Origin: an uncultured Bacilli bacterium
GTDB taxonomy: Bacteria; Bacillota_I; Bacilli_A; RF39; UBA660
Assembly: GCA_944358115.1 (NCBI GenBank)
Contig: CALVQH010000001.1
Coordinates: 5,263 to 69,262 of the forward strand
Reading direction: 5' to 3'
Length of the DNA stretch: 64,000 nucleotides
Made by a program: the position numbers and the translations under genes. This document shows positions 1 through 64,000 of the stretch, in pieces; position 1 is the stretch's first letter, and every line of letters starts with the position of its first letter. Below the pieces are notes generated by a model. The model worked only from the letters and a program-made list of their open reading frames with translations. It was not told where the DNA came from and did not search any database.

Positions 1-1590
1 ATCGATAATGGTGTTGGTATGGATCGTGAAGATGCTCTTTTAGCTTTTGGTAGACATGCTACTAGTAAATTATTGCGTGATGATGATTTATTCTTTATTG
101 ATACCATGGGCTTTCGTGGTGAAGCGCTTCCTTCAATTGCTAGTGTATCCGAAGTAGAATTAAAAACAAGTGATGGAACCGATTCCACATATATTCATAT
201 TAAGGGTGGAGAAACACTAGAAAATATATCTGGTGATTTAAGAGTAGGGACAAGTATTACGGTAACGAATTTATTTTATAATACACCAGCTAGATTAAAA
301 TATTTAAAATCAGAAAATACGGAAACCTATAATTCTGTTAATTTAATTGAAAAACTAGCTCTTGCTCATCCCAGTATTAAATTTACTTTATCAAATAATG
401 AAAAGATAATTGTAAAAACAAGTGGTTCAAACGAATTATTAAAAACAATCCATGAAATTTATGGCTTAAACGTATCAAGTAAAATGCTAGAATTTAAAAA
501 TAGTAATAATGATTTTGATATTTATGGTTATATTTGTAAACCGGAAATATTGCGCTCGAATCGGAATGATTTGAATACTTTTGTAAATGATCGTGTCATC
601 CGCAATAGTGAAATTAATAAAGCGATCAATGATGCTTATCATACTTATAAACCAGATGGCAAATATCCAGTAGTCGTCTTAAAAGTAAATACCGATCCTA
701 CTTTAGTTGATGTCAATATTCATCCTACCAAACAAGATGTAAAAATAAGCAAAATGGAAGAATTATATGATTTAATTTATACAACAATTAAAGATACTTT
801 ATATAATAATTTGTTAATTCCGAGTGCTTTAAGAGAAGAAAGTGTAAATATTATCAAAGATAGTGTGATCGCGGATATTGTCTCTTCTATGACTAAAAAG
901 GAAAGTGAACCAACTCAGACAGAATTAAATTTTCAAGTTGAATTAGAAGCCAATGCTCCGGAATTAAAGATAAGTGACGAACTAGTAGTAAATAAAGAGA
1001 TGAAAAGCTTAGTTTTATATCCTGTAGGTCTTGCCCTAGGAACCTATATAATTGCTCAAAATGAAGAGGGAATTTATTTAATCGATCAACATGCTGCCCA
1101 AGAAAGGGTAAACTATGAAAGATATTTAAATGCTTTAAGAAAAAGAGAAGTTACTACAACTTATCTTTTAATTCCAATTACAATTGAACTTTCGGCATCT
1201 GACTTTTTAACTTTAAAGGAAAATTTGCATATTTTAACTGATATGGGTTTTGTAATTGAAGAATTTGGCGTAAATACTTTTATTGTAAAAGCACATCCAA
1301 CCTGGATTTTACAAGATTATGAAGAAGAAAGTATTCGTAAAATTATTGATTTAGTGATAGATATCAAAGATAGATTCGATCCTATTAAATTCAATGATCA
1401 TGTGGCTGCTACTCTTGCTTGTAAAATGAGTATTAAAGCCAATATGAGAATCTCTCATGAAGCTCAAGAGGAACTTTTAAATGAACTGGTCATGTGTGAT
1501 AACCCTTATAATTGTCCTCACGGAAGACCTACCATTATTAAATTTAGTATTTATGACTTAGAACGAATGTTTAAAAGAGTCATGAATTGA
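1..1590 (+). CDS. mutL: DNA mismatch repair protein MutL, C-terminal ~520 aa (5' end outside window)
   Basis: GFRGEALPSIASVS motif and MutL transducer/dimerisation regions. The frame is open to window position 1. Confidence 0.9.
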   Translation: MDNGVGMDREDALLAFGRHATSKLLRDDDLFFIDTMGFRGEALPSIASVSEVELKTSDGTDSTYIHIKGGETLENISGDLRVGTSITVTNLFYNTPARLKYLKSENTETYNSVNLIEKLALAHPSIKFTLSNNEKIIVKTSGSNELLKTIHEIYGLNVSSKMLEFKNSNNDFDIYGYICKPEILRSNRNDLNTFVNDRVIRNSEINKAINDAYHTYKPDGKYPVVVLKVNTDPTLVDVNIHPTKQDVKISKMEELYDLIYTTIKDTLYNNLLIPSALREESVNIIKDSVIADIVSSMTKKESEPTQTELNFQVELEANAPELKISDELVVNKEMKSLVLYPVGLALGTYIIAQNEEGIYLIDQHAAQERVNYERYLNALRKREVTTTYLLIPITIELSASDFLTLKENLHILTDMGFVIEEFGVNTFIVKAHPTWILQDYEEESIRKIIDLVIDIKDRFDPIKFNDHVAATLACKMSIKANMRISHEAQEELLNELVMCDNPYNCPHGRPTIIKFSIYDLERMFKRVMN

Positions 1591-1699
1591 AAGTAAAAGA
1601 CAAAAAAAGAAGGAAATCAAAAAGAAGTAGAAAATATCATAATAGATATGATGAATAAAACAAGAACGAGAAAAGAAAAATAAAAAATGATTATCAATC

Positions 1700-1727
1700 G
1701 CATTTACTATCAGTAAATGCTTTTTCT
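1700..1727 (+). terminator. Rho-independent terminator after mutL
   Basis: Perfect 9-bp inverted repeat gcatttact-atc-agtaaatgc followed by TTTTT. Confidence 0.7.
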
Positions 1728-1844
1728 TGCTTATGTGATAAAATTATCATATAATATTATCGTAGATAAGAATAAAAAGGAAGTATTACTTCATAGTAAA
1801 AAGCTTCACTTCCTAGTAAAATAATAGTGGAGAGTGAATAAGGA

Positions 1845-2090
1845 ATGACGACATTTAAAAGAGATTTTACTTTTAGAGATAATATTATTGAAGTAGTAGC
1901 GAGGAATGTAAGAAAATATCGGAAAATGGCAGGGATAACGCAAGAACAATTAGCAACTGATATTGGGGTATCCAATGATTTTTTAAGAAGATTTGAATCT
2001 ACTTTTGGTAAAGAAGGAATGAGTTTAAATACCCTTTATAAAATATCAATTGTTCTAGATGTTCCAATGGACAAATTTTTTATTGAATAG
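1845..2090 (+). CDS. Small XRE-family HTH transcriptional regulator (81 aa)
   Basis: The NVRKYRKMAGITQEQLATDIGVS helix-turn-helix resembles single halves of the tandem-HTH regulators elsewhere in the window. Confidence 0.6.
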   Translation: MTTFKRDFTFRDNIIEVVARNVRKYRKMAGITQEQLATDIGVSNDFLRRFESTFGKEGMSLNTLYKISIVLDVPMDKFFIE

Positions 2091-2140
2091 TGCTTTTAAA
2101 ATAGAAAAAATAAGTGTACAATATTAGGTGAGGTGTACTT

Positions 2141-2380
2141 ATGAATAAAGATTATAAATTTAATCCTGAAATGTATAAAACAGTAGCAAAAAATGTAAGA
2201 AAATACCGTAAAGAAAAAAGGCTGTCAATCGATGAATTAAGCAAATATGCTGAGATCAAAAAAGAATTTTTACAAAACTTTGAACTAGCTGAAACTAACA
2301 TGCCCATTTCTATTTACGATTTATATAAAATTAGTGTGATTTTAGATACTAGTATTGATCAATTTTTTGTTGAATCTTAA
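2141..2380 (+). CDS. Small XRE-family HTH transcriptional regulator (79 aa), paralog of the upstream gene
   Basis: NVRKYRKEKRLSIDELS HTH. It shares the C-terminal 'LYKISI(V/I)LD...D(K/Q)FF(I/V)E' with the neighbouring gene. Confidence 0.6.
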   Translation: MNKDYKFNPEMYKTVAKNVRKYRKEKRLSIDELSKYAEIKKEFLQNFELAETNMPISIYDLYKISVILDTSIDQFFVES

Positions 2381-2438
2381 AATTGTTTGATATTTTTCCT
2401 CGATTGTGGTAAATTAATACAAACGAAAGGAAACGACT

Positions 2439-3116
2439 ATGATAAAAAGGAAAAAAAGAGGAAGTTTAATTATTATTTCTGGTACTACTTGTGCTGGAAA
2501 AGGAACCGTAATCGAAGAATTATTAAAACGAAATGAAAATCTATATTTATCCATTTCTTATACATCAAGACCTAAAAGAGGTAGTGAAGTAGATGGGAAA
2601 GACTATTTCTTTGTATCTCCAGAAGAGTTTCAAAGAAAAATAGATCATGGAGATTTTTTGGAATATGCCCAAGTTCAATATGGCTGTTATTATGGAACGC
2701 CTAAAAAAGAAATAGAAGAGAAACTAAAAGAGGGAATGGATGTAATCCTAGAAATTGATGTTGAAGGAGCAAAACAAGTAAAGGCACTTTTTCCAGAAAC
2801 CATTTTAATATTTATTATGGCCCCTTCGATGGAAGAGATTAAAAGGCGAATCAAAAAAAGAAACACCGAAAATCCAGAACAAATCATTAAACGATTTCGA
2901 AAAGCTTATCAAGAAATTAATGAAATTAATAAATATAACTATGTGGTCGTAAATGATAATGTTCTAGACGCAGTAAAAAAGATTGAAGCTATTTTAATCA
3001 GTGAAAAGTGCCGTGTCGATAGAATTGAAGAAATAAGTGTGGAAAATGAAGAAGAAATCATTCATGAATTCTTAATGGATGAATATTTTAATAATGATAC
3101 CAAACCAATTGTGTGA
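2439..3116 (+). CDS. gmk: Guanylate kinase
   Basis: P-loop GTTCAGKGT and the SYTSRPKRGSEVDGKDYFFVS GMP-binding motif. Confidence 0.9.
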   Translation: MIKRKKRGSLIIISGTTCAGKGTVIEELLKRNENLYLSISYTSRPKRGSEVDGKDYFFVSPEEFQRKIDHGDFLEYAQVQYGCYYGTPKKEIEEKLKEGMDVILEIDVEGAKQVKALFPETILIFIMAPSMEEIKRRIKKRNTENPEQIIKRFRKAYQEINEINKYNYVVVNDNVLDAVKKIEAILISEKCRVDRIEEISVENEEEIIHEFLMDEYFNNDTKPIV

Positions 3117-3265
3117 GTGTTTGGTTTTATTTTTGTAAAAATTGTTTAAATAGTCAAAAAAAGAATTGATTTTTATTTCATAATAAGGTATATTAATAAC
3201 ATAGGATAGTTAAAATTTACCTATCATTATTTTTTATAATATTAAGAGCCTATTTATGTATTAAG

Positions 3266-3295
3266 AAGTTTTGGCAAGTTTTGTCGAAACGAATG
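3266..3295. promoter_or_regulatory. Conserved operator-like element AAGTTTTGgCAAgtTTTGTCGAA upstream of paralog 1
   Basis: A near-identical 23-bp element (AAGTTTTGaCAAcgTTTGTCGAA) lies upstream of paralog 2 at 14084-14113. It contains the imperfect inverted repeat GACAA-n3-TTGTC. Confidence 0.5.
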
Positions 3296-3345
3296 AAAAA
3301 TAATTTTATTTATTATAAAATAGTAGAAAGTAAAGGAAGAAAAAT

Positions 3346-5052
3346 ATGAAAAAAAGCACAAAAATAACCCTTTTAGTAGCAGGAGCACTAGTAATATTAT
3401 TGGGAATGATTGGAATAACCTATGCCTTTTTCTCAACAGGAGGAAGTCAAGAACAAGCAAATACTTTTACAAGTGGATGCTTAAATATAAGCTTAACAGA
3501 TGCCTCATCATCAATTAGTTTATCTAATATCTATCCAATTACAGATGTTGAAGGGTTAGAGGGAACTAGTTATGATTTTACAATTACTAATACTTGTAAT
3601 ACTTCTACTAATTATTCCATTAATCTAGAAAGTTTAAATCAAGTATCCAATTCATTAAGTGCAGATTATATTAAAGTAGCACTATCTAGTGATACAGTAG
3701 GAAATGTCATATCAATATTAAGTGACAATACAAGTGTAACACCAGAAATAGATGGAGCTTATGAATCATATAATTTATATACGGGAACACTAGGAGCAAG
3801 TGAAGCAAAAACATATCACTTAAAACTATGGTTAGATTATGATGCAACGGTTGAGCAAGCAGCAAATAAAGTATACTCATCTAAAATAAATGTAATAGCT
3901 AATTCAGAAACACAAGTAGTAGATACATTAGAAGCAACATTTGAACTAAATGATACAACTTTAACATCAAATCTAACAAGTAATGTAACAAGCGCAACAT
4001 ATTGCACTACAACTGATAACATCTGTACACCGGGTACAAGCGCTATAATAGAAGATAATAAATATACAGTTGAAATGGGAAGCAATGCAAATATGCAAAT
4101 GATTTGTACTAAGTTAAATGAAACGAGTAAGTTAATATGTGGAAGCCCTATAAAAATAACAGCAAAAGATATAATATTAGCAGATAACGAAGTTAATGGT
4201 GTGCCAAATTTTAATCAAATTGCAACAGCGGATGAAGGAATGTATACTACACTTGACAATTTAGGAACCAGCTATTACTTTAGAGGGGCAGTCACCAATA
4301 ACTATGTTCAATTTGCAGGATACTACTGGAGAATTATTCGAATTAATGGAGATGACTCAATTCGATTAATTTATGACGGAACAAGTGCTCATGCAAATGG
4401 CGAATCATCCGCGGATAGACAAATTCAAACAAGCGTATATAGTACAAGTCTAAATTATAATTATAGTTACTATGTAGGCTTTACCTATCAAGCAAATACT
4501 CAAAGGCCTTTAGTTCAAAATGAGGAAATATCAAGCACAATTAAAAATGTGTTAGATAATTGGTATACAGAACACTTACAAGAATTTGACAATATTATAA
4601 TAAGTAAACCTGGATTTTGTAATGATAGAAATTCGTATTCTGATGAAAACGGAATAACATCATCATGGGTAGCAAATGGAGCTGTGATTTATTATTCAGC
4701 ATACATAAGAGTAGTAACAAATAAGACTCCTACGTTGCAATGCAATAATAATAGTGATTGGTATATAACTAATATAGGATTAATTACGGCAGACGAAGTA
4801 CTGATGGCTGGTGGTGGATATTTAACTAATAATGATAGTTATTATTTGTATACCGGACAGAATTATTGGACTATGTCTCCTTATAATTTTAATGGCAACA
4901 ATGCTGTTATGTTTGCAGTAGATTTGTATGGGATTCTTGGCTGGGATTATGTCTCTATCGAATGGGGCGTCCGTCCTGTCATCAATCTTTCAGCAGATGT
5001 CACTATTTCCTCGGGAGATGGAACCATAAATAATCCTTATGTAATTGCATAA
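3346..5052 (+). CDS. Secreted protein with SipW-type/TasA-camelysin-like N-terminus and the shared paralog C-terminal domain (paralog 1)
   Basis: MKK...TYAFFSTGG signal peptide plus NTFTSGCLNISL (TasA/camelysin-like). Ser/Thr-rich linker. The C-terminus YYWRIIRINGDDSIRLIYDG...ITADEV...YWTMSPY...GVRPVINL...GDGTINNPYVIA matches the 14166 and 59740 proteins. Confidence 0.7.
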   Translation: MKKSTKITLLVAGALVILLGMIGITYAFFSTGGSQEQANTFTSGCLNISLTDASSSISLSNIYPITDVEGLEGTSYDFTITNTCNTSTNYSINLESLNQVSNSLSADYIKVALSSDTVGNVISILSDNTSVTPEIDGAYESYNLYTGTLGASEAKTYHLKLWLDYDATVEQAANKVYSSKINVIANSETQVVDTLEATFELNDTTLTSNLTSNVTSATYCTTTDNICTPGTSAIIEDNKYTVEMGSNANMQMICTKLNETSKLICGSPIKITAKDIILADNEVNGVPNFNQIATADEGMYTTLDNLGTSYYFRGAVTNNYVQFAGYYWRIIRINGDDSIRLIYDGTSAHANGESSADRQIQTSVYSTSLNYNYSYYVGFTYQANTQRPLVQNEEISSTIKNVLDNWYTEHLQEFDNIIISKPGFCNDRNSYSDENGITSSWVANGAVIYYSAYIRVVTNKTPTLQCNNNSDWYITNIGLITADEVLMAGGGYLTNNDSYYLYTGQNYWTMSPYNFNGNNAVMFAVDLYGILGWDYVSIEWGVRPVINLSADVTISSGDGTINNPYVIA

Positions 5053-5105
5053 CTTACTTGCCTATGGCTCTTTTTCCTTTACCCATGGGCAAGTATAATA
5101 CTTTT

Positions 5106-5130
5106 GAGGAGAGTATTCTCCTCTTTTTTT
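5106..5130 (+). terminator. Rho-independent terminator
   Basis: gaggaga-gtatt-ctcctc hairpin plus T7. Confidence 0.7.
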
Positions 5131-5177
5131 GTGCTTTTTTCTTTTTCTTTTAATATACTTTACTAGGAAGTGAATAT

Positions 5178-5873
5178 ATGTTTTTAAGTTTGCTTAGCAT
5201 AATAAAAGATATGCTTTTATTTACCGGGAGTTATTCAAATGGCGTATTTCCAGAACCATTAAAACCAGAAGAAGAAGAAATCGTGATTACAAGAATGTTA
5301 AATGGCGATAAAGAAGCTAGGAATACGTTAATTGAACATAACCTAAGATTAGTCGCTCATATTGTCAAAAAGTTTGATAATTCCTCTTATGATACCGATG
5401 ATTTAATTAGTATTGGTACCATTGGCTTAATTAAAGGAATTGATTCATTTAAAAAAAGCAAAGCAACCAAGATTACAACTTATGCTGCTAGATGTATAGA
5501 AAATGAAATCTTAATGCATTTTCGCAGTAATAAAAAAATAGCAAATACCGTAAGCCTAAATGACTCTATTGGTTTTGACAAAGATGGTGGGGAAGTAAGT
5601 TTAATGGAAATTATCAAAGATGATTCCAAAGATATCGCTGATACTCTTCATTTAAAAGATAATATTGAGTTATTAAAAAAATACTTTCATGTACTAACTG
5701 ATAGAGAAAAAGAGATCCTAATCAAAAGATATGGCTTACTAAATGAAGATGAACACACTCAAAAAGAAATAGCTCGTGATTTAAAAATATCTCGAAGTTA
5801 TGTATCAAGAATTGAAAAAAGAGCATTATCGAAAGTTTTAAAAGAATTTATGAAACAAGATCAAGATTTATAA
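5178..5873 (+). CDS. sigK: Sporulation sigma factor, SigK-like pro-sigma (SigE/SigK family)
   Basis: The pro-sequence ...SYSNGVFPEPLKPEEEE resembles B. subtilis pro-SigK (SYVKNNAFPQPLSSSEE). NLRLVAHIVKKF and DLISIGTIGLIK region-2 motifs. A region-4 HTH is present. Confidence 0.65.
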   Translation: MFLSLLSIIKDMLLFTGSYSNGVFPEPLKPEEEEIVITRMLNGDKEARNTLIEHNLRLVAHIVKKFDNSSYDTDDLISIGTIGLIKGIDSFKKSKATKITTYAARCIENEILMHFRSNKKIANTVSLNDSIGFDKDGGEVSLMEIIKDDSKDIADTLHLKDNIELLKKYFHVLTDREKEILIKRYGLLNEDEHTQKEIARDLKISRSYVSRIEKRALSKVLKEFMKQDQDL

Positions 5874-5921
5874 TTTACAAAATAGAAAGTTTGATTTACA
5901 ATTACATTAGGAGGTAACGTT

Positions 5922-6227
5922 ATGCATACATTAAAAGATTATTGTTTATCATTAATATTAAACAAAGATGCTACTAAGCACATAGATCCTAATAAATATC
6001 AAATGGTAATTAGTGCCATTGCAATGAATGATCATGTAGATGAAATCATATCTTATATATTCCGATCTATCGAATATCAATATATCAATGCCAAAGTAGT
6101 ACCACAAGATCATCATATTTTAGAAATCTTATCACCATCTTATTGTGTTGATAGAGCTTATGAATATTTATTATTTTTACAAAATGATCATGAATATGCT
6201 CATGAATGTGAATCCTTTGCAAGGTAA
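5922..6227 (+). CDS. Hypothetical protein (101 aa)
   Basis: ORF only; no recognisable motif. Confidence 0.3.
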   Translation: MHTLKDYCLSLILNKDATKHIDPNKYQMVISAIAMNDHVDEIISYIFRSIEYQYINAKVVPQDHHILEILSPSYCVDRAYEYLLFLQNDHEYAHECESFAR

Positions 6228-6279
6228 TCTTGCTTTTTTTTCGCTAATCAAGTAAAATAGTAGTAGAAAAGAGGTTATT

Positions 6280-7938
6280 ATGACAAACAAAGAGTTAGCA
6301 GATTTAATATTTCCAAATATTACTAAAACACCAGAAGATTATGAATTAATGTATCCTGAAAGAAACTTAAAAGAAGGCACTAAAGTAGTAAGATTTGCTC
6401 CATCTCCAACCGGATTTATGCATATTGGTAACATGATGAGTGCAACGATTAATTATTGTTTAGCAAAATCAAGTGGCGGTGTATTTTTCTTAAGAAATGA
6501 AGATACCGATCAAGCAAGAACAGTAGAAGGTGCAGTCGAATTTATTCATCATACATTAAACCATTATGGCTTAACTCCTGATGAATATGAGTTTAACGGC
6601 AAAACAGTTGGAAATTATGGCCCATATATTCAAAGTGAAAGAATTGAAATTTATCATACCTTTATTAAATATTTAATTAGTATAGGAAAAGCTTATCCTT
6701 GCTTCTTAACAAGTGATGAATTAAACGAAATAAGAGAGTATCAATCTAAATCCAAAAAAAGAATTGGTATTTATGGTAGATATGCAAAATTTAGAGATGT
6801 TTCTAATGAAGAAAAAGCTAGAAGAATCAAAAATGGTGAAAAGTTTACGATTCGTTTTCGTTCAGAAGGGGATTTCAACAGAAAATTTGTTTTTGAAGAT
6901 TTAACCAAAGGCAAAATTGAAATGCCGGAAAATGATATTGATGTTCCAATCATGAAAAGCGAAAACTTACTGCCAACCTATCACTTTGCTCATGTAGTTG
7001 ATGATCATTTAATGCGTACGACTCATGTTGTTAGAGGAGAAGAGTGGATGAGTAGTGTTCCTCTTCATTATGATTTATTTAAAGCCTTCGGTTATAAAAT
7101 GCCCAAATACATTCATACTTCTTTAATATTAAAAAAAGATGGCGACACAATTAGAAAAATTTCTAAAAGAAAAGATCCCGAAGCTTTAATGTTCTTTTAT
7201 GAAGAAAAAGGTTATCCAGCTTTAGCTGTCATTGATTCAGTCATGACAATTGCCAATTCTAACTTTGAAGAGTGGCGAACAAATAATCCTGATAAACCAT
7301 TCTATGAATTCCCATTTAGTCCAAAGAAAATGAGCTCTAGTGGAGCACTATTTGATTTAGATAAATTAGATAATATTTCTAAAAATTATATTTCCAAAAT
7401 GAGTGCCGAAGAATTATATGAACAATATCTTTCTTGGGCTAAAAAATATGATGAACATGTTTATGAACGAATTAGTAAATATAAAGAGGAAACCATTTTC
7501 TTTTTAAATATTGAAAGAGAATCAAAAAAGCCAAGAAAAGACTATGAAAACTACATTAGTATTTTTCCAAAAACTTGGTATATTTATGATGAAGAATGGG
7601 ATAAAAAGTTAACTTATGATTTTGTTAAAATTACGGATAAAGAAGAAATCAAAAAGATTATGGAAGAATATTTAAATCATGTTTATAATGAATTTGACAC
7701 AGAAGAAATATGGTTTAATAAAATAAAGGAATTATGTGAAAAAATGGGATATGCTTCTAATATGAAAGTATATAAAGAAAATCCTAGCCAATACAAAGGA
7801 AGTGTAGCTGATTTTACAACTGTAATGCGTGTTGTCTTAACTACTTCTAGTATGACTCCAAATCTTTATGATATTATGAAGTTACTGGGTAAAGAAAAAA
7901 TGTTAAAACGTTTGGAAATTTTTATAGAAAAATATTAA
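6280..7938 (+). CDS. gltX: Glutamate--tRNA ligase
   Basis: Class-I HIGH region RFAPSPTGFMHIGN and KISKRK (KMSKS-like). Confidence 0.85.
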   Translation: MTNKELADLIFPNITKTPEDYELMYPERNLKEGTKVVRFAPSPTGFMHIGNMMSATINYCLAKSSGGVFFLRNEDTDQARTVEGAVEFIHHTLNHYGLTPDEYEFNGKTVGNYGPYIQSERIEIYHTFIKYLISIGKAYPCFLTSDELNEIREYQSKSKKRIGIYGRYAKFRDVSNEEKARRIKNGEKFTIRFRSEGDFNRKFVFEDLTKGKIEMPENDIDVPIMKSENLLPTYHFAHVVDDHLMRTTHVVRGEEWMSSVPLHYDLFKAFGYKMPKYIHTSLILKKDGDTIRKISKRKDPEALMFFYEEKGYPALAVIDSVMTIANSNFEEWRTNNPDKPFYEFPFSPKKMSSSGALFDLDKLDNISKNYISKMSAEELYEQYLSWAKKYDEHVYERISKYKEETIFFLNIERESKKPRKDYENYISIFPKTWYIYDEEWDKKLTYDFVKITDKEEIKKIMEEYLNHVYNEFDTEEIWFNKIKELCEKMGYASNMKVYKENPSQYKGSVADFTTVMRVVLTTSSMTPNLYDIMKLLGKEKMLKRLEIFIEKY

Positions 7939-8017
7939 GCAAAATAATCATTGCTATTGCGAAAGTTATATTTTTATGATATGATTAATTAGCTTTCTTA
8001 GTTTAGCAGTGGTTTAT

Positions 8018-8093
8018 GGTCTGTTGGTGAAGCGGTTAACACATTGCCCTCTCAAGGCAACATTCATGGGTTCAAATCCCATACAGATCACCA
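8018..8093 (+). tRNA. tRNA-Glu (anticodon CUC)
   Basis: Cloverleaf with 7-bp acceptor stem and CCA end. It aligns position-by-position with Bacillus tRNA-Glu. The anticodon loop is CTCTCAA. Confidence 0.75.
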
Positions 8094-8318
8094 TTTAGTG
8101 ATTTATCCCTTATTTAAGGGATTTTTAATTGCAATTTACTTGCGTAACTTTTTCTTGAATATTTCATATACTATAATTGACAAATAATATGTTTTTGTGA
8201 TATATTACTTGTACCGGAAGCAATATTTGCTTTGTCAGGTCTATAACTGATGTATGATTTCAAATTTAGTGCTTGGCACCTTCTCAGTTAGGATTAAAAG
8301 AACGAAAGTTCTTTTTTT

Positions 8319-9053
8319 CTATGGAATAAATAATTTTACTTCGATAAAACTAATAGTAGACGTAATGTCATTTCCTGTAGTAAGATGCCATTCATATTTA
8401 CTATGTAGATAATGTGACATAATATCTGCACTCTGTATTCCGAAATTATACTTAGAATCATATGTTTTAACCTTAACAATTAGGGGACCTGATAATATGG
8501 GCTTATGAATCATGGAATAATCATAATTGATAATACCATTAACTAATTCTTCATAAATGCTATCTTGTAGATTGTAATAACCATTACTTTTTGTTTTACA
8601 TTCATCTATTTTTATATAAAGTTTTAAAGGCTGATTAGGATCAATAAAGTGATTACGAATAGAATACAAAATAATTTCCTTAATAATTCTTTTCTGTGCA
8701 TAATCACAAAATCTACCTCGAGCGGATTTATCATTAATAATTGGTGCAAAAACTTTACTATTTTTTATAAATACACCAAAATTTTTTTCTTTTTTTACTA
8801 AATTAAATATTCTTCGTTTGTCAGACTTACTAAGTCTAGTAGTACCCTTAATTTCAATGCAATGTTTATCACAATGCTTTGAATTTTGATGGCAATATTT
8901 ACATTTTATTTGATCAATGATATTTTTATACTTGTTTACAAAATTCATATATTCATTTGATGAATAAAAAAATAATCCACCAAAAATACAGGAATTTTCA
9001 TTTTTATTTAATTTCCCAGAATCATCCATTAAAATAAATATTTCGTGAGTCAT
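8319..9053 (-). CDS. DUF3800-like protein
   Basis: N-terminal IFILMDDSGK (DUF3800 'DESG'-type start) and a C-terminal QSADIMSHYL motif. A strong RBS (AGGGAGG) precedes the ATG at 9053. The gene lies just downstream of a tRNA. Confidence 0.45.
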   Translation of the reverse strand: MTHEIFILMDDSGKLNKNENSCIFGGLFFYSSNEYMNFVNKYKNIIDQIKCKYCHQNSKHCDKHCIEIKGTTRLSKSDKRRIFNLVKKEKNFGVFIKNSKVFAPIINDKSARGRFCDYAQKRIIKEIILYSIRNHFIDPNQPLKLYIKIDECKTKSNGYYNLQDSIYEELVNGIINYDYSMIHKPILSGPLIVKVKTYDSKYNFGIQSADIMSHYLHSKYEWHLTTGNDITSTISFIEVKLFIP

Positions 9054-9280
9054 ATTACCTCCCTTTAATAATTTTTTACATATATCTTTGTCTATCTCAT
9101 TTCTATTATAAAATAAAGTTTGTACAATAAACATAAGCAATTATCTTATTAGAATAACACTTAATCGCATTTCAATAACTTTTATGATATTTTGATATAT
9201 CTATTAATTTTCATTTATTTGCTTTAACAATAGTTAATACAATTATGATATTTTTAAATTTGCTTTCATTTTTCATGATA

Positions 9281-9700
9281 TTAATCCATTTTTAAATAAT
9301 TACATAACTTGTTAAATTCAGTACTATTGTTATCAACCGTTTTTGTCTCACGATGGCCATCTTCATATTCAATTAAGAAAGTGGTCTTACCAATTACTTT
9401 GTTTTTTCCTGACAAAGCACCACCCACTAATCCTGCGGGACCAAGTAAAGCACCTCCTACGGCACCTCTAACTACTGTGCTTCCTACTTTTTTTCTGCTA
9501 TCAGTATTATTTCCAACTATCATAACTTGTCTTATAGTTTTTGATTTTTTTAACTGTTCTTGATATGCAAGACGTTTCTCATATTTTGCCTTTTCTTCAT
9601 CATTCATTAATCCATTTTTATATTTTGTTTTCTTTTTATTCTCATTAATTCCAATAGCTAAGACTAATACTACAATTACAAGAAAAATAACTAATACCAT
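9281..9700 (-). CDS. Small membrane protein with glycine-zipper segment
   Basis: N-terminal TM helix. GAVGGALLGPAGLVGGALSG glycine zipper. Confidence 0.4.
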   Translation of the reverse strand: MVLVIFLVIVVLVLAIGINENKKKTKYKNGLMNDEEKAKYEKRLAYQEQLKKSKTIRQVMIVGNNTDSRKKVGSTVVRGAVGGALLGPAGLVGGALSGKNKVIGKTTFLIEYEDGHRETKTVDNNSTEFNKLCNYLKMD

Positions 9701-10007
9701 TTTTTATCACTCCTTTAAAATTGCTTTTTTAATGATATACTTTCTCCTAAAAAATAGATAAATAATTATGTTTATTTACAATTTCTATAAGGCAATATTC
9801 TTTTTTCCTTACAAATAATATTATACCTTAAATAAAGAAAGAACACAATGAAAAGGTATTCCTTATCATTACTGTTATGCTATTAGATGTTAAAAAGTAA
9901 GAAAAGAATCAAAAAGGAAAGCTAATTTTCTAGTTTTTGTATAAAAAAATGTAAAGTTTAGGAATATTAGCTAGTTTTATCCTCATATTTAAGATAAACT
10001 ATTAGTA

Positions 10008-10550
10008 GTGATAATTATGAAAACAAAAATAATTAATTATGATCATATAAAAGAAACGGAAATAACGGATCGAGTAATTCGTGTAAAAGCTTTAATGATC
10101 AATAGTAAAAAAGAAATTTTACTTGCTGAAGCATTTAGTACGATTCAGTTTCCTGGTGGCCACTTAGAACAAGGTGAAGAATTAAAAGATGCCCTAAAAA
10201 GAGAAGTCATGGAAGAAACTGGAATTATTTTAAATCAAGAGTATGAACCCTTTTTTGCAATTAAATATTTTTTAAAAGATTATCCCATAAAAGGAAATAA
10301 TCGTAGTATTGAAATCTATTATTTTTACATTTTTACGGATGAACCATATAATTTAGATAATATTCATTTAGATGATCAAGAAAGAAATGGTGATTTTAAA
10401 CTCACTTATGTGAAATTGAAAGATTTTAAAAAATATTTAAAAAATCATCCCGGTAGTTTAAAAATTAATCAAATAGTGAGAAGAGAAATGTTAGAAGCGG
10501 TAAAATATTTAAAAAAGGAAAAGAGAAAATATGGAAACAAAGAAATTTAA
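10008..10550 (+). CDS. NUDIX hydrolase
   Basis: Nudix box GGHLEQGEELKDALKREVMEETGI. Confidence 0.8.
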   Translation: MIIMKTKIINYDHIKETEITDRVIRVKALMINSKKEILLAEAFSTIQFPGGHLEQGEELKDALKREVMEETGIILNQEYEPFFAIKYFLKDYPIKGNNRSIEIYYFYIFTDEPYNLDNIHLDDQERNGDFKLTYVKLKDFKKYLKNHPGSLKINQIVRREMLEAVKYLKKEKRKYGNKEI

Positions 10551-10851
10551 AATGATTGATGAAGCTTTTACTTGTGTAGTATGTAATAAAAAGGTAGAAC
10601 CATTATCTTATACAGCTCGTGATCATTGCCCCAACTGTTTATGTAGTTTACATGTAGATGATTATCCAGGTGATAGATTATGTAATTGTCATGGTGTGCT
10701 GCGACCAATGGAAATAGAAAAAGGGAAAAAGGATACCTTAAAAATTGTTTATCGTTGTGATAAATGTGGAATGATTAAAAAAAATAAAATGGCTCGCGAT
10801 GATAATTATGATTTAGTGATTAAAATCATGAGTCATGATCATGTAAAGTAA
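10531..10851 (+). CDS. RNHCP-domain zinc-ribbon protein
   Basis: RDHCPNC motif and multiple Cys pairs (CxxC). Confidence 0.6.
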   Translation: METKKFKMIDEAFTCVVCNKKVEPLSYTARDHCPNCLCSLHVDDYPGDRLCNCHGVLRPMEIEKGKKDTLKIVYRCDKCGMIKKNKMARDDNYDLVIKIMSHDHVK

Positions 10852-10921
10852 GGAATAAGATAGGGTAGAATAAAAAAATTTTTGGTATAATAGAAAAACA
10901 AAAGAAGAAAGAAGGATAATC

Positions 10922-11806
10922 ATGGCAATTCTTTTAAAGAAAAAATTAGAAGTAATGAATCATTTAAAAAACGAAGTAGAATTCATTGAAAAGTTAAATG
11001 AAAAAAAGCCTCATGTGAAAGTAGGAATCTTGAATTTAATGCCAACCCTAGAAGATACTGAAAGACAATTAATGGTTGCTCTTGATACCAAATTGTTGCA
11101 AGTAGAACTAGACTTTTTATATTTAGATACCAAAATAGTAGAGAAAGAAAAAAAAGAGTATTATAAAAAATATTATCGTTCTTTTAGCGAAATAAAAAAA
11201 GAGGACTATGACGGTATCATTATCACCGGTGCTCCTCTTGAACATATTAATTATCATGATATTGATTATATTGAAGAATTAAAAGAATTCTTTAAATACA
11301 CGAAACAACATGTAAGATCAACTCTTTTTTTATGCTGGGCCTCTCAATTCGGTTTACAATATTTTTATGGTGTCAATCGCTATAATTTACCAGAAAAGTT
11401 ATCAGGGATATATGAACATTATATTGTAAAAGAAACGAATTTAGTAAAAGGTTTAAATGATTATTTTTTAGTACCCCAATCAAGATATTGTAGTGTGATT
11501 GAAAGTGAAATTATGGATCGTAAGGATCTTATATTAACAAGCAAATCCAATGAATCTGGACCTTATATTATTGAAAGTATTGATGGCAGTAAAGTCTTTT
11601 TAACAGGACATGCTGAATATGATTTATACACGCTAGATAAAGAATACAAACGAGATATAAATAAAGGATTAAAAATAGATCCGCCATGTAATTATTATAA
11701 AGAGAATGATCCAAAGAAGGATCCAATCTATTCATGGCATGCAACTTCAACCATTATTTATCATAATTGGTTATATTACTATGTTTACGAAGAAGAAGTA
11801 ATGTGA
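10922..11806 (+). CDS. metA: Homoserine O-acyltransferase (MetA family)
   Basis: VGILNLMP...ETQLM...GAPLEH motifs of the MetA/HTS family. Confidence 0.8.
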   Translation: MAILLKKKLEVMNHLKNEVEFIEKLNEKKPHVKVGILNLMPTLEDTERQLMVALDTKLLQVELDFLYLDTKIVEKEKKEYYKKYYRSFSEIKKEDYDGIIITGAPLEHINYHDIDYIEELKEFFKYTKQHVRSTLFLCWASQFGLQYFYGVNRYNLPEKLSGIYEHYIVKETNLVKGLNDYFLVPQSRYCSVIESEIMDRKDLILTSKSNESGPYIIESIDGSKVFLTGHAEYDLYTLDKEYKRDINKGLKIDPPCNYYKENDPKKDPIYSWHATSTIIYHNWLYYYVYEEEVM

Positions 11807-12102
11807 AGAATTTGCCGAAAAGAAAGTATTTTTCCACATCCAAGTTCAATAGTTTTTGAATTTGGATGTATTTTTTTGATTGTACTTTGAATTTCTCTTA
11901 TTTTTCCTGCTTCATAAAAAGTAAGAACAATAGAATCTTTACTATAATAAGCATCCATAATTTCTTCGCTTAAAAAACTAATTTCTTCAGGAAATAAAGT
12001 TGGTTTTTGGAAAACTTGCTGTTCATCAATTTCTCGAAAAACTTCCTTCGAAGGAATAAGAGATTCGAAAGGCCGCCATTTGACAAAACCACGATCAATC
12101 AT
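11785..12102 (-). CDS. YolD-like protein (UmuD-like accessory of the Y-family polymerase)
   Basis: ~105-aa protein immediately downstream of, and overlapping, the Y-family polymerase gene, as in Bacillus uvrX/yolD and yqjW/yqjX pairs. Confidence 0.45.
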   Translation of the reverse strand: MIDRGFVKWRPFESLIPSKEVFREIDEQQVFQKPTLFPEEISFLSEEIMDAYYSKDSIVLTFYEAGKIREIQSTIKKIHPNSKTIELGCGKILSFRQILHITSSS

Positions 12103-13370
12103 GCACTGTGTCCTCCAATCTTTTTATTTCTTTCATAAATGGTTGAATCTGGAAGTAAACTAGATGCTTTTAAAAGAGCATTTTTTCCATACTTATCTTT
12201 AATTTCTAATATAGCTTGATTAATTTGTTCTTGTTCCTTCACTTTTTCTACTTCATCAAAAATATTTAATTGAACTCCTGTTTTATCTTTAAGTTCACCA
12301 CAAGAAACAGTAACCTTACGAATAGGTAATCCTTCATAAAACTTATCAAAAATCATAAGACAGTTTGCTAAAATAACTTGTTCTACATCAGTTGGATTAT
12401 TAAGCTTGATTTGATGAAAGAACCCACCGCCAACACTTTTAGAATATCCAATTCCAAGTCCAATAACAGAAGTGGTTTTATGGTTTTTATAAAGACGAAT
12501 AGCAATTACTTCAACCATTTCTCGAATAATAATTTTAATATTATCACCATGATAATCTTTAAATAGTACTTGACTATGAGAATAAGATTTATCTTCTACT
12601 TTTCCCATATCTCCAATCCGACTTAAATCAATCCCGTTTGCATGATTCCAAAGCTCTTCGCCAATTACTCCGAATTTTTGTTTTAATTCATGACGATCAA
12701 AATGAGCTAAATCATACATCGAATAAATACCTAGTTTATTGAGATTTGCTTCCATCCTCGGGCCAATTCCCCAAACTCTAGATAGGGGAGAAATGCACCA
12801 TAATTTAGTTGGAATATCATCATAATCCCATTTAGCAATAAAATCTTGATTATGTTTTGCTTCAATATCCATACTAACTTTAGCGAGTAACATATTAGGT
12901 CCAATCCCACAAGTAGCGCATAAGCCAGTAGATTTTTTTACATCTTTTAAAATATCTAAGGCAAGCTCATAATCACTTTTTCCATACATTTTAAGATAGT
13001 CCGTAACATCCAAAAAACATTCATCAATCGAATAAATATGTAAATCTTCTTTTGCAACATATTTTAAATAAACTTCAACAACCTCTCTAGATTTCGCTAA
13101 ATATAGGCTCATTCGTGGTTTTGCAATGGTATATTGAATGTGTTTTGGTATTTGATAAAGTCGTCCTCGAGAGGGAACACCTTTCGTTTTTAGATAAGGA
13201 CTAACAGCTAGAGTAATGGCACCATTACCTTGAGTAGGATTCGCAACCACTAAAGGATAATTAAAAGGATCTAATCCTCTTTCAATACATTCACAACTAG
13301 CAAAAAAACTTTTTAAATCAATACACAAAAAATGTCTGTGTAAATAAACCGTATCCATATGCATCACCAT
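12099..13370 (-). CDS. Y-family DNA polymerase (UmuC/DinB/UvrX-like)
   Basis: LCIDLKSFFASCE catalytic motif (D..FFAS.E). Palm and little-finger regions. Confidence 0.85.
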   Translation of the reverse strand: MVMHMDTVYLHRHFLCIDLKSFFASCECIERGLDPFNYPLVVANPTQGNGAITLAVSPYLKTKGVPSRGRLYQIPKHIQYTIAKPRMSLYLAKSREVVEVYLKYVAKEDLHIYSIDECFLDVTDYLKMYGKSDYELALDILKDVKKSTGLCATCGIGPNMLLAKVSMDIEAKHNQDFIAKWDYDDIPTKLWCISPLSRVWGIGPRMEANLNKLGIYSMYDLAHFDRHELKQKFGVIGEELWNHANGIDLSRIGDMGKVEDKSYSHSQVLFKDYHGDNIKIIIREMVEVIAIRLYKNHKTTSVIGLGIGYSKSVGGGFFHQIKLNNPTDVEQVILANCLMIFDKFYEGLPIRKVTVSCGELKDKTGVQLNIFDEVEKVKEQEQINQAILEIKDKYGKNALLKASSLLPDSTIYERNKKIGGHSA

Positions 13371-13434
13371 AACTTAATTATAAACAAACAATTGTATTAT
13401 ATCAAGCGGTAAATAATGGAAATAAAAAACTAGA

Positions 13435-13890
13435 TTAATTTTTAACCAAATCTAGTTTTATCTCTTCATCGATTTTACCAGTAACAAAATCAGCTGAAAC
13501 ATGAAAGTACTTACAAAAGCCTATAATATAACTCGTAAGAGCAAGATTAATGCCATTTTCATATTTACTAATAGAAGAACGAGTAATATTAAGAATTTTC
13601 GCAAGCTCATCTTGAGTCAAATCATTTTCGCGTCTAATTCTTTTAATTCTTTTAGCAAGTAATTTAGAATCAATTCTTTTACTATTTTCATATTCCCAAA
13701 CTTCAGTAAAACCTAAAACATAATCTAGTGATACATGAAAGATATTACAAAACTTATCTAATTGTCTTAATGGAATTAAATCATTTTCTCTTTCCCACAT
13801 GTTATAACTGTTCCTAGATACTCCTAGAATTTCCGCAACTTCTCTTTGCTTTAAATCAGCATATATTCTTACCTTTTTTAGTCTCATCAT
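13435..13890 (-). CDS. Tandem-HTH XRE-family transcriptional regulator (two HTH_XRE domains)
   Basis: Two repeats of 'L...R...L.Q.ELA..L..S...YS..E.G'. Divergent from paralog 2. Paralogous to 50613-51056 and 59106-59543. Confidence 0.8.
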   Translation of the reverse strand: MMRLKKVRIYADLKQREVAEILGVSRNSYNMWERENDLIPLRQLDKFCNIFHVSLDYVLGFTEVWEYENSKRIDSKLLAKRIKRIRRENDLTQDELAKILNITRSSISKYENGINLALTSYIIGFCKYFHVSADFVTGKIDEEIKLDLVKN

Positions 13891-14083
13891 CTTAAAACTC
13901 TCTTTCTTATGTAATCATTTTTACACAAAATATTAAAACAGAGAACTACACATAGTGATAAGAAATAAAAAGTAAATAAATATAACAAAATATAAAAATA
14001 AAATTACAAAATAATTGACAATCACTCAATAATAATGTATAGTAAAAATATATCATAGAAAAACATAGTAGAAAGAAATTGAA

Positions 14084-14113
14084 AAGTTTTGACAACGTTT
14101 GTCGAATACCATG
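14084..14113. promoter_or_regulatory. Conserved operator-like element upstream of paralog 2
   Basis: AAGTTTTGaCAAcgTTTGTCGAA matches the 3266-3295 element in 21 of 23 positions. A TTGACA-17-TATAGT promoter lies about 70 bp upstream. Confidence 0.5.
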
Positions 14114-14165
14114 TATTATCTATTAAAATGTGATATGATGCCAAAAGGAAAGGAAGAGAAGAAGA

Positions 14166-15380
14166 ATGGAGTTCGAAACTTTAAAACAAAGTCATTTAAA
14201 AAGAAATATTATGATAGGAGTAGTAGCAGTACTAATTATTAGTGCCGTAGTACTAAATTTTACCAGAGCAAAATACCGAGTGACACAATCAATACCTTTA
14301 GTCAATGGTACAATCAATTATAGTTTAGCAGACCTAAATATTGTAGCACTATACATTGATGGAGTAGCAGCTGACGAATTAGATAGTTCTAAAAATTATA
14401 CACTAGATACCGATCAAAGTACATGCACCTACAAAGATGGTAGCACAATTCAAAATTTAACATTAAATTATGATAGTGATACCAAAACATTTACGATTGC
14501 TCCTTATACAACCAAGGGAACAAAGTGTACATTGTATTTTGATGAACAAAAGATACCAGCAGTAGATGTAATAGAAGAAGCTTATAACACTAATCCAAAC
14601 ATGTTAGCATATGATGATTATGGAAATTTAAGATACATAGGAGCAGACCCAAATAATTATGTTTTATTTAATAATGAATTATGGAGGATCATAGGAGTAT
14701 TTAGTGAAGATACACATGGAGTAAGTGGAGAAAAATTAGTAAAAATAATTAGAAGTGAATCAATAGGAAGTATAGAATGGGATAGTGGTAACGTAAATGA
14801 TTGGTCCACAGCCAGTTTACAAACAACATTGAATGGGGATTATTTAAATGGAAGTGGAAGCTATGCTAGTACTGGGATAAAAAGTGATACAGCAAGAAAT
14901 ATGATTGAAACGGTAACATGGAAACTTGGTGGAAGAGCAAGTTATACAAGTTCCAGTAATGGACTAGCAAGTCATTTTTATGGATATGAAAGAGGAACAA
15001 CAGTATATAGTGGAAGACCAACAACATGGAGTGGAAAAGTAGCATTAATGTATCCAAGTGATTATGGATATGCCACAAGTGGAGGTTCAACAACAAATAG
15101 AGAAGCATGCCTAGCCAAAGAGTTGTACAACTGGGATTCGTCAAGTTTTAGCGATTGCAAGAACAATGACTGGCTTTATGATAGCAGTACATATCAATGG
15201 ACACTTACGCCGGGCTCGTCGCGTTCGGACTACGTCTTCCTTGTGGGCAAGCCTGGTTTTGTGGGCCGCAGCAATGCGAGCTACTCGAGCGAGGTCCGTC
15301 CTTCGGTATATCTAACATCGAATGTGAAAATCTCAGGAGGTGATGGAACTAGTAATAGTCCATACACTTTGGAGGTGTGA
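14166..15380 (+). CDS. Signal-anchored surface protein, paralog 2 of the GVRP-domain family
   Basis: N-terminal TM followed by TRAKYRVTQSIPLVNGTINYSLADLNIVA, nearly identical to the 59740 protein. The C-terminus LWRIIGVF...GVRPSVYL...GGDGTSNSPYTLEV is shared. The last ~200 nt are unusually GC-rich. Confidence 0.7.
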   Translation: MEFETLKQSHLKRNIMIGVVAVLIISAVVLNFTRAKYRVTQSIPLVNGTINYSLADLNIVALYIDGVAADELDSSKNYTLDTDQSTCTYKDGSTIQNLTLNYDSDTKTFTIAPYTTKGTKCTLYFDEQKIPAVDVIEEAYNTNPNMLAYDDYGNLRYIGADPNNYVLFNNELWRIIGVFSEDTHGVSGEKLVKIIRSESIGSIEWDSGNVNDWSTASLQTTLNGDYLNGSGSYASTGIKSDTARNMIETVTWKLGGRASYTSSSNGLASHFYGYERGTTVYSGRPTTWSGKVALMYPSDYGYATSGGSTTNREACLAKELYNWDSSSFSDCKNNDWLYDSSTYQWTLTPGSSRSDYVFLVGKPGFVGRSNASYSSEVRPSVYLTSNVKISGGDGTSNSPYTLEV

Positions 15381-15449
15381 TAAGGCTCGCAGGAAGAGGG
15401 AAGTCTTCCCGAGCCGGCGCCACTTATCCACAGGTAGGAAGTAGTAAAA

Positions 15450-15734
15450 GTGGGAATATATAATAGATATTATATTGCTAAGAAAAAACATCAAGAATAT
15501 CTTATTGTGATTATAAGAAAAGGAAAATATGTTTCTTATGGTATTGATGCTCTCATACTAAAACATTTAAAGACAAATGTGAATATAGAGCATCAACTAC
15601 AAGAAAAACATATTAATTATCTAATATTAGATAATTTAGATATTATAAGTAAATATGCTGATGAAAATAATCAGTATAATAAATATTTTTATTTAGAAAC
15701 AATTAGAAAAATATTAAATAAAATTGTAGGGTAA
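15450..15734 (+). CDS. Small ORF with MutS domain-I-like (mismatch-binding) N-terminal signature; possible gene remnant
   Basis: YYIAKKKHQEYLIVIIRKGKYVSYGIDA resembles MutS [28 protein letters not shown]. GTG start, weak RBS. Confidence 0.35.
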   Translation: MGIYNRYYIAKKKHQEYLIVIIRKGKYVSYGIDALILKHLKTNVNIEHQLQEKHINYLILDNLDIISKYADENNQYNKYFYLETIRKILNKIVG

Positions 15735-15751
15735 GTATTAGTAAAAAACCG

Positions 15752-15856
15752 AACTCGTCGAATTCGAACAACGTCTTCAATGTGAACAATACTGGTTATG
15801 TGAACAACAACAACAATGCGAACAACTCGAACGGGGTCCGTCCTAGAGCTTTCTAA
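15752..15856 (+). pseudogene. Degenerate partial copy of the 3' end of the 14166-15380 gene
   Basis: ~75% nt identity to 15214-15320. Translates to SSNSNNVFNVNNTGYVNNNNNANNSNGVRPRAF* versus the gene's SSRSDYVFLVGKPGFVGRSNASYSSEVRPSVYL. Differences are mostly G/C in the gene versus A in the copy. Confidence 0.6.
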
Positions 15857-15997
15857 TAATCGGGATTTTATGGTTAAGACTATAATTTGTGTATGTTAGA
15901 AAACATTACTTATCCTAAGGCTTAGCCTTGAATAACATATATGGATGGAAAGTGATACGTCACTTTCCTAGTACTATATATTAAGAAAAAAATTAAA

Positions 15998-16357
15998 ATG
16001 AAATTTGTAACAATTAGAAAAATGGGTTTATTTTATCAAGTATTTGATGATGATGCTTTCATATTGCATTATTTATTAGATTATAAAGTAATAGATAGGA
16101 AAGCAGGCTTTCCCAATAATGCAATTAATAAAGTAATAAATATTTTGGAAGCAAAAAAAATTAATTATAAGATTATTGGCGAGAATATAACAAAAGATTT
16201 TAAAGATTTAAATAAATATGCTTTTTATTTAGCAAAATCTAAAGACAAAATAGTTGTTCAAAATTTAATTCATAATATTGAATTAAAATTGGAAGAAAAA
16301 GATGAAAGCGAGTTGCTTCAAATATTAGAAGGAATTGAAAAACTGGTGAATGAATAA
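15998..16357 (+). CDS. Small ORF with MutS domain-I-like signature (119 aa)
   Basis: IRKMGLFYQVFDDDAFILHYLL...AGFPNNA...KKINYKIIGEN parallels MutS [15 protein letters not shown]...GVPYHS...KGYKVAICEQ. Confidence 0.4.
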   Translation: MKFVTIRKMGLFYQVFDDDAFILHYLLDYKVIDRKAGFPNNAINKVINILEAKKINYKIIGENITKDFKDLNKYAFYLAKSKDKIVVQNLIHNIELKLEEKDESELLQILEGIEKLVNE

Positions 16358-16461
16358 TGAGTTTCGAATTGTAAAAAATATGAAGCAATTTATTTTATCT
16401 CTAGATTCTTTTTTATCTTATAGGAAAGTACACGAAAAACGTGTATTTTTAAAACTTATTC

Positions 16462-16490
16462 TTGACGAACGTATGTATTTACAGTATAAT
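16462..16490 (+). promoter_or_regulatory. Sigma-70-type promoter for tnpB
   Basis: TTGACG, 17-nt spacer, TATAAT; about 20 nt upstream of the GGGGTGA RBS. Confidence 0.6.
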
Positions 16491-16509
16491 ACTATTATCA
16501 GGGGTGATT

Positions 16510-17652
16510 ATGATTATGAAAATACACAGGGCATATCAATTTCGTTTGTATCCAACAAAAGAACAAGAAGTAATTATTCGTAAAACATTTAGATGTACGA
16601 GATTTGTTTATAATTATTGTTTAGATTTAAAAAAGAAAAATAATTATTTAACTAAGTTTGACTTAATGAAAGAATTACCAAAATTAAAAAAAGAATATCC
16701 CTTTTTAAAAGAAATAGATAGTTGTTCCTTACAAAATGCCATTACAGATTTAATGGTAGGTTTTAGATTGTTTGAAAAAGGCCATGGAGGATATCCTAAG
16801 TTTAAGAAAAAAGGAGTAAAAGAAAGTTTCCGTACTAGTTTTATTACTAGTAGTTATAAAGGTACAATTTATGAAAATATAAAACTAGATTTAAAAAGAA
16901 GAATCATTGAATTACCAAAAATAAAAGAGATTAAAATAAGAGGATATCGTAATTTAGATAAGATTAGTGGAAGAATACTAAATGCCACGATAAGAGAAGT
17001 AGGCACTAGATTTTATGTGTCTGTATGTGTAGAAGAAGAAATCAAGTTACCAGAAAGAAAAAATAATCAAGCAGTAGGAATCGATATAGGAGTAAAGAAC
17101 TTAGTTGTAACAAGTAATAAAGAATATTATGGGAATCCCCGATATTTAGAAAAATATGAAAAAAAGATAAAAAGATTCCAACAAGAATTATCAAGAAAAA
17201 TAAAGGGAAGTAAAAACTATATTAAGTGTAAGAAAAAATTAGAAGAAGTATATCGAAAGCTAAAAAATGCAAGAAAAAAGACAGTAGAAGAAATAGTAGC
17301 CAAAATAATAGCCTTACATGATATTATTATTGCCGAGAATCTCCAAGTAAAGAAAATGTTAGAGCATAAAAATAACCACAAACATTTACGAAAAGAAATC
17401 ACAAATGCTACATTTAGTGAAATCATAAGAGTACTCAAATATAAGTGCAACTGGTTAAATAAGATATTTATTCAAGTAAATCCCTATTATGCAAGTAGTC
17501 AGATTTGTAGTGGATGTGGAAATAAAGAAAGTATTATGAAAGATATAAGAGTAAGAGAATATAAATGTAGTAAATGTGGTTTAGAAATAGAGAGAGATTA
17601 CAATGCAAGTTTGAATATATTAAAAGAAGGATTAAGATGTTACAATAATTAA
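16510..17652 (+). CDS. tnpB: TnpB (IS605 OrfB family RNA-guided endonuclease)
   Basis: N-terminal MKIHRAYQFRLYPTKEQ (OrfB_IS605 N-terminus). RuvC-like core. C-terminal zinc finger CSGCG...CSKCG. RBS GGGGTGA before ATG 16510. Confidence 0.85.
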   Translation: MIMKIHRAYQFRLYPTKEQEVIIRKTFRCTRFVYNYCLDLKKKNNYLTKFDLMKELPKLKKEYPFLKEIDSCSLQNAITDLMVGFRLFEKGHGGYPKFKKKGVKESFRTSFITSSYKGTIYENIKLDLKRRIIELPKIKEIKIRGYRNLDKISGRILNATIREVGTRFYVSVCVEEEIKLPERKNNQAVGIDIGVKNLVVTSNKEYYGNPRYLEKYEKKIKRFQQELSRKIKGSKNYIKCKKKLEEVYRKLKNARKKTVEEIVAKIIALHDIIIAENLQVKKMLEHKNNHKHLRKEITNATFSEIIRVLKYKCNWLNKIFIQVNPYYASSQICSGCGNKESIMKDIRVREYKCSKCGLEIERDYNASLNILKEGLRCYNN

Positions 17653-17770
17653 ATTAAATGAAAATAAAGAAAGAAAGTACGGGAGCAACTCTCGGAGTTT
17701 ATGTCTGTGATGTATTAAAATACAGCAGAAAAAAACGAATCGTGAGGTTCGGCGAATTAACGTAAGTTAA
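17600..17770 (+). ncRNA. Candidate TnpB-associated guide (omega-RNA) / IS right-end region
   Basis: Structured segment spanning the 3' end of tnpB and ~120 nt downstream. Stem-loops such as ctgtgatgtatt-aaa-atacagcag and the near-palindrome ttcggcgaa. By analogy to IS605-family omega-RNAs only. Confidence 0.25.
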
Positions 17771-18199
17771 TTCTTATGTTCTTTAAATAGATTAGACCAT
17801 TATATTATTCACAATTTACATTTAAAGTATTATGTTCGATATATGGATGACTTTTTAATATTTCATCATGACAAATATTATTTGGAAGAATGTCTAATTA
17901 AAATAAAATATCAATTAAATAACATTTATCATTTGAATATTAATGAAAATAAAACAAAGATAATTAATACAAAAGAAGGATTCGTCTTATTAGGTTATTA
18001 TTTTAAAATAAGAAATAAAAAGACAATAATAAAACAAACATGGAATAAAGTACAAAAAAGAATAAAAGATAGTAATGATTTATATAATAAAAAGCAAATA
18101 ACTTTTTCCAAATATTTTTCATCTATTAATAATTATCGCTTTACTTTTAAATATTCTAATAATCATAAAATAACAAAATATATTGAAAGAAATTATTAG
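17771..18199 (+). pseudogene. 5'-truncated reverse transcriptase (retron/group-II/Abi-like RT, C-terminal part only)
   Basis: The frame opens right after a stop at 17768 and reads ...NRLDHYIIHNLHLKYYVRYMDDFLIF (RT motif 5, YxDD), then LNINENKTKI (motif 6) and GFVLLGYYF (motif 7). No fingers/palm motifs 1-4 and no start codon. Confidence 0.65.
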
Positions 18200-18227
18200 A
18201 ATTGATATCATTGTATTGGTGAGTGTT

Positions 18228-18938
18228 ATGGATTTAAAAAATATTATATGGAATAAAAAAACATATCAAGAATTTATAGATTATTTAAAAAGTATAAGGG
18301 AAGAAGAATATAAAAAGTTTAGTGAAAAAATAACTTTTACGAAATATGAAATGTTAGGTATCAGACTTCCTGAATTAAGAAGAATATCAAAAGAAATAAG
18401 TGAATGTGATTATCAATCATTCTTAAAAGTAAGTGAATCAACTTATTATGAAGAAGTAATGATTTATTTATTAGTAATAGCTAATATCAAAAATATAAGC
18501 GAGTTAATGATTTATTTTGATCATGCTATAGCCTTAATTGATAATTGGGCTTTATGTGATACATTCTGTAATAGTTTAAAATTAGTAAATAAAAACAAAG
18601 AATATTTTTTAACTAAAATAGACGAATTAATGAATAGTAATAAAACATATCACATAAGAGTAGGGCTTATTTTATTATTATGCTTTTATGTAGAAGAAAA
18701 ATATTTAGATTTGATCTGTAAGTATTTAGATTGTATTAAAAGTGATGAATACTATGTGAATATGGCTGAAGCTTGGCTTGTATGTGAAATATTTATTAAG
18801 TATGAAAGTGTTGGTTTAAAATATTTAGAACATAATGAGCTAAATAAATTTACAATCAATAAGAGTATTAGCAAAATAAGAGACAGCTATCGAGTGGATA
18901 AGGAAATGAAAGAATATATTTTAAAATTTAAAAGATAA
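18228..18938 (+). CDS. DNA alkylation repair protein (AlkD/AlkC-like HEAT-repeat glycosylase family)
   Basis: Repeated helical motifs ending ...NWALCDTF... and YVNMAEAWLVCEIF, typical of the DNA_alkylation family. The GGTGAG RBS favours the start at 18228. Confidence 0.5.
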   Translation: MDLKNIIWNKKTYQEFIDYLKSIREEEYKKFSEKITFTKYEMLGIRLPELRRISKEISECDYQSFLKVSESTYYEEVMIYLLVIANIKNISELMIYFDHAIALIDNWALCDTFCNSLKLVNKNKEYFLTKIDELMNSNKTYHIRVGLILLLCFYVEEKYLDLICKYLDCIKSDEYYVNMAEAWLVCEIFIKYESVGLKYLEHNELNKFTINKSISKIRDSYRVDKEMKEYILKFKR

Positions 18939-18941
18939 AAA

Positions 18942-18966
18942 GTCCGAATTAATTTTCGGGCTTTTT
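18942..18966. terminator. Bidirectional terminator between convergent genes
   Basis: gtccgaa-ttaatt-ttcgggc hairpin flanked by an A-run and a T-run. Confidence 0.6.
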
Positions 18967-19422
18967 GCATACATCAACATATTCTACATAATTAGATGCT
19001 TCTTCTAGTTCTGGTATTGTTAATTTAACCGCACTATTACTGGTTCCACATGCTGGATATACAGTATCAAATTCTTTTAAGGAAACATCTAAATATACTT
19101 TAACATTTGAATTGATTCCAAAAGGACACACGCCACCAGCAGTATGACCAACAAGCGTTTCTAACTCTTCACTTGGAATCATTTTTGCTTTCGTATGGAA
19201 TGTTTGTTTAAATTTAGAATTATCAATTTTTTTGTCCCCACTAGCTACAATTAAAATAGGGGAATCATCCACTAAAAAAGCCATAGTTTTAGCAATTTCA
19301 GCATCTTTGCATCCTAAAGCTTCGGCTGCTTCTCTAACCGTTGCTGTACTCTCGTGAAATTCTATCACATTTCCATCTAAATGAAATTTTTTTAAATATT
19401 CTTTTGCTTTTACTAAAGACAT
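18949..19422 (-). CDS. YbaK/ProX-family aminoacyl-tRNA deacylase
   Basis: YbaK-fold signature ...KTMAFLVDD...IVASGDKKID...GHTAGGVCPFG. Confidence 0.6.
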   Translation of the reverse strand: MSLVKAKEYLKKFHLDGNVIEFHESTATVREAAEALGCKDAEIAKTMAFLVDDSPILIVASGDKKIDNSKFKQTFHTKAKMIPSEELETLVGHTAGGVCPFGINSNVKVYLDVSLKEFDTVYPACGTSNSAVKLTIPELEEASNYVEYVDVCKKPEN

Positions 19423-19561
19423 AAACAACCTTCTTTCTTTATTACTTATAGCATACTTAAAAACAAAACACAAGAAAATTTAAAAATAAATAATAATTAT
19501 CATTGACATACAAATGTATGTTTTGATATAATTAAAACAAGAAAATCAGTGGGGTGAAAAT

Positions 19562-20434
19562 ATGAATGATATTATTTTAAACAAGGAAGAAAAAATTGAA
19601 AATTTAATTTATGAAATACGGGGCAAACAAGTAATGCTAGATAGTGATTTAGCAAGACTTTATGGTTGTGCAAATGGTACTAAATCGATTAATTTAGCCG
19701 TTAGAAGGCATATTAATAGATTCCCAGAAAGATTTATGTTTCAACTAACCCAAGAAGAATATGATAATTTGCGGTTTCAACTTGAAACCACAAAAAACGG
19801 TAATATGGCAAGAACCTTACCATATGCCTTTACAGAGCAAGGCGTTGCCATGCTTGCAACCGTCCTTAGAACAAGTGTAGCTGAAGAAATAAGTATTTCG
19901 ATTATGGACGCTTTTGTTGCTATGCGTAAATATATATCAAATGATTTAATGGAACAAAAATATATTAAAAATATGGTATTAGAGCATGATACCCGAATTA
20001 AATTATTAAAAGCATCTTTTACGAAATTTGAAGAAAAAAGAAAGGCTCATGAAATTTATTTTGATGGGCAGATTTATGATGCTTATTCTAAGATATTAAA
20101 TATTTTTAATAGTGCTAAAAAAGAGCTAATAATTATTGATAGTTATGCCGATAAAAAAATTCTTGATATTGTTAAAGATTTAAATATAAAAGTAGTTATT
20201 ATAACTAAGAAAAATAATTTATTAAAAGAAACAACTATAAAAGAGTATAATAAAGAATATCATAATTTGACAGTCAAATATGATAATACGTTTCATGATC
20301 GATATTTTATATTAGATAATGAAATAGTATATCATTGTGGTGCCAGTATTAATAGGATTGGTTATAAAACTTTCTCTATTACCCTAATTGGGGATCAAGA
20401 AATGATTAACGCTTTAATAAACAAAATCAATTAG
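19562..20434 (+). CDS. ORF6N (KilA-N-like) domain protein with uncharacterised C-terminal domain
   Basis: IRGKQVMLDSDLARLYG...INLAVRRHINRF is a typical ORF6N domain, common in phage anti-repressors and mobile elements. Confidence 0.65.
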   Translation: MNDIILNKEEKIENLIYEIRGKQVMLDSDLARLYGCANGTKSINLAVRRHINRFPERFMFQLTQEEYDNLRFQLETTKNGNMARTLPYAFTEQGVAMLATVLRTSVAEEISISIMDAFVAMRKYISNDLMEQKYIKNMVLEHDTRIKLLKASFTKFEEKRKAHEIYFDGQIYDAYSKILNIFNSAKKELIIIDSYADKKILDIVKDLNIKVVIITKKNNLLKETTIKEYNKEYHNLTVKYDNTFHDRYFILDNEIVYHCGASINRIGYKTFSITLIGDQEMINALINKIN

Positions 20435-20714
20435 AACTTAAAAATTAAGGAAAATAGAGTGTGGCACCACCATAAAGCTGTGCTAACGGAACTAAAGACA
20501 TAAATAAAGTATTAAGATACTCTAATAAATAAAACTAACTTTACACTTTTTTGTTAAATTATTCTAGTTAACACGATAAAAATGAATATTTTATGGTACA
20601 ATAAATAATAGAGAATGGAGGTAATGGTGCACTAAGTAGGATATAAATGAATTTAATGATTTTAAAGTCCAAATTTAGTAGAAAACATTTAGTTAAGAAA
20701 AGGAGAGTGGAAGA

Positions 20715-21887
20715 ATGTTAAAAACAAAAGTTGGATATAGTGAAAACGTAGATGCATATGCATCAGGTGTAGAAACAGCCAAAATGGCAAACGTAATTGA
20801 AAATCCTCAAGTTGGATTATTCTTTACTAGTTGTGTTCAAGATCAAGTAAAATTAATGGAAGGAGCTAAAAGCGTTTTAGGAGATGTTCCTATTATTGGA
20901 TGTACTTCATCTGCAGCTTTATGTACTCAAGATGGCTATCTAAATAAAGAAACAGGTTATTCTGGAATGATGCTATTTGGCGGTGATGCTGAAGTTGTTA
21001 CTGCTGGATCTAAAAAAACAGATGAAAGTCCTAGAGAAATCGGTAGACGTATTGCTGAAGAAGCAGTAAGTAAAGTAAAAGGCAAAGATGTAGAACCAGA
21101 TTTCTTCTTTATGAGTGCAAGCCCAGCAAACGAAGAAGAATACATGAAAGGAATCCAAGATGTAATTGGAAACATTCCAGTATTTGGTGGATCTGCAGCT
21201 GATAACACCGTTGAAGGCAAATGGAGTATCCTAAATGATGGCGAATATTTTGCTGACGGTTGTGCAATTGCTATTTTCTATACAAATGGTGAAATGAAAA
21301 ACCTTTATACAGGAGCTTATCATGAAACAGAACATGCTGGTATTATAACGAAAGTAAGAGATTCTAGAACTTTAGTGGAAATTGATCATGAACCAGCTCT
21401 AAAAAAATATGCTGAATGGACAGGCAAAGACGTAAATTCATTAATGGGAGGTAACTTACTTACCGAAACAATTTGTGCACCTTTAGGAGTAAAAGACCCG
21501 ATTGGCAAAGTAACCGCTGTACGTCATCCAATGAATGGTAATGATGATTATTCGATGAATATTGGCGCTGACTTAGCCGAAAATACAGCTATTATATTAC
21601 TTTCTAATACACCAGAAGGAATATTAAAAGCCAATGAAGAAACAATTGAGAAAGTAACAGATATGATGGAAGGTGAAGTACAAAGCTATTTCTTAGTTCA
21701 TTGCGGAGGACGTCGCCTTGGACTAGCCCTAGCAAGTATTGAAGATAAGATTTATCCAGAAGTAAAAAAAGCCATTCCAGATAAAGAATTCTTAATGGTA
21801 TTTACTTTTGGAGAGTATGGTGAGGGCGATCATTCATCTAACACGGTTGGTGGATTATCACTTTCTTATACAGCATTTGGAGAATAA
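20715..21887 (+). CDS. Hypothetical protein (390 aa), first gene of an operon with an aldehyde dehydrogenase and an SDR
   Basis: Gly-rich segments (GCTSSAALCT, FGGSAADNT) and no clear family signature. A FIST-type fold is only a guess. Confidence 0.3.
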   Translation: MLKTKVGYSENVDAYASGVETAKMANVIENPQVGLFFTSCVQDQVKLMEGAKSVLGDVPIIGCTSSAALCTQDGYLNKETGYSGMMLFGGDAEVVTAGSKKTDESPREIGRRIAEEAVSKVKGKDVEPDFFFMSASPANEEEYMKGIQDVIGNIPVFGGSAADNTVEGKWSILNDGEYFADGCAIAIFYTNGEMKNLYTGAYHETEHAGIITKVRDSRTLVEIDHEPALKKYAEWTGKDVNSLMGGNLLTETICAPLGVKDPIGKVTAVRHPMNGNDDYSMNIGADLAENTAIILLSNTPEGILKANEETIEKVTDMMEGEVQSYFLVHCGGRRLGLALASIEDKIYPEVKKAIPDKEFLMVFTFGEYGEGDHSSNTVGGLSLSYTAFGE

Positions 21888-21902
21888 AAAAGGAGGAATT
21901 AT

Positions 21903-23339
21903 ATGAAAAGTTTAATAGGAAATAAATGGTGCGATTCATCTGATGGCAAGGTTATTGAAGTATATAACCCTGCCACGAACGAATTAATTGATACCGTACC
22001 AAGTTTGACAAAAGAAGATGTAGAAAGAGCAATTGACTATGCGGATGCGCATCAATTAGAATGGGAAGCAAAAAGTGTAATTGAAAGATGTGAAGTATTA
22101 TCAAGATTTGCAGAGCTTGTCGAAGAAAATAAAGATGAACTAGCAATGCTACTTTCTAAAGAAACAGGTAAACCAATTAAAGAAGCTTATAATGAAATAG
22201 CAAATATCCAGATTGGTGTTCCTGGATATGTTGAAAAAGTAAAACATGAATATGGAAACATTGTTTATAGAGGTACTGAAAAAGGCCAAGAAAATACGAT
22301 TCAATATACGATTCAACAACCTCTAGGCGTAGTAGTAGCCATTATTCCATTCAATTTCCCAAGTGATATCTTTATTAATAAAGTACCACCTGCATTATTA
22401 ATGGGAAATGCCGTAATCTTAAAACCTGCTAGTGTAAATCCACTTACTTTAACAAGATATGTTGAATTACTTGTGGAAGCAGGAGTTCCAGCAGGTATCA
22501 TTAGTGTTGTTCATGGAAGTGGTGGCGTTGTTGGAAAAGCCCTAACTAGTAACAAGAAAGTGGATATGGTAAGCTTAACTGGTTCTACTGCTGCGGGAAT
22601 TGATGCAGCTAAAAATTGTGCTGACCATTGTGCTCATAGTTCTCTAGAACTAGGTGGAAATGATACTTTCATCCTTTGTGCTGATGGCGATATGGACTTA
22701 GCTATTGAAGAAACTGTTTGGGGAAGACTTTATAACACAGGTCAAGTATGTTGTGCATCAAAAAGATTTTTAGTTGAAAATTCTGTTAAAGATGAATACA
22801 TTAGAAGAATGGTTGAAAAAATTAATTCTTTAAAACAAGGAGATCCTCAGGATATGTCTACAGACATTGGTTGCTTAGTAAGTGAAGAAGCTGCGATTGA
22901 AGTAGAACGTCAAGTGAATGGAACCATTGCCGCTGGTGCAACACTCGTTTGTGGTGGCAAACGAAATGGTGCTTTTTATGAACCAACGATTCTAGATAAT
23001 GTAACTCCAGATATGGAAGTAGCGAAAGACATGGAAATCTTTGGTCCAGTAATTCCTGTCATTGGCTTTGATAACCTAGAGGAAGCAATTGAAATTGCTA
23101 ATAAATCTATTTATGGCTTATCTGGTTCCATTATCACCAAAGATATTAGTAAAGCAATTAAAGTGAGTGAAAAAATGGAATGTGGTGGTTTTGTTATTAA
23201 TGGTGCATCATTCTTCCGCTCATTCGAGCAACCATTTGGTGGCTGGAAATATTCTGGAATTGGCAATGAAGGAATTATGACAACTCTAAAAGAGATGTCA
23301 AGAACGAAAACTGTTATTTTAAAAAATATTACAAAATAA
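21903..23339 (+). CDS. NAD(P)-dependent aldehyde dehydrogenase
   Basis: ELGGN motif and catalytic Cys in GQVCCA. The length is typical for this family. Confidence 0.85.
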   Translation: MKSLIGNKWCDSSDGKVIEVYNPATNELIDTVPSLTKEDVERAIDYADAHQLEWEAKSVIERCEVLSRFAELVEENKDELAMLLSKETGKPIKEAYNEIANIQIGVPGYVEKVKHEYGNIVYRGTEKGQENTIQYTIQQPLGVVVAIIPFNFPSDIFINKVPPALLMGNAVILKPASVNPLTLTRYVELLVEAGVPAGIISVVHGSGGVVGKALTSNKKVDMVSLTGSTAAGIDAAKNCADHCAHSSLELGGNDTFILCADGDMDLAIEETVWGRLYNTGQVCCASKRFLVENSVKDEYIRRMVEKINSLKQGDPQDMSTDIGCLVSEEAAIEVERQVNGTIAAGATLVCGGKRNGAFYEPTILDNVTPDMEVAKDMEIFGPVIPVIGFDNLEEAIEIANKSIYGLSGSIITKDISKAIKVSEKMECGGFVINGASFFRSFEQPFGGWKYSGIGNEGIMTTLKEMSRTKTVILKNITK

Positions 23340-23351
23340 AGGAGGAATTTT

Positions 23352-24110
23352 ATGTTTGATTATACAGGAAAAATTGTTGTAGTCTCTGGTGCGTCATCTG
23401 GCTTAGGCCGTCAAATGGCTTTAGGATATGCGCATCAAGGTGCAACTGTTGTAATTACAGCTAGAAGAATGGAAAAACTAGAAGCTGTGGCAGATGAAAT
23501 CCGTGCTTTAGGTGCTGAGGCATACCCAATTAAATGTGATGTAACGGATGTTGCAAGTGTAAATGCAGCAGCCAAAGAAGTAAAAGAAAAATATGGCAAA
23601 GTAGATGTTTTAGTTAACTGTGCTGGAAGTGCTAAAAATGCTGGAGTCTTAGATATGACGGATGAAGATTGGGATTTCACCATCAAAACCGATATGACTA
23701 GTTTATTCTATGTAACCAGAGCATTCGCAAGTATCATGAAAGAGCATAATTATGGCCGTATCATCAATATTGCATCAATGTATGGAATGGTCGGAAATAT
23801 GGCTATGGACACCGTTGCATATCATACAAGCAAGGGTGGCGTAATAAACTTTACTCGTGCCGTTGCAGCTGAACTTGCTAAATATGGTATTACTTGTAAT
23901 GCCATCTGCCCAGGATACTTTGATACAGAGCTTACGCATGAAACATTAATTACCGATTCATTTACTGCTTACATGAAATCGACTGTACCACTTGGAAGAT
24001 ATGGCCGTGAAGGCGAGTTAAATGCTGCTGCCATATTCTTAGGAAGTACTGAAGCAAGCTATGTCACAGGCGTAATCTTACCAGTTGATGGTGGATATAC
24101 TTGCGTATAA
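23352..24110 (+). CDS. Short-chain dehydrogenase/reductase (SDR family)
   Basis: VVSGASSGLGRQ cofactor motif, YHTSK catalytic Y-x3-K, NAG. Confidence 0.85.
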   Translation: MFDYTGKIVVVSGASSGLGRQMALGYAHQGATVVITARRMEKLEAVADEIRALGAEAYPIKCDVTDVASVNAAAKEVKEKYGKVDVLVNCAGSAKNAGVLDMTDEDWDFTIKTDMTSLFYVTRAFASIMKEHNYGRIINIASMYGMVGNMAMDTVAYHTSKGGVINFTRAVAAELAKYGITCNAICPGYFDTELTHETLITDSFTAYMKSTVPLGRYGREGELNAAAIFLGSTEASYVTGVILPVDGGYTCV

Positions 24111-24120
24111 TAATAAAAAA

Positions 24121-24151
24121 GAATCTACTAGGAATCTAGTGGATTTTTTTA
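24121..24151 (+). terminator. Rho-independent terminator
   Basis: atctactag-gaa-ctagtggat hairpin plus T7. Confidence 0.6.
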
Positions 24152-24276
24152 TTTGTCCCAAAATATGTAAAGTTGTGTAAAAAGAAGGAAATAAAAAAGG
24201 AAAAAAGAATAGTACAAGCAATAAATAATAGTAAGGAGTGTAACTTTTATAATTTATTTCATAGGAGAGTTTAAAA

Positions 24277-25218
24277 ATGCAAAATGAAATTATAATATTT
24301 GAAAATCAAAATGTGAAACTAGAAGTAAACATGAAAGATGAAACGGTATGGCTTAATCGCGAACAGATGGCCAAGCTATTTGATAGAGATATCAAAACAA
24401 TTGGTAGGCATATCAATAATGCTTTAAAAGAAGAGTTAGATAATTCAACTGTCGCAAAATTTGCGACAGTTGCCAAAGAAGGAGAACGTGAAGTAACTCG
24501 TAATATCGAATATTACAACTTAGATATGATTATTAGTGTTGGTTATCGTGTTAAATCTCAAAATGGAATAATATTTAGAAAATGGGCGAATAAAATATTA
24601 AAAGATTATTTAATCAAAGGATATGCGGTTAATGAAAAAAGATTAGAATATCTAGAAAAAACAGTAAAACTAATAGATATTGCCAGTCGTAATTTAGAAG
24701 GATTAGACGGGGTAGGGGCTAGTGATATCATAAAAGTATTACAAAGTTATACCAAATCACTAGATTTACTAGATGATTATGATCATAAAACCTTAACAAA
24801 ACCAAAAGGAAATATTAGTAAAGAAAAAATCACTTATAAAAATTGCATCGATATTATCAAAACGTTAAAGTTTAATGAGAAAAGTAATTTATTTGCCCAA
24901 GAAAGAGATAGAGGATTAGAAAGTATTATTAAAAATATTTATCAAACATTTGATGGTAAAGATGTATATGAAAGTATAGAGGAAAAAGCAGCTAATTTTT
25001 TATATACCTGTGTAAAGAATCATGTATTCATTGATGGCAACAAACGAATCGCCGCAACACTTTTCATTTATTTCTTGCAATTTTATAACATTTTATATGT
25101 AAGTGATAGACCCATCATTGATAACAATACATTAGCATCTCTAACACTTTTAATCGCAGAATCAAACCCTAAAGAAAAAGAAATACTAGTCGATTTAATT
25201 ATGAATTTTCTAACGTGA
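24277..25218 (+). CDS. RhuM-family N-terminal domain fused to a Fic/Doc-family domain
   Basis: N-terminal RhuM-like signature (VWLNREQMAKLFDRDIKTIGRHI...YNLDMIISVGYRV). C-terminal HVFIDGNKRIAA matches the Doc/Fic H.F.DGNKR motif. Confidence 0.7.
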   Translation: MQNEIIIFENQNVKLEVNMKDETVWLNREQMAKLFDRDIKTIGRHINNALKEELDNSTVAKFATVAKEGEREVTRNIEYYNLDMIISVGYRVKSQNGIIFRKWANKILKDYLIKGYAVNEKRLEYLEKTVKLIDIASRNLEGLDGVGASDIIKVLQSYTKSLDLLDDYDHKTLTKPKGNISKEKITYKNCIDIIKTLKFNEKSNLFAQERDRGLESIIKNIYQTFDGKDVYESIEEKAANFLYTCVKNHVFIDGNKRIAATLFIYFLQFYNILYVSDRPIIDNNTLASLTLLIAESNPKEKEILVDLIMNFLT

Positions 25219-25462
25219 ATTTAATATAATAGGAGAAAACAAAGAAAATGATACATTAAAGAATCCGTTATAAACGGATGGCCAAGACCTACAATAATAC
25301 ATCAAATTGAAACAAAACTATATGAAAGAAAGGCTTTGCTTGAAAATAAAGCTACTAATTTTGATAGTACTTTACCAAGCATTGAAGATATCGAAAAAGA
25401 TTAGAAGAAACGATAAAAAATGAATAGAAACATCTTTTTAAAAATATGAAAGCTATGATATA

Positions 25463-26134
25463 ATGGAAATAGCAAGAGGGATCAATATGAAAAAATTGGA
25501 CATCATCTATGAAGACAAAAATATATTAGTCGTAAATAAACCTTCTAAAATGTTAACAATTAGTGATGGCACAAATGCTAAAACTTTATATGAAATGGCA
25601 AGAGACTATGTAAAGAAAAAACATAAATCCAATAAAATATTTATTGTTCATAGACTTGATAAGGATACTTCCGGAGTTGTGTTATTTGCCAAATCAGAAG
25701 AAATAAAAAAGAAATTGCAAGAACATTGGAATGAACTAGCTAATAGAGAGTATATTGCCATATTAGAAGGTAATTTAAAAGAAGATAGAGGTGTAATCAA
25801 AAATTATCTATTAGAAGATCGCACCCATAAGGTATATGCCTCAAAAAATAAAAGGGGAGAATATGCCGAAACGCACTATGAAGTGATAAATAGAACAAAT
25901 AAAAATACCGTAGTAAAAGTAAATATTAAAACTGGTAAAAAAAATCAAATCAGAGTTGCCTTTGCTTCTTTAAATCATCCCATTATTGGCGATAAAAAAT
26001 ATGGCAGCACAACAAATCCAATCAAAAGACTAGGACTCCATGCCTACAAACTTGCAATCACAATAGATAATAAGCATTTCGAGTGGGAAGCAAAATTGCC
26101 TTCTGGCTTTACACAATACTGTAAAAAAAGATGA
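25463..26134 (+). CDS. RluA-family pseudouridine synthase
   Basis: HRLDKDTSGVVLFAK catalytic-Asp motif. The start may be 25487 (MKKLDI). Confidence 0.8.
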   Translation: MEIARGINMKKLDIIYEDKNILVVNKPSKMLTISDGTNAKTLYEMARDYVKKKHKSNKIFIVHRLDKDTSGVVLFAKSEEIKKKLQEHWNELANREYIAILEGNLKEDRGVIKNYLLEDRTHKVYASKNKRGEYAETHYEVINRTNKNTVVKVNIKTGKKNQIRVAFASLNHPIIGDKKYGSTTNPIKRLGLHAYKLAITIDNKHFEWEAKLPSGFTQYCKKR

Positions 26135-26182
26135 AATAAAAGAAGAAATATAGTAAAATAATAATGATAGTGAGGAATGTAT

Positions 26183-27082
26183 ATGTTAAAAGTAGAAAAT
26201 GTAACAAAATATTATGGCGACGTTTTAGCAGTCGATAATCTGTCATTTACAATTAATGATGGCGAAATCTTCGGCCTACTTGGAGTAAACGGCGCTGGCA
26301 AAACAACAACATTTAGAATGATTATGAGCTTACTTGAACCAACTAAAGGTAAAATCACCTTAAATGGTGAGTCTGTTGGCTATGATGTAAGTGAACAAAT
26401 TGGTTTCTTAACGGAAGAACGAAGTCTTCTTACCAAGCTGACTGTTAAAGATCAAGTCATTTATTATGCAACACTAAAAGGTATGAAGGAAAGCGATATT
26501 CTAAAAAAACTAGATTACTGGTTAGATCGTTTTGGAATTAGTGAATATAAAGAGCGGAAAATAAAAGAATTATCAAAAGGAAATCAACAAAAAATCCAAT
26601 TCATTACTGCAATTATTCATGAACCAAACTTACTCGTATTAGATGAACCTTTTACCGGACTAGATCCAATCAATGTTGAATTATTTATGGACGTAATAAG
26701 AGAATTTAAAGAAAAAGGAAAAATGATTATTTTTTCTTCTCATCGCATGGAACATGTTGAACTTTTCTGTGAAAAACTAGTAATTTTATTAAAAGGAAAA
26801 ACAGTTTTAAGTGGCTCTTTAAAAGAAATCAAAAAAAATTATCGTAAGAAAACCATTCGCATTAATGGTGAAGTTGATTTAGAAGCTTTAAAAAAATGTA
26901 ACGGCGTAATAGAAGTAAAAGAAGAAAACTTAGATATTATCGTAAAAATTGAAAGTGATGAATACGTAGATGAAGTATTTAAAGTTGTAAAAAAGGGTAA
27001 AGAAATTACCAAATTTGTAGTAGAAGACGCATCATTAAATGAAATATTTGTGAGTTTAGTAGGTGAAGCATATGAAAAATAA
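26183..27082 (+). CDS. ABC transporter ATP-binding protein
   Basis: Walker A GVNGAGKTT, signature LSKGNQQK, Walker B LLVLDEP. Confidence 0.9.
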   Translation: MLKVENVTKYYGDVLAVDNLSFTINDGEIFGLLGVNGAGKTTTFRMIMSLLEPTKGKITLNGESVGYDVSEQIGFLTEERSLLTKLTVKDQVIYYATLKGMKESDILKKLDYWLDRFGISEYKERKIKELSKGNQQKIQFITAIIHEPNLLVLDEPFTGLDPINVELFMDVIREFKEKGKMIIFSSHRMEHVELFCEKLVILLKGKTVLSGSLKEIKKNYRKKTIRINGEVDLEALKKCNGVIEVKEENLDIIVKIESDEYVDEVFKVVKKGKEITKFVVEDASLNEIFVSLVGEAYEK

Positions 27083-28367
27083 ATTTAAATATTTAGTAAA
27101 ATATAGCTTAAAGAAAAAAATAGATACCAAATGGTTTAAAATTGTAAATGTTTTATTATTAATTTTATTAGTCTTTTTAGTAAACATGGATTATTTCATC
27201 AATTTATTTGGTGGTGATTTTGAAGAAAAAGAAAGTATTTATGTAGTAGATCATGTAGGATCTTTTGATACGTTCTCTACCTATTTTAATGCCTTAGCTT
27301 CTGAAATGGGTAGTGATGAATATGAAATCATATTAGATCAAGATATTTTAAATAAGGAAGAAGAAATAGATGATGAAGTAGTTGTCGTTTTAAATCCTTC
27401 AGATACAGGATATTTAGAAGGTGAAATTGTATCATTTAATGCTGTATCTAGAACTACATATGAAATGATTGTAAATGCTCTAAATGCTGTAAAAAGTGAA
27501 CTTGTCCTAAGTACAAGTGGTCTTACTCAAGAACAAATTACTTCTTTATCAAGTCCAGTTGAAATAACCGAAAAAGTATTAAATGAAGAAGCTCAAAATA
27601 ATGAAACCAAGGAGAATGTAGGTGCCATTGTCACAACAGTCTTAATAGTACCTTTCTTTATTCTCATTGTAACCATGGTTCAAATGTTAGGTGCGGAAAT
27701 TAATGATGAAAAAACAAGTAGGGGAATGGAAATTATTATTTCTAGTGTGCCTGCCAAAATACACTTTATATCAAAAGTAGTCGCAGCGATTTCCTATGTT
27801 TTAATTCAAGGGGTATTATTATTAATCTATTCCGGAATTGCGATGCTTTTAAGAAATATTTTAGCAAGTTCGTCTGCGATGTCATCCACCGGTATGTTTA
27901 GTGAAATTATAACGATGTTAAGTGATGCCGGCATATTTAGTTTACTAGCAAAAGGAAGCATTGTTCTGATTATCTTATTTGTGGTAAGTTTTATTGCTTA
28001 TGCAATTACCGCTGCTATTTTAGCTAGTATGACAACGAATATTGAAGATTTTCAACAACTACAAACACCACTTATGATTATTATGCTAGTAGGGTATTAT
28101 GTTGCTCTTATGGCCGTCATGTTTGATGGGTCAGTATTTATCCATATTCTCGGGTTTATTCCCTTATTATCAGTCATGATTGCTCCAACCCTCTATTTAA
28201 TAGGGGAGATGAGCTTGTTATCACTTACTTTATCAACTCTCTTAACAGTAGTAGTAACTTATCTTTTATATAAATATGGACTTCGTATTTATAAAGTAGG
28301 AATCTTAAATTATTCTTCTAGTAAATTATGGCGAAAGATGTTTAAATCATTAAAAAATAAAGAATAA
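27063..28367 (+). CDS. ABC-2 family transporter permease
   Basis: N-terminal TM, large extracytoplasmic loop, then about six TM helices. Overlaps the ATPase gene. Confidence 0.7.
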   Translation: MKHMKNKFKYLVKYSLKKKIDTKWFKIVNVLLLILLVFLVNMDYFINLFGGDFEEKESIYVVDHVGSFDTFSTYFNALASEMGSDEYEIILDQDILNKEEEIDDEVVVVLNPSDTGYLEGEIVSFNAVSRTTYEMIVNALNAVKSELVLSTSGLTQEQITSLSSPVEITEKVLNEEAQNNETKENVGAIVTTVLIVPFFILIVTMVQMLGAEINDEKTSRGMEIIISSVPAKIHFISKVVAAISYVLIQGVLLLIYSGIAMLLRNILASSSAMSSTGMFSEIITMLSDAGIFSLLAKGSIVLIILFVVSFIAYAITAAILASMTTNIEDFQQLQTPLMIIMLVGYYVALMAVMFDGSVFIHILGFIPLLSVMIAPTLYLIGEMSLLSLTLSTLLTVVVTYLLYKYGLRIYKVGILNYSSSKLWRKMFKSLKNKE

Positions 28368-28390
28368 GACGACTTGAATCAAAGCCGTCT

Positions 28391-28639
28391 TTAATTTTTC
28401 TTTTTTAATTTTTTTAATGTATCTTTAATCGTTTTGGTATCAATATTACTTACGGTGTACCAACCACATTCCGTCATTTTTTGATACAAGTTATGTTGAA
28501 GTTTAAGTGTTTCTTCGAGTCCATAATGTAGAGCTTCATGAACTTCTTTATTAGATGCTTCTAAAGTACCGTGAACATAAACTTCCATATTACTCTTAAG
28601 GAGTAATAAAATATTTTCCATTAATAATTGATCGTTCAT
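28391..28639 (-). CDS. Coat F-domain-like small protein
   Basis: Small helical protein (HEALHYGLEETLKLQHNLYQKM) resembling spore coat protein F-like pairs such as yraD/yraE. Confidence 0.35.
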   Translation of the reverse strand: MNDQLLMENILLLLKSNMEVYVHGTLEASNKEVHEALHYGLEETLKLQHNLYQKMTECGWYTVSNIDTKTIKDTLKKLKKKN

Positions 28640-28824
28640 TTAACTTCACTCTCCAATAAATTCATAAGTTTTGCAAGGATTGCTTGATGCTTCTTAAGTT
28701 CACTTTTTAAAAATGTCTTCAAATTTTTGTCTTGAAGCATCTGAATAGCATCAGCAACAATTTGTCCTACATTTTGTTCATGACCAATTGCATCTTCCAC
28801 ATATAATAATTCTTTTTGTGTCAT
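28636..28824 (-). CDS. Small Coat F-like/hypothetical protein (62 aa), translationally coupled to the downstream gene
   Basis: 4-nt overlap with the downstream ORF; helical small protein. Confidence 0.3.
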   Translation of the reverse strand: MTQKELLYVEDAIGHEQNVGQIVADAIQMLQDKNLKTFLKSELKKHQAILAKLMNLLESEVK

Positions 28825-28892
28825 AAAAACACCTCCTAAAACTAGTATGAGCAGAAGAGGGATTTTTAAACAAAAAAATAAGAGAATGACTC

Positions 28893-30248
28893 TTATTTAT
28901 TATAGGTATTTACTAAATTAGTAAATATAGTTTGTAAATTTTTAAGTCCCACTTCGTCTTTTGCTTCACATCGCATTGTGATATTAGGCCCTGTATTACT
29001 AGCTCGCACTAAAGCCCAACCGGTTGAGAAATTAGCTCGTACCCCATCGATTGTATTTAAAGACCATTTTTGCAATTCACAAAATTCTTTTATTTTTTTA
29101 ACTACCTCAAATTTTTTATCATCTGGACTTGGAAATTTAATTTCTGGTGTACTGTAATATTTAGGAATATCAGAGAGGAGAGAACTTAAACTTTTATTGG
29201 TTTTACTCAAAATTTCAAGTAAGCGAAGTCCGGCATAAATACCACTTCCAACATCCGCAATTTTATCTCGGAAATAAAAATGTCCTGAATATTCTCCTCC
29301 AAAAGGCATATCATCTTCTTTTACTTTTGCTTGCGTATAACTAGCGCCAGTCCGGTAACATACCGGAGTACCACCCAGTCTTTTGATTTCATCTTCTAGA
29401 GCCTTGGAGCACTTAACATCATAAAGGAAAGTTTTATTTTTAACTTTATTAATAATATCGCGAATTATCAGAATCATAAAGTGATCACTAGGAACGACTT
29501 GACCGAGTTCATTGACAATACCAAGTCGATCACCATCGCCATCAAAAGCAATACCACAATCAGCCTTTTTAGCTACTACTGTCTTTTTTAAGACTTCCAA
29601 ATTTGCTTCCACATTAGGATCTGGATGATGATTAGGGAAATTGCCATCACTTTCTTCAAATAAAATTTCAAAATCAACATTTACTTTTTCAAAAATCTTT
29701 CTTGCAATAATAGATGTGGTTCCGTTTCCAAGGTCAATAATCACTTTTCTTTTTCTTCTGCCAAATTCTACTCCATATCTTAAATATTCTACATACTTAT
29801 CAGTAATATTACCACTAGAAACGGTTCCATTACCTGTTAAAAATTTACCAGCTAAAGTATAATTTTTAAAGTCTTCAATCATTTCGCCTCGAGCATTTGC
29901 CAAATTATCAAAAGAAAATTTAAAACCATTATCATCTTTAGGATTATGACTAGCCGTAATCATAATACCAAATAAATTGTGAATAAAGCGCGCATAATAA
30001 TGCATTGGTGTTGTGGTAAGTCCATAATTATAAACGTTTAACCCACTATCCGTAATTCCTTTTGTAAGATAAGCAGCAAGACTTGGACTAGATAAGCGAT
30101 TATCATAAGAGACAATACATGTTGTTTGATTTAATTTTTCTCTTAAATAGCTGCCATAACTTCTGCCAATCGTATAAGCGACGGTTTCATTAATTTCGGT
30201 AGGGTAAACACCTCTAATATCATACTCTCGAAATATATTTGGATTCAT
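28893..30248 (-). CDS. Phosphoglucomutase/phosphomannomutase family protein
   Basis: Active-site TASHNPKDDNGFKF and the metal-binding DGDGDR loop. Confidence 0.85.
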   Translation of the reverse strand: MNPNIFREYDIRGVYPTEINETVAYTIGRSYGSYLREKLNQTTCIVSYDNRLSSPSLAAYLTKGITDSGLNVYNYGLTTTPMHYYARFIHNLFGIMITASHNPKDDNGFKFSFDNLANARGEMIEDFKNYTLAGKFLTGNGTVSSGNITDKYVEYLRYGVEFGRRKRKVIIDLGNGTTSIIARKIFEKVNVDFEILFEESDGNFPNHHPDPNVEANLEVLKKTVVAKKADCGIAFDGDGDRLGIVNELGQVVPSDHFMILIIRDIINKVKNKTFLYDVKCSKALEDEIKRLGGTPVCYRTGASYTQAKVKEDDMPFGGEYSGHFYFRDKIADVGSGIYAGLRLLEILSKTNKSLSSLLSDIPKYYSTPEIKFPSPDDKKFEVVKKIKEFCELQKWSLNTIDGVRANFSTGWALVRASNTGPNITMRCEAKDEVGLKNLQTIFTNLVNTYNK

Positions 30249-30377
30249 ATTTAACCTCTTTCTATCCTCCTAATGATAACATAAAAAAGTATGAAATTCA
30301 ATTGCTTATCACCAAGTTCTATGTTATAATGAATTAAATTGATAAATATTTTTTGGCATGAAAGTAGGGATACTAGA

Positions 30378-32621
30378 ATGAACACAGAAGAATTAAGACA
30401 AACATTATTTGAAATGATTGAGGAAGGAAGAAATTTATCACTTTCTGAAACAGAATTAGTTCCTCATACGGAAGTAAGAGTAAAAAAGGGTAAGACACAA
30501 GATTTTTTAAATTTGGCAAAAGAGTATTATCAAAGACAAATAAAAGAAGAAGAAGCCTTAAATTATGTTTTAAAAGATTTAAAAGAACCGGAAGAAGAAA
30601 ATCTATTAGAAGATAAGGAAAACAATATATATAAAAAGGATTTTCAAAAATTAGAAGAACTAAATAAAAGTTTAGAATTAAATGCGAAAGATAGAGCAAA
30701 ATATCAGAAAGCCAAAGACGATCTAAGTAAAAGAGCAGAACAAGATCCTGGAATCTGGAGTGAGATAAGAAATCTTCAAGATTTAATAAAATCCTTAGAA
30801 GATGAAAAAAGAGAAATACAAAATAATATTGCTAAAATAAAAGATGAGATTAATAATCGTGTAAAAGCTTTAGTAGAAGAAAGAATGAATACTCTAAGAG
30901 AACGCTATCTTGCTTCTAAACCCAAAGATCATGAGACCGGTTATGATGATGCTTTTATTTTAAAAGAAGATAAAGAAGAATATGATGATTTATATTTATT
31001 ATTAAAAGTAATCGAAAATGCAAGGGAAGACCTTCCTTTGATAAATATTGATAATCTTATATGTGTAAACCCTCATCAAGAAGCAACCGCTCACATATTA
31101 ACCTCAAGACTCTCAATATTAAAAAGTTTAAATCCAGAAATAAAGCCATTAAAAAAGCCCCAACTATTGGAATTAAACGAAGAATTGACAAAAGAAATTG
31201 CAATGGAATTAGCAACACTAATTAAACATGCTAAAGATCACCCTGAAGAACCTTTAGCCGAAGGCAAAGAAGTATTAGCAAGTGATTTAGAAGAGTATAA
31301 TTTACTAGCAAAACAATTTGAAATATTGACCATGGTTTATGATACGGATACCTTGACAATGATAGGAAAGGCCAAAATACCAATTGAAAAAGAAGAAGAA
31401 TACAAACGTGTTTGCACGAAACTAGAAGCATTAAGAAAATTAAAGGAAGAAGCAAATGCTCACACTGAAAAAATAGAACCAACGGAAGGAAAAGGAAAGA
31501 AAAATCCCGCAAGCAAGTTAGAACATAAAGATACAAAAGAAAACAAAAATTTACCAGTAAAAGAGCAACTAAAAAGAAAAGCAGTAAAAATGATTCGCAA
31601 GGCAAAGAATCAAGAATGGTGGCAGAAAAATGGTAAAAAAGTAGTTGGTGTTGGTTTATCTCTAGCTGTTGCAGCTTATTCTCTTACCACACTTGCTCCT
31701 ACCGTTATTTATGCAACCAGCTGTTTATCTTTAGCAAATCCAGCTTTAGCAGGAGCTATTAATAGCTTTAATGCTAGTTTAATTAATGGACTAGGTCTTT
31801 CACTAGGATCTCTAAACTTAAATATTGCCGCAGCGAATGTAGGAGCAGCCATGCTTACCAGTTTAGTGAAATTAGGCCTCATCGGTGGAGGACTTGCCGC
31901 AGCAAACAAAATTATCAAAACGGAAGAAATGCAAAAACTACCTGATCCTGAAAGAAAAACACTTACACAAAAATTAATAAATTTAGGTGATCAAATCATT
32001 GGTAAAACAAAAGAAGTAGCTTCCACTCTTACTGATAAAGTATCTACCTTGACTGAAAATCTGGCCTATGCTACAGATGGCCCAAACATCAATTTAGTAA
32101 ATGAAGGCATTAAAGCAAAAATCGAGGCGGATAGCAATATTGAGTCTTTAGATGATGATGCAACATTTAAGGAAATACAAGAAGGGGTAACAAAGCAAAT
32201 CGCAGAACAAGAAAGTAAGCTAGAAGAAGAAGCGCAAAAAAGAAAAGCCATTGAAGATCGAATTAATGAAAGATTTAATAGTATTAAGCATGATGAAGCA
32301 GCAATTTATATCAAACCTACTAATATTGCCCCTCCAAAAGTGGAAGAAAAACTTACCCCACCGGTAATTAAACTTCCATCTGATGAAGAAATCATGCAAT
32401 CAATTAGTACAGAAAATCTAAATTTAGCGCGGATAGATAATTATTTAGAGGCAATGCAAGAAAATGATTTTATGACTGCTCGTAATCTTCAAAGTCTCAT
32501 TCTAGGTGAAACTGGAATCAATGTTGGCGAATATGATATAAAGGAAGAAGCGGAAATAAACCGCTTGAGGGAAGATATCTTAAATGCTACAAATAATAAA
32601 GAAGAAAAGAGGACTAGGTAA
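30378..32621 (+). CDS. Large coiled-coil protein with central Gly/Ala-rich hydrophobic segment
   Basis: K/E-rich heptad-like N- and C-terminal halves. The central ~100 aa (VVGVGLSLAVAAY...GLIGGGLAAANKII) is hydrophobic and low-complexity. ATG at 30378 behind a GGGA RBS. Confidence 0.4.
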   Translation: MNTEELRQTLFEMIEEGRNLSLSETELVPHTEVRVKKGKTQDFLNLAKEYYQRQIKEEEALNYVLKDLKEPEEENLLEDKENNIYKKDFQKLEELNKSLELNAKDRAKYQKAKDDLSKRAEQDPGIWSEIRNLQDLIKSLEDEKREIQNNIAKIKDEINNRVKALVEERMNTLRERYLASKPKDHETGYDDAFILKEDKEEYDDLYLLLKVIENAREDLPLINIDNLICVNPHQEATAHILTSRLSILKSLNPEIKPLKKPQLLELNEELTKEIAMELATLIKHAKDHPEEPLAEGKEVLASDLEEYNLLAKQFEILTMVYDTDTLTMIGKAKIPIEKEEEYKRVCTKLEALRKLKEEANAHTEKIEPTEGKGKKNPASKLEHKDTKENKNLPVKEQLKRKAVKMIRKAKNQEWWQKNGKKVVGVGLSLAVAAYSLTTLAPTVIYATSCLSLANPALAGAINSFNASLINGLGLSLGSLNLNIAAANVGAAMLTSLVKLGLIGGGLAAANKIIKTEEMQKLPDPERKTLTQKLINLGDQIIGKTKEVASTLTDKVSTLTENLAYATDGPNINLVNEGIKAKIEADSNIESLDDDATFKEIQEGVTKQIAEQESKLEEEAQKRKAIEDRINERFNSIKHDEAAIYIKPTNIAPPKVEEKLTPPVIKLPSDEEIMQSISTENLNLARIDNYLEAMQENDFMTARNLQSLILGETGINVGEYDIKEEAEINRLREDILNATNNKEEKRTR

Positions 32622-32890
32622 TGGAAAAAGAAGATATTATTACACTTGAAGATAATACCGAGTATATGGTGCTAGATACAGCTCTTTTAAATCAAGAAAA
32701 ATATTTATATTGTGTGCGAATAGATGAAGAAGAAAAACCAACAAGTGAATATAAATATTTTAAAGAGATTAATGAAAATAATGAATTATTCACGGAAGAA
32801 GTAGAAGATGAAGTCGTGATTGAAACCATTACTTCTATGTTCGCCGCTGATTATTTAAATAGTGTAACAGACGAAGAACAAGACGTTTAA
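32621..32890 (+). CDS. DUF1292-like small acidic protein
   Basis: MEKEDIITLEDNTEYMVLDT...YLYCVRIDEE pattern. Confidence 0.45.
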   Translation: MEKEDIITLEDNTEYMVLDTALLNQEKYLYCVRIDEEEKPTSEYKYFKEINENNELFTEEVEDEVVIETITSMFAADYLNSVTDEEQDV

Positions 32891-32894
32891 AAGG

Positions 32895-33080
32895 AAAACT
32901 AAAAAAGAGACTTGATGGTTGGTGAAAAATCAAGAGTAGAACTTTTAAAAAATCACTTGGGAGTCGAATATTTGATAAGTAAAATATTACGTAACTTTGC
33001 GTTAAAAAGAAAAAGAGAAAAATAAAGGTGGTACCGCGCATAAAACTTGCGCCCTTTGGTGCTACCTTTTTTGTGTAAAA
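32895..33080 (+). promoter_or_regulatory. T-box riboswitch leader controlling ileS
   Basis: Conserved T-box sequence AAAGGTGGTACCGCG at 33024-33038 overlapping a terminator (gcgccctttggtgctacc plus T6). Candidate AUC specifier at 32929-32931. Confidence 0.75.
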
Positions 33081-33093
33081 AGAAGGAGGAAAT

Positions 33094-36000
33094 ATGAAAA
33101 ATTTTAAAGATTTAGACAAACGTAACGTAAATTTAGTAGAAAAGGATATAAGGGATTACTGGGATAAAATAGATATCCTAAAAAGAAGTATTGAAACGAG
33201 AGATAAAGAAAATAACTTTGTTTTCTATGATGGACCAGCAACCGCAAATGGTATGCCAGGACTTCATCATATGGTAGCAAAATTCTTAAAAGATACATTC
33301 TGCAAATATGAAACAATGAAAGGAAAAAGAGTAATAAGAAAAATTGGTTGGGATACCCATGGCTTACCCGTGGAAGTTCAAGTTGAAAAGAAACTTGGGT
33401 TTACTGGCAAAGGTGACATTGAAAAATACGGAATTAAAGAATTTAATCAAAAATGCCGCGAAACTGTTTGGGAAAATGAAGATGCTTTCTCTAGACTAAC
33501 CAAAGAAATGGGACAATTCATTGATTTAGAGCATCCCTACATCACGTATAATAATGACTATATCGAAACGGAGTGGTGGATCTTAAAGAAATTCTTTGAT
33601 GAAGGATTATTCTATGAAGGTCTAAAAATTTTACCATATTGTCCTAGATGTGGTACCGGTCTTGCCTCACATGAAGTTCAACAAGGCTATAAAGAAGTAG
33701 AGGTAGATACAGTCATCGTTCCTTTTAAAAGAGTAGATAAAGATGAATATTTCTTAGTTTGGACAACTACTCCATGGACCTTAATTGCTAATGTTGCTTT
33801 ATGTGTTCATCCCGATGAAGATTATGTACTAGTAGAATCAAAAGGTTATAAATTTATTTTAGCTGCTAAATTAGCATCAACTGTTTTAGGCGAAGAATAC
33901 ACCGTTTTAGATACATTTAAAGGTAGTACCCTAGAAAATGTTGGTTATGAGCAATTGATACCAAGCTTGTCAGTTAATAAAAAAGCATTCTATGTAACGT
34001 GTGATACGTATGTAACCATGGAAGATGGAACGGGTATTGTTCACATTGCTCCTGCTTTTGGTGCGGATGATTATGAAGTAGGAAGACGTTATAATTTGCC
34101 AATTTTAAATCCAGTTGGTGATGATGGCTGTTATACGGAAGGATTATGGAAGGGAATGTTTGTCTTTGATGCGGATAAAGAAGTCATTAAATATTTAAAA
34201 GAAAATGATAAATTATTCAAAAAAATTCACATGACTCATAACTATCCTCATTGTTGGCGTTGTAATACTCCACTCATCTATTATTCAAAACCAAGTTATT
34301 ATTTAGAGATTACTAAAATAAAGGATAAAATTGTAGAAAATAATAAAAAGGTAAATTGGTACCCAGATTATGTCGGTGAAAAAAGATTTGGCAACTGGCT
34401 AGAAAACTTAAATGACTGGGCTATTTCTAGAAGTCGTTATTGGGGAACTCCACTACCACTTTGGAGATGTGAATGTGGCCATATGGATATGATTGGTTCC
34501 CGCACAGAATTAGTTGAAAAAGCGATTGAAGAAATTGATGAATCCATTGATTTACACCGTCCATATGTTGATGATGTTCATATCAAGTGTCCAAAATGTG
34601 GTAAAGTAATGAGTCGTACGCCAGAAGTAATTGACTGTTGGTTCGATAGTGGAGCAATGCCTTTTGCTCAATATCATTATCCATTTGAAAACATGGATAT
34701 CTTTGAATCTCAATTTCCAGCTGACTTCATTTGTGAAGGAATTGATCAAACCAGAGGTTGGTTCTATTCTTTAATTGTTATTGGTACTTTTGTAAAAGGT
34801 GTAAGTCCTTATAAAAATGTATTAGTAAACGAATTATTACTAGATAAACATGGTAAAAAAATGCATAAATCAAAAGGCAATGCAATTGAACCATTTAGCT
34901 TGATGGAGCGTTTCGGTGTAGATACTATTCGTTGGTACTTACCTTATACTTCTCCTGTATGGACCCCAATCAAGTTTGATGAAGATGGCTTAAAAGAAGT
35001 ATATTCAAAATTCTTTAATCCCCTAAGAAATACTTATAATTTCTTTCAATTATATGCCAATACCGATCATATTGATATTGATGAATGTAAAGTAGCTTAT
35101 GAAGATTTAGAAGAAATTGATAAATGGTTATTATCAAAATATCATAATCTATTAAAATATGTAATCGAATCTTATGATGAATATGATTTAAATAAAGTAG
35201 TAAAGAGTATTACTAACTTTGTATCAGAGGATCTATCAAACTGGTATATTAGAAGAAATAGAAGTCGCTATTGGGGTAGTGAGCTTAATAATTCCAAAAA
35301 AGCCGTTTATAGTACAACTTATGAAGTTTTAGTGGGTGTATGTAAAATGATCGCTCCCGTAATTCCATATTTAAGCGAAGAATTATATCGTAATCTAACG
35401 GGAGAAGAATCTGTTCATCTAGCATATTTCCCTAAATACAATACAGAATATATTGATCTAAAACTAGAAGAAAAAATGGATACAGTAAGAACCCTAATTA
35501 GTATTGGCCGAAATGTTCGTGAAGAAGCGAAAATTAAGGTCAGAGAACCACTTTCAGAATGTTTATTAAACGCTGATTTAAAAGACTTAATCTCTGATTT
35601 AAAAGATTTAATCTTAGAAGAATTAAATGTCAAAGAAGTAGTCTTTGCCAGTGATTTAAATAAATACATGAGTTTCTTTGTAAAGCCAAACTTTAAAGTA
35701 GCTGGACCTGTATTTGGATCTAACATTCAAGTATTTAGTAATATTCTAGCCAATTTAACCGAAGAAGAAATTACAACTTTAAATAAAGGAGAAACCATTC
35801 ATATCACGATAGATGATACAGAATATGAAATTGATTCAAGCTATACCGATATTCGTATTAATGCCAAAGAAGGATACAATGTAGGCATGGAAAATAATTT
35901 ATTTGTTATTTTAAATACTGTACGTAGTGAAGAATTAATTTTAGAAGGAATTGCTCGTGAATTTGTATCTAAAGTTCAAAATATAAGAAAGAAAGAAGAT

Positions 36001-36186
36001 TACAATGTAGCAGATCGTATTACTATCGCTTATCATGGTGATGAGGTAGTTAAAAAATCAGTAGAAATGTTTGAAGATTATATCAAGAGTGAAACATTAA
36101 CTACGAAAATTACTTATCAAGAAGAAATAAAAGATGATCTAGATCTAAATGGTCATCAAGCTGGAATTACGACAAAGAGAGTTTAG
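33094..36186 (+). CDS. ileS: Isoleucine--tRNA ligase (long, type-2-like form)
   Basis: HIGH-region PGLHHMVAKF, WAISRSRYWGTPLP, KMHKSKGN (KMSKS), C-terminal Zn-ribbon CPKCG. 1030 aa. Confidence 0.85.
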   Translation: MKNFKDLDKRNVNLVEKDIRDYWDKIDILKRSIETRDKENNFVFYDGPATANGMPGLHHMVAKFLKDTFCKYETMKGKRVIRKIGWDTHGLPVEVQVEKKLGFTGKGDIEKYGIKEFNQKCRETVWENEDAFSRLTKEMGQFIDLEHPYITYNNDYIETEWWILKKFFDEGLFYEGLKILPYCPRCGTGLASHEVQQGYKEVEVDTVIVPFKRVDKDEYFLVWTTTPWTLIANVALCVHPDEDYVLVESKGYKFILAAKLASTVLGEEYTVLDTFKGSTLENVGYEQLIPSLSVNKKAFYVTCDTYVTMEDGTGIVHIAPAFGADDYEVGRRYNLPILNPVGDDGCYTEGLWKGMFVFDADKEVIKYLKENDKLFKKIHMTHNYPHCWRCNTPLIYYSKPSYYLEITKIKDKIVENNKKVNWYPDYVGEKRFGNWLENLNDWAISRSRYWGTPLPLWRCECGHMDMIGSRTELVEKAIEEIDESIDLHRPYVDDVHIKCPKCGKVMSRTPEVIDCWFDSGAMPFAQYHYPFENMDIFESQFPADFICEGIDQTRGWFYSLIVIGTFVKGVSPYKNVLVNELLLDKHGKKMHKSKGNAIEPFSLMERFGVDTIRWYLPYTSPVWTPIKFDEDGLKEVYSKFFNPLRNTYNFFQLYANTDHIDIDECKVAYEDLEEIDKWLLSKYHNLLKYVIESYDEYDLNKVVKSITNFVSEDLSNWYIRRNRSRYWGSELNNSKKAVYSTTYEVLVGVCKMIAPVIPYLSEELYRNLTGEESVHLAYFPKYNTEYIDLKLEEKMDTVRTLISIGRNVREEAKIKVREPLSECLLNADLKDLISDLKDLILEELNVKEVVFASDLNKYMSFFVKPNFKVAGPVFGSNIQVFSNILANLTEEEITTLNKGETIHITIDDTEYEIDSSYTDIRINAKEGYNVGMENNLFVILNTVRSEELILEGIAREFVSKVQNIRKKEDYNVADRITIAYHGDEVVKKSVEMFEDYIKSETLTTKITYQEEIKDDLDLNGHQAGITTKRV

Positions 36187-36270
36187 AAATAAACTTTCTT
36201 TTTTTGTTCTAGCACTTCTCAAGTACTATTTTTCATATGAATAAATGTAGCATTTAGAAAGGAAATTTAT

Positions 36271-37425
36271 ATGAATTTAAATGATTTAAAAGTAAGCGGT
36301 ACCAACCAAATAGAATTAAACGATTCTCTAAAAACATCACTATTAAGTCTAAAAATATCATTAAATGAAAGTACCCAAATCCCTAGTAATAACGAATTAA
36401 CTATTTATGTCGATACAAGTTCTACTCCAACCGAAAATAGAAAAACTTATACATTTCAATTAGATAATGCTTTATCTATAGGAGACGAATTTATTATGGA
36501 ACCAGTTATTACAGATAAAAATATTGAACTAAAAGCATATGTGAAAAGGAGTACAAATGATATCGAAGAAATAGAATATCAAAATATTTTATTATTTGCA
36601 GGAACAAACTATATCTATACCAATTATGAAAATGCTACTATAGATATAATGTATCCTAAAAATAATGATTTAGTAAAATATTATTTAAATAACATTTTAT
36701 ATAGTTTAAATAATAAAAATAAAATACTTAGTTTAGATGATATTTATTTCAAAGATGCTTTTACTGAGGTAGATGATAAGTTGAATGCAGCTTTAAATAA
36801 TTTAAGCATTGATTGCCTTACATCCAATAATAACAAATTTAGTTTAGATAGTGATGGTAATTTAACAGTTAATAGCCTAACAACTACTGTTTCATCATCA
36901 GCAGATTTAGATTTTAATGAAATTTATCCAATTGGCTCTGTTTATTTAAGTGTTAATTCAACAAATCCAAGTGTTTACTTTGGAGGAACTTGGGAACAAA
37001 TTAACGGTTATTATCTATATGCTGGAAATACTAATAATACTGGTGGTAGTAGTTTAACAGGAGAAGCATCTGGAAATACAGGATCTACAACATTAACTGC
37101 AAATCAAATTCCAAGCCATAGCCATTCAATTCCTTCACTAAATGGTACGGCCTCTTCGAATGGATCCCACACTCACAATATCGGCGCTGATTTTGATGGA
37201 GGGGCCGGAAGTGCACGTTACACTGTTCATTCAAGAGGAACAAGTGGAGCAGGATATTTAATGGCAACGTCTTCTTCTGGAGCACATACTCATAGTGTAA
37301 GCACAAATGCAAGCAATACAGGTTCATCTGGAGGTACATCAAGTCATACACACTCATTAAATAATCATACTCACACAATTAATCCACCATTTTATAGTTT
37401 ATTTGTATTTAAAAGAACCGCTTAA
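36271..37425 (+). CDS. Phage tail-fibre-like protein with HxH metal-binding fibre tip
   Basis: IYPIGSVYLSVNS...GGTWEQI plus five HxH repeats (SHSHSI, SHTHNI, AHTHSV, SHTHSL, NHTHTI) like the T4 gp37/gp12 needle. Gly/Ser/Thr-rich. Confidence 0.6.
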   Translation: MNLNDLKVSGTNQIELNDSLKTSLLSLKISLNESTQIPSNNELTIYVDTSSTPTENRKTYTFQLDNALSIGDEFIMEPVITDKNIELKAYVKRSTNDIEEIEYQNILLFAGTNYIYTNYENATIDIMYPKNNDLVKYYLNNILYSLNNKNKILSLDDIYFKDAFTEVDDKLNAALNNLSIDCLTSNNNKFSLDSDGNLTVNSLTTTVSSSADLDFNEIYPIGSVYLSVNSTNPSVYFGGTWEQINGYYLYAGNTNNTGGSSLTGEASGNTGSTTLTANQIPSHSHSIPSLNGTASSNGSHTHNIGADFDGGAGSARYTVHSRGTSGAGYLMATSSSGAHTHSVSTNASNTGSSGGTSSHTHSLNNHTHTINPPFYSLFVFKRTA

Positions 37426-37509
37426 AAAAACATCTTTTGATGTTTTTTTAGTTATTTGCCAATGCCATATTCTAAAAAGTACATAAACTAACTATGGGAA
37501 GGAGGCATT

Positions 37510-37875
37510 ATGAAAAATATTAAAGGCTACGTAAATATGAAAACTGATTTAAACCTTATTCTTTTAAGAATACAATTTTTAGAAGAAAAAGAAAAGCAAA
37601 TAAATAAAGAAAAAGTATCTCTTGAAGAATTAAAACAAAAATTAACAAATATTTTAAATCAAACGGAAGAAAAATTGAAAGAGTTAAAAGGGATAGACAG
37701 AGAATTGTTTTATGAAATAATGGTAAAAGGAACCAATGTAACAAGAGCAGTAGATAAAGTATCAATTACATATGATGTTGATCCATCAACGATTTGGAAG
37801 TATTACTATCCTAAAATAAAAGAAGACATCAAAAAATTAGAAAAAGAAATAATGTCTAGCGAGATTCTAGTATAA
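37510..37875 (+). CDS. Small coiled-coil hypothetical protein
   Basis: ORF only; lies between the fibre-like gene and the RHS gene. Confidence 0.3.
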   Translation: MKNIKGYVNMKTDLNLILLRIQFLEEKEKQINKEKVSLEELKQKLTNILNQTEEKLKELKGIDRELFYEIMVKGTNVTRAVDKVSITYDVDPSTIWKYYYPKIKEDIKKLEKEIMSSEILV

Positions 37876-37905
37876 ACTTTCATATTTATATATCGGGGTG
37901 AGAAT

Positions 37906-40900
37906 ATGAAAGAATTAAAACATCTTCGTAAACAAAATGAAAAACAATTCTTAAATGATGATGGGTCTATTTCCCTATATCTCTATAACAATGATATTCA
38001 TTATTTAAAAAATGGTGAATATCTAGAAATTGATAATACACTCGTTGAGGAAGAAAATAACATCATTAATAAAGAAAATAATTTTCATACACGTTTTACG
38101 AAAGATACAAAAACAAATTTATTAGTAGATATTACCAAAGATAATTATTATCTAAAAATTTATTTAATGAAATCAAAAAATAATGCAATGAATATGAAGA
38201 AAAATAAAAACAATATAAAACTAGAAAATATCTTAGAAGATATAGATATTGATTATCATGTAATATCGACACAATTAAAGGAAGCTATTATTTTAAAAAA
38301 TAAAAATAATATTCCTACCTCTTTATCTTTTAAAGTAGATACTAACCTAGATTTAGAAGTGGAAGAAAAGGGAAGTGTTCTAGCAAAAGATAAAGAAAAA
38401 CCAATTTTTGTAATTGCAGCACCTTTTATGAAAGATAATAAAGGAACATACAATTACAAGATAAAATACGATTTAAGTTTAAAAGATGATACGTATATCT
38501 TAAACTTAAATTTAGATCAAGAATGGTTAAATGAAGCAGAGTTCCCTGTAGTAATTGATCCAACAATTGTAAATCCGGACGAAGAAGATCCAGAAAATGT
38601 ATATGATGCATATATAAGCTCGAGTCTTCCTGATATGAATATGAATACTCACGAGGAACTATACGTTGGTTCGAATTCAACTAGAACAACAAGAACATTA
38701 TTAAAGTTTAAACTTCCAACAATTGGTACAGGATATGATATTGTAAATGCCACAGCGTATCTAAATAGCGAATTTATGTCTTTAAATGGTAAAACAATTA
38801 ACGTTCATGAGATAACTAACGATTGGAATGAAGCAACAGTTACTTGGAATAGTATCTATGATAAGTATAATTCAAAAATCGAAGAGTATTTTTATGAACA
38901 AAGAACGGTACAAAGTGAGAAAATATTCCCGTTCAATATTACCAATTTAGTCAAAAAATGGTATGCGGGTAATCCTAATTATGGCCTCATGTTAAAGTTA
39001 AATGATGAAACGCCAAATGATGACAATGATAGTTACATCTTTTATTCTAAAACTTATGATGGTTTAAATGAAACAGGATTAAGGCCTTATTTAGCCATTA
39101 CTTATCGTAATCAGAATGGCCTAGAGGATTATATGACTTATCAAACACAAGAATACACAGATGGTGCAAGCTATATCAATAATTTAACTGGTAATCTAAC
39201 CACTACATTCAATTTAAATGAAACAATAGGGGGTAAATATCCAATTGGTTTAAGTCTAGTTTATAATACGAATGATATGGTTTTAAATAATAACTATGGT
39301 TATCAATCTGGATACAAATTAAATTTACATGAAACAATAAAAGAAGTAACAATAGACCTAAATAATTACTTAGAATATATAGATGCTGATGGTACAATCC
39401 ATTACTTTCGAAATGAATTAGATGAAGAAGGAGAAAAAATTGATAATAAGTACATAGATGAAGATGGATTAGGCCTAAACGCTACAAAAGAAACAAATAA
39501 AGTAATAATAGAAGATATAAATAGTAATAAATATGAATTTTCTTTAAATAATAATATTTATTATTTAACCAAATTAACAAATACAAATAATGATAGTGTA
39601 ACAATAACATATGATACAAATAACCGAATCAATAAAGTAACAGATGCCAATAATTCTAGCATCAATATTACATATAATACAAATAATATGATTATTACCA
39701 GTGATAGCACAACAACAACAGTCAATTATACAAATAATAAAGTAACTAGTATAATAAGTAAAAATGGTACCACCAATTTTACTTATAATAATTATGGCTT
39801 AATTAGTAAAATTACCGATGTAAATGGATTAAGTAAAGCTTTTAATTATTATGATGTAAGTCCATATAAAATAAAAAAAGTAATAGAATATGGCTTAAAT
39901 GATGAAGAAGGAGCTTCTCTAGAATTTGAATACGGCTTTTTAGTTACAAGAGTAAAAGATAATAAGGATCGATATAATACCTATATTTTTAACGAACAAG
40001 GAAATACAATTGGTTTTACGAATTTAGATGAAGAAGCAAATTTAAATAATGCTTATGGAAAAGGTGTAGTTTATGAAAATACCACAATTTATAAAGAAAA
40101 TAATGGTACCTATTTTGAAGATATAAATCGAGCAGGAAATAAATTGAAAAATGAAATATTAGCAGTTAAATACACGAAAAATTTAATTAAAAATAGTAGT
40201 TTTGAAGATGCAGAAACATTCTTTATTGGAACTAGAACAACGGAAGAAAAAAGAACTGGAAGTTATAGTTTAAAATTTTCTGATTATTGCTATTTTGAAG
40301 ATCCATCTCTTCCGCCGCGAGGAAAAAATTATACTTTTAGTGGATACTTTAAAAATGATAAAACCTTAACCATGAGCTTAGAAAGAAGAGGATTAAATAA
40401 AACGGATACTTTAGATATAATATCTATTCCTCCAAATGAAGATTTTACAAAATATAGCGTGACGGGTGATTATCCTTCTTCTGAAGAAGAAGGCGGATAT
40501 ATTTCAGTAACGATAACTTCAAATGAAAAAGGAACAGCCTATTTAGATGATGTACAACTTGAAGAAGGAGAAATTGCTAATTATTATAATATGTTAGAAA
40601 ATGGTGATTTCCATGATGGATTAACTGGATGGAATGCAAGTGCCTATGATCGTGAAGGAAATAGTATTAATAATGTAGCAAGTGTAGTAACATTAGAAAA
40701 TGGCGTAAAAGCTTTAAAAATAGCTTCTAATCCTGATTTAGATATTGCTGTTTCCACTACTTTAAAAGTAAATGGAATTGGTGATTTATCGGAAGATAGA
40801 ATAGGAGACTTATATAATTTATCATTCTGGTATAAAAACGAAGGATTACCAAAGGGCGGAACAGGAATGGAATATAGTAATTCTGTATTATTAAGCTTTT

Positions 40901-43900
40901 ATTATACCAACGTACCTGAAGGTGAAGGGTACGGAATTGATCCTATTGGTTTAACTTCTCATAGTAATGAATGGCAATATTTCTCAGCTCCATTCCCAAC
41001 AGATAGTTTATATAATTATGATACCATCGCTTTAACCATATTATCAAATTATAATGCCAATAACTTATATATTACCAATATTTCTTTATCAAAAGATATA
41101 GAACAAAATTATAATTATCATAATAGTGAAACTGGTAATTTAGAGGGAATTAGAAACATGGATAGTTCTCATGCTAGTTTCACTTATGATGAAAATAATC
41201 AATTAACAAGTATGTTTAATCCATTAGGTAATAACTTTAAATTTGAATACGATAATGTGGTAACAGATCGTATATTAAAAGGAATATCACCATCAGGAAT
41301 ATCGAATGAAATTTTATATGATGAATTTGGTAATCCTAAAAAAACAATCATCAATAATGTCAATCCAGATCAAGATATTATGGATGGTAAAACTTATTAT
41401 ATTCGTTTAAAAGGTTCACAAGAATATTGGGATAGTAATTTTATAACAAATGAGATTTTATTAAAAGAAGATAATTGTAGTCATGATACTTACACTCTTT
41501 TAAAAGAGGGTGAATACTTCCGAATAAAAAGTGGGAATGAGTATGTAACACTCATAAATGATTCAATTGGTTTAACCAAGTTAATGACTGATGATTCTTT
41601 GTTCAGATTTTTCCTCCAAAACAACAATAGTTACATCATCATTCCCAAAACCAAAGATAATACATTACTAGAACACAATCTAGCAAATGTAAATGGTAAA
41701 ATTTCTTTAAAAACAAGTGATACCAAAGAATATGAAGAGCAATTTTATTTTGAAGATATTGATACGCAATTGTTTATTGAATCAAAAGCGGAATATACTG
41801 AAGATGGAAAGTTTGTTACCCAAACAATCGATTCTTTAGGCAAAGTTACATCTTATGATATTAATACCACCAATGGTTTAACTAATAGTATTACTGATGC
41901 AAACAACATAACAACTTACTATACTTATAATACTAAAGATCAAATAACCAAAGTAAAGAAAGAAAACAAAGAAGTAAACTATGATTATAATAGCAATAAT
42001 TTACTATCAAAAATAACTTCAAATAACAAAGAATATAACTTTACTTATGATAATTTCTTAAATTCCAAACAAATAAAAATAGGAGACAATATTACTCTTA
42101 TTACTAATAATTATGAAAATAATAATGGGAATCTTCTATCAAGTGTTTATGGTAATGGTGATACATTTAGTTACACTTATGATGAACTTGATAGAATTAA
42201 AACAATGACAAATGATGCTAGTACCTATACATATCATTATGATAATTTGGGCAATTTAGCTAAAATAACAAGTATAAGTGAAAATTATAATTATTATTAT
42301 GACTTATCTAATAGGATTAGCAAATACCTAGTCAATAACTTTAATATTGAGTATGACTATGATTCGAATAATAATATACTTAAGAAAGAGTATACATTAA
42401 ATGATAAAGAAACAGTTACTTTTGAATATAACACCGATGATGCAATAACCAAAGTAACATTCGATAATAATAATTTAAATTATGCTTATGATTATCTAGG
42501 AAGATTAACTAGTAAAGATATAAATGGCAATCAAAAGATAGAGTATACATACATAACAAATGGTAATAAAACTTCTACTGTATTAAAATCCATGAAAATA
42601 AATAATGATTTATATGAATATTATTATGATCATCTATATAATATCACAGATATTTATTTAAATAATAAATTAATTAATCATTATGAGTATGATAATTTTA
42701 ATGAACTAATTAAAGAAGATAGCTATAGTTTAAACAAAACAATAAGATATACTTATGATAATGCTGGAAACATATTAAAGAAACAAGAATACGAATTAGA
42801 TACTTATAATTTATTACATACAGATACTTATGAATATAATAATGTTAATTGGGAAGGCCAATTGACAAAATATAACAATGAATCAATTACTTATGATGCT
42901 ATAGGTAATCCATTAACCATAGGAAATAAAACACTAACTTGGGTAAATGGTAGACAACTAGCAAGTTATACCGATGAAAGTCTAAATATTTCTTATACTT
43001 ATAATAAAGATGGAATAAGAACAGAGAAAGTAATAAATAATACAAAAACTAATTACTTTACAGAAAATAATAAGATAATATTTGAACAAACAGGAAATAA
43101 TATGGTATACTATATACGAGATGAGGAAGGAAGTTTAATAGGATTTAAATATAATAATACACTTTATTATTATATAAAAAACATGCAAGAAGATATCATA
43201 GGAATAACGGATAGTAATTATAACTTAGTATGCAGTTATGAATATGATTCATGGGGAAAACTAATATCCATTAAAGATAATAATGGAAACATTATTACTA
43301 ATACATCTCATATAGGTTATATCAATCCATTTAGATATAGGTCATACTATTATGATAATGAAACAAAGTTGTATTATCTAAATAGTAGATACTATAATCC
43401 AGAATGGGGTAGATTTATTAATGCAGATAGATTTATAAGCACAGATACAGGTATAATTGGCTTCAATATGTATGCTTATTGTAATAATGAGCCAATATCA
43501 AGAAAAGATTATAGTGGAAGTTTCTTCGGACTAGTTTTTGGAATGTTTGCAGTTACAGCTGGAATTATTCTTGGTGCAGAGATTATTGATAATAATAATA
43601 AAAAACAAAATAAAAAAGCTAAAAAAGAAATAGAAGAAGTGCAAAAAAAACACAATGTTTGTCCAATAGAAGAAAATAAAAATTTTAAAGAAACTTTAAA
43701 AACTAATGCAAAAAAAGTTCAAAATGATACTCAAAATATGAATTATATAGAAAGACTAAACTATTTAAGAGAAAATGCAAATGATGGTCAAAAATTCGAT
43801 TTAAAACTATTTACAAAAGATACAATATTTTATGACGGTATGTATATGGAACCACAAGATATCGGTAACTATCACTTTGGGTACATAGGTAGAGCTGCAG

Positions 43901-44070
43901 GCATTCAAACTTGGGTTTTATTAAAGGGTGCCTCAGTAAATCAAATAAAGAAAATGAATTGGGAAGTATTTAAAAATTGTTTTACTACATCTTTCTGCGA
44001 CGATCCTAGAGATCAATATTTTATAAAAATGGGAGCGATAGCATATGATAAAGAACATAAAAATAAATAG
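37906..44070 (+). CDS. RHS/YD-repeat polymorphic toxin (2054 aa) with DNRLRE-like N-terminal domain and variable C-terminal toxin domain
   Basis: Dozens of YD repeats (YTYD.NGN., YDxxGRL). Canonical RHS core end RYYNPEWGRFINADRF followed by NMYAYCNNEPI. N-terminal DAYISSSLPDMNMNTHEELYVGSNS...LLKFKL matches the DNRLRE domain. No signal peptide. A TM helix (FFGLVFGMFAVTAGIILG) follows the core. Confidence 0.85.
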   Translation: MKELKHLRKQNEKQFLNDDGSISLYLYNNDIHYLKNGEYLEIDNTLVEEENNIINKENNFHTRFTKDTKTNLLVDITKDNYYLKIYLMKSKNNAMNMKKNKNNIKLENILEDIDIDYHVISTQLKEAIILKNKNNIPTSLSFKVDTNLDLEVEEKGSVLAKDKEKPIFVIAAPFMKDNKGTYNYKIKYDLSLKDDTYILNLNLDQEWLNEAEFPVVIDPTIVNPDEEDPENVYDAYISSSLPDMNMNTHEELYVGSNSTRTTRTLLKFKLPTIGTGYDIVNATAYLNSEFMSLNGKTINVHEITNDWNEATVTWNSIYDKYNSKIEEYFYEQRTVQSEKIFPFNITNLVKKWYAGNPNYGLMLKLNDETPNDDNDSYIFYSKTYDGLNETGLRPYLAITYRNQNGLEDYMTYQTQEYTDGASYINNLTGNLTTTFNLNETIGGKYPIGLSLVYNTNDMVLNNNYGYQSGYKLNLHETIKEVTIDLNNYLEYIDADGTIHYFRNELDEEGEKIDNKYIDEDGLGLNATKETNKVIIEDINSNKYEFSLNNNIYYLTKLTNTNNDSVTITYDTNNRINKVTDANNSSINITYNTNNMIITSDSTTTTVNYTNNKVTSIISKNGTTNFTYNNYGLISKITDVNGLSKAFNYYDVSPYKIKKVIEYGLNDEEGASLEFEYGFLVTRVKDNKDRYNTYIFNEQGNTIGFTNLDEEANLNNAYGKGVVYENTTIYKENNGTYFEDINRAGNKLKNEILAVKYTKNLIKNSSFEDAETFFIGTRTTEEKRTGSYSLKFSDYCYFEDPSLPPRGKNYTFSGYFKNDKTLTMSLERRGLNKTDTLDIISIPPNEDFTKYSVTGDYPSSEEEGGYISVTITSNEKGTAYLDDVQLEEGEIANYYNMLENGDFHDGLTGWNASAYDREGNSINNVASVVTLENGVKALKIASNPDLDIAVSTTLKVNGIGDLSEDRIGDLYNLSFWYKNEGLPKGGTGMEYSNSVLLSFYYTNVPEGEGYGIDPIGLTSHSNEWQYFSAPFPTDSLYNYDTIALTILSNYNANNLYITNISLSKDIEQNYNYHNSETGNLEGIRNMDSSHASFTYDENNQLTSMFNPLGNNFKFEYDNVVTDRILKGISPSGISNEILYDEFGNPKKTIINNVNPDQDIMDGKTYYIRLKGSQEYWDSNFITNEILLKEDNCSHDTYTLLKEGEYFRIKSGNEYVTLINDSIGLTKLMTDDSLFRFFLQNNNSYIIIPKTKDNTLLEHNLANVNGKISLKTSDTKEYEEQFYFEDIDTQLFIESKAEYTEDGKFVTQTIDSLGKVTSYDINTTNGLTNSITDANNITTYYTYNTKDQITKVKKENKEVNYDYNSNNLLSKITSNNKEYNFTYDNFLNSKQIKIGDNITLITNNYENNNGNLLSSVYGNGDTFSYTYDELDRIKTMTNDASTYTYHYDNLGNLAKITSISENYNYYYDLSNRISKYLVNNFNIEYDYDSNNNILKKEYTLNDKETVTFEYNTDDAITKVTFDNNNLNYAYDYLGRLTSKDINGNQKIEYTYITNGNKTSTVLKSMKINNDLYEYYYDHLYNITDIYLNNKLINHYEYDNFNELIKEDSYSLNKTIRYTYDNAGNILKKQEYELDTYNLLHTDTYEYNNVNWEGQLTKYNNESITYDAIGNPLTIGNKTLTWVNGRQLASYTDESLNISYTYNKDGIRTEKVINNTKTNYFTENNKIIFEQTGNNMVYYIRDEEGSLIGFKYNNTLYYYIKNMQEDIIGITDSNYNLVCSYEYDSWGKLISIKDNNGNIITNTSHIGYINPFRYRSYYYDNETKLYYLNSRYYNPEWGRFINADRFISTDTGIIGFNMYAYCNNEPISRKDYSGSFFGLVFGMFAVTAGIILGAEIIDNNNKKQNKKAKKEIEEVQKKHNVCPIEENKNFKETLKTNAKKVQNDTQNMNYIERLNYLRENANDGQKFDLKLFTKDTIFYDGMYMEPQDIGNYHFGYIGRAAGIQTWVLLKGASVNQIKKMNWEVFKNCFTTSFCDDPRDQYFIKMGAIAYDKEHKNK

Positions 44071-44620
44071 AAAGAAAATTGTTATTGCTGGTATTCTAAT
44101 TGTATTAATAGCGTTATTAATAATTCCAATAATAGTTATTATGATACTTTTTGTTGATGGCCTTAAAGAGAATGCTATTGATAAAAAGGCTATGGAATAT
44201 GAAAGTGAAGAAAAGCGCTTAGAATACTTTTTAGAAAATGAAGAATACCTTAATAAATTAGCAAACTATTTTATAGAATATCCAGAACTTGATAGAATAG
44301 GAAAAAACATTTGGTGTTCTAATGCCGATGAACCAACATATGAATTGAATGATATAACAATTTGTACTTATAAAAAATTAGAAAATCTACCAATTAAAGA
44401 TATTGTAGAAATATATAAAAAAACAAACCTTTCAATTGTTGGTAGAAGGAATGACTGTATTGCATTTTATTTATACATAACAACATATCATGATGTTTGC
44501 TATAATTATTATTTCACTTCTTCAAAAAGTGAATATATAAAATATGATTATGGGATAATTGAAGAAAATGAAATAAATGAGAATTGGAGTAGTATGTTTT
44601 CAAATATTCCTTATGATTAA
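44045..44620 (+). CDS. Putative cognate immunity protein (N-terminal TM, 191 aa)
   Basis: Overlaps the last 26 nt of the RHS gene, the typical toxin-immunity arrangement. TM helix IVIAGILIVLIALLIIPIIVIMILF. Confidence 0.5.
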   Translation: MIKNIKINRKKIVIAGILIVLIALLIIPIIVIMILFVDGLKENAIDKKAMEYESEEKRLEYFLENEEYLNKLANYFIEYPELDRIGKNIWCSNADEPTYELNDITICTYKKLENLPIKDIVEIYKKTNLSIVGRRNDCIAFYLYITTYHDVCYNYYFTSSKSEYIKYDYGIIEENEINENWSSMFSNIPYD

Positions 44621-44838
44621 AAACAAGCAATATTAGAACTAATGTAATCAGTTTACACTAGTTCTTTTTATATATTTGAATAAACAGATAATAATATGGC
44701 ATAAGAATAAAATGCGTTAGCGTATGATGAAAATTCGCAAACATGCCTTTTGATTAAAGAATAAAAAAATTCAATATCATAGTACAATCGCCAACTCGTG
44801 TGTTCTCTTTTTTTCATACAATAAATAGGAGGAAGAAT

Positions 44839-45234
44839 ATGGAACATATATATAATGTAATCTCTTATTTATTGGGTGGAATTGATGCACCGATCATTGT
44901 CTTATTAATTACCATGGTCTATGTCTATCTAACGGGTTGGTGCAAAGTAATATTTTGCCATAAAATGAATAAATTAGTAGGCTTAAAAGGTATCATTCGT
45001 GATCTTGGCTATTTAATGATTGTGTCTTTATCGGTATTATTAGATCGTTTAATGGGAAGTGCGGAAGCGATAAGAACAATCGTTATTTATTTCTTTGTTG
45101 CCCATGAAGGTTTATTAATTTTAAAATGTTGGTGTAAAATGGGACTTCCTCTACCACAAAAAATATATAACACGCTAGAAAATTTATTAGGAGAGGAGGA
45201 ATCTGATGGCAACTCTACTGAACGTGAAGAATAA
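44839..45234 (+). CDS. Holin (phage_holin_4_1 / TcdE-like family)
   Basis: Three TM segments. The conserved YL.G.D.P...LL..M..DY.TG and GL.LP pattern of the family. RBS TAGGAGGAAG before ATG 44839. Confidence 0.65.
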   Translation: MEHIYNVISYLLGGIDAPIIVLLITMVYVYLTGWCKVIFCHKMNKLVGLKGIIRDLGYLMIVSLSVLLDRLMGSAEAIRTIVIYFFVAHEGLLILKCWCKMGLPLPQKIYNTLENLLGEEESDGNSTEREE

Positions 45235-45958
45235 TGTCTTAAAGAGGGGAAAGCATTACTTAACAAGTGACTATAAAACAAGAAATGAATCGAGAAGCAC
45301 CCATAATGGCATGGATTTGGTAGGACAAAATGGAGTAGATGATATTGTAGCCATAGAATCGGGAACCGTAACTTATACTGGTTATGATGCAAGTGGCGGT
45401 GGATACTGGATATCGATTACGACAAATGGGATAGAGCATCGTTATTTTCATTTAAAAAAAGGATCACTAAAAGTAAAGAAAGGCGATCGTGTAACCAAAG
45501 GTGATGTCATAGCAACCATGGGTGATTCTGGAAATGCTACGGGAAATAATCTTCATTTTGCTATTTATAAAAATGGTTATATTGACCCAAAACCATATTT
45601 AATGAATGATAATCCTTTTAATGTAGAAAGTAATGATGCTTACACCACATTTATTCGTGATTTACAAAAGGCAATCGGTACCAATGTAGACGGGATTGCT
45701 GGACCGGAAACACTATCAAAAACCCCAACCATATCAACAAGTACCGGCTGGAATCATGCCGCTGTTAGACCTTTACAAATTTATTTACAAAACTTAGGAT
45801 ATGATTTAGGAAGTAAAGGTGTAGATGGTCAGTTTGGAAAAGATATGAAGGCCTGTATTAAAAAGTACCAAAAAGATGTAGGTTTAGCATCAAAATACCA
45901 AGATGGTATTGTAACTGCTAAAATGTATACTTGGCAAAAATTATTAAAATTAAATTAA
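45206..45958 (+). CDS. M23 peptidase (LytM-type endopeptidase) with two peptidoglycan-binding repeats; endolysin-like
   Basis: HNGMDL...D...HLHFAI M23 signature. C-terminal PG_binding_1-like repeats (VDGIAGPETL, VDGQFGKDM). Overlaps the holin gene. Confidence 0.75.
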   Translation: MATLLNVKNNVLKRGKHYLTSDYKTRNESRSTHNGMDLVGQNGVDDIVAIESGTVTYTGYDASGGGYWISITTNGIEHRYFHLKKGSLKVKKGDRVTKGDVIATMGDSGNATGNNLHFAIYKNGYIDPKPYLMNDNPFNVESNDAYTTFIRDLQKAIGTNVDGIAGPETLSKTPTISTSTGWNHAAVRPLQIYLQNLGYDLGSKGVDGQFGKDMKACIKKYQKDVGLASKYQDGIVTAKMYTWQKLLKLN

Positions 45959-45986
45959 GAGCTTTATTTGTTAAGCTCTTTTTTTA
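45957..45986 (+). terminator. Rho-independent terminator
   Basis: aagagctt-tatttgtt-aagctctt hairpin plus T6. Confidence 0.65.
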
Positions 45987-46046
45987 AATTGTTGTTTAGA
46001 AAGAATTGTATTTTTTCTTATATTTTCGTATAATTAAATTAGGTAG

Positions 46047-46475
46047 GTGAAGTGTATGTGGATTACTTGGTTAATTATTGTTATATTATTAACCATTTTA
46101 GAAGCGATAACGATTAATTTAGTAAGTGTATGGTTTATTGTAAGTGGCATTGTAAGCTTATTCTTATCCTTTGTAATTGATTCATTTTATATTCAATTTA
46201 GCATCTTTGTATGTTTAGGCTTAGTTTTAATGCTTTTAACAAGGCCATATCTAGTAAAGAAACTAGCAAAGAAAAAAGTAAGTACCAATTTAGATCGGGT
46301 AATTGGTATGGAAGGAATAGTAACCGAAGAAATTACCAAATTTAAAATTGGTGAAGTAAAAGTAGATGGCAAAAAATGGAGTGCTATGGCAAATGAAAAA
46401 ATAAAAGTAGGTGAGGAAGTCATCATTGATAAGATCGATGGTGTCAAACTCATTGTAAGAAAGGAAGAAAAGTAA
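46047..46475 (+). CDS. NfeD-family membrane protein (short form)
   Basis: Two or three N-terminal TM helices plus a C-terminal OB-fold (KIGEVKVDGKKWSA...VIIDKIDGVKLIV). Paired with the SPFH gene. Confidence 0.7.
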   Translation: MKCMWITWLIIVILLTILEAITINLVSVWFIVSGIVSLFLSFVIDSFYIQFSIFVCLGLVLMLLTRPYLVKKLAKKKVSTNLDRVIGMEGIVTEEITKFKIGEVKVDGKKWSAMANEKIKVGEEVIIDKIDGVKLIVRKEEK

Positions 46476-47362
46476 TGGAAATTTTAATTGCAATTTTAAT
46501 TTTAGTAGTTATTTTAATTATTCCCAATATTAAAATAGTTCCTCAAGCAAAAGCATATGTAATCGAAAGATTGGGAAGTTATTATACCACATGGCAAAAC
46601 GGGTTACATGTAAAAATACCATTTGTTGATCGCGTCTCAAAAGTGGTTAGTCTAAAAGAAACGGTAAAGGATTTTGCTCCTCAACCGGTAATTACGAAAG
46701 ATAATGTAACCATGCAAATTGATACAGTAGTATACTATCAAATTACGGATCCTAAACTCTATACCTATGGAGTGGATGCCCCAGTAAGTGCGATTGAAAA
46801 TCTAACAGCTACAACCCTTAGAAATATTATTGGTGAATTAGAATTAGATCAAACACTAACGAGTAGAGATATTATTAATGGTAAAATGCGGGCAATCTTA
46901 GATGAAGCTACCGATCCTTGGGGAATCAAAGTAAATCGGGTTGAAGTAAAAAATATTTTACCTCCAAGAGATATTCAAGAAGCAATGGAAAAACAAATGC
47001 GTGCTGAAAGAGAAAGAAGAGAAAAAATATTACAAGCTGAAGGAGAAAAGAAATCAAGTATTTTAATCGCTGAGGGAGAAAAAGAAAGTGCCATTTTACG
47101 AGCAGAAGCCGAAGCACAAAGTGCTATTAAAGTTGCTGAAGGACAAGCAGAAGCTTTAATTAAAATAAAAGAAGCCGAAGCAAAGGGAATAGAACTCTTA
47201 AAAAATGCTAAAGCTGATGTAACCGTATTAACTCTAAAAAGTTATGAAGCCTTAAGTAAAGTAGCAGACGGTCAATCAACCAAACTCATTATACCCGCTA
47301 ATTTACAAGATATTGCAACCTTTGGCACAACCCTAATGGAGGTTATGAAAGATAAGAAATAG
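46475..47362 (+). CDS. SPFH/band-7 (stomatin/flotillin-like, FloA-type) protein
   Basis: N-terminal TM, SPFH domain, C-terminal Ala/Glu-rich coiled-coil (EAEAQSAIKVAEGQAEA). Confidence 0.8.
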   Translation: MEILIAILILVVILIIPNIKIVPQAKAYVIERLGSYYTTWQNGLHVKIPFVDRVSKVVSLKETVKDFAPQPVITKDNVTMQIDTVVYYQITDPKLYTYGVDAPVSAIENLTATTLRNIIGELELDQTLTSRDIINGKMRAILDEATDPWGIKVNRVEVKNILPPRDIQEAMEKQMRAERERREKILQAEGEKKSSILIAEGEKESAILRAEAEAQSAIKVAEGQAEALIKIKEAEAKGIELLKNAKADVTVLTLKSYEALSKVADGQSTKLIIPANLQDIATFGTTLMEVMKDKK

Positions 47363-47378
47363 TCTTATCTTTTTCAAC

Positions 47379-47852
47379 ATGATACAAGAACATACCATTC
47401 CTCCTTTTTATAATCCAGATTCAAAGGTGCTAATATTAGGATCTTTCCCCAGCGTAAAATCAAGAGAAGAAGGCTTTTATTATGCTCATCCCCAAAATCG
47501 CTTTTGGAAGGTGTTAGCAAATATTTTTAACGAAGAGATAACAGATAAGAAAGCTTTTTTAAAAAAACATCAGATTGCCTTATTTGATGTATGTGCCTCT
47601 TGTGAAATCAAAGGATCGAGTGATGCTTCTATTAAAAAAGTAATTCCCAATGATATTAAAAAATTAATAGAAGAAAGTGAAATAAAAGTGATTTTACTAA
47701 ATGGAAAAACTGCCACAAATCTTTTTAAAAAGATGATAAAAGACATTAAAATACCTACAATTAGTTTACCTAGTACCAGTCCTGCCAACGCAACTTACAG
47801 TTTAGATAAATTAATAAAGGAATATGAAATCATAAAAAAGTTTACAAAATAA
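47379..47852 (+). CDS. DNA-deoxyinosine (hypoxanthine) glycosylase-like, UDG superfamily
   Basis: VLILGSFPSVKS...YYAHPQNRFW matches the small UDG-fold family. Confidence 0.55.
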   Translation: MIQEHTIPPFYNPDSKVLILGSFPSVKSREEGFYYAHPQNRFWKVLANIFNEEITDKKAFLKKHQIALFDVCASCEIKGSSDASIKKVIPNDIKKLIEESEIKVILLNGKTATNLFKKMIKDIKIPTISLPSTSPANATYSLDKLIKEYEIIKKFTK

Positions 47853-47945
47853 GTGTCAAGAAAGAGAAAAAAATAAAAAAGGTAAAAAGTAAGCTCTTTA
47901 AAAAATAAAAAGGTTATGTTATACTTATCAAGGTGGTAAAATAAA

Positions 47946-48314
47946 ATGGATAAGTTAGGATATTCGAAGATAGAGATATTAGTTGTAATTGTATTATTAG
48001 GCATTGTAGCATTTATAACAATCAATAAAACATCATATGCTTTTGCAATTGATAAAAATGAAGCCGTAGATGAAGTTAAATATTTAATAGAGGTGCAAGC
48101 AGAAGATTATGCTTTGGCAAATACAACTCTTTTTGAGGAAACAAATACAACTTATATAAGTGTAGATGATTTAATTGAAGCAGGATACTTAATTGGTAAT
48201 GAAGATGGCTTATTAACCGATCCAACCGATTCTTCTAAAAACTTTAATGACAAAAAAGTAAAATTAGAGTATGATGCTTCAAATAATAATGTAACCGCAA
48301 CGGTTGTCGATTAA
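47946..48314 (+). CDS. Type IV pilin-like / competence pseudopilin-like protein
   Basis: Class III signal LG|YSKIEILVVIVLLGIVA with Glu at +5 of the mature N-terminus. Confidence 0.55.
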   Translation: MDKLGYSKIEILVVIVLLGIVAFITINKTSYAFAIDKNEAVDEVKYLIEVQAEDYALANTTLFEETNTTYISVDDLIEAGYLIGNEDGLLTDPTDSSKNFNDKKVKLEYDASNNNVTATVVD

Positions 48315-48336
48315 GCAAGAAAAACTTGCTTTTTTT
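48313..48336 (+). terminator. Rho-independent terminator
   Basis: gcaag-aaaaa-cttgc plus T7. Confidence 0.65.
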
Positions 48337-48384
48337 GAGTAATAAGAGTATAATACTTAGCGTATTAAAAAGGAGGAAAATTTA

Positions 48385-48966
48385 ATGGAAGAAAAAATAA
48401 GAAATTTAACTTTTGTAGTTATTTTAGGCTTTATTATCACTTTTATATTAATTATTGGCTTGTATTTTAGAGATGGTGGCAATACTAATTATGGTTCATC
48501 TAATAATGGTAGTAGTGGTAGTTCTTCAAGTGGAAGCTCTACTACTTCAACAGATTATGATGTAAGTGCTATGAATGAAGTAGATGTAGATGAAGCTTTA
48601 GCTTTATTTGATGAAAAAGGAACCCATGTATTATATATTGGCCGTAGTACTTGTTCCGTATGTGTTCAATTTGTACCAGTATTAAATGAGGTTCAAAAAG
48701 AGCTTAACTTCACAACGAACTACTTACCAGTAGAAACAAGTGCTACTAAAACATGGAGTGATTTCCAAGATGAATTAAAACCATTAACAGATAAATTAAC
48801 AATTGAAGCAACTGCAAATGGCAATAAAGGAACACTAGGAGAATTATTTATTACAAATGGATATACACCAGCTTTAGTTGTTATTAAAGACGGTGAAGTA
48901 GTAGAAGGCTTCTTTGGTTACCGTGATGCCGATACATTAACAGATATATTAGAAGAATACTTATAA
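48385..48966 (+). CDS. Membrane-anchored thioredoxin-like protein
   Basis: N-terminal TM, Ser-rich linker, CSVC (CxxC) within a thioredoxin-fold-like region. Confidence 0.5.
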   Translation: MEEKIRNLTFVVILGFIITFILIIGLYFRDGGNTNYGSSNNGSSGSSSSGSSTTSTDYDVSAMNEVDVDEALALFDEKGTHVLYIGRSTCSVCVQFVPVLNEVQKELNFTTNYLPVETSATKTWSDFQDELKPLTDKLTIEATANGNKGTLGELFITNGYTPALVVIKDGEVVEGFFGYRDADTLTDILEEYL

Positions 48967-48990
48967 TAGAGCAACAAGCTCTATTTTTTT
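48966..48990 (+). terminator. Rho-independent terminator
   Basis: atagagc-aacaa-gctctat plus T7. Confidence 0.7.
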
Positions 48991-49076
48991 GTGATCGTAT
49001 GATTGATGCTATATACATCTTATGATATAATCAAAATAAAAAGATAGAAGAATGTATAGAAAGGAATAAAAATTTT

Positions 49077-49412
49077 ATGCTAAATTTAGAAGTAATAGAT
49101 TTAAAGGAAAACGAACAAATTATAATAACTACAGATAATGTGATTGTATATGCCAAAGATAACCAATTTAATTTAGCAATGTGCATTACAAGTCAAAGAG
49201 TATTGCTATATCAAGATACTAATAAGCAACTTCCTAGATTTTGGCCGAATACCATAGGAATGCATAAGCCAAAATATGAATTAGTATATGAATTAGACAA
49301 AAGTAAGATAAAAAATTTTGAATATAAAAAAGGAATAAATTATTTAACAGATGAAAATGATAACATCTTAGAAATTTGTGGTGAAAATTTAGAAAAATAT
49401 TTATTTGAATAA
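49077..49412 (+). CDS. Hypothetical protein (111 aa)
   Basis: ORF only; possibly a bacterial PH-like fold (guess). Confidence 0.3.
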   Translation: MLNLEVIDLKENEQIIITTDNVIVYAKDNQFNLAMCITSQRVLLYQDTNKQLPRFWPNTIGMHKPKYELVYELDKSKIKNFEYKKGINYLTDENDNILEICGENLEKYLFE

Positions 49413-49523
49413 TAATTTTAATTCTTAAAATGAAAAAATATCTCGTTTTCTAAAGCACCTCCCTTAATTCGACAAATTATTAAAAAAGAATATGATATAA
49501 TTAGCACTTCAGGAGGGATTAAA

Positions 49524-50261
49524 ATGAGAACCAAAGAATTAGAAAATTTGAAACAAGAGTTTTTAAGAATTAAAAATATGGGGTATGTTAAAAGTACTAG
49601 ATCCGGTGTTACCGGAGTAGGCAAAACATTTGAAGATTTGCTGGGAAAAGAAGAAGATACAAAAGGAACTCCAGACTACCATGGCATTGAATTGAAAACA
49701 AAATTAGGATATAGTCAGTCTTATACAACACTCTTTAATTCTACGCCAGAGGGAGAATTGGAAACACAAAGACTATGTAAAGAATATGGCTATCCAGATA
49801 AAATTCTAAGGGATAAAAAAGTGTTAAATGTTTCAATTACTACAACACCAATTTTAGTAGCAAATCGATATTTTTTTAATTTAAAGGTAGATTACAATAT
49901 GAAAAAATTAATTTTAATAATTAAAAATAAATATGGTAAGATTTTAGAAAATAAAGTATACTGGAGTTTTGGAACATTAAAGGAAAAATTAAATACAAAA
50001 TTACAATATGTTGCATTAATTAATGCGTGGCCAACAACACGCAATAACGTAACATATTATAAATATTATAAAATTAATTTTTATAAATTAAAAACTTTTG
50101 AAAAATTTATAGAACTAATTGATAAAGGAATAATTCGTATAAGCTTAAAAATAGGAGTATACAGAACTGGAACCAAAAAAGGATTATACCATGATCGTGG
50201 AACAAGTTTTGAATTAAAAACTTTTGATTTTTATCAATTATTTGAACATATTTATATATGA
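49524..50261 (+). CDS. MvaI/BcnI-family (MutH-like) restriction endonuclease-like protein, apparently orphan
   Basis: N-terminal GVTGVGKTFEDLLGKEED...PDYHGIELKTK and C-terminal GLYHDRG resemble BcnI as recalled from memory. No adjacent methyltransferase. Confidence 0.45.
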   Translation: MRTKELENLKQEFLRIKNMGYVKSTRSGVTGVGKTFEDLLGKEEDTKGTPDYHGIELKTKLGYSQSYTTLFNSTPEGELETQRLCKEYGYPDKILRDKKVLNVSITTTPILVANRYFFNLKVDYNMKKLILIIKNKYGKILENKVYWSFGTLKEKLNTKLQYVALINAWPTTRNNVTYYKYYKINFYKLKTFEKFIELIDKGIIRISLKIGVYRTGTKKGLYHDRGTSFELKTFDFYQLFEHIYI

Positions 50262-50339
50262 TAATGCATTTTGTTTGGATCAAGGGGAATTCGCAGGCAT
50301 AAAAAAATCTCATACATAGATGAGATGTTTTTTCAAAAA

Positions 50340-50416
50340 TGGTCGGGAAGACAGGATTTGAACCTGCGACCCCTTGGTCCCAAACCAAGTGCACTACCAA
50401 ATTGTGCTACTTCCCG
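50340..50416 (-). tRNA. tRNA-Pro (anticodon UGG)
   Basis: CGGGAAGTAGCACAAT...anticodon loop TTTGGGA...CCA, read on the minus strand. Confidence 0.85.
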
Positions 50417-50424
50417 ATAATTAA

Positions 50425-50501
50425 TGGTGCGCCCTAAGGGAGTCGAACCCCTAACCTTTAGATCCGTAGTCTAACGCTCTATCCAATTGAGCTAAGGGCG
50501 C
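50425..50501 (-). tRNA. tRNA-Arg (anticodon ACG)
   Basis: GCGCCCTTAGCTCAATTGGATAGAGCGTTAGACTACGGATCTAAAGG...CCA closely matches Bacillus tRNA-Arg(ACG). Confidence 0.85.
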
Positions 50502-50612
50502 ATCTCCATTAGTTAGTGCACTTGTAAAATGCATTATCATTATATTATAATTATATGTAAAAATCAAGAGTTTTTGCATAAAAATCGGAAAAAATCAGAA
50601 AAAAGATAGAGA

Positions 50613-51056
50613 TTACTCAGCATCTCTATCTTTTCCTAATATTTTATCTATCGAATAATGATATTTTTTGGCTAACTCATAAAGAGTAGTAGTAAGAATT
50701 AAATTCTTAGCATTCTCATATCGATTCCAAGTTGGCTGATTAATATTTAGCTCATTAGAAATCTGTACTTGAGTTAAACCTTTCTTTAACCTAATTTTTT
50801 TCAAATTTTCACCAGTGACCTTTATTTTAATGTCTGGTTTTTGATTGGCATATTTCTTTTTGTTGTTAAAACCAACAACATAGTCAATAGAAACTCCAAA
50901 ATAATTGCAGAATTGATTTAATCTTTTTAATGGGATAGTATCAGTACCACATTCCCACATACTGTAGGAACCTTTAGATACGCCCATTACTTCTGCAATA
51001 TCTTTTTGTTTCAAACCAGCATCTTCCCTGATTTCCTTCATTCTTGGAAAATTCAT
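50613..51056 (-). CDS. Tandem-HTH XRE-family regulator (third paralog)
   Basis: Two HTH_XRE repeats (LKQKDIAEVMGVSKGSYSMWE and LTQVQISNELNINQPTWNRYE). ATG at 51056 with a GGTGATAGG RBS. Confidence 0.75.
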   Translation of the reverse strand: MNFPRMKEIREDAGLKQKDIAEVMGVSKGSYSMWECGTDTIPLKRLNQFCNYFGVSIDYVVGFNNKKKYANQKPDIKIKVTGENLKKIRLKKGLTQVQISNELNINQPTWNRYENAKNLILTTTLYELAKKYHYSIDKILGKDRDAE

Positions 51057-51174
51057 ACCTATCACCAGTAATAATTTTCTCAAAAAATACGTAATTATTA
51101 ACATTTTGGAGTTTATATGCATAGCGTTTTACAATAAACATGATATATGATAAAATTATGTTAGGTGATAGTAC

Positions 51175-51771
51175 ATGAATAAAGCGTTTTCTATCGAAAA
51201 TTTATTTGATGAATTAAAAGATAACATAGAATTAGATGACGATATAGATGCTTTATTTAAAATATTAAAAGAAATATTAAAAAGAAATCCTAAAAAAGGG
51301 ATAGAAGATTGGCTATACTTGATGAGCAAATATGATTTTTTTAAAATCCAAAGAGATATGAACGTATATCCTTTAACAAATACCTTTTTATTAGAAATCG
51401 CCAAAAAAAGAACACTAATCTTTGCTTTAAAACTAATAAATGACTTACCCATATCAAATCAGAAGATAATTCAAAAGCATTTCTTAAATATATACCATTC
51501 TCAAAGTGGCCTAAATCAGTATTTTAAAGAAGTAGCTTTTAAAAAAGAACAAACAGAGCTTTTGTCGGAAATTAAATATGTCTTAAGCGATAAATTAAAA
51601 AAAGAAAAACTATTTTTTGATGAAACAGACTTTTTGAAAAAGATCATCTTGATAGGGTTAGAGCAGCCCCAACCCAATATAAACTTTTTGTTAGAGCTTG
51701 CTGAATTACCTAAGGCCAAAAAAGAAAGAGCAATATTAAAAACATTATTAATTGATTATATCTTTAAATAA
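51175..51771 (+). CDS. Hypothetical protein (198 aa), divergent from the XRE regulator
   Basis: ORF only. Confidence 0.3.
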   Translation: MNKAFSIENLFDELKDNIELDDDIDALFKILKEILKRNPKKGIEDWLYLMSKYDFFKIQRDMNVYPLTNTFLLEIAKKRTLIFALKLINDLPISNQKIIQKHFLNIYHSQSGLNQYFKEVAFKKEQTELLSEIKYVLSDKLKKEKLFFDETDFLKKIILIGLEQPQPNINFLLELAELPKAKKERAILKTLLIDYIFK

Positions 51772-51799
51772 GAGTATAATAAAAGCAAGAGGTTTAATT

Positions 51800-52537
51800 A
51801 TGAAATATTTTTTAGCGGTTGATAAAGGGAAATCTTTTGATAGTGACAGTAATTTCCGAAAAATAGACTTAGGCAAAGATTTAGAACACGAAAATAATTT
51901 AAAAGCTTTATGTGATTTTACAGGTAGTTATCTTAATGAAAGAGAATTAAAGGAAGCCTTAAATGAAAGACATTTACTAGCAACAAATGAAATGCATTAT
52001 AATCTAGTGATTGGCTACAAAAAAGATTCTTATCGTTTTATTGCTGCTCCATATCAAAAAGAACATGAGTATCTCGATTGTAAAAAGTTAGAAGAAACAA
52101 TTCATCATTTTGCTCAAGACAAGGAAGCTTTACAAGTAATCATAAGCTACTATAGTAATTTTGGAAAAGTATATAATATTAAACCGGAACTATATTCTTT
52201 TAGAGTTTTTATATCAAATCCATATGAAGATTACAAATTTTATGATGTCATCAGAAGATTTGTTGATAAAGTATGTTATCGCATCGATCATGGAAAGAAA
52301 ACTTTAAACTTTCGAAGAATGTATGATTTGGCTATGCTAGTATCGAAATTAGTGCCTTCAAAAGTTGAAAAACAAGAAAAAGAAGTGCCAAATCAATCTA
52401 TCGCAGCATCAAAACCTCGGATGGATAGTGTCGTCTATCATGAATATGAAGAATTGCTATATCGTTTAGAGCAATTGTCTGAAAAAGAAAAAAATATGGC
52501 CGAAAATGAAATTCCAGGGCAAAGAAGATTATATTAA
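51800..52537 (+). CDS. Hypothetical protein (~246 aa)
   Basis: ORF with an AAGAGG RBS before ATG 51800. Confidence 0.3.
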   Translation: MKYFLAVDKGKSFDSDSNFRKIDLGKDLEHENNLKALCDFTGSYLNERELKEALNERHLLATNEMHYNLVIGYKKDSYRFIAAPYQKEHEYLDCKKLEETIHHFAQDKEALQVIISYYSNFGKVYNIKPELYSFRVFISNPYEDYKFYDVIRRFVDKVCYRIDHGKKTLNFRRMYDLAMLVSKLVPSKVEKQEKEVPNQSIAASKPRMDSVVYHEYEELLYRLEQLSEKEKNMAENEIPGQRRLY

Positions 52538-52625
52538 TTGTAAATTTTGTGTCAATAATTGGTAAAATTACTTCATAATTATGTAAATATTTAGTATGAT
52601 ATTAATGTAAAAGGGAGCGGTGTAT

Positions 52626-52823
52626 ATGTTATATCCATCAATCGATAAATTATTAAATATTGTAGATTCAAAGTATATTCTAGTTCATGTAGCATCACTT
52701 AGAAGTAAACAAATGCTAGAAAACAGACATTTTCAAATGAAAGAAAGCGAGTATGTCAATAAAAAAGAACTAGGAAGAGCTTTAGAAGAAATCGAAAAAG
52801 GATTAGTAAAAATAAAAAAATAA
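52626..52823 (+). CDS. rpoZ: DNA-directed RNA polymerase subunit omega
   Basis: LYPSIDKLLNIVDSKYILVHVASLRSKQM matches the RpoZ N-terminal consensus. Confidence 0.8.
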   Translation: MLYPSIDKLLNIVDSKYILVHVASLRSKQMLENRHFQMKESEYVNKKELGRALEEIEKGLVKIKK

Positions 52824-52883
52824 TTTTTTATGAAAAAAACTCTTGATTTTAGCTATCTCATATGATAAGATAGTTATGTTCTC

Positions 52884-52960
52884 TGGGGAATTAGCTCAGT
52901 TGGCTAGAGCATCACGCTTGCACCGTGAGGGTCGCGGGTTCGAGTCCCACATTCTCCACC
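52884..52960 (+). tRNA. tRNA-Ala (anticodon UGC)
   Basis: GGGGAAT acceptor with a G3:U70 pair, anticodon loop CTTGCAC, CCA end. Confidence 0.85.
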
Positions 52961-52973
52961 ATTTAGAATTTTA

Positions 52974-52994
52974 GCCCGTATTTACGGGTTTTTT
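52974..52994 (+). terminator. Rho-independent terminator after tRNA-Ala
   Basis: cccgta-tt-tacggg plus T8. Confidence 0.75.
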
Positions 52995-53019
52995 TAATAA
53001 AAAATTTTAGGAGGATAAA

Positions 53020-53979
53020 ATGCCAGCAAATAATTTTTCTTTTTCCAAAGAGAAATATAATATCCAAAACATGTCAATTGGAATTGCGCATAATACTTAT
53101 AAAGAGTTTTATCATGCCAGCGAAAAAGAACTATATGATATTGCCTCTATTACTAAACTTTTTACTTTAAAGCTGCTATATGATTTACAAGAAAATAAGA
53201 AATTAAATTTTCATGACAAAATAAAAAAATATGTAAGTACTCCATATTTACAAAATACTACAATTTTAGATTTAATCAAAATGAAAGATACATTAAGGAC
53301 ACCTAAAAAATTAAGTGATACCAAAGACAAAGAAGAATTCTTAGAAATCTTAATGAATGCCAGGATTATTAAAAAAGAGGTACCAGAATATAATGATATC
53401 GGCTTTTGTCTTTTAGGCATATTAATTGAAGAGGTAACAAACAAATCATTAACGACCAATTTTGAAGAATTATTTAAAGCACTTAATTTAAAAAATACGC
53501 ATATAAATCCCAATCAAACTTATAAAATATATGGAAATGGAGGTCATGGTTGTTTGCCTCATGATAAAAAGACAAGAGTAACAGGTGGCATCACCGGAGC
53601 TTCTGGTATATTTTCTAATGCGTATGACCTATTACAAGTGGGTAATTTGCTAATAGAAAAGAAGTTTTTTAAAGAAGAATTTTTAGAAGAAATTTTTAAA
53701 TATAACTTTGTTGATCATAAAATGCGCAATAGAACTTATGCTGGCCTTTATAAATATACAGAGGATTACAAATGTTATGTTCCAAAAAATTATTCTCGAT
53801 ATTCCCTTGCTCATCAAGGCTACACCGGTGCCACTTTGATTGTAGATTTAGAAAATAAGATCGTAAATGTATTATTATTTGATGCAATATTACCAAACAT
53901 CAATGAAAAAAGTTCTAAATTTTTTGAAGGCTATTATGAATTGCAAGAAATAATTGCAAATAAAACATTTCTTTTATAG
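53020..53979 (+). CDS. Serine hydrolase, beta-lactamase/PBP-like family
   Basis: SITK (SxxK) active-site motif near the N-terminus. Confidence 0.6.
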   Translation: MPANNFSFSKEKYNIQNMSIGIAHNTYKEFYHASEKELYDIASITKLFTLKLLYDLQENKKLNFHDKIKKYVSTPYLQNTTILDLIKMKDTLRTPKKLSDTKDKEEFLEILMNARIIKKEVPEYNDIGFCLLGILIEEVTNKSLTTNFEELFKALNLKNTHINPNQTYKIYGNGGHGCLPHDKKTRVTGGITGASGIFSNAYDLLQVGNLLIEKKFFKEEFLEEIFKYNFVDHKMRNRTYAGLYKYTEDYKCYVPKNYSRYSLAHQGYTGATLIVDLENKIVNVLLFDAILPNINEKSSKFFEGYYELQEIIANKTFLL

Positions 53980-54072
53980 GATACAAACAATTCTTATGAT
54001 AAAGTTGACAGAAAACCATAACTTGTTATGGTTTTTTCATATGTAATTTGTTATAATAAATAATAGGGTAGT

Positions 54073-56457
54073 GTGATGAACATGGAAAGAACATTAAAAA
54101 GAGAAGAACTAGAAAAAATAGATGCTTATTTTAGAGCGGCTAATTATTTAGCAGCAGGAGAACTTTATTTAAAAGAAAATCCTTTACTAAAAGAGCCTTT
54201 AAAATTGGAACACATCAAAAGAAAATTAGTTGGACATTGGGGAACTACTCCTGGCCAAAATTTTTGTTATGTCCATTTAAATCGGATAATCAAGAAAAAT
54301 AATATGGATATGATTTTTATCTCTGGTCCGGGACATGGCGGAGGAGCGGCTTATTCTAATGTTTACCTAGAAGGAACCTATAGTGAAATTTATCCTGAAA
54401 TATCGTATGATGAAGAAGGATTAAAAAAATTAATGAAACGCTTTAGTTTCCCAGGAGGTACTTCTAGTCATGTAGCTCCAGAAATGCCAGGAAGTATTAA
54501 TGAAGGTGGCGAACTAGGATATAGCTTATCCCATGCTTTTGGAGCTGTTTTAGATAATCCTAATCTTTGGGCTGCTTGCGTCGTAGGAGACGGGGAAGCG
54601 GAAACTGGGCCACTTGCTACCAGTTGGCAACTAAATAAATTTTTAAATCCCATCACCGATGGCGTCGTTCTTCCTATATTACATTTAAACGGTTATAAAA
54701 TTGCTAATCCTACCATTTTAGCCAGAATTAGTACCGAAGAATTAACCATGTATTTTGAAGGCTTAGGTTGGCGTCCTTATTTTGTAGAATATAAAACGGA
54801 AGCACAAATCCACGAAGATATGGCAAGCACTTTAGATGCTGTCGTAGAAGAAATAAAAAGAATAAAAGCCCATGCAAAAGAACAAAATGATACGACTAGA
54901 CCAATGTGGCCAATGATAATTTTGAAAACACCAAAAGGTTGGACAGGACCTAAAATTGTGGAAGAAAAAATTGTAGAAGGAACCTTCCGTGCACATCAAG
55001 TACCAGTTGCCGTCGACAAAGACCATGAACAAAATTTAAGTATTTTAGAAGAATGGCTAAAAAGTTATCGTCCATGGGAATTATTTGATGAATTTGGTAC
55101 GCTAAAAAAAGGCTTGCAAGAACTGATTCCTTCCAAAGAAAAAAGAATGGGAGCAAGCGTTTATGCAAATGGTGGCCTAATATTAAAGGAATTAAATATT
55201 CCTGATTATCAAAGTTACATGATTGATGTTCCAACTCCTGGCAAAATAAAAATGAGTGATATGACGATTTTAGGCGAATTTATTCGTGATATCGTCAAAT
55301 TAAATCCTCATAATTATCGTATTTTTGGCCCTGACGAAGCATTAAGTAATCGCTTAAGTCATGTATTTGAAGTAACCAATCGCAAATGGAATGGAGAGAC
55401 AATAAGGACAGATGAATTCTTAAATACCGATGGCGCTGTAATTGATAGTATTTTATCAGAACATGCTTGTGAAGGAATGTTAGAAGGATATCTATTAACA
55501 GGAAGACACGGTTTTATTCATACATATGAATCATTTAGTCGTATTATCGATTCGATGGTCTCTCAACATGCTAAATGGTTAAAAATTTGTAAAGAACTCC
55601 CATGGCGAGCTTCTATATCAAGCTTAAATATTATCTTATCAAGTCATGTTTGGCAGCAAGATCATAATGGCTATACTCATCAAGATCCCGGATTCCTAAA
55701 TCATATAGTAACCAAAAAACCAGAGATTGTTCGTATATATTTACCAATTGATACGAATACATTACTGTCTACTTTTGATCACATTAGTAAAACCAAAGAT
55801 TATATTAATGTTGTTGTAGCTAGCAAGCATCCTTCATTACAATGGCTAGATAAAAAAGAAGCAATGGAACATTGTAAAAAAGGGCTTGGCATTCTCGACT
55901 TTGCTAGCAACGATGAAGGCAATCCTGATATTATTTTAGCAAGTGCAGGAGATACGCCAAATCTAGAAATCCTTGCTGCCTCAGTACTACTTAGAAAAAA
56001 TATACCAAACCTAAAAATAAGAGTCGTAAACGTCATCGATTTAATGCGACTTGTATCTCATGAAGATCATCCTCATGGGCTTACCGATTTAGAATATGAT
56101 AAAATATTTACGAAAGATAAACCAATTATTTTTGCATTCCATGGGTATCCAAATTTAATTCATGAACTTACTTACAAACGAGCAAACAAAGATTTACATG
56201 TAAGAGGATACATAGAAGAAGGAGCCATTACAACAGCCTTTGATATGCGTGTATTAAATAAAATAGATCGCTATCATTTAGTAAAACTAGCAATCAAGCA
56301 TTTAAAAATGAATACGATTGAAGCGATTAAATTAAATGATTACTGTGATATTATGCTTGCTAAACACAAAAAATACATCAAAGAAAATGGCGTAGATATG
56401 GAAGAAATTACGAATTTTGAATTTGATTTTAAAGGAAGGGATCAATATGAAATATGA
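54073..56457 (+). CDS. xfp: Phosphoketolase (xylulose-5-P/fructose-6-P)
   Basis: EGGELGYSLSHAFGAVLDNP TPP-binding signature. 794 aa. Confidence 0.9.
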   Translation: MMNMERTLKREELEKIDAYFRAANYLAAGELYLKENPLLKEPLKLEHIKRKLVGHWGTTPGQNFCYVHLNRIIKKNNMDMIFISGPGHGGGAAYSNVYLEGTYSEIYPEISYDEEGLKKLMKRFSFPGGTSSHVAPEMPGSINEGGELGYSLSHAFGAVLDNPNLWAACVVGDGEAETGPLATSWQLNKFLNPITDGVVLPILHLNGYKIANPTILARISTEELTMYFEGLGWRPYFVEYKTEAQIHEDMASTLDAVVEEIKRIKAHAKEQNDTTRPMWPMIILKTPKGWTGPKIVEEKIVEGTFRAHQVPVAVDKDHEQNLSILEEWLKSYRPWELFDEFGTLKKGLQELIPSKEKRMGASVYANGGLILKELNIPDYQSYMIDVPTPGKIKMSDMTILGEFIRDIVKLNPHNYRIFGPDEALSNRLSHVFEVTNRKWNGETIRTDEFLNTDGAVIDSILSEHACEGMLEGYLLTGRHGFIHTYESFSRIIDSMVSQHAKWLKICKELPWRASISSLNIILSSHVWQQDHNGYTHQDPGFLNHIVTKKPEIVRIYLPIDTNTLLSTFDHISKTKDYINVVVASKHPSLQWLDKKEAMEHCKKGLGILDFASNDEGNPDIILASAGDTPNLEILAASVLLRKNIPNLKIRVVNVIDLMRLVSHEDHPHGLTDLEYDKIFTKDKPIIFAFHGYPNLIHELTYKRANKDLHVRGYIEEGAITTAFDMRVLNKIDRYHLVKLAIKHLKMNTIEAIKLNDYCDIMLAKHKKYIKENGVDMEEITNFEFDFKGRDQYEI

Positions 56458-57934
56458 TTATATTATTATAGGTGCTGGAATGGGTGGTTTAAGTGCCGGC
56501 CTAAATCTTGCTTATAATAATAAAAAAGTACTAATTTTAGAAAAGAATAGTTTACCAGGAGGATTAGTAACCACTTTTAAAAGAGGTCGCTTTGAATTTG
56601 ATGCATCACTATATGATTTAATGGATTATGGTAGTGAGGAACATATTGGTTCCTTACAAAGACTATTTAAAAAATACAATTTAGAAATAGATACCTTACC
56701 AATTCCCTATAACATTAGAATAAAAAGCATTGATGACAAATTAGATGAAGTAATGAAAGGGGAAATTGATGATTGGGTATTAAGATTAGAAGAACTACAT
56801 AGTGGATCCATGTCTTCTTTTCGCAGCTTACTACCACTATTAAAAGAAATTCATGAAGCTTTAGTAGCCCTAAAAAAAGGAAGAAACAATCTCGAAAAAG
56901 ATTTTCCTAATTTTATTAAATATGTTGATAAAAATGCTTATGATGCTTTAGTTGATTTAAATTTGCCAATCGATACCATTCATCTTTTAGGCTATATCTG
57001 GATTGAAATTGGTAGTCCGCTAAATAAATTAAACTTTATTGATTTTGCTGAATGCATGTACAAATACATTTTTAGAAGACCAGTTGCTTTACAAAACAAA
57101 AGCATTGATTTCACTTTAAAACTTGCCAAAAGGATAGAAGAACTAGGCGGAAAGATAAACTATCGTTCACTCGTGACAGAAATAAAAGATACGGAAGATG
57201 GAAAAGAAGTAATACTTAGTGATGGTACAAAATATCATGCTAAAGATGTTATTTGTAATTTATCAGAACGTTATGTATTAAAAGAATTAATAAAAGAAAA
57301 CATCCCCCAAGCAAATCAAAAAGAAAACGCTAGAACTCTATCTATGAATGGACTAGTAGTATATCTAGGTTTAAATAAATCTTATCAAGATCTAAAATTA
57401 TATAATTATCGTTATTATGAATTTCAAAATTTAAATAGCGTGGTAAATATGAAAAGTATGAAAAAATTCTATCATCATACTTTAGAAGCGGTTGTTCCTA
57501 ATATTGTAAATGAACAAGCAAGTCCTAAAAATACGACAATTTTAGTTCTAAAAACACTCTATTCTGGTGATGTATGGAATAGTGTAAATAAAGAAAATTA
57601 TTATCAAACCAAAGAAGAATTGGCAAATGCCTTAATTGAAGAGTTTGAATCTGCTTTTCATATCGATATTAAAGAATATATTGAAGAAATAGAAATAGCA
57701 TCACCAATTACTTTTGAACGTTATACCAATAATATTAACGGCTGTATGTTTGGACCAATGCGTCTAGGCTATGATAACAGTATTCATCGCTTGCTATCTT
57801 ACGAAGAAGAACGAATTCCTCATATTCATTTTGTGGGAGGATCTTCTTTATTTGGAAGCGGAGTTGACAATGCTTTTTATAGTGGTTATTATATAACTGA
57901 AAAATTATTAGAAGAAGAAAGAAGGAGTGAGTAA
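56447..57934 (+). CDS. FAD-dependent oxidoreductase, phytoene desaturase (CrtI)-like family
   Basis: YDYIIIGAGMGGLSAGLNLA...LILEKN..PGG dinucleotide-binding motif. Start overlaps the xfp stop. Confidence 0.6.
   Translation: MKYDYIIIGAGMGGLSAGLNLAYNNKKVLILEKNSLPGGLVTTFKRGRFEFDASLYDLMDYGSEEHIGSLQRLFKKYNLEIDTLPIPYNIRIKSIDDKLDEVMKGEIDDWVLRLEELHSGSMSSFRSLLPLLKEIHEALVALKKGRNNLEKDFPNFIKYVDKNAYDALVDLNLPIDTIHLLGYIWIEIGSPLNKLNFIDFAECMYKYIFRRPVALQNKSIDFTLKLAKRIEELGGKINYRSLVTEIKDTEDGKEVILSDGTKYHAKDVICNLSERYVLKELIKENIPQANQKENARTLSMNGLVVYLGLNKSYQDLKLYNYRYYEFQNLNSVVNMKSMKKFYHHTLEAVVPNIVNEQASPKNTTILVLKTLYSGDVWNSVNKENYYQTKEELANALIEEFESAFHIDIKEYIEEIEIASPITFERYTNNINGCMFGPMRLGYDNSIHRLLSYEEERIPHIHFVGGSSLFGSGVDNAFYSGYYITEKLLEEERRSE

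Positions 57935-64000: not shown

What the first reader, a model, noticed from the sequence alone, without database searches (positions are those of the whole stretch)
43417..44620. Unclassified C-terminal toxin domain with a membrane helix after the RHS core, plus overlapping immunity candidate
After the canonical RHS core end (RYYNPEWGRFINADRF...NMYAYCNNEPI) comes a predicted TM helix (FFGLVFGMFAVTAGIILGAEII) and a K-rich linker. The ~150-aa domain (FTKDTIFYDGMYMEPQDIGNYHFGYIGRAAGIQTWVLLKGASVNQ...CDDPRDQYF) is one I cannot assign to a known toxin fold. The downstream 191-aa TM protein overlaps the toxin stop by 26 nt, which is typical for immunity genes.
Basis: partly seen in the sequence, partly recalled or inferred. 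Interest (0 to 1): 0.6.

Follow-up and report, generated by a model that had tools for sequence, protein, structure and literature searches.

The report
RHS toxin tip (Ntox44) with immunity gene
The end of this giant RHS protein is a member of a catalogued but never characterised bacterial toxin family (Ntox44) paired with a membrane-anchored protector gene, and the comparative evidence suggests the toxin attacks the cell envelope from outside instead of cutting RNA as databases say.

Summary
A 2054-aa RHS protein (37906..44070) ends its conserved core at PISRKDYSG. After that come a hydrophobic G/A-rich helix, a K-rich linker and a ~95-aa conserved domain. A 191-aa ORF (44045..44620) overlaps the stop by 26 nt.

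The toxin domain is not unclassifiable. It matches Pfam Ntox44 (PF15607; 52 bits, cutoff 24) and has all three family motifs. No solved structure resembles its model.

The region 43053..44698 is a classic swappable cassette. The same toxin and 191-aa gene occur as orphan cassettes behind differently tipped RHS genes at the same locus in related gut Bacilli MAGs.

The 191-aa protein has no Pfam family and matches only 22 clusters among 1.84 billion representatives. It has a basic N-terminus, one membrane helix, and a confidently modelled α+β domain predicted to face outside.

All 20 Ntox44 neighbours examined across phyla are membrane- or lipid-anchored (the 191-aa family, DUF5412, a multi-TM family). 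Stand-alone Ntox44 proteins carry Sec signals, and one is fused to peptidoglycan-binding domains. I infer an envelope-directed enzyme, not the predicted RNase.

The helix is lineage-wide, not Ntox44-specific. This is a new member of a known kind, with a useful re-reading of the family.

The parts
37906..44070 (+). RHS/YD polymorphic toxin gene, 2054 aa. It has no N-terminal signal peptide. It carries a DNRLRE carbohydrate-binding-like domain (aa 233-399), RHS repeats, an Rhs-associated core and an Ntox44 tip.
43243..43518 (+). Rhs-associated core (TIGR03696, aa 1780-1871). It ends in the demarcation motif PISRKDYSG (43492..43518), a variant of PxxxxDPxGL, which is the presumed autoproteolytic release site.
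   Evidence: E=6.6e-17. The lineage-wide 'NNPxxxxDxxG' tails are listed.
43053..44698 (+). Swappable cassette unit. It consists of a ~350-nt RHS core-end homology block, the toxin tip, the immunity gene and a terminal hairpin. The whole unit is 87-88% identical in DNA to orphan cassettes in L001 and L007.
   Evidence: blastn. The L007 main RHS body stops matching at window 43421.
43522..43587 (+). Hydrophobic G/A-rich helix FFGLVFGMFAVTAGIILGAEII at the very N-terminus of the released tip. It is a pre-toxin membrane helix.
   Evidence: KD19 = 2.03. Modelled as a helix. Present on 10 of 13 Ntox44 tips and 8 of 17 other tips of this lineage.
43588..43770 (+). Lysine-rich helical linker (KKQNKKAKKEIEEVQKK...) between the helix and the toxin domain. 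The KAxKEIxxVQxK part is conserved in homologues.
43771..44052 (+). Ntox44 (PF15607) toxin domain. Invariant residues are D-L-K, Q-D-x-G-N-x-x-x-G-Y, R, Q, D-x-P-R, Y, G-A, and Y-D near the C-terminus; the closing D of the DxxxD motif is near-invariant (N in P0012).
44045..44620 (+). Immunity candidate, 191 aa. It has a basic N-terminus, one membrane helix (about aa 12-37) and an α+β domain predicted to face outside. It matches no Pfam family. Invariant residues are R58, Y61, C91, C107, F141, Y155 and W181.
44635..44665 (.). 13-bp-stem hairpin just after the immunity gene. It looks like a terminator. The ~70-nt element recurs at the end of each cassette in related arrays.
44800..45234 (+). Phage_holin_4_1 holin. 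The likely real start is ATG 44839, preceded by AGGAGG. It follows the RHS array in most related loci.
45206..45958 (+). Peptidase_M23 + PG_binding_1 endolysin-like gene, overlapping the end of the holin gene.
36271..37425 (+). Gp10_C / phage tail-fibre-like gene directly upstream. It is found upstream of the RHS gene in L003, L013, L014 and L017 as well.
37510..37875 (+). 121-aa coiled-coil protein between the tail-fibre-like gene and the RHS gene. It is conserved in L014 and has no family hit.

Best explanation
Window 43053..44698 is a standard exchangeable toxin/immunity cassette fused to the end of a chromosomal RHS polymorphic toxin of an uncultured human-gut Bacilli lineage.

**Shown here.**
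- The tip is a member of the Ntox44 family.
- The tip and the 191-aa gene travel together as one unit.
- In related strains the unit sits as an orphan behind other RHS tips.

**Inferred mechanism.**
1. The RHS shell encloses the tip and cuts it off at the PISRKDYSG motif.
2. The protein has no signal peptide. It is probably released with the help of the adjacent holin and endolysin.
3. The N-terminal DNRLRE domain, and perhaps the tail-fibre-like partner, bind a neighbouring cell.
4. The G/A-rich helix at the new N-terminus of the tip inserts into the target membrane.
5. The Ntox44 domain, held on a lysine-rich linker, then acts as an enzyme at the outer face of the membrane or on the cell wall (peptidoglycan or its lipid-linked precursors). 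It does not act as a cytoplasmic RNase.
6. The 191-aa protein is a type II membrane protein. Its outside-facing α+β domain binds and blocks incoming Ntox44 from sister cells.
For: **Family and structure of the toxin**
- Pfam Ntox44: 52.3 bits against a cutoff of 24. All 13 aligned relatives hit only Ntox44.
- The motifs are conserved.

**Cassette behaviour**
- The L007 RHS body is 87% identical to the window's in protein, and its DNA match to the window ends at 43421.
- The L007 orphan cassette matches window 43053..44698, with the same 26-nt overlap.

**Immunity**
- The 191-aa family follows Ntox44 in the window, L010, L001, L007, L011 and L012.
- In L036 a member sits in a toxin-less poly-immunity array with an Ntox44 3' remnant just upstream.

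**Outside-facing action**
- All 20 distinct Ntox44 neighbours examined start with a basic stretch followed by a hydrophobic anchor or a lipobox.
- Only 7 of 15 neighbours of other tips in the same arrays do so. Fisher p = 0.0003.
- A GIY-YIG nuclease tip in L013 has a soluble partner.
- DUF5412 is linked to Ntox44 in Paenibacillus, Tumebacillus and Clostridium botulinum, with DUF5412-like proteins in Pedobacter and Saprospiraceae.
- Stand-alone Ntox44 proteins carry Sec signals in Paenibacillus, Tumebacillus, Bacillus toyonensis and phage Bloom. Coral homologues do too (PMC8162421).
- The C. botulinum p6CSt protein is 2x PG_binding_1 + Ntox44.
- The toxin Cys pair C155/C161 is lost together in P0019.

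**Release**
- The holin or endolysin recurs after the arrays.
- Precedents for holin-dependent release of large signal-less toxins are PMC10847048 and PMC10516005.
Against: - No biochemical activity is known. Pfam and the literature label Ntox44 a predicted RNase (PMC3482391 and PMC12165300). That label is itself only a prediction.
- The same kind of helix sits on a GIY-YIG nuclease tip, which must reach the cytoplasm. The helix could therefore serve translocation instead of tethering.
- Topology is inferred from charge distribution only.
- The toxin model is of moderate quality (pLDDT 73.6), and the fold gives no hint of chemistry.
- The holin link is by position only. A hairpin separates the two transcription units.
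- A distant homologue of the 191-aa family (L038 and L039) has no Ntox44 nearby.
- The proteobacterial sample is small: two plasmid loci.
Confidence: 0.6

Rival explanations
1. Ntox44 is what the databases say, an RNase acting in the target cytoplasm. On this reading the hydrophobic helix and K-rich linker carry the domain across the membrane. The membrane-anchored partner intercepts the toxin at or in the membrane, or its domain faces the cytoplasm.
For: - This is the Pfam and Zhang 2012 prediction.
- The same helix type precedes a GIY-YIG nuclease tip in L013, and that tip must enter the cell.
- T6SS and LXG contexts exist for the family.
Against: - All 20 partners have signal-anchor or lipoprotein N-termini, while nuclease-type tips in the same arrays have soluble partners.
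- Small Sec-secreted stand-alone forms and the PG_binding_1 fusion have no translocation module.
- No experiment supports RNase activity. Ma 2017 tested only other tips, according to PMC6730261.
Confidence: 0.22
2. The tip kills by damaging the membrane itself. The glycine-rich helix and amphipathic basic linker form pores or depolarise the membrane, as glycine-zipper toxins do. The Ntox44 domain would be an accessory targeting part.
For: - GxxxG-type spacing occurs in the helix (GLVFG, AGIILG). It recurs in homologues.
- Membrane-embedded partners are typical of pore-former immunity.
Against: - There is only one hydrophobic helix.
- 3 of 13 Ntox44 tips lack it (L011, L012, L023), and stand-alone Ntox44 proteins have none, yet these keep membrane-anchored partners.
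- The Ntox44 core has about 20 invariant, mostly polar residues, which is typical of an active site.
- The helix occurs on unrelated tips.
Confidence: 0.1
3. The 191-aa ORF is not an immunity protein. It would instead be an accessory factor for the toxin (chaperone, export or release factor), or an unrelated membrane protein.
For: - A distant homologue occurs without any Ntox44 nearby (L038 and L039).
- No direct binding data exist.
Against: - It is tightly coupled to the toxin: the same 26-nt overlap, co-transfer within the cassette, and 75-99% identical copies that always lie after Ntox44.
- It is replaced by other small anchored families (DUF5412, the multi-TM family) after diverged Ntox44 tips, which is the expected pattern for immunity.
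- A member lies in a toxin-less poly-immunity array.
Confidence: 0.06

Closest known systems
Ntox44 / 'Bacterial toxin 44' (Pfam PF15607; Zhang et al. 2012, PMC3482391)
   Same: The HMM match is well above threshold. The DxK, GNxxxG and DxxxD motifs are present. The predicted fold is mostly helical. The domain sits at the C-terminus of an RHS polymorphic toxin.
   Different: The family's published function, RNase, is a prediction only. Here every partner protein is extracytoplasmic, which argues for an envelope target. Zhang et al. listed no immunity family for Ntox44. This work finds three: DUF5412, the 191-aa family and a multi-TM family.
Gram-positive RHS/WapA toxins (B. subtilis WapA; S. 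suis WapA, PMC12704120)
   Same: Shared features are the YD/RHS shell, the Rhs-associated core with an autoproteolytic demarcation, variable tips with downstream immunity genes, truncated orphan cassettes, and a DNRLRE domain in the N-terminal part.
   Different: There is no Sec signal peptide, no LysM or sortase partner and no PT-TG pre-toxin motif. Instead there is a hydrophobic pre-toxin helix, a tail-fibre-like gene upstream, and a holin with an M23 endolysin downstream.
Colicin M / Cmi and TelC / TipC (lipid II-degrading toxins with membrane-anchored, outward-facing immunity; from my own knowledge)
   Same: The logic is the same. An enzyme acts at the outer face of the cytoplasmic membrane, and a small immunity protein is held there by an N-terminal anchor.
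   Different: No sequence or fold similarity was detected. The substrate of Ntox44 is unknown.
Holin/endolysin ('type 10') release of large toxins: Yersinia entomophaga Tc toxin (PMC10847048), C. difficile TcdE (PMC10516005)
   Same: A large signal-less toxin, built on an RHS-type shell as in Tc toxins, is encoded next to a phage-type holin and endolysin.
   Different: Here the cargo would be an interbacterial RHS toxin in a Gram-positive-type gut bacterium. Dependence on the holin is untested.

Membership tests
Ntox44 (PF15607) | Profile match above Pfam's gathering score | tested here: met
   52.3 bits against 24, E=8e-14, covering profile positions 4-104 of 104. All 13 clade members also match.
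Ntox44 (PF15607) | Conserved DxK, GNxxxG and DxxxD motifs (Zhang 2012) | tested here: met
   The motifs are F-D-L-K, D-I-G-N-Y-H-F-G and D-D-P-R-D. D95, K97, G117, N118, G122 and D162 are invariant and D166 is near-invariant across 17 sequences. The motif definition is in PMC3482391.
Ntox44 (PF15607) | All-alpha fold | tested here: inconclusive
   The AlphaFold model is mostly helical with one short hairpin (pLDDT 73.6). There is no solved family member to compare with.
Ntox44 (PF15607) | RNase activity (predicted, not a demonstrated family property) | not testable with these tools
   Indirect evidence points away from it: partners are extracytoplasmic, stand-alone forms carry Sec signals, and one protein is a PG_binding_1 fusion.
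RHS/YD polymorphic toxin | RHS/YD repeats plus an Rhs-associated core that ends in a PxxxxDPxGL-type demarcation | tested here: met
   RHS_repeat E=1e-27 and TIGR03696 E=6.6e-17. The motif here is PISRKDYSG, a variant in which the proline after D is lost, as it is throughout this lineage.
RHS/YD polymorphic toxin | Variable tip with adjacent immunity gene, plus orphan cassettes that share the core-end homology | tested here: met
WapA-type (Sec-exported, wall-anchored) RHS | N-terminal Sec signal peptide and a wall-anchoring module | tested here: not met
   The N-terminus MKELKHLRKQNEKQF... has no hydrophobic stretch. It is conserved in homologues. No LysM or wall-anchor domains were found.
DUF5412 (PF17428), the commonest Ntox44 partner | Profile match of the 191-aa ORF | tested here: not met
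   There is no hit at E<=1. hhalign of the 191-aa family against the DUF5412 set gives probability 15% over 10 columns.
Holin/endolysin (type 10-like) toxin release | Holin and endolysin genes adjacent to a signal-less cargo | tested here: met
   Phage_holin_4_1 E=2.6e-25; Peptidase_M23 + PG_binding_1. The pair recurs after RHS arrays in L001, L007, L010, L011, L013, L020 and L022.
Holin/endolysin (type 10-like) toxin release | Toxin release depends on the holin and endolysin | not testable with these tools
   This needs genetics in a cultured host.

The most novel reading that the evidence does not exclude
Ntox44 would not be an RNase but a new-fold enzyme that attacks the bacterial envelope from outside. 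It would be neutralised by at least three unrelated families of outward-facing, membrane-anchored immunity proteins: DUF5412, the 191-aa family found here and a multi-TM family. In these gut Bacilli it would be delivered by a signal-less RHS shell that is released through a dedicated holin/endolysin pair, and tethered to the target membrane by a pre-toxin helix.
Probability: 0.4. Interest if true: 0.7.

Novelty: new member of a known kind. Interest (0 to 1): 0.42.

Why it matters
Ntox44 is widespread. It occurs in T6SS, T7SS and RHS toxins, in phages, and in genes transferred to corals. It has been reported as enriched in highly transmissible gut strains (bioRxiv 10.1101/2025.07.08.662037). 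It is labelled a predicted RNase throughout the databases and papers I read, and I found no experimental test of that label.

If the family really acts on the cell envelope, those annotations are wrong. A new antibacterial enzyme fold and its inhibitors would then become directly testable. DUF5412 is currently a domain of unknown function.

The locus also offers a candidate for how large RHS toxins without signal peptides leave Gram-positive-type cells.

For the finding as written, the main message is more modest. It is an ordinary, already catalogued kind of toxin/immunity cassette.

Tried and rejected
- **Sequence search of the tip and of its core profile against PDB sequences:** nothing below E=0.2.
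- **Foldseek of the toxin model against PDB:** best E=1.7.
- **Foldseek of the immunity model against PDB:** best E=0.04, with poor TM-scores.
- **Scan of viral contigs with the toxin alignment:** no relative found.
- **Weak Pfam hits of the 191-aa ORF and the tip:** DUF6709 (E=2e-4, below cutoff, N-terminal helix only) and Furin-like_2, UPF0239 and DUF1104 on the tip were rejected as low-complexity or helix noise.
- **Homology among the three partner families:** hhalign found none.
- **The idea that the helix is special to this toxin:** rejected by the control on other tips.
- **The 'bacteriophage' contig MT835902:** it carries an N-terminal homologue, but turned out to be a high-GC contig with a signal-peptide RHS and no phage genes, so it says nothing about a phage origin.
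- **The claim that Ntox44 had been characterised as a nuclease (PMC9635880):** traced to Ma 2017. The review PMC6730261 says only other tips were tested there. The original paper is not held.


Full report
**1. What is in the sequence**

A single ORF runs from 37906 to 44070 on the + strand and encodes 2054 aa. It carries these domains:
- RHS/YD repeats (PF05593, E=1e-27).
- A DNRLRE domain at aa 233-399 (NF033679, E=2e-28).
- An Rhs-associated core at aa 1780-1871 (TIGR03696, E=6.6e-17).

The finding's start, 43417, falls inside the core at 'INADRF'. The core ends with NMYAYCNNEPISRKDYSG. This is the lineage's version of the PxxxxDPxGL demarcation. Other tips in related arrays end in 'NNPxxxxDxxG'.

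The tip then has three parts:
- A 22-residue G/A-rich hydrophobic stretch, FFGLVFGMFAVTAGIILGAEII. Its 19-residue Kyte-Doolittle mean is 2.03.
- A lysine-rich stretch.
- A conserved C-terminal domain.

The 191-aa ORF starts at ATG 44045, 26 nt before the RHS stop. A GGGAG lies 9 nt upstream. A 13-bp-stem hairpin follows it at 44635..44665.

**2. What the toxin domain is**

The domain is not unclassifiable.
- It matches Pfam Ntox44 ('Bacterial toxin 44', PF15607) at 52.3 bits against a gathering score of 24, over profile positions 4-104 of 104.
- Zhang et al. 2012 defined this family as all-alpha with DxK, GNxxxG and DxxxD motifs, and listed no immunity family for it (PMC3482391).
- All three motifs are present here, and their residues are invariant or near-invariant among 17 relatives. 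The motifs are FDLK, DIGNYHFG and DDPRD.
- An AlphaFold model built on that alignment has pLDDT 73.6 and pTM 0.71, with the core at 85-95. It is mostly helical. The hydrophobic stretch and K-rich linker form one long helix.
- No solved structure resembles it, by sequence or by Foldseek (best E=1.7).

So the family is known and the fold is unsolved.

The 'RNase' label is a prediction.
- Later papers repeat it.
- One paper lists Ntox44 as characterised by Ma et al. 2017 (PMC9635880).
- A review of that work says only Rhs-CT1, CT3 and CT5 were tested, and that the others are putative (PMC6730261).
- The coral cell atlas calls the family poorly characterised (PMC8162421).

**3. It is a swappable cassette**

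The closest relatives of the tip are 322-aa proteins, 91% identical. Each consists of about 140 aa of RHS core end followed by the same tip.

They lie in metagenome contigs that share the window's downstream genes (holin, NfeD, Band_7, UDG). There they are orphan cassettes behind other tips, and each is followed by the 191-aa gene with the same overlap (L001, L002 and L007).

DNA comparison defines the unit:
- The L007 main RHS body matches the window only up to 43421.
- The L007 orphan matches 43053..44698.
- The ~350-nt core-end block (43078..43435) recurs at each cassette in L001 and L007.
- The ~70-nt hairpin element (44629..44703) recurs beside cassettes: before the Ntox44 cassette in L001, and after the main RHS cassette and after the Ntox44 cassette in L007.

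In this window the Ntox44 cassette occupies the expressed position, and no orphans follow it.

Relatives come from uncultured gut 'Bacilli' or 'Tenericutes' MAGs. One contig, Bacilli bacterium HGM10802 (L010), is identical over the tip and the immunity gene. The rest of the window holds chromosomal housekeeping genes.

**4. The immunity candidate**

- The 191-aa protein has no Pfam or NCBIfam family.
- Word-indexed search finds only 75-99% identical copies.
- A full HMMER scan of 1.84 billion representatives finds 22 clusters. The complete proteins among them are mostly ~185-200 aa (a few hits are short fragments and one is 304 aa). The 16 aligned members each have a hydrophobic N-terminal helix, in most cases preceded by basic residues, and invariant R58, Y61, C91, C107, F141, Y155 and W181.
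- Its model is confident (pLDDT 92.3). It shows one long helix that includes the membrane segment, a second helix, and a β-sheet domain. It has no significant PDB neighbour.
- The family follows Ntox44 in the window, L010, L001, L007, L011 (toxin 61% identical) and L012 (51%).
- One distant member (P0047) lies in a toxin-less array of immunity-like genes. A 25-aa Ntox44 3' remnant sits just upstream.
- Another distant member (P0053) has no Ntox44 nearby.

This pattern, which includes poly-immunity arrays, is what Zhang et al. describe for immunity genes.

**5. Where the toxin probably acts**

More diverged Ntox44 tips are followed by other small proteins:
- DUF5412 (PF17428) in L003/L015, L014, L018, L019, L020 and L023.
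- A ~195-aa multi-TM family ending in ENWYY in L013, L017 and L021.

hhalign finds no homology among the three families.

The linkage extends well beyond this clade:

| Organism or element | Ntox44 form | Neighbour |
|---|---|---|
| Paenibacillus sp. FA6 | Sec-signal, stand-alone | DUF5412 |
| Tumebacillus | Sec-signal, stand-alone | DUF5412 |
| C. botulinum plasmid p6CSt | 2x PG_binding_1 + Ntox44 fusion | DUF5412 lipoprotein |
| Pedobacter, Saprospiraceae | polymorphic toxin tips | anchored DUF5412-like proteins |
| Pantoea and Enterobacter plasmids (the latter next to Hcp) | 130-aa Ntox44 | overlapping anchored ORF |
| B. toyonensis plasmid | Sec-signal | the multi-TM family |
| P. larvae phage Bloom | Sec-signal | not established |

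All 20 distinct partners begin with a basic stretch followed by a hydrophobic anchor or a lipobox. This topology puts the rest of the protein outside the cytoplasm.

As a control, only 7 of 15 partners of other tips in the same arrays are anchored. Fisher p = 0.0003. A GIY-YIG nuclease tip in L013 has a soluble 349-aa partner.

Taken together, the following argue that Ntox44 acts outside the cytoplasm, on the wall or the outer membrane face:
- The partner topology.
- The Sec-secreted stand-alone forms.
- The secreted coral homologues.
- The peptidoglycan-binding fusion.

I put this at about 0.6. It is an inference from context, not a demonstrated activity. I found no paper on DUF5412.

**6. 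The helix**

A hydrophobic helix directly after the core end is present on 10 of 13 Ntox44 tips. It is also present on 8 of 17 unrelated tips of this RHS lineage, including the GIY-YIG one. It is therefore a lineage-wide pre-toxin element, not a feature of this toxin.

Its role is open. It could tether the tip to the target membrane, help translocation, or pack the tip inside the shell. S. suis WapA uses a different pre-toxin region, PT-TG (PMC12704120).

**7. Surroundings**

- The RHS protein has no signal peptide, and its N-terminus is conserved in homologues.
- Upstream lie a Gp10_C tail-fibre-like gene and a 121-aa coiled-coil gene.
- Downstream lie a Phage_holin_4_1 holin and an M23 + PG_binding_1 enzyme.
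- This layout recurs in diverged loci.
- Holin/endolysin release of large signal-less toxins has precedents (PMC10847048 and PMC10516005).
- Here it is only a positional inference, and a hairpin separates the two units.

**8. Verdict**

The finding is a genuine toxin/immunity cassette of a well-known kind. Its toxin domain belongs to a catalogued family, so the claim of an unclassified toxin fails.

What remains of interest:
- An uncatalogued immunity family with a confident new-looking fold.
- A consistent body of contextual evidence that the 'RNase' label of Ntox44 is probably wrong.
- A possible holin-linked release route for signal-less RHS toxins.

Noticed in passing
window 36271..37425, 37510..37875 and 44800..45958: The signal-less RHS gene is bracketed by a phage tail-fibre-like gene (Gp10_C) plus a 121-aa coiled-coil gene upstream, and by a holin plus an M23/PG_binding_1 endolysin downstream. 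The layout recurs in diverged gut Bacilli loci. It suggests lysis-cassette ('type 10'-like) release of an interbacterial RHS toxin.
   Followed up: partly
window 44629..44703 (hairpin 44635..44665); L001 2296-2364; L007 5738-5808: A ~70-nt element with a 13-bp-stem hairpin follows the immunity gene here and recurs beside cassettes in related arrays. It may act both as a terminator and as the right-hand homology for cassette exchange.
   Followed up: partly
L026, L028, L030, L029, L025, L031, L035: DUF5412 (PF17428), a domain of unknown function, or DUF5412-like anchored proteins, sit next to Ntox44 genes in Bacillota and Bacteroidota. TM-anchored ORFs of similar size with no DUF5412 profile hit sit next to Ntox44 in Pseudomonadota. 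DUF5412 appears to be the main Ntox44 immunity family, and I found no paper that mentions it.
   Followed up: yes
L030 2341..3348 (Clostridium botulinum plasmid p6CSt): A 335-aa protein annotated 'peptidoglycan-binding protein' is in fact 2x PG_binding_1 fused to Ntox44. A DUF5412 lipoprotein follows it. This is an endolysin-like architecture for a supposed RNase.
   Followed up: yes
L013 6131..6652, and other tips listed: Unrelated tips of the same RHS lineage also begin with a G/A-rich hydrophobic helix right after the core end. They include a GIY-YIG nuclease tip with a soluble partner. I have not seen this pre-toxin helix module described.
   Followed up: partly
L036 1..4709: This is a toxin-less array of immunity-like genes. 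It holds a member of the 191-aa family and a relative of the GIY-YIG tip's partner. A 25-aa remnant of the Ntox44 3' end lies just before the 191-aa homologue.
   Followed up: partly
L032 2106..2693 (Paenibacillus phage Bloom) and 13 related P. larvae phages: Temperate P. larvae phages carry a Sec-signal Ntox44 gene, annotated 'bacterial toxin 44' or 'polymorphic domain RNase'. A small multi-TM ORF lies beside it.
   Followed up: no
window 47946..48314: A 122-aa ORF has a prepilin-like N-terminus (LGYSKIEILVVIVLLGIVAF) and no Pfam hit. It is possibly a pseudopilin.
   Followed up: no
window 30339..32621: A 760-aa ORF just upstream of IleRS has no Pfam family at E<=0.001.
   Followed up: no
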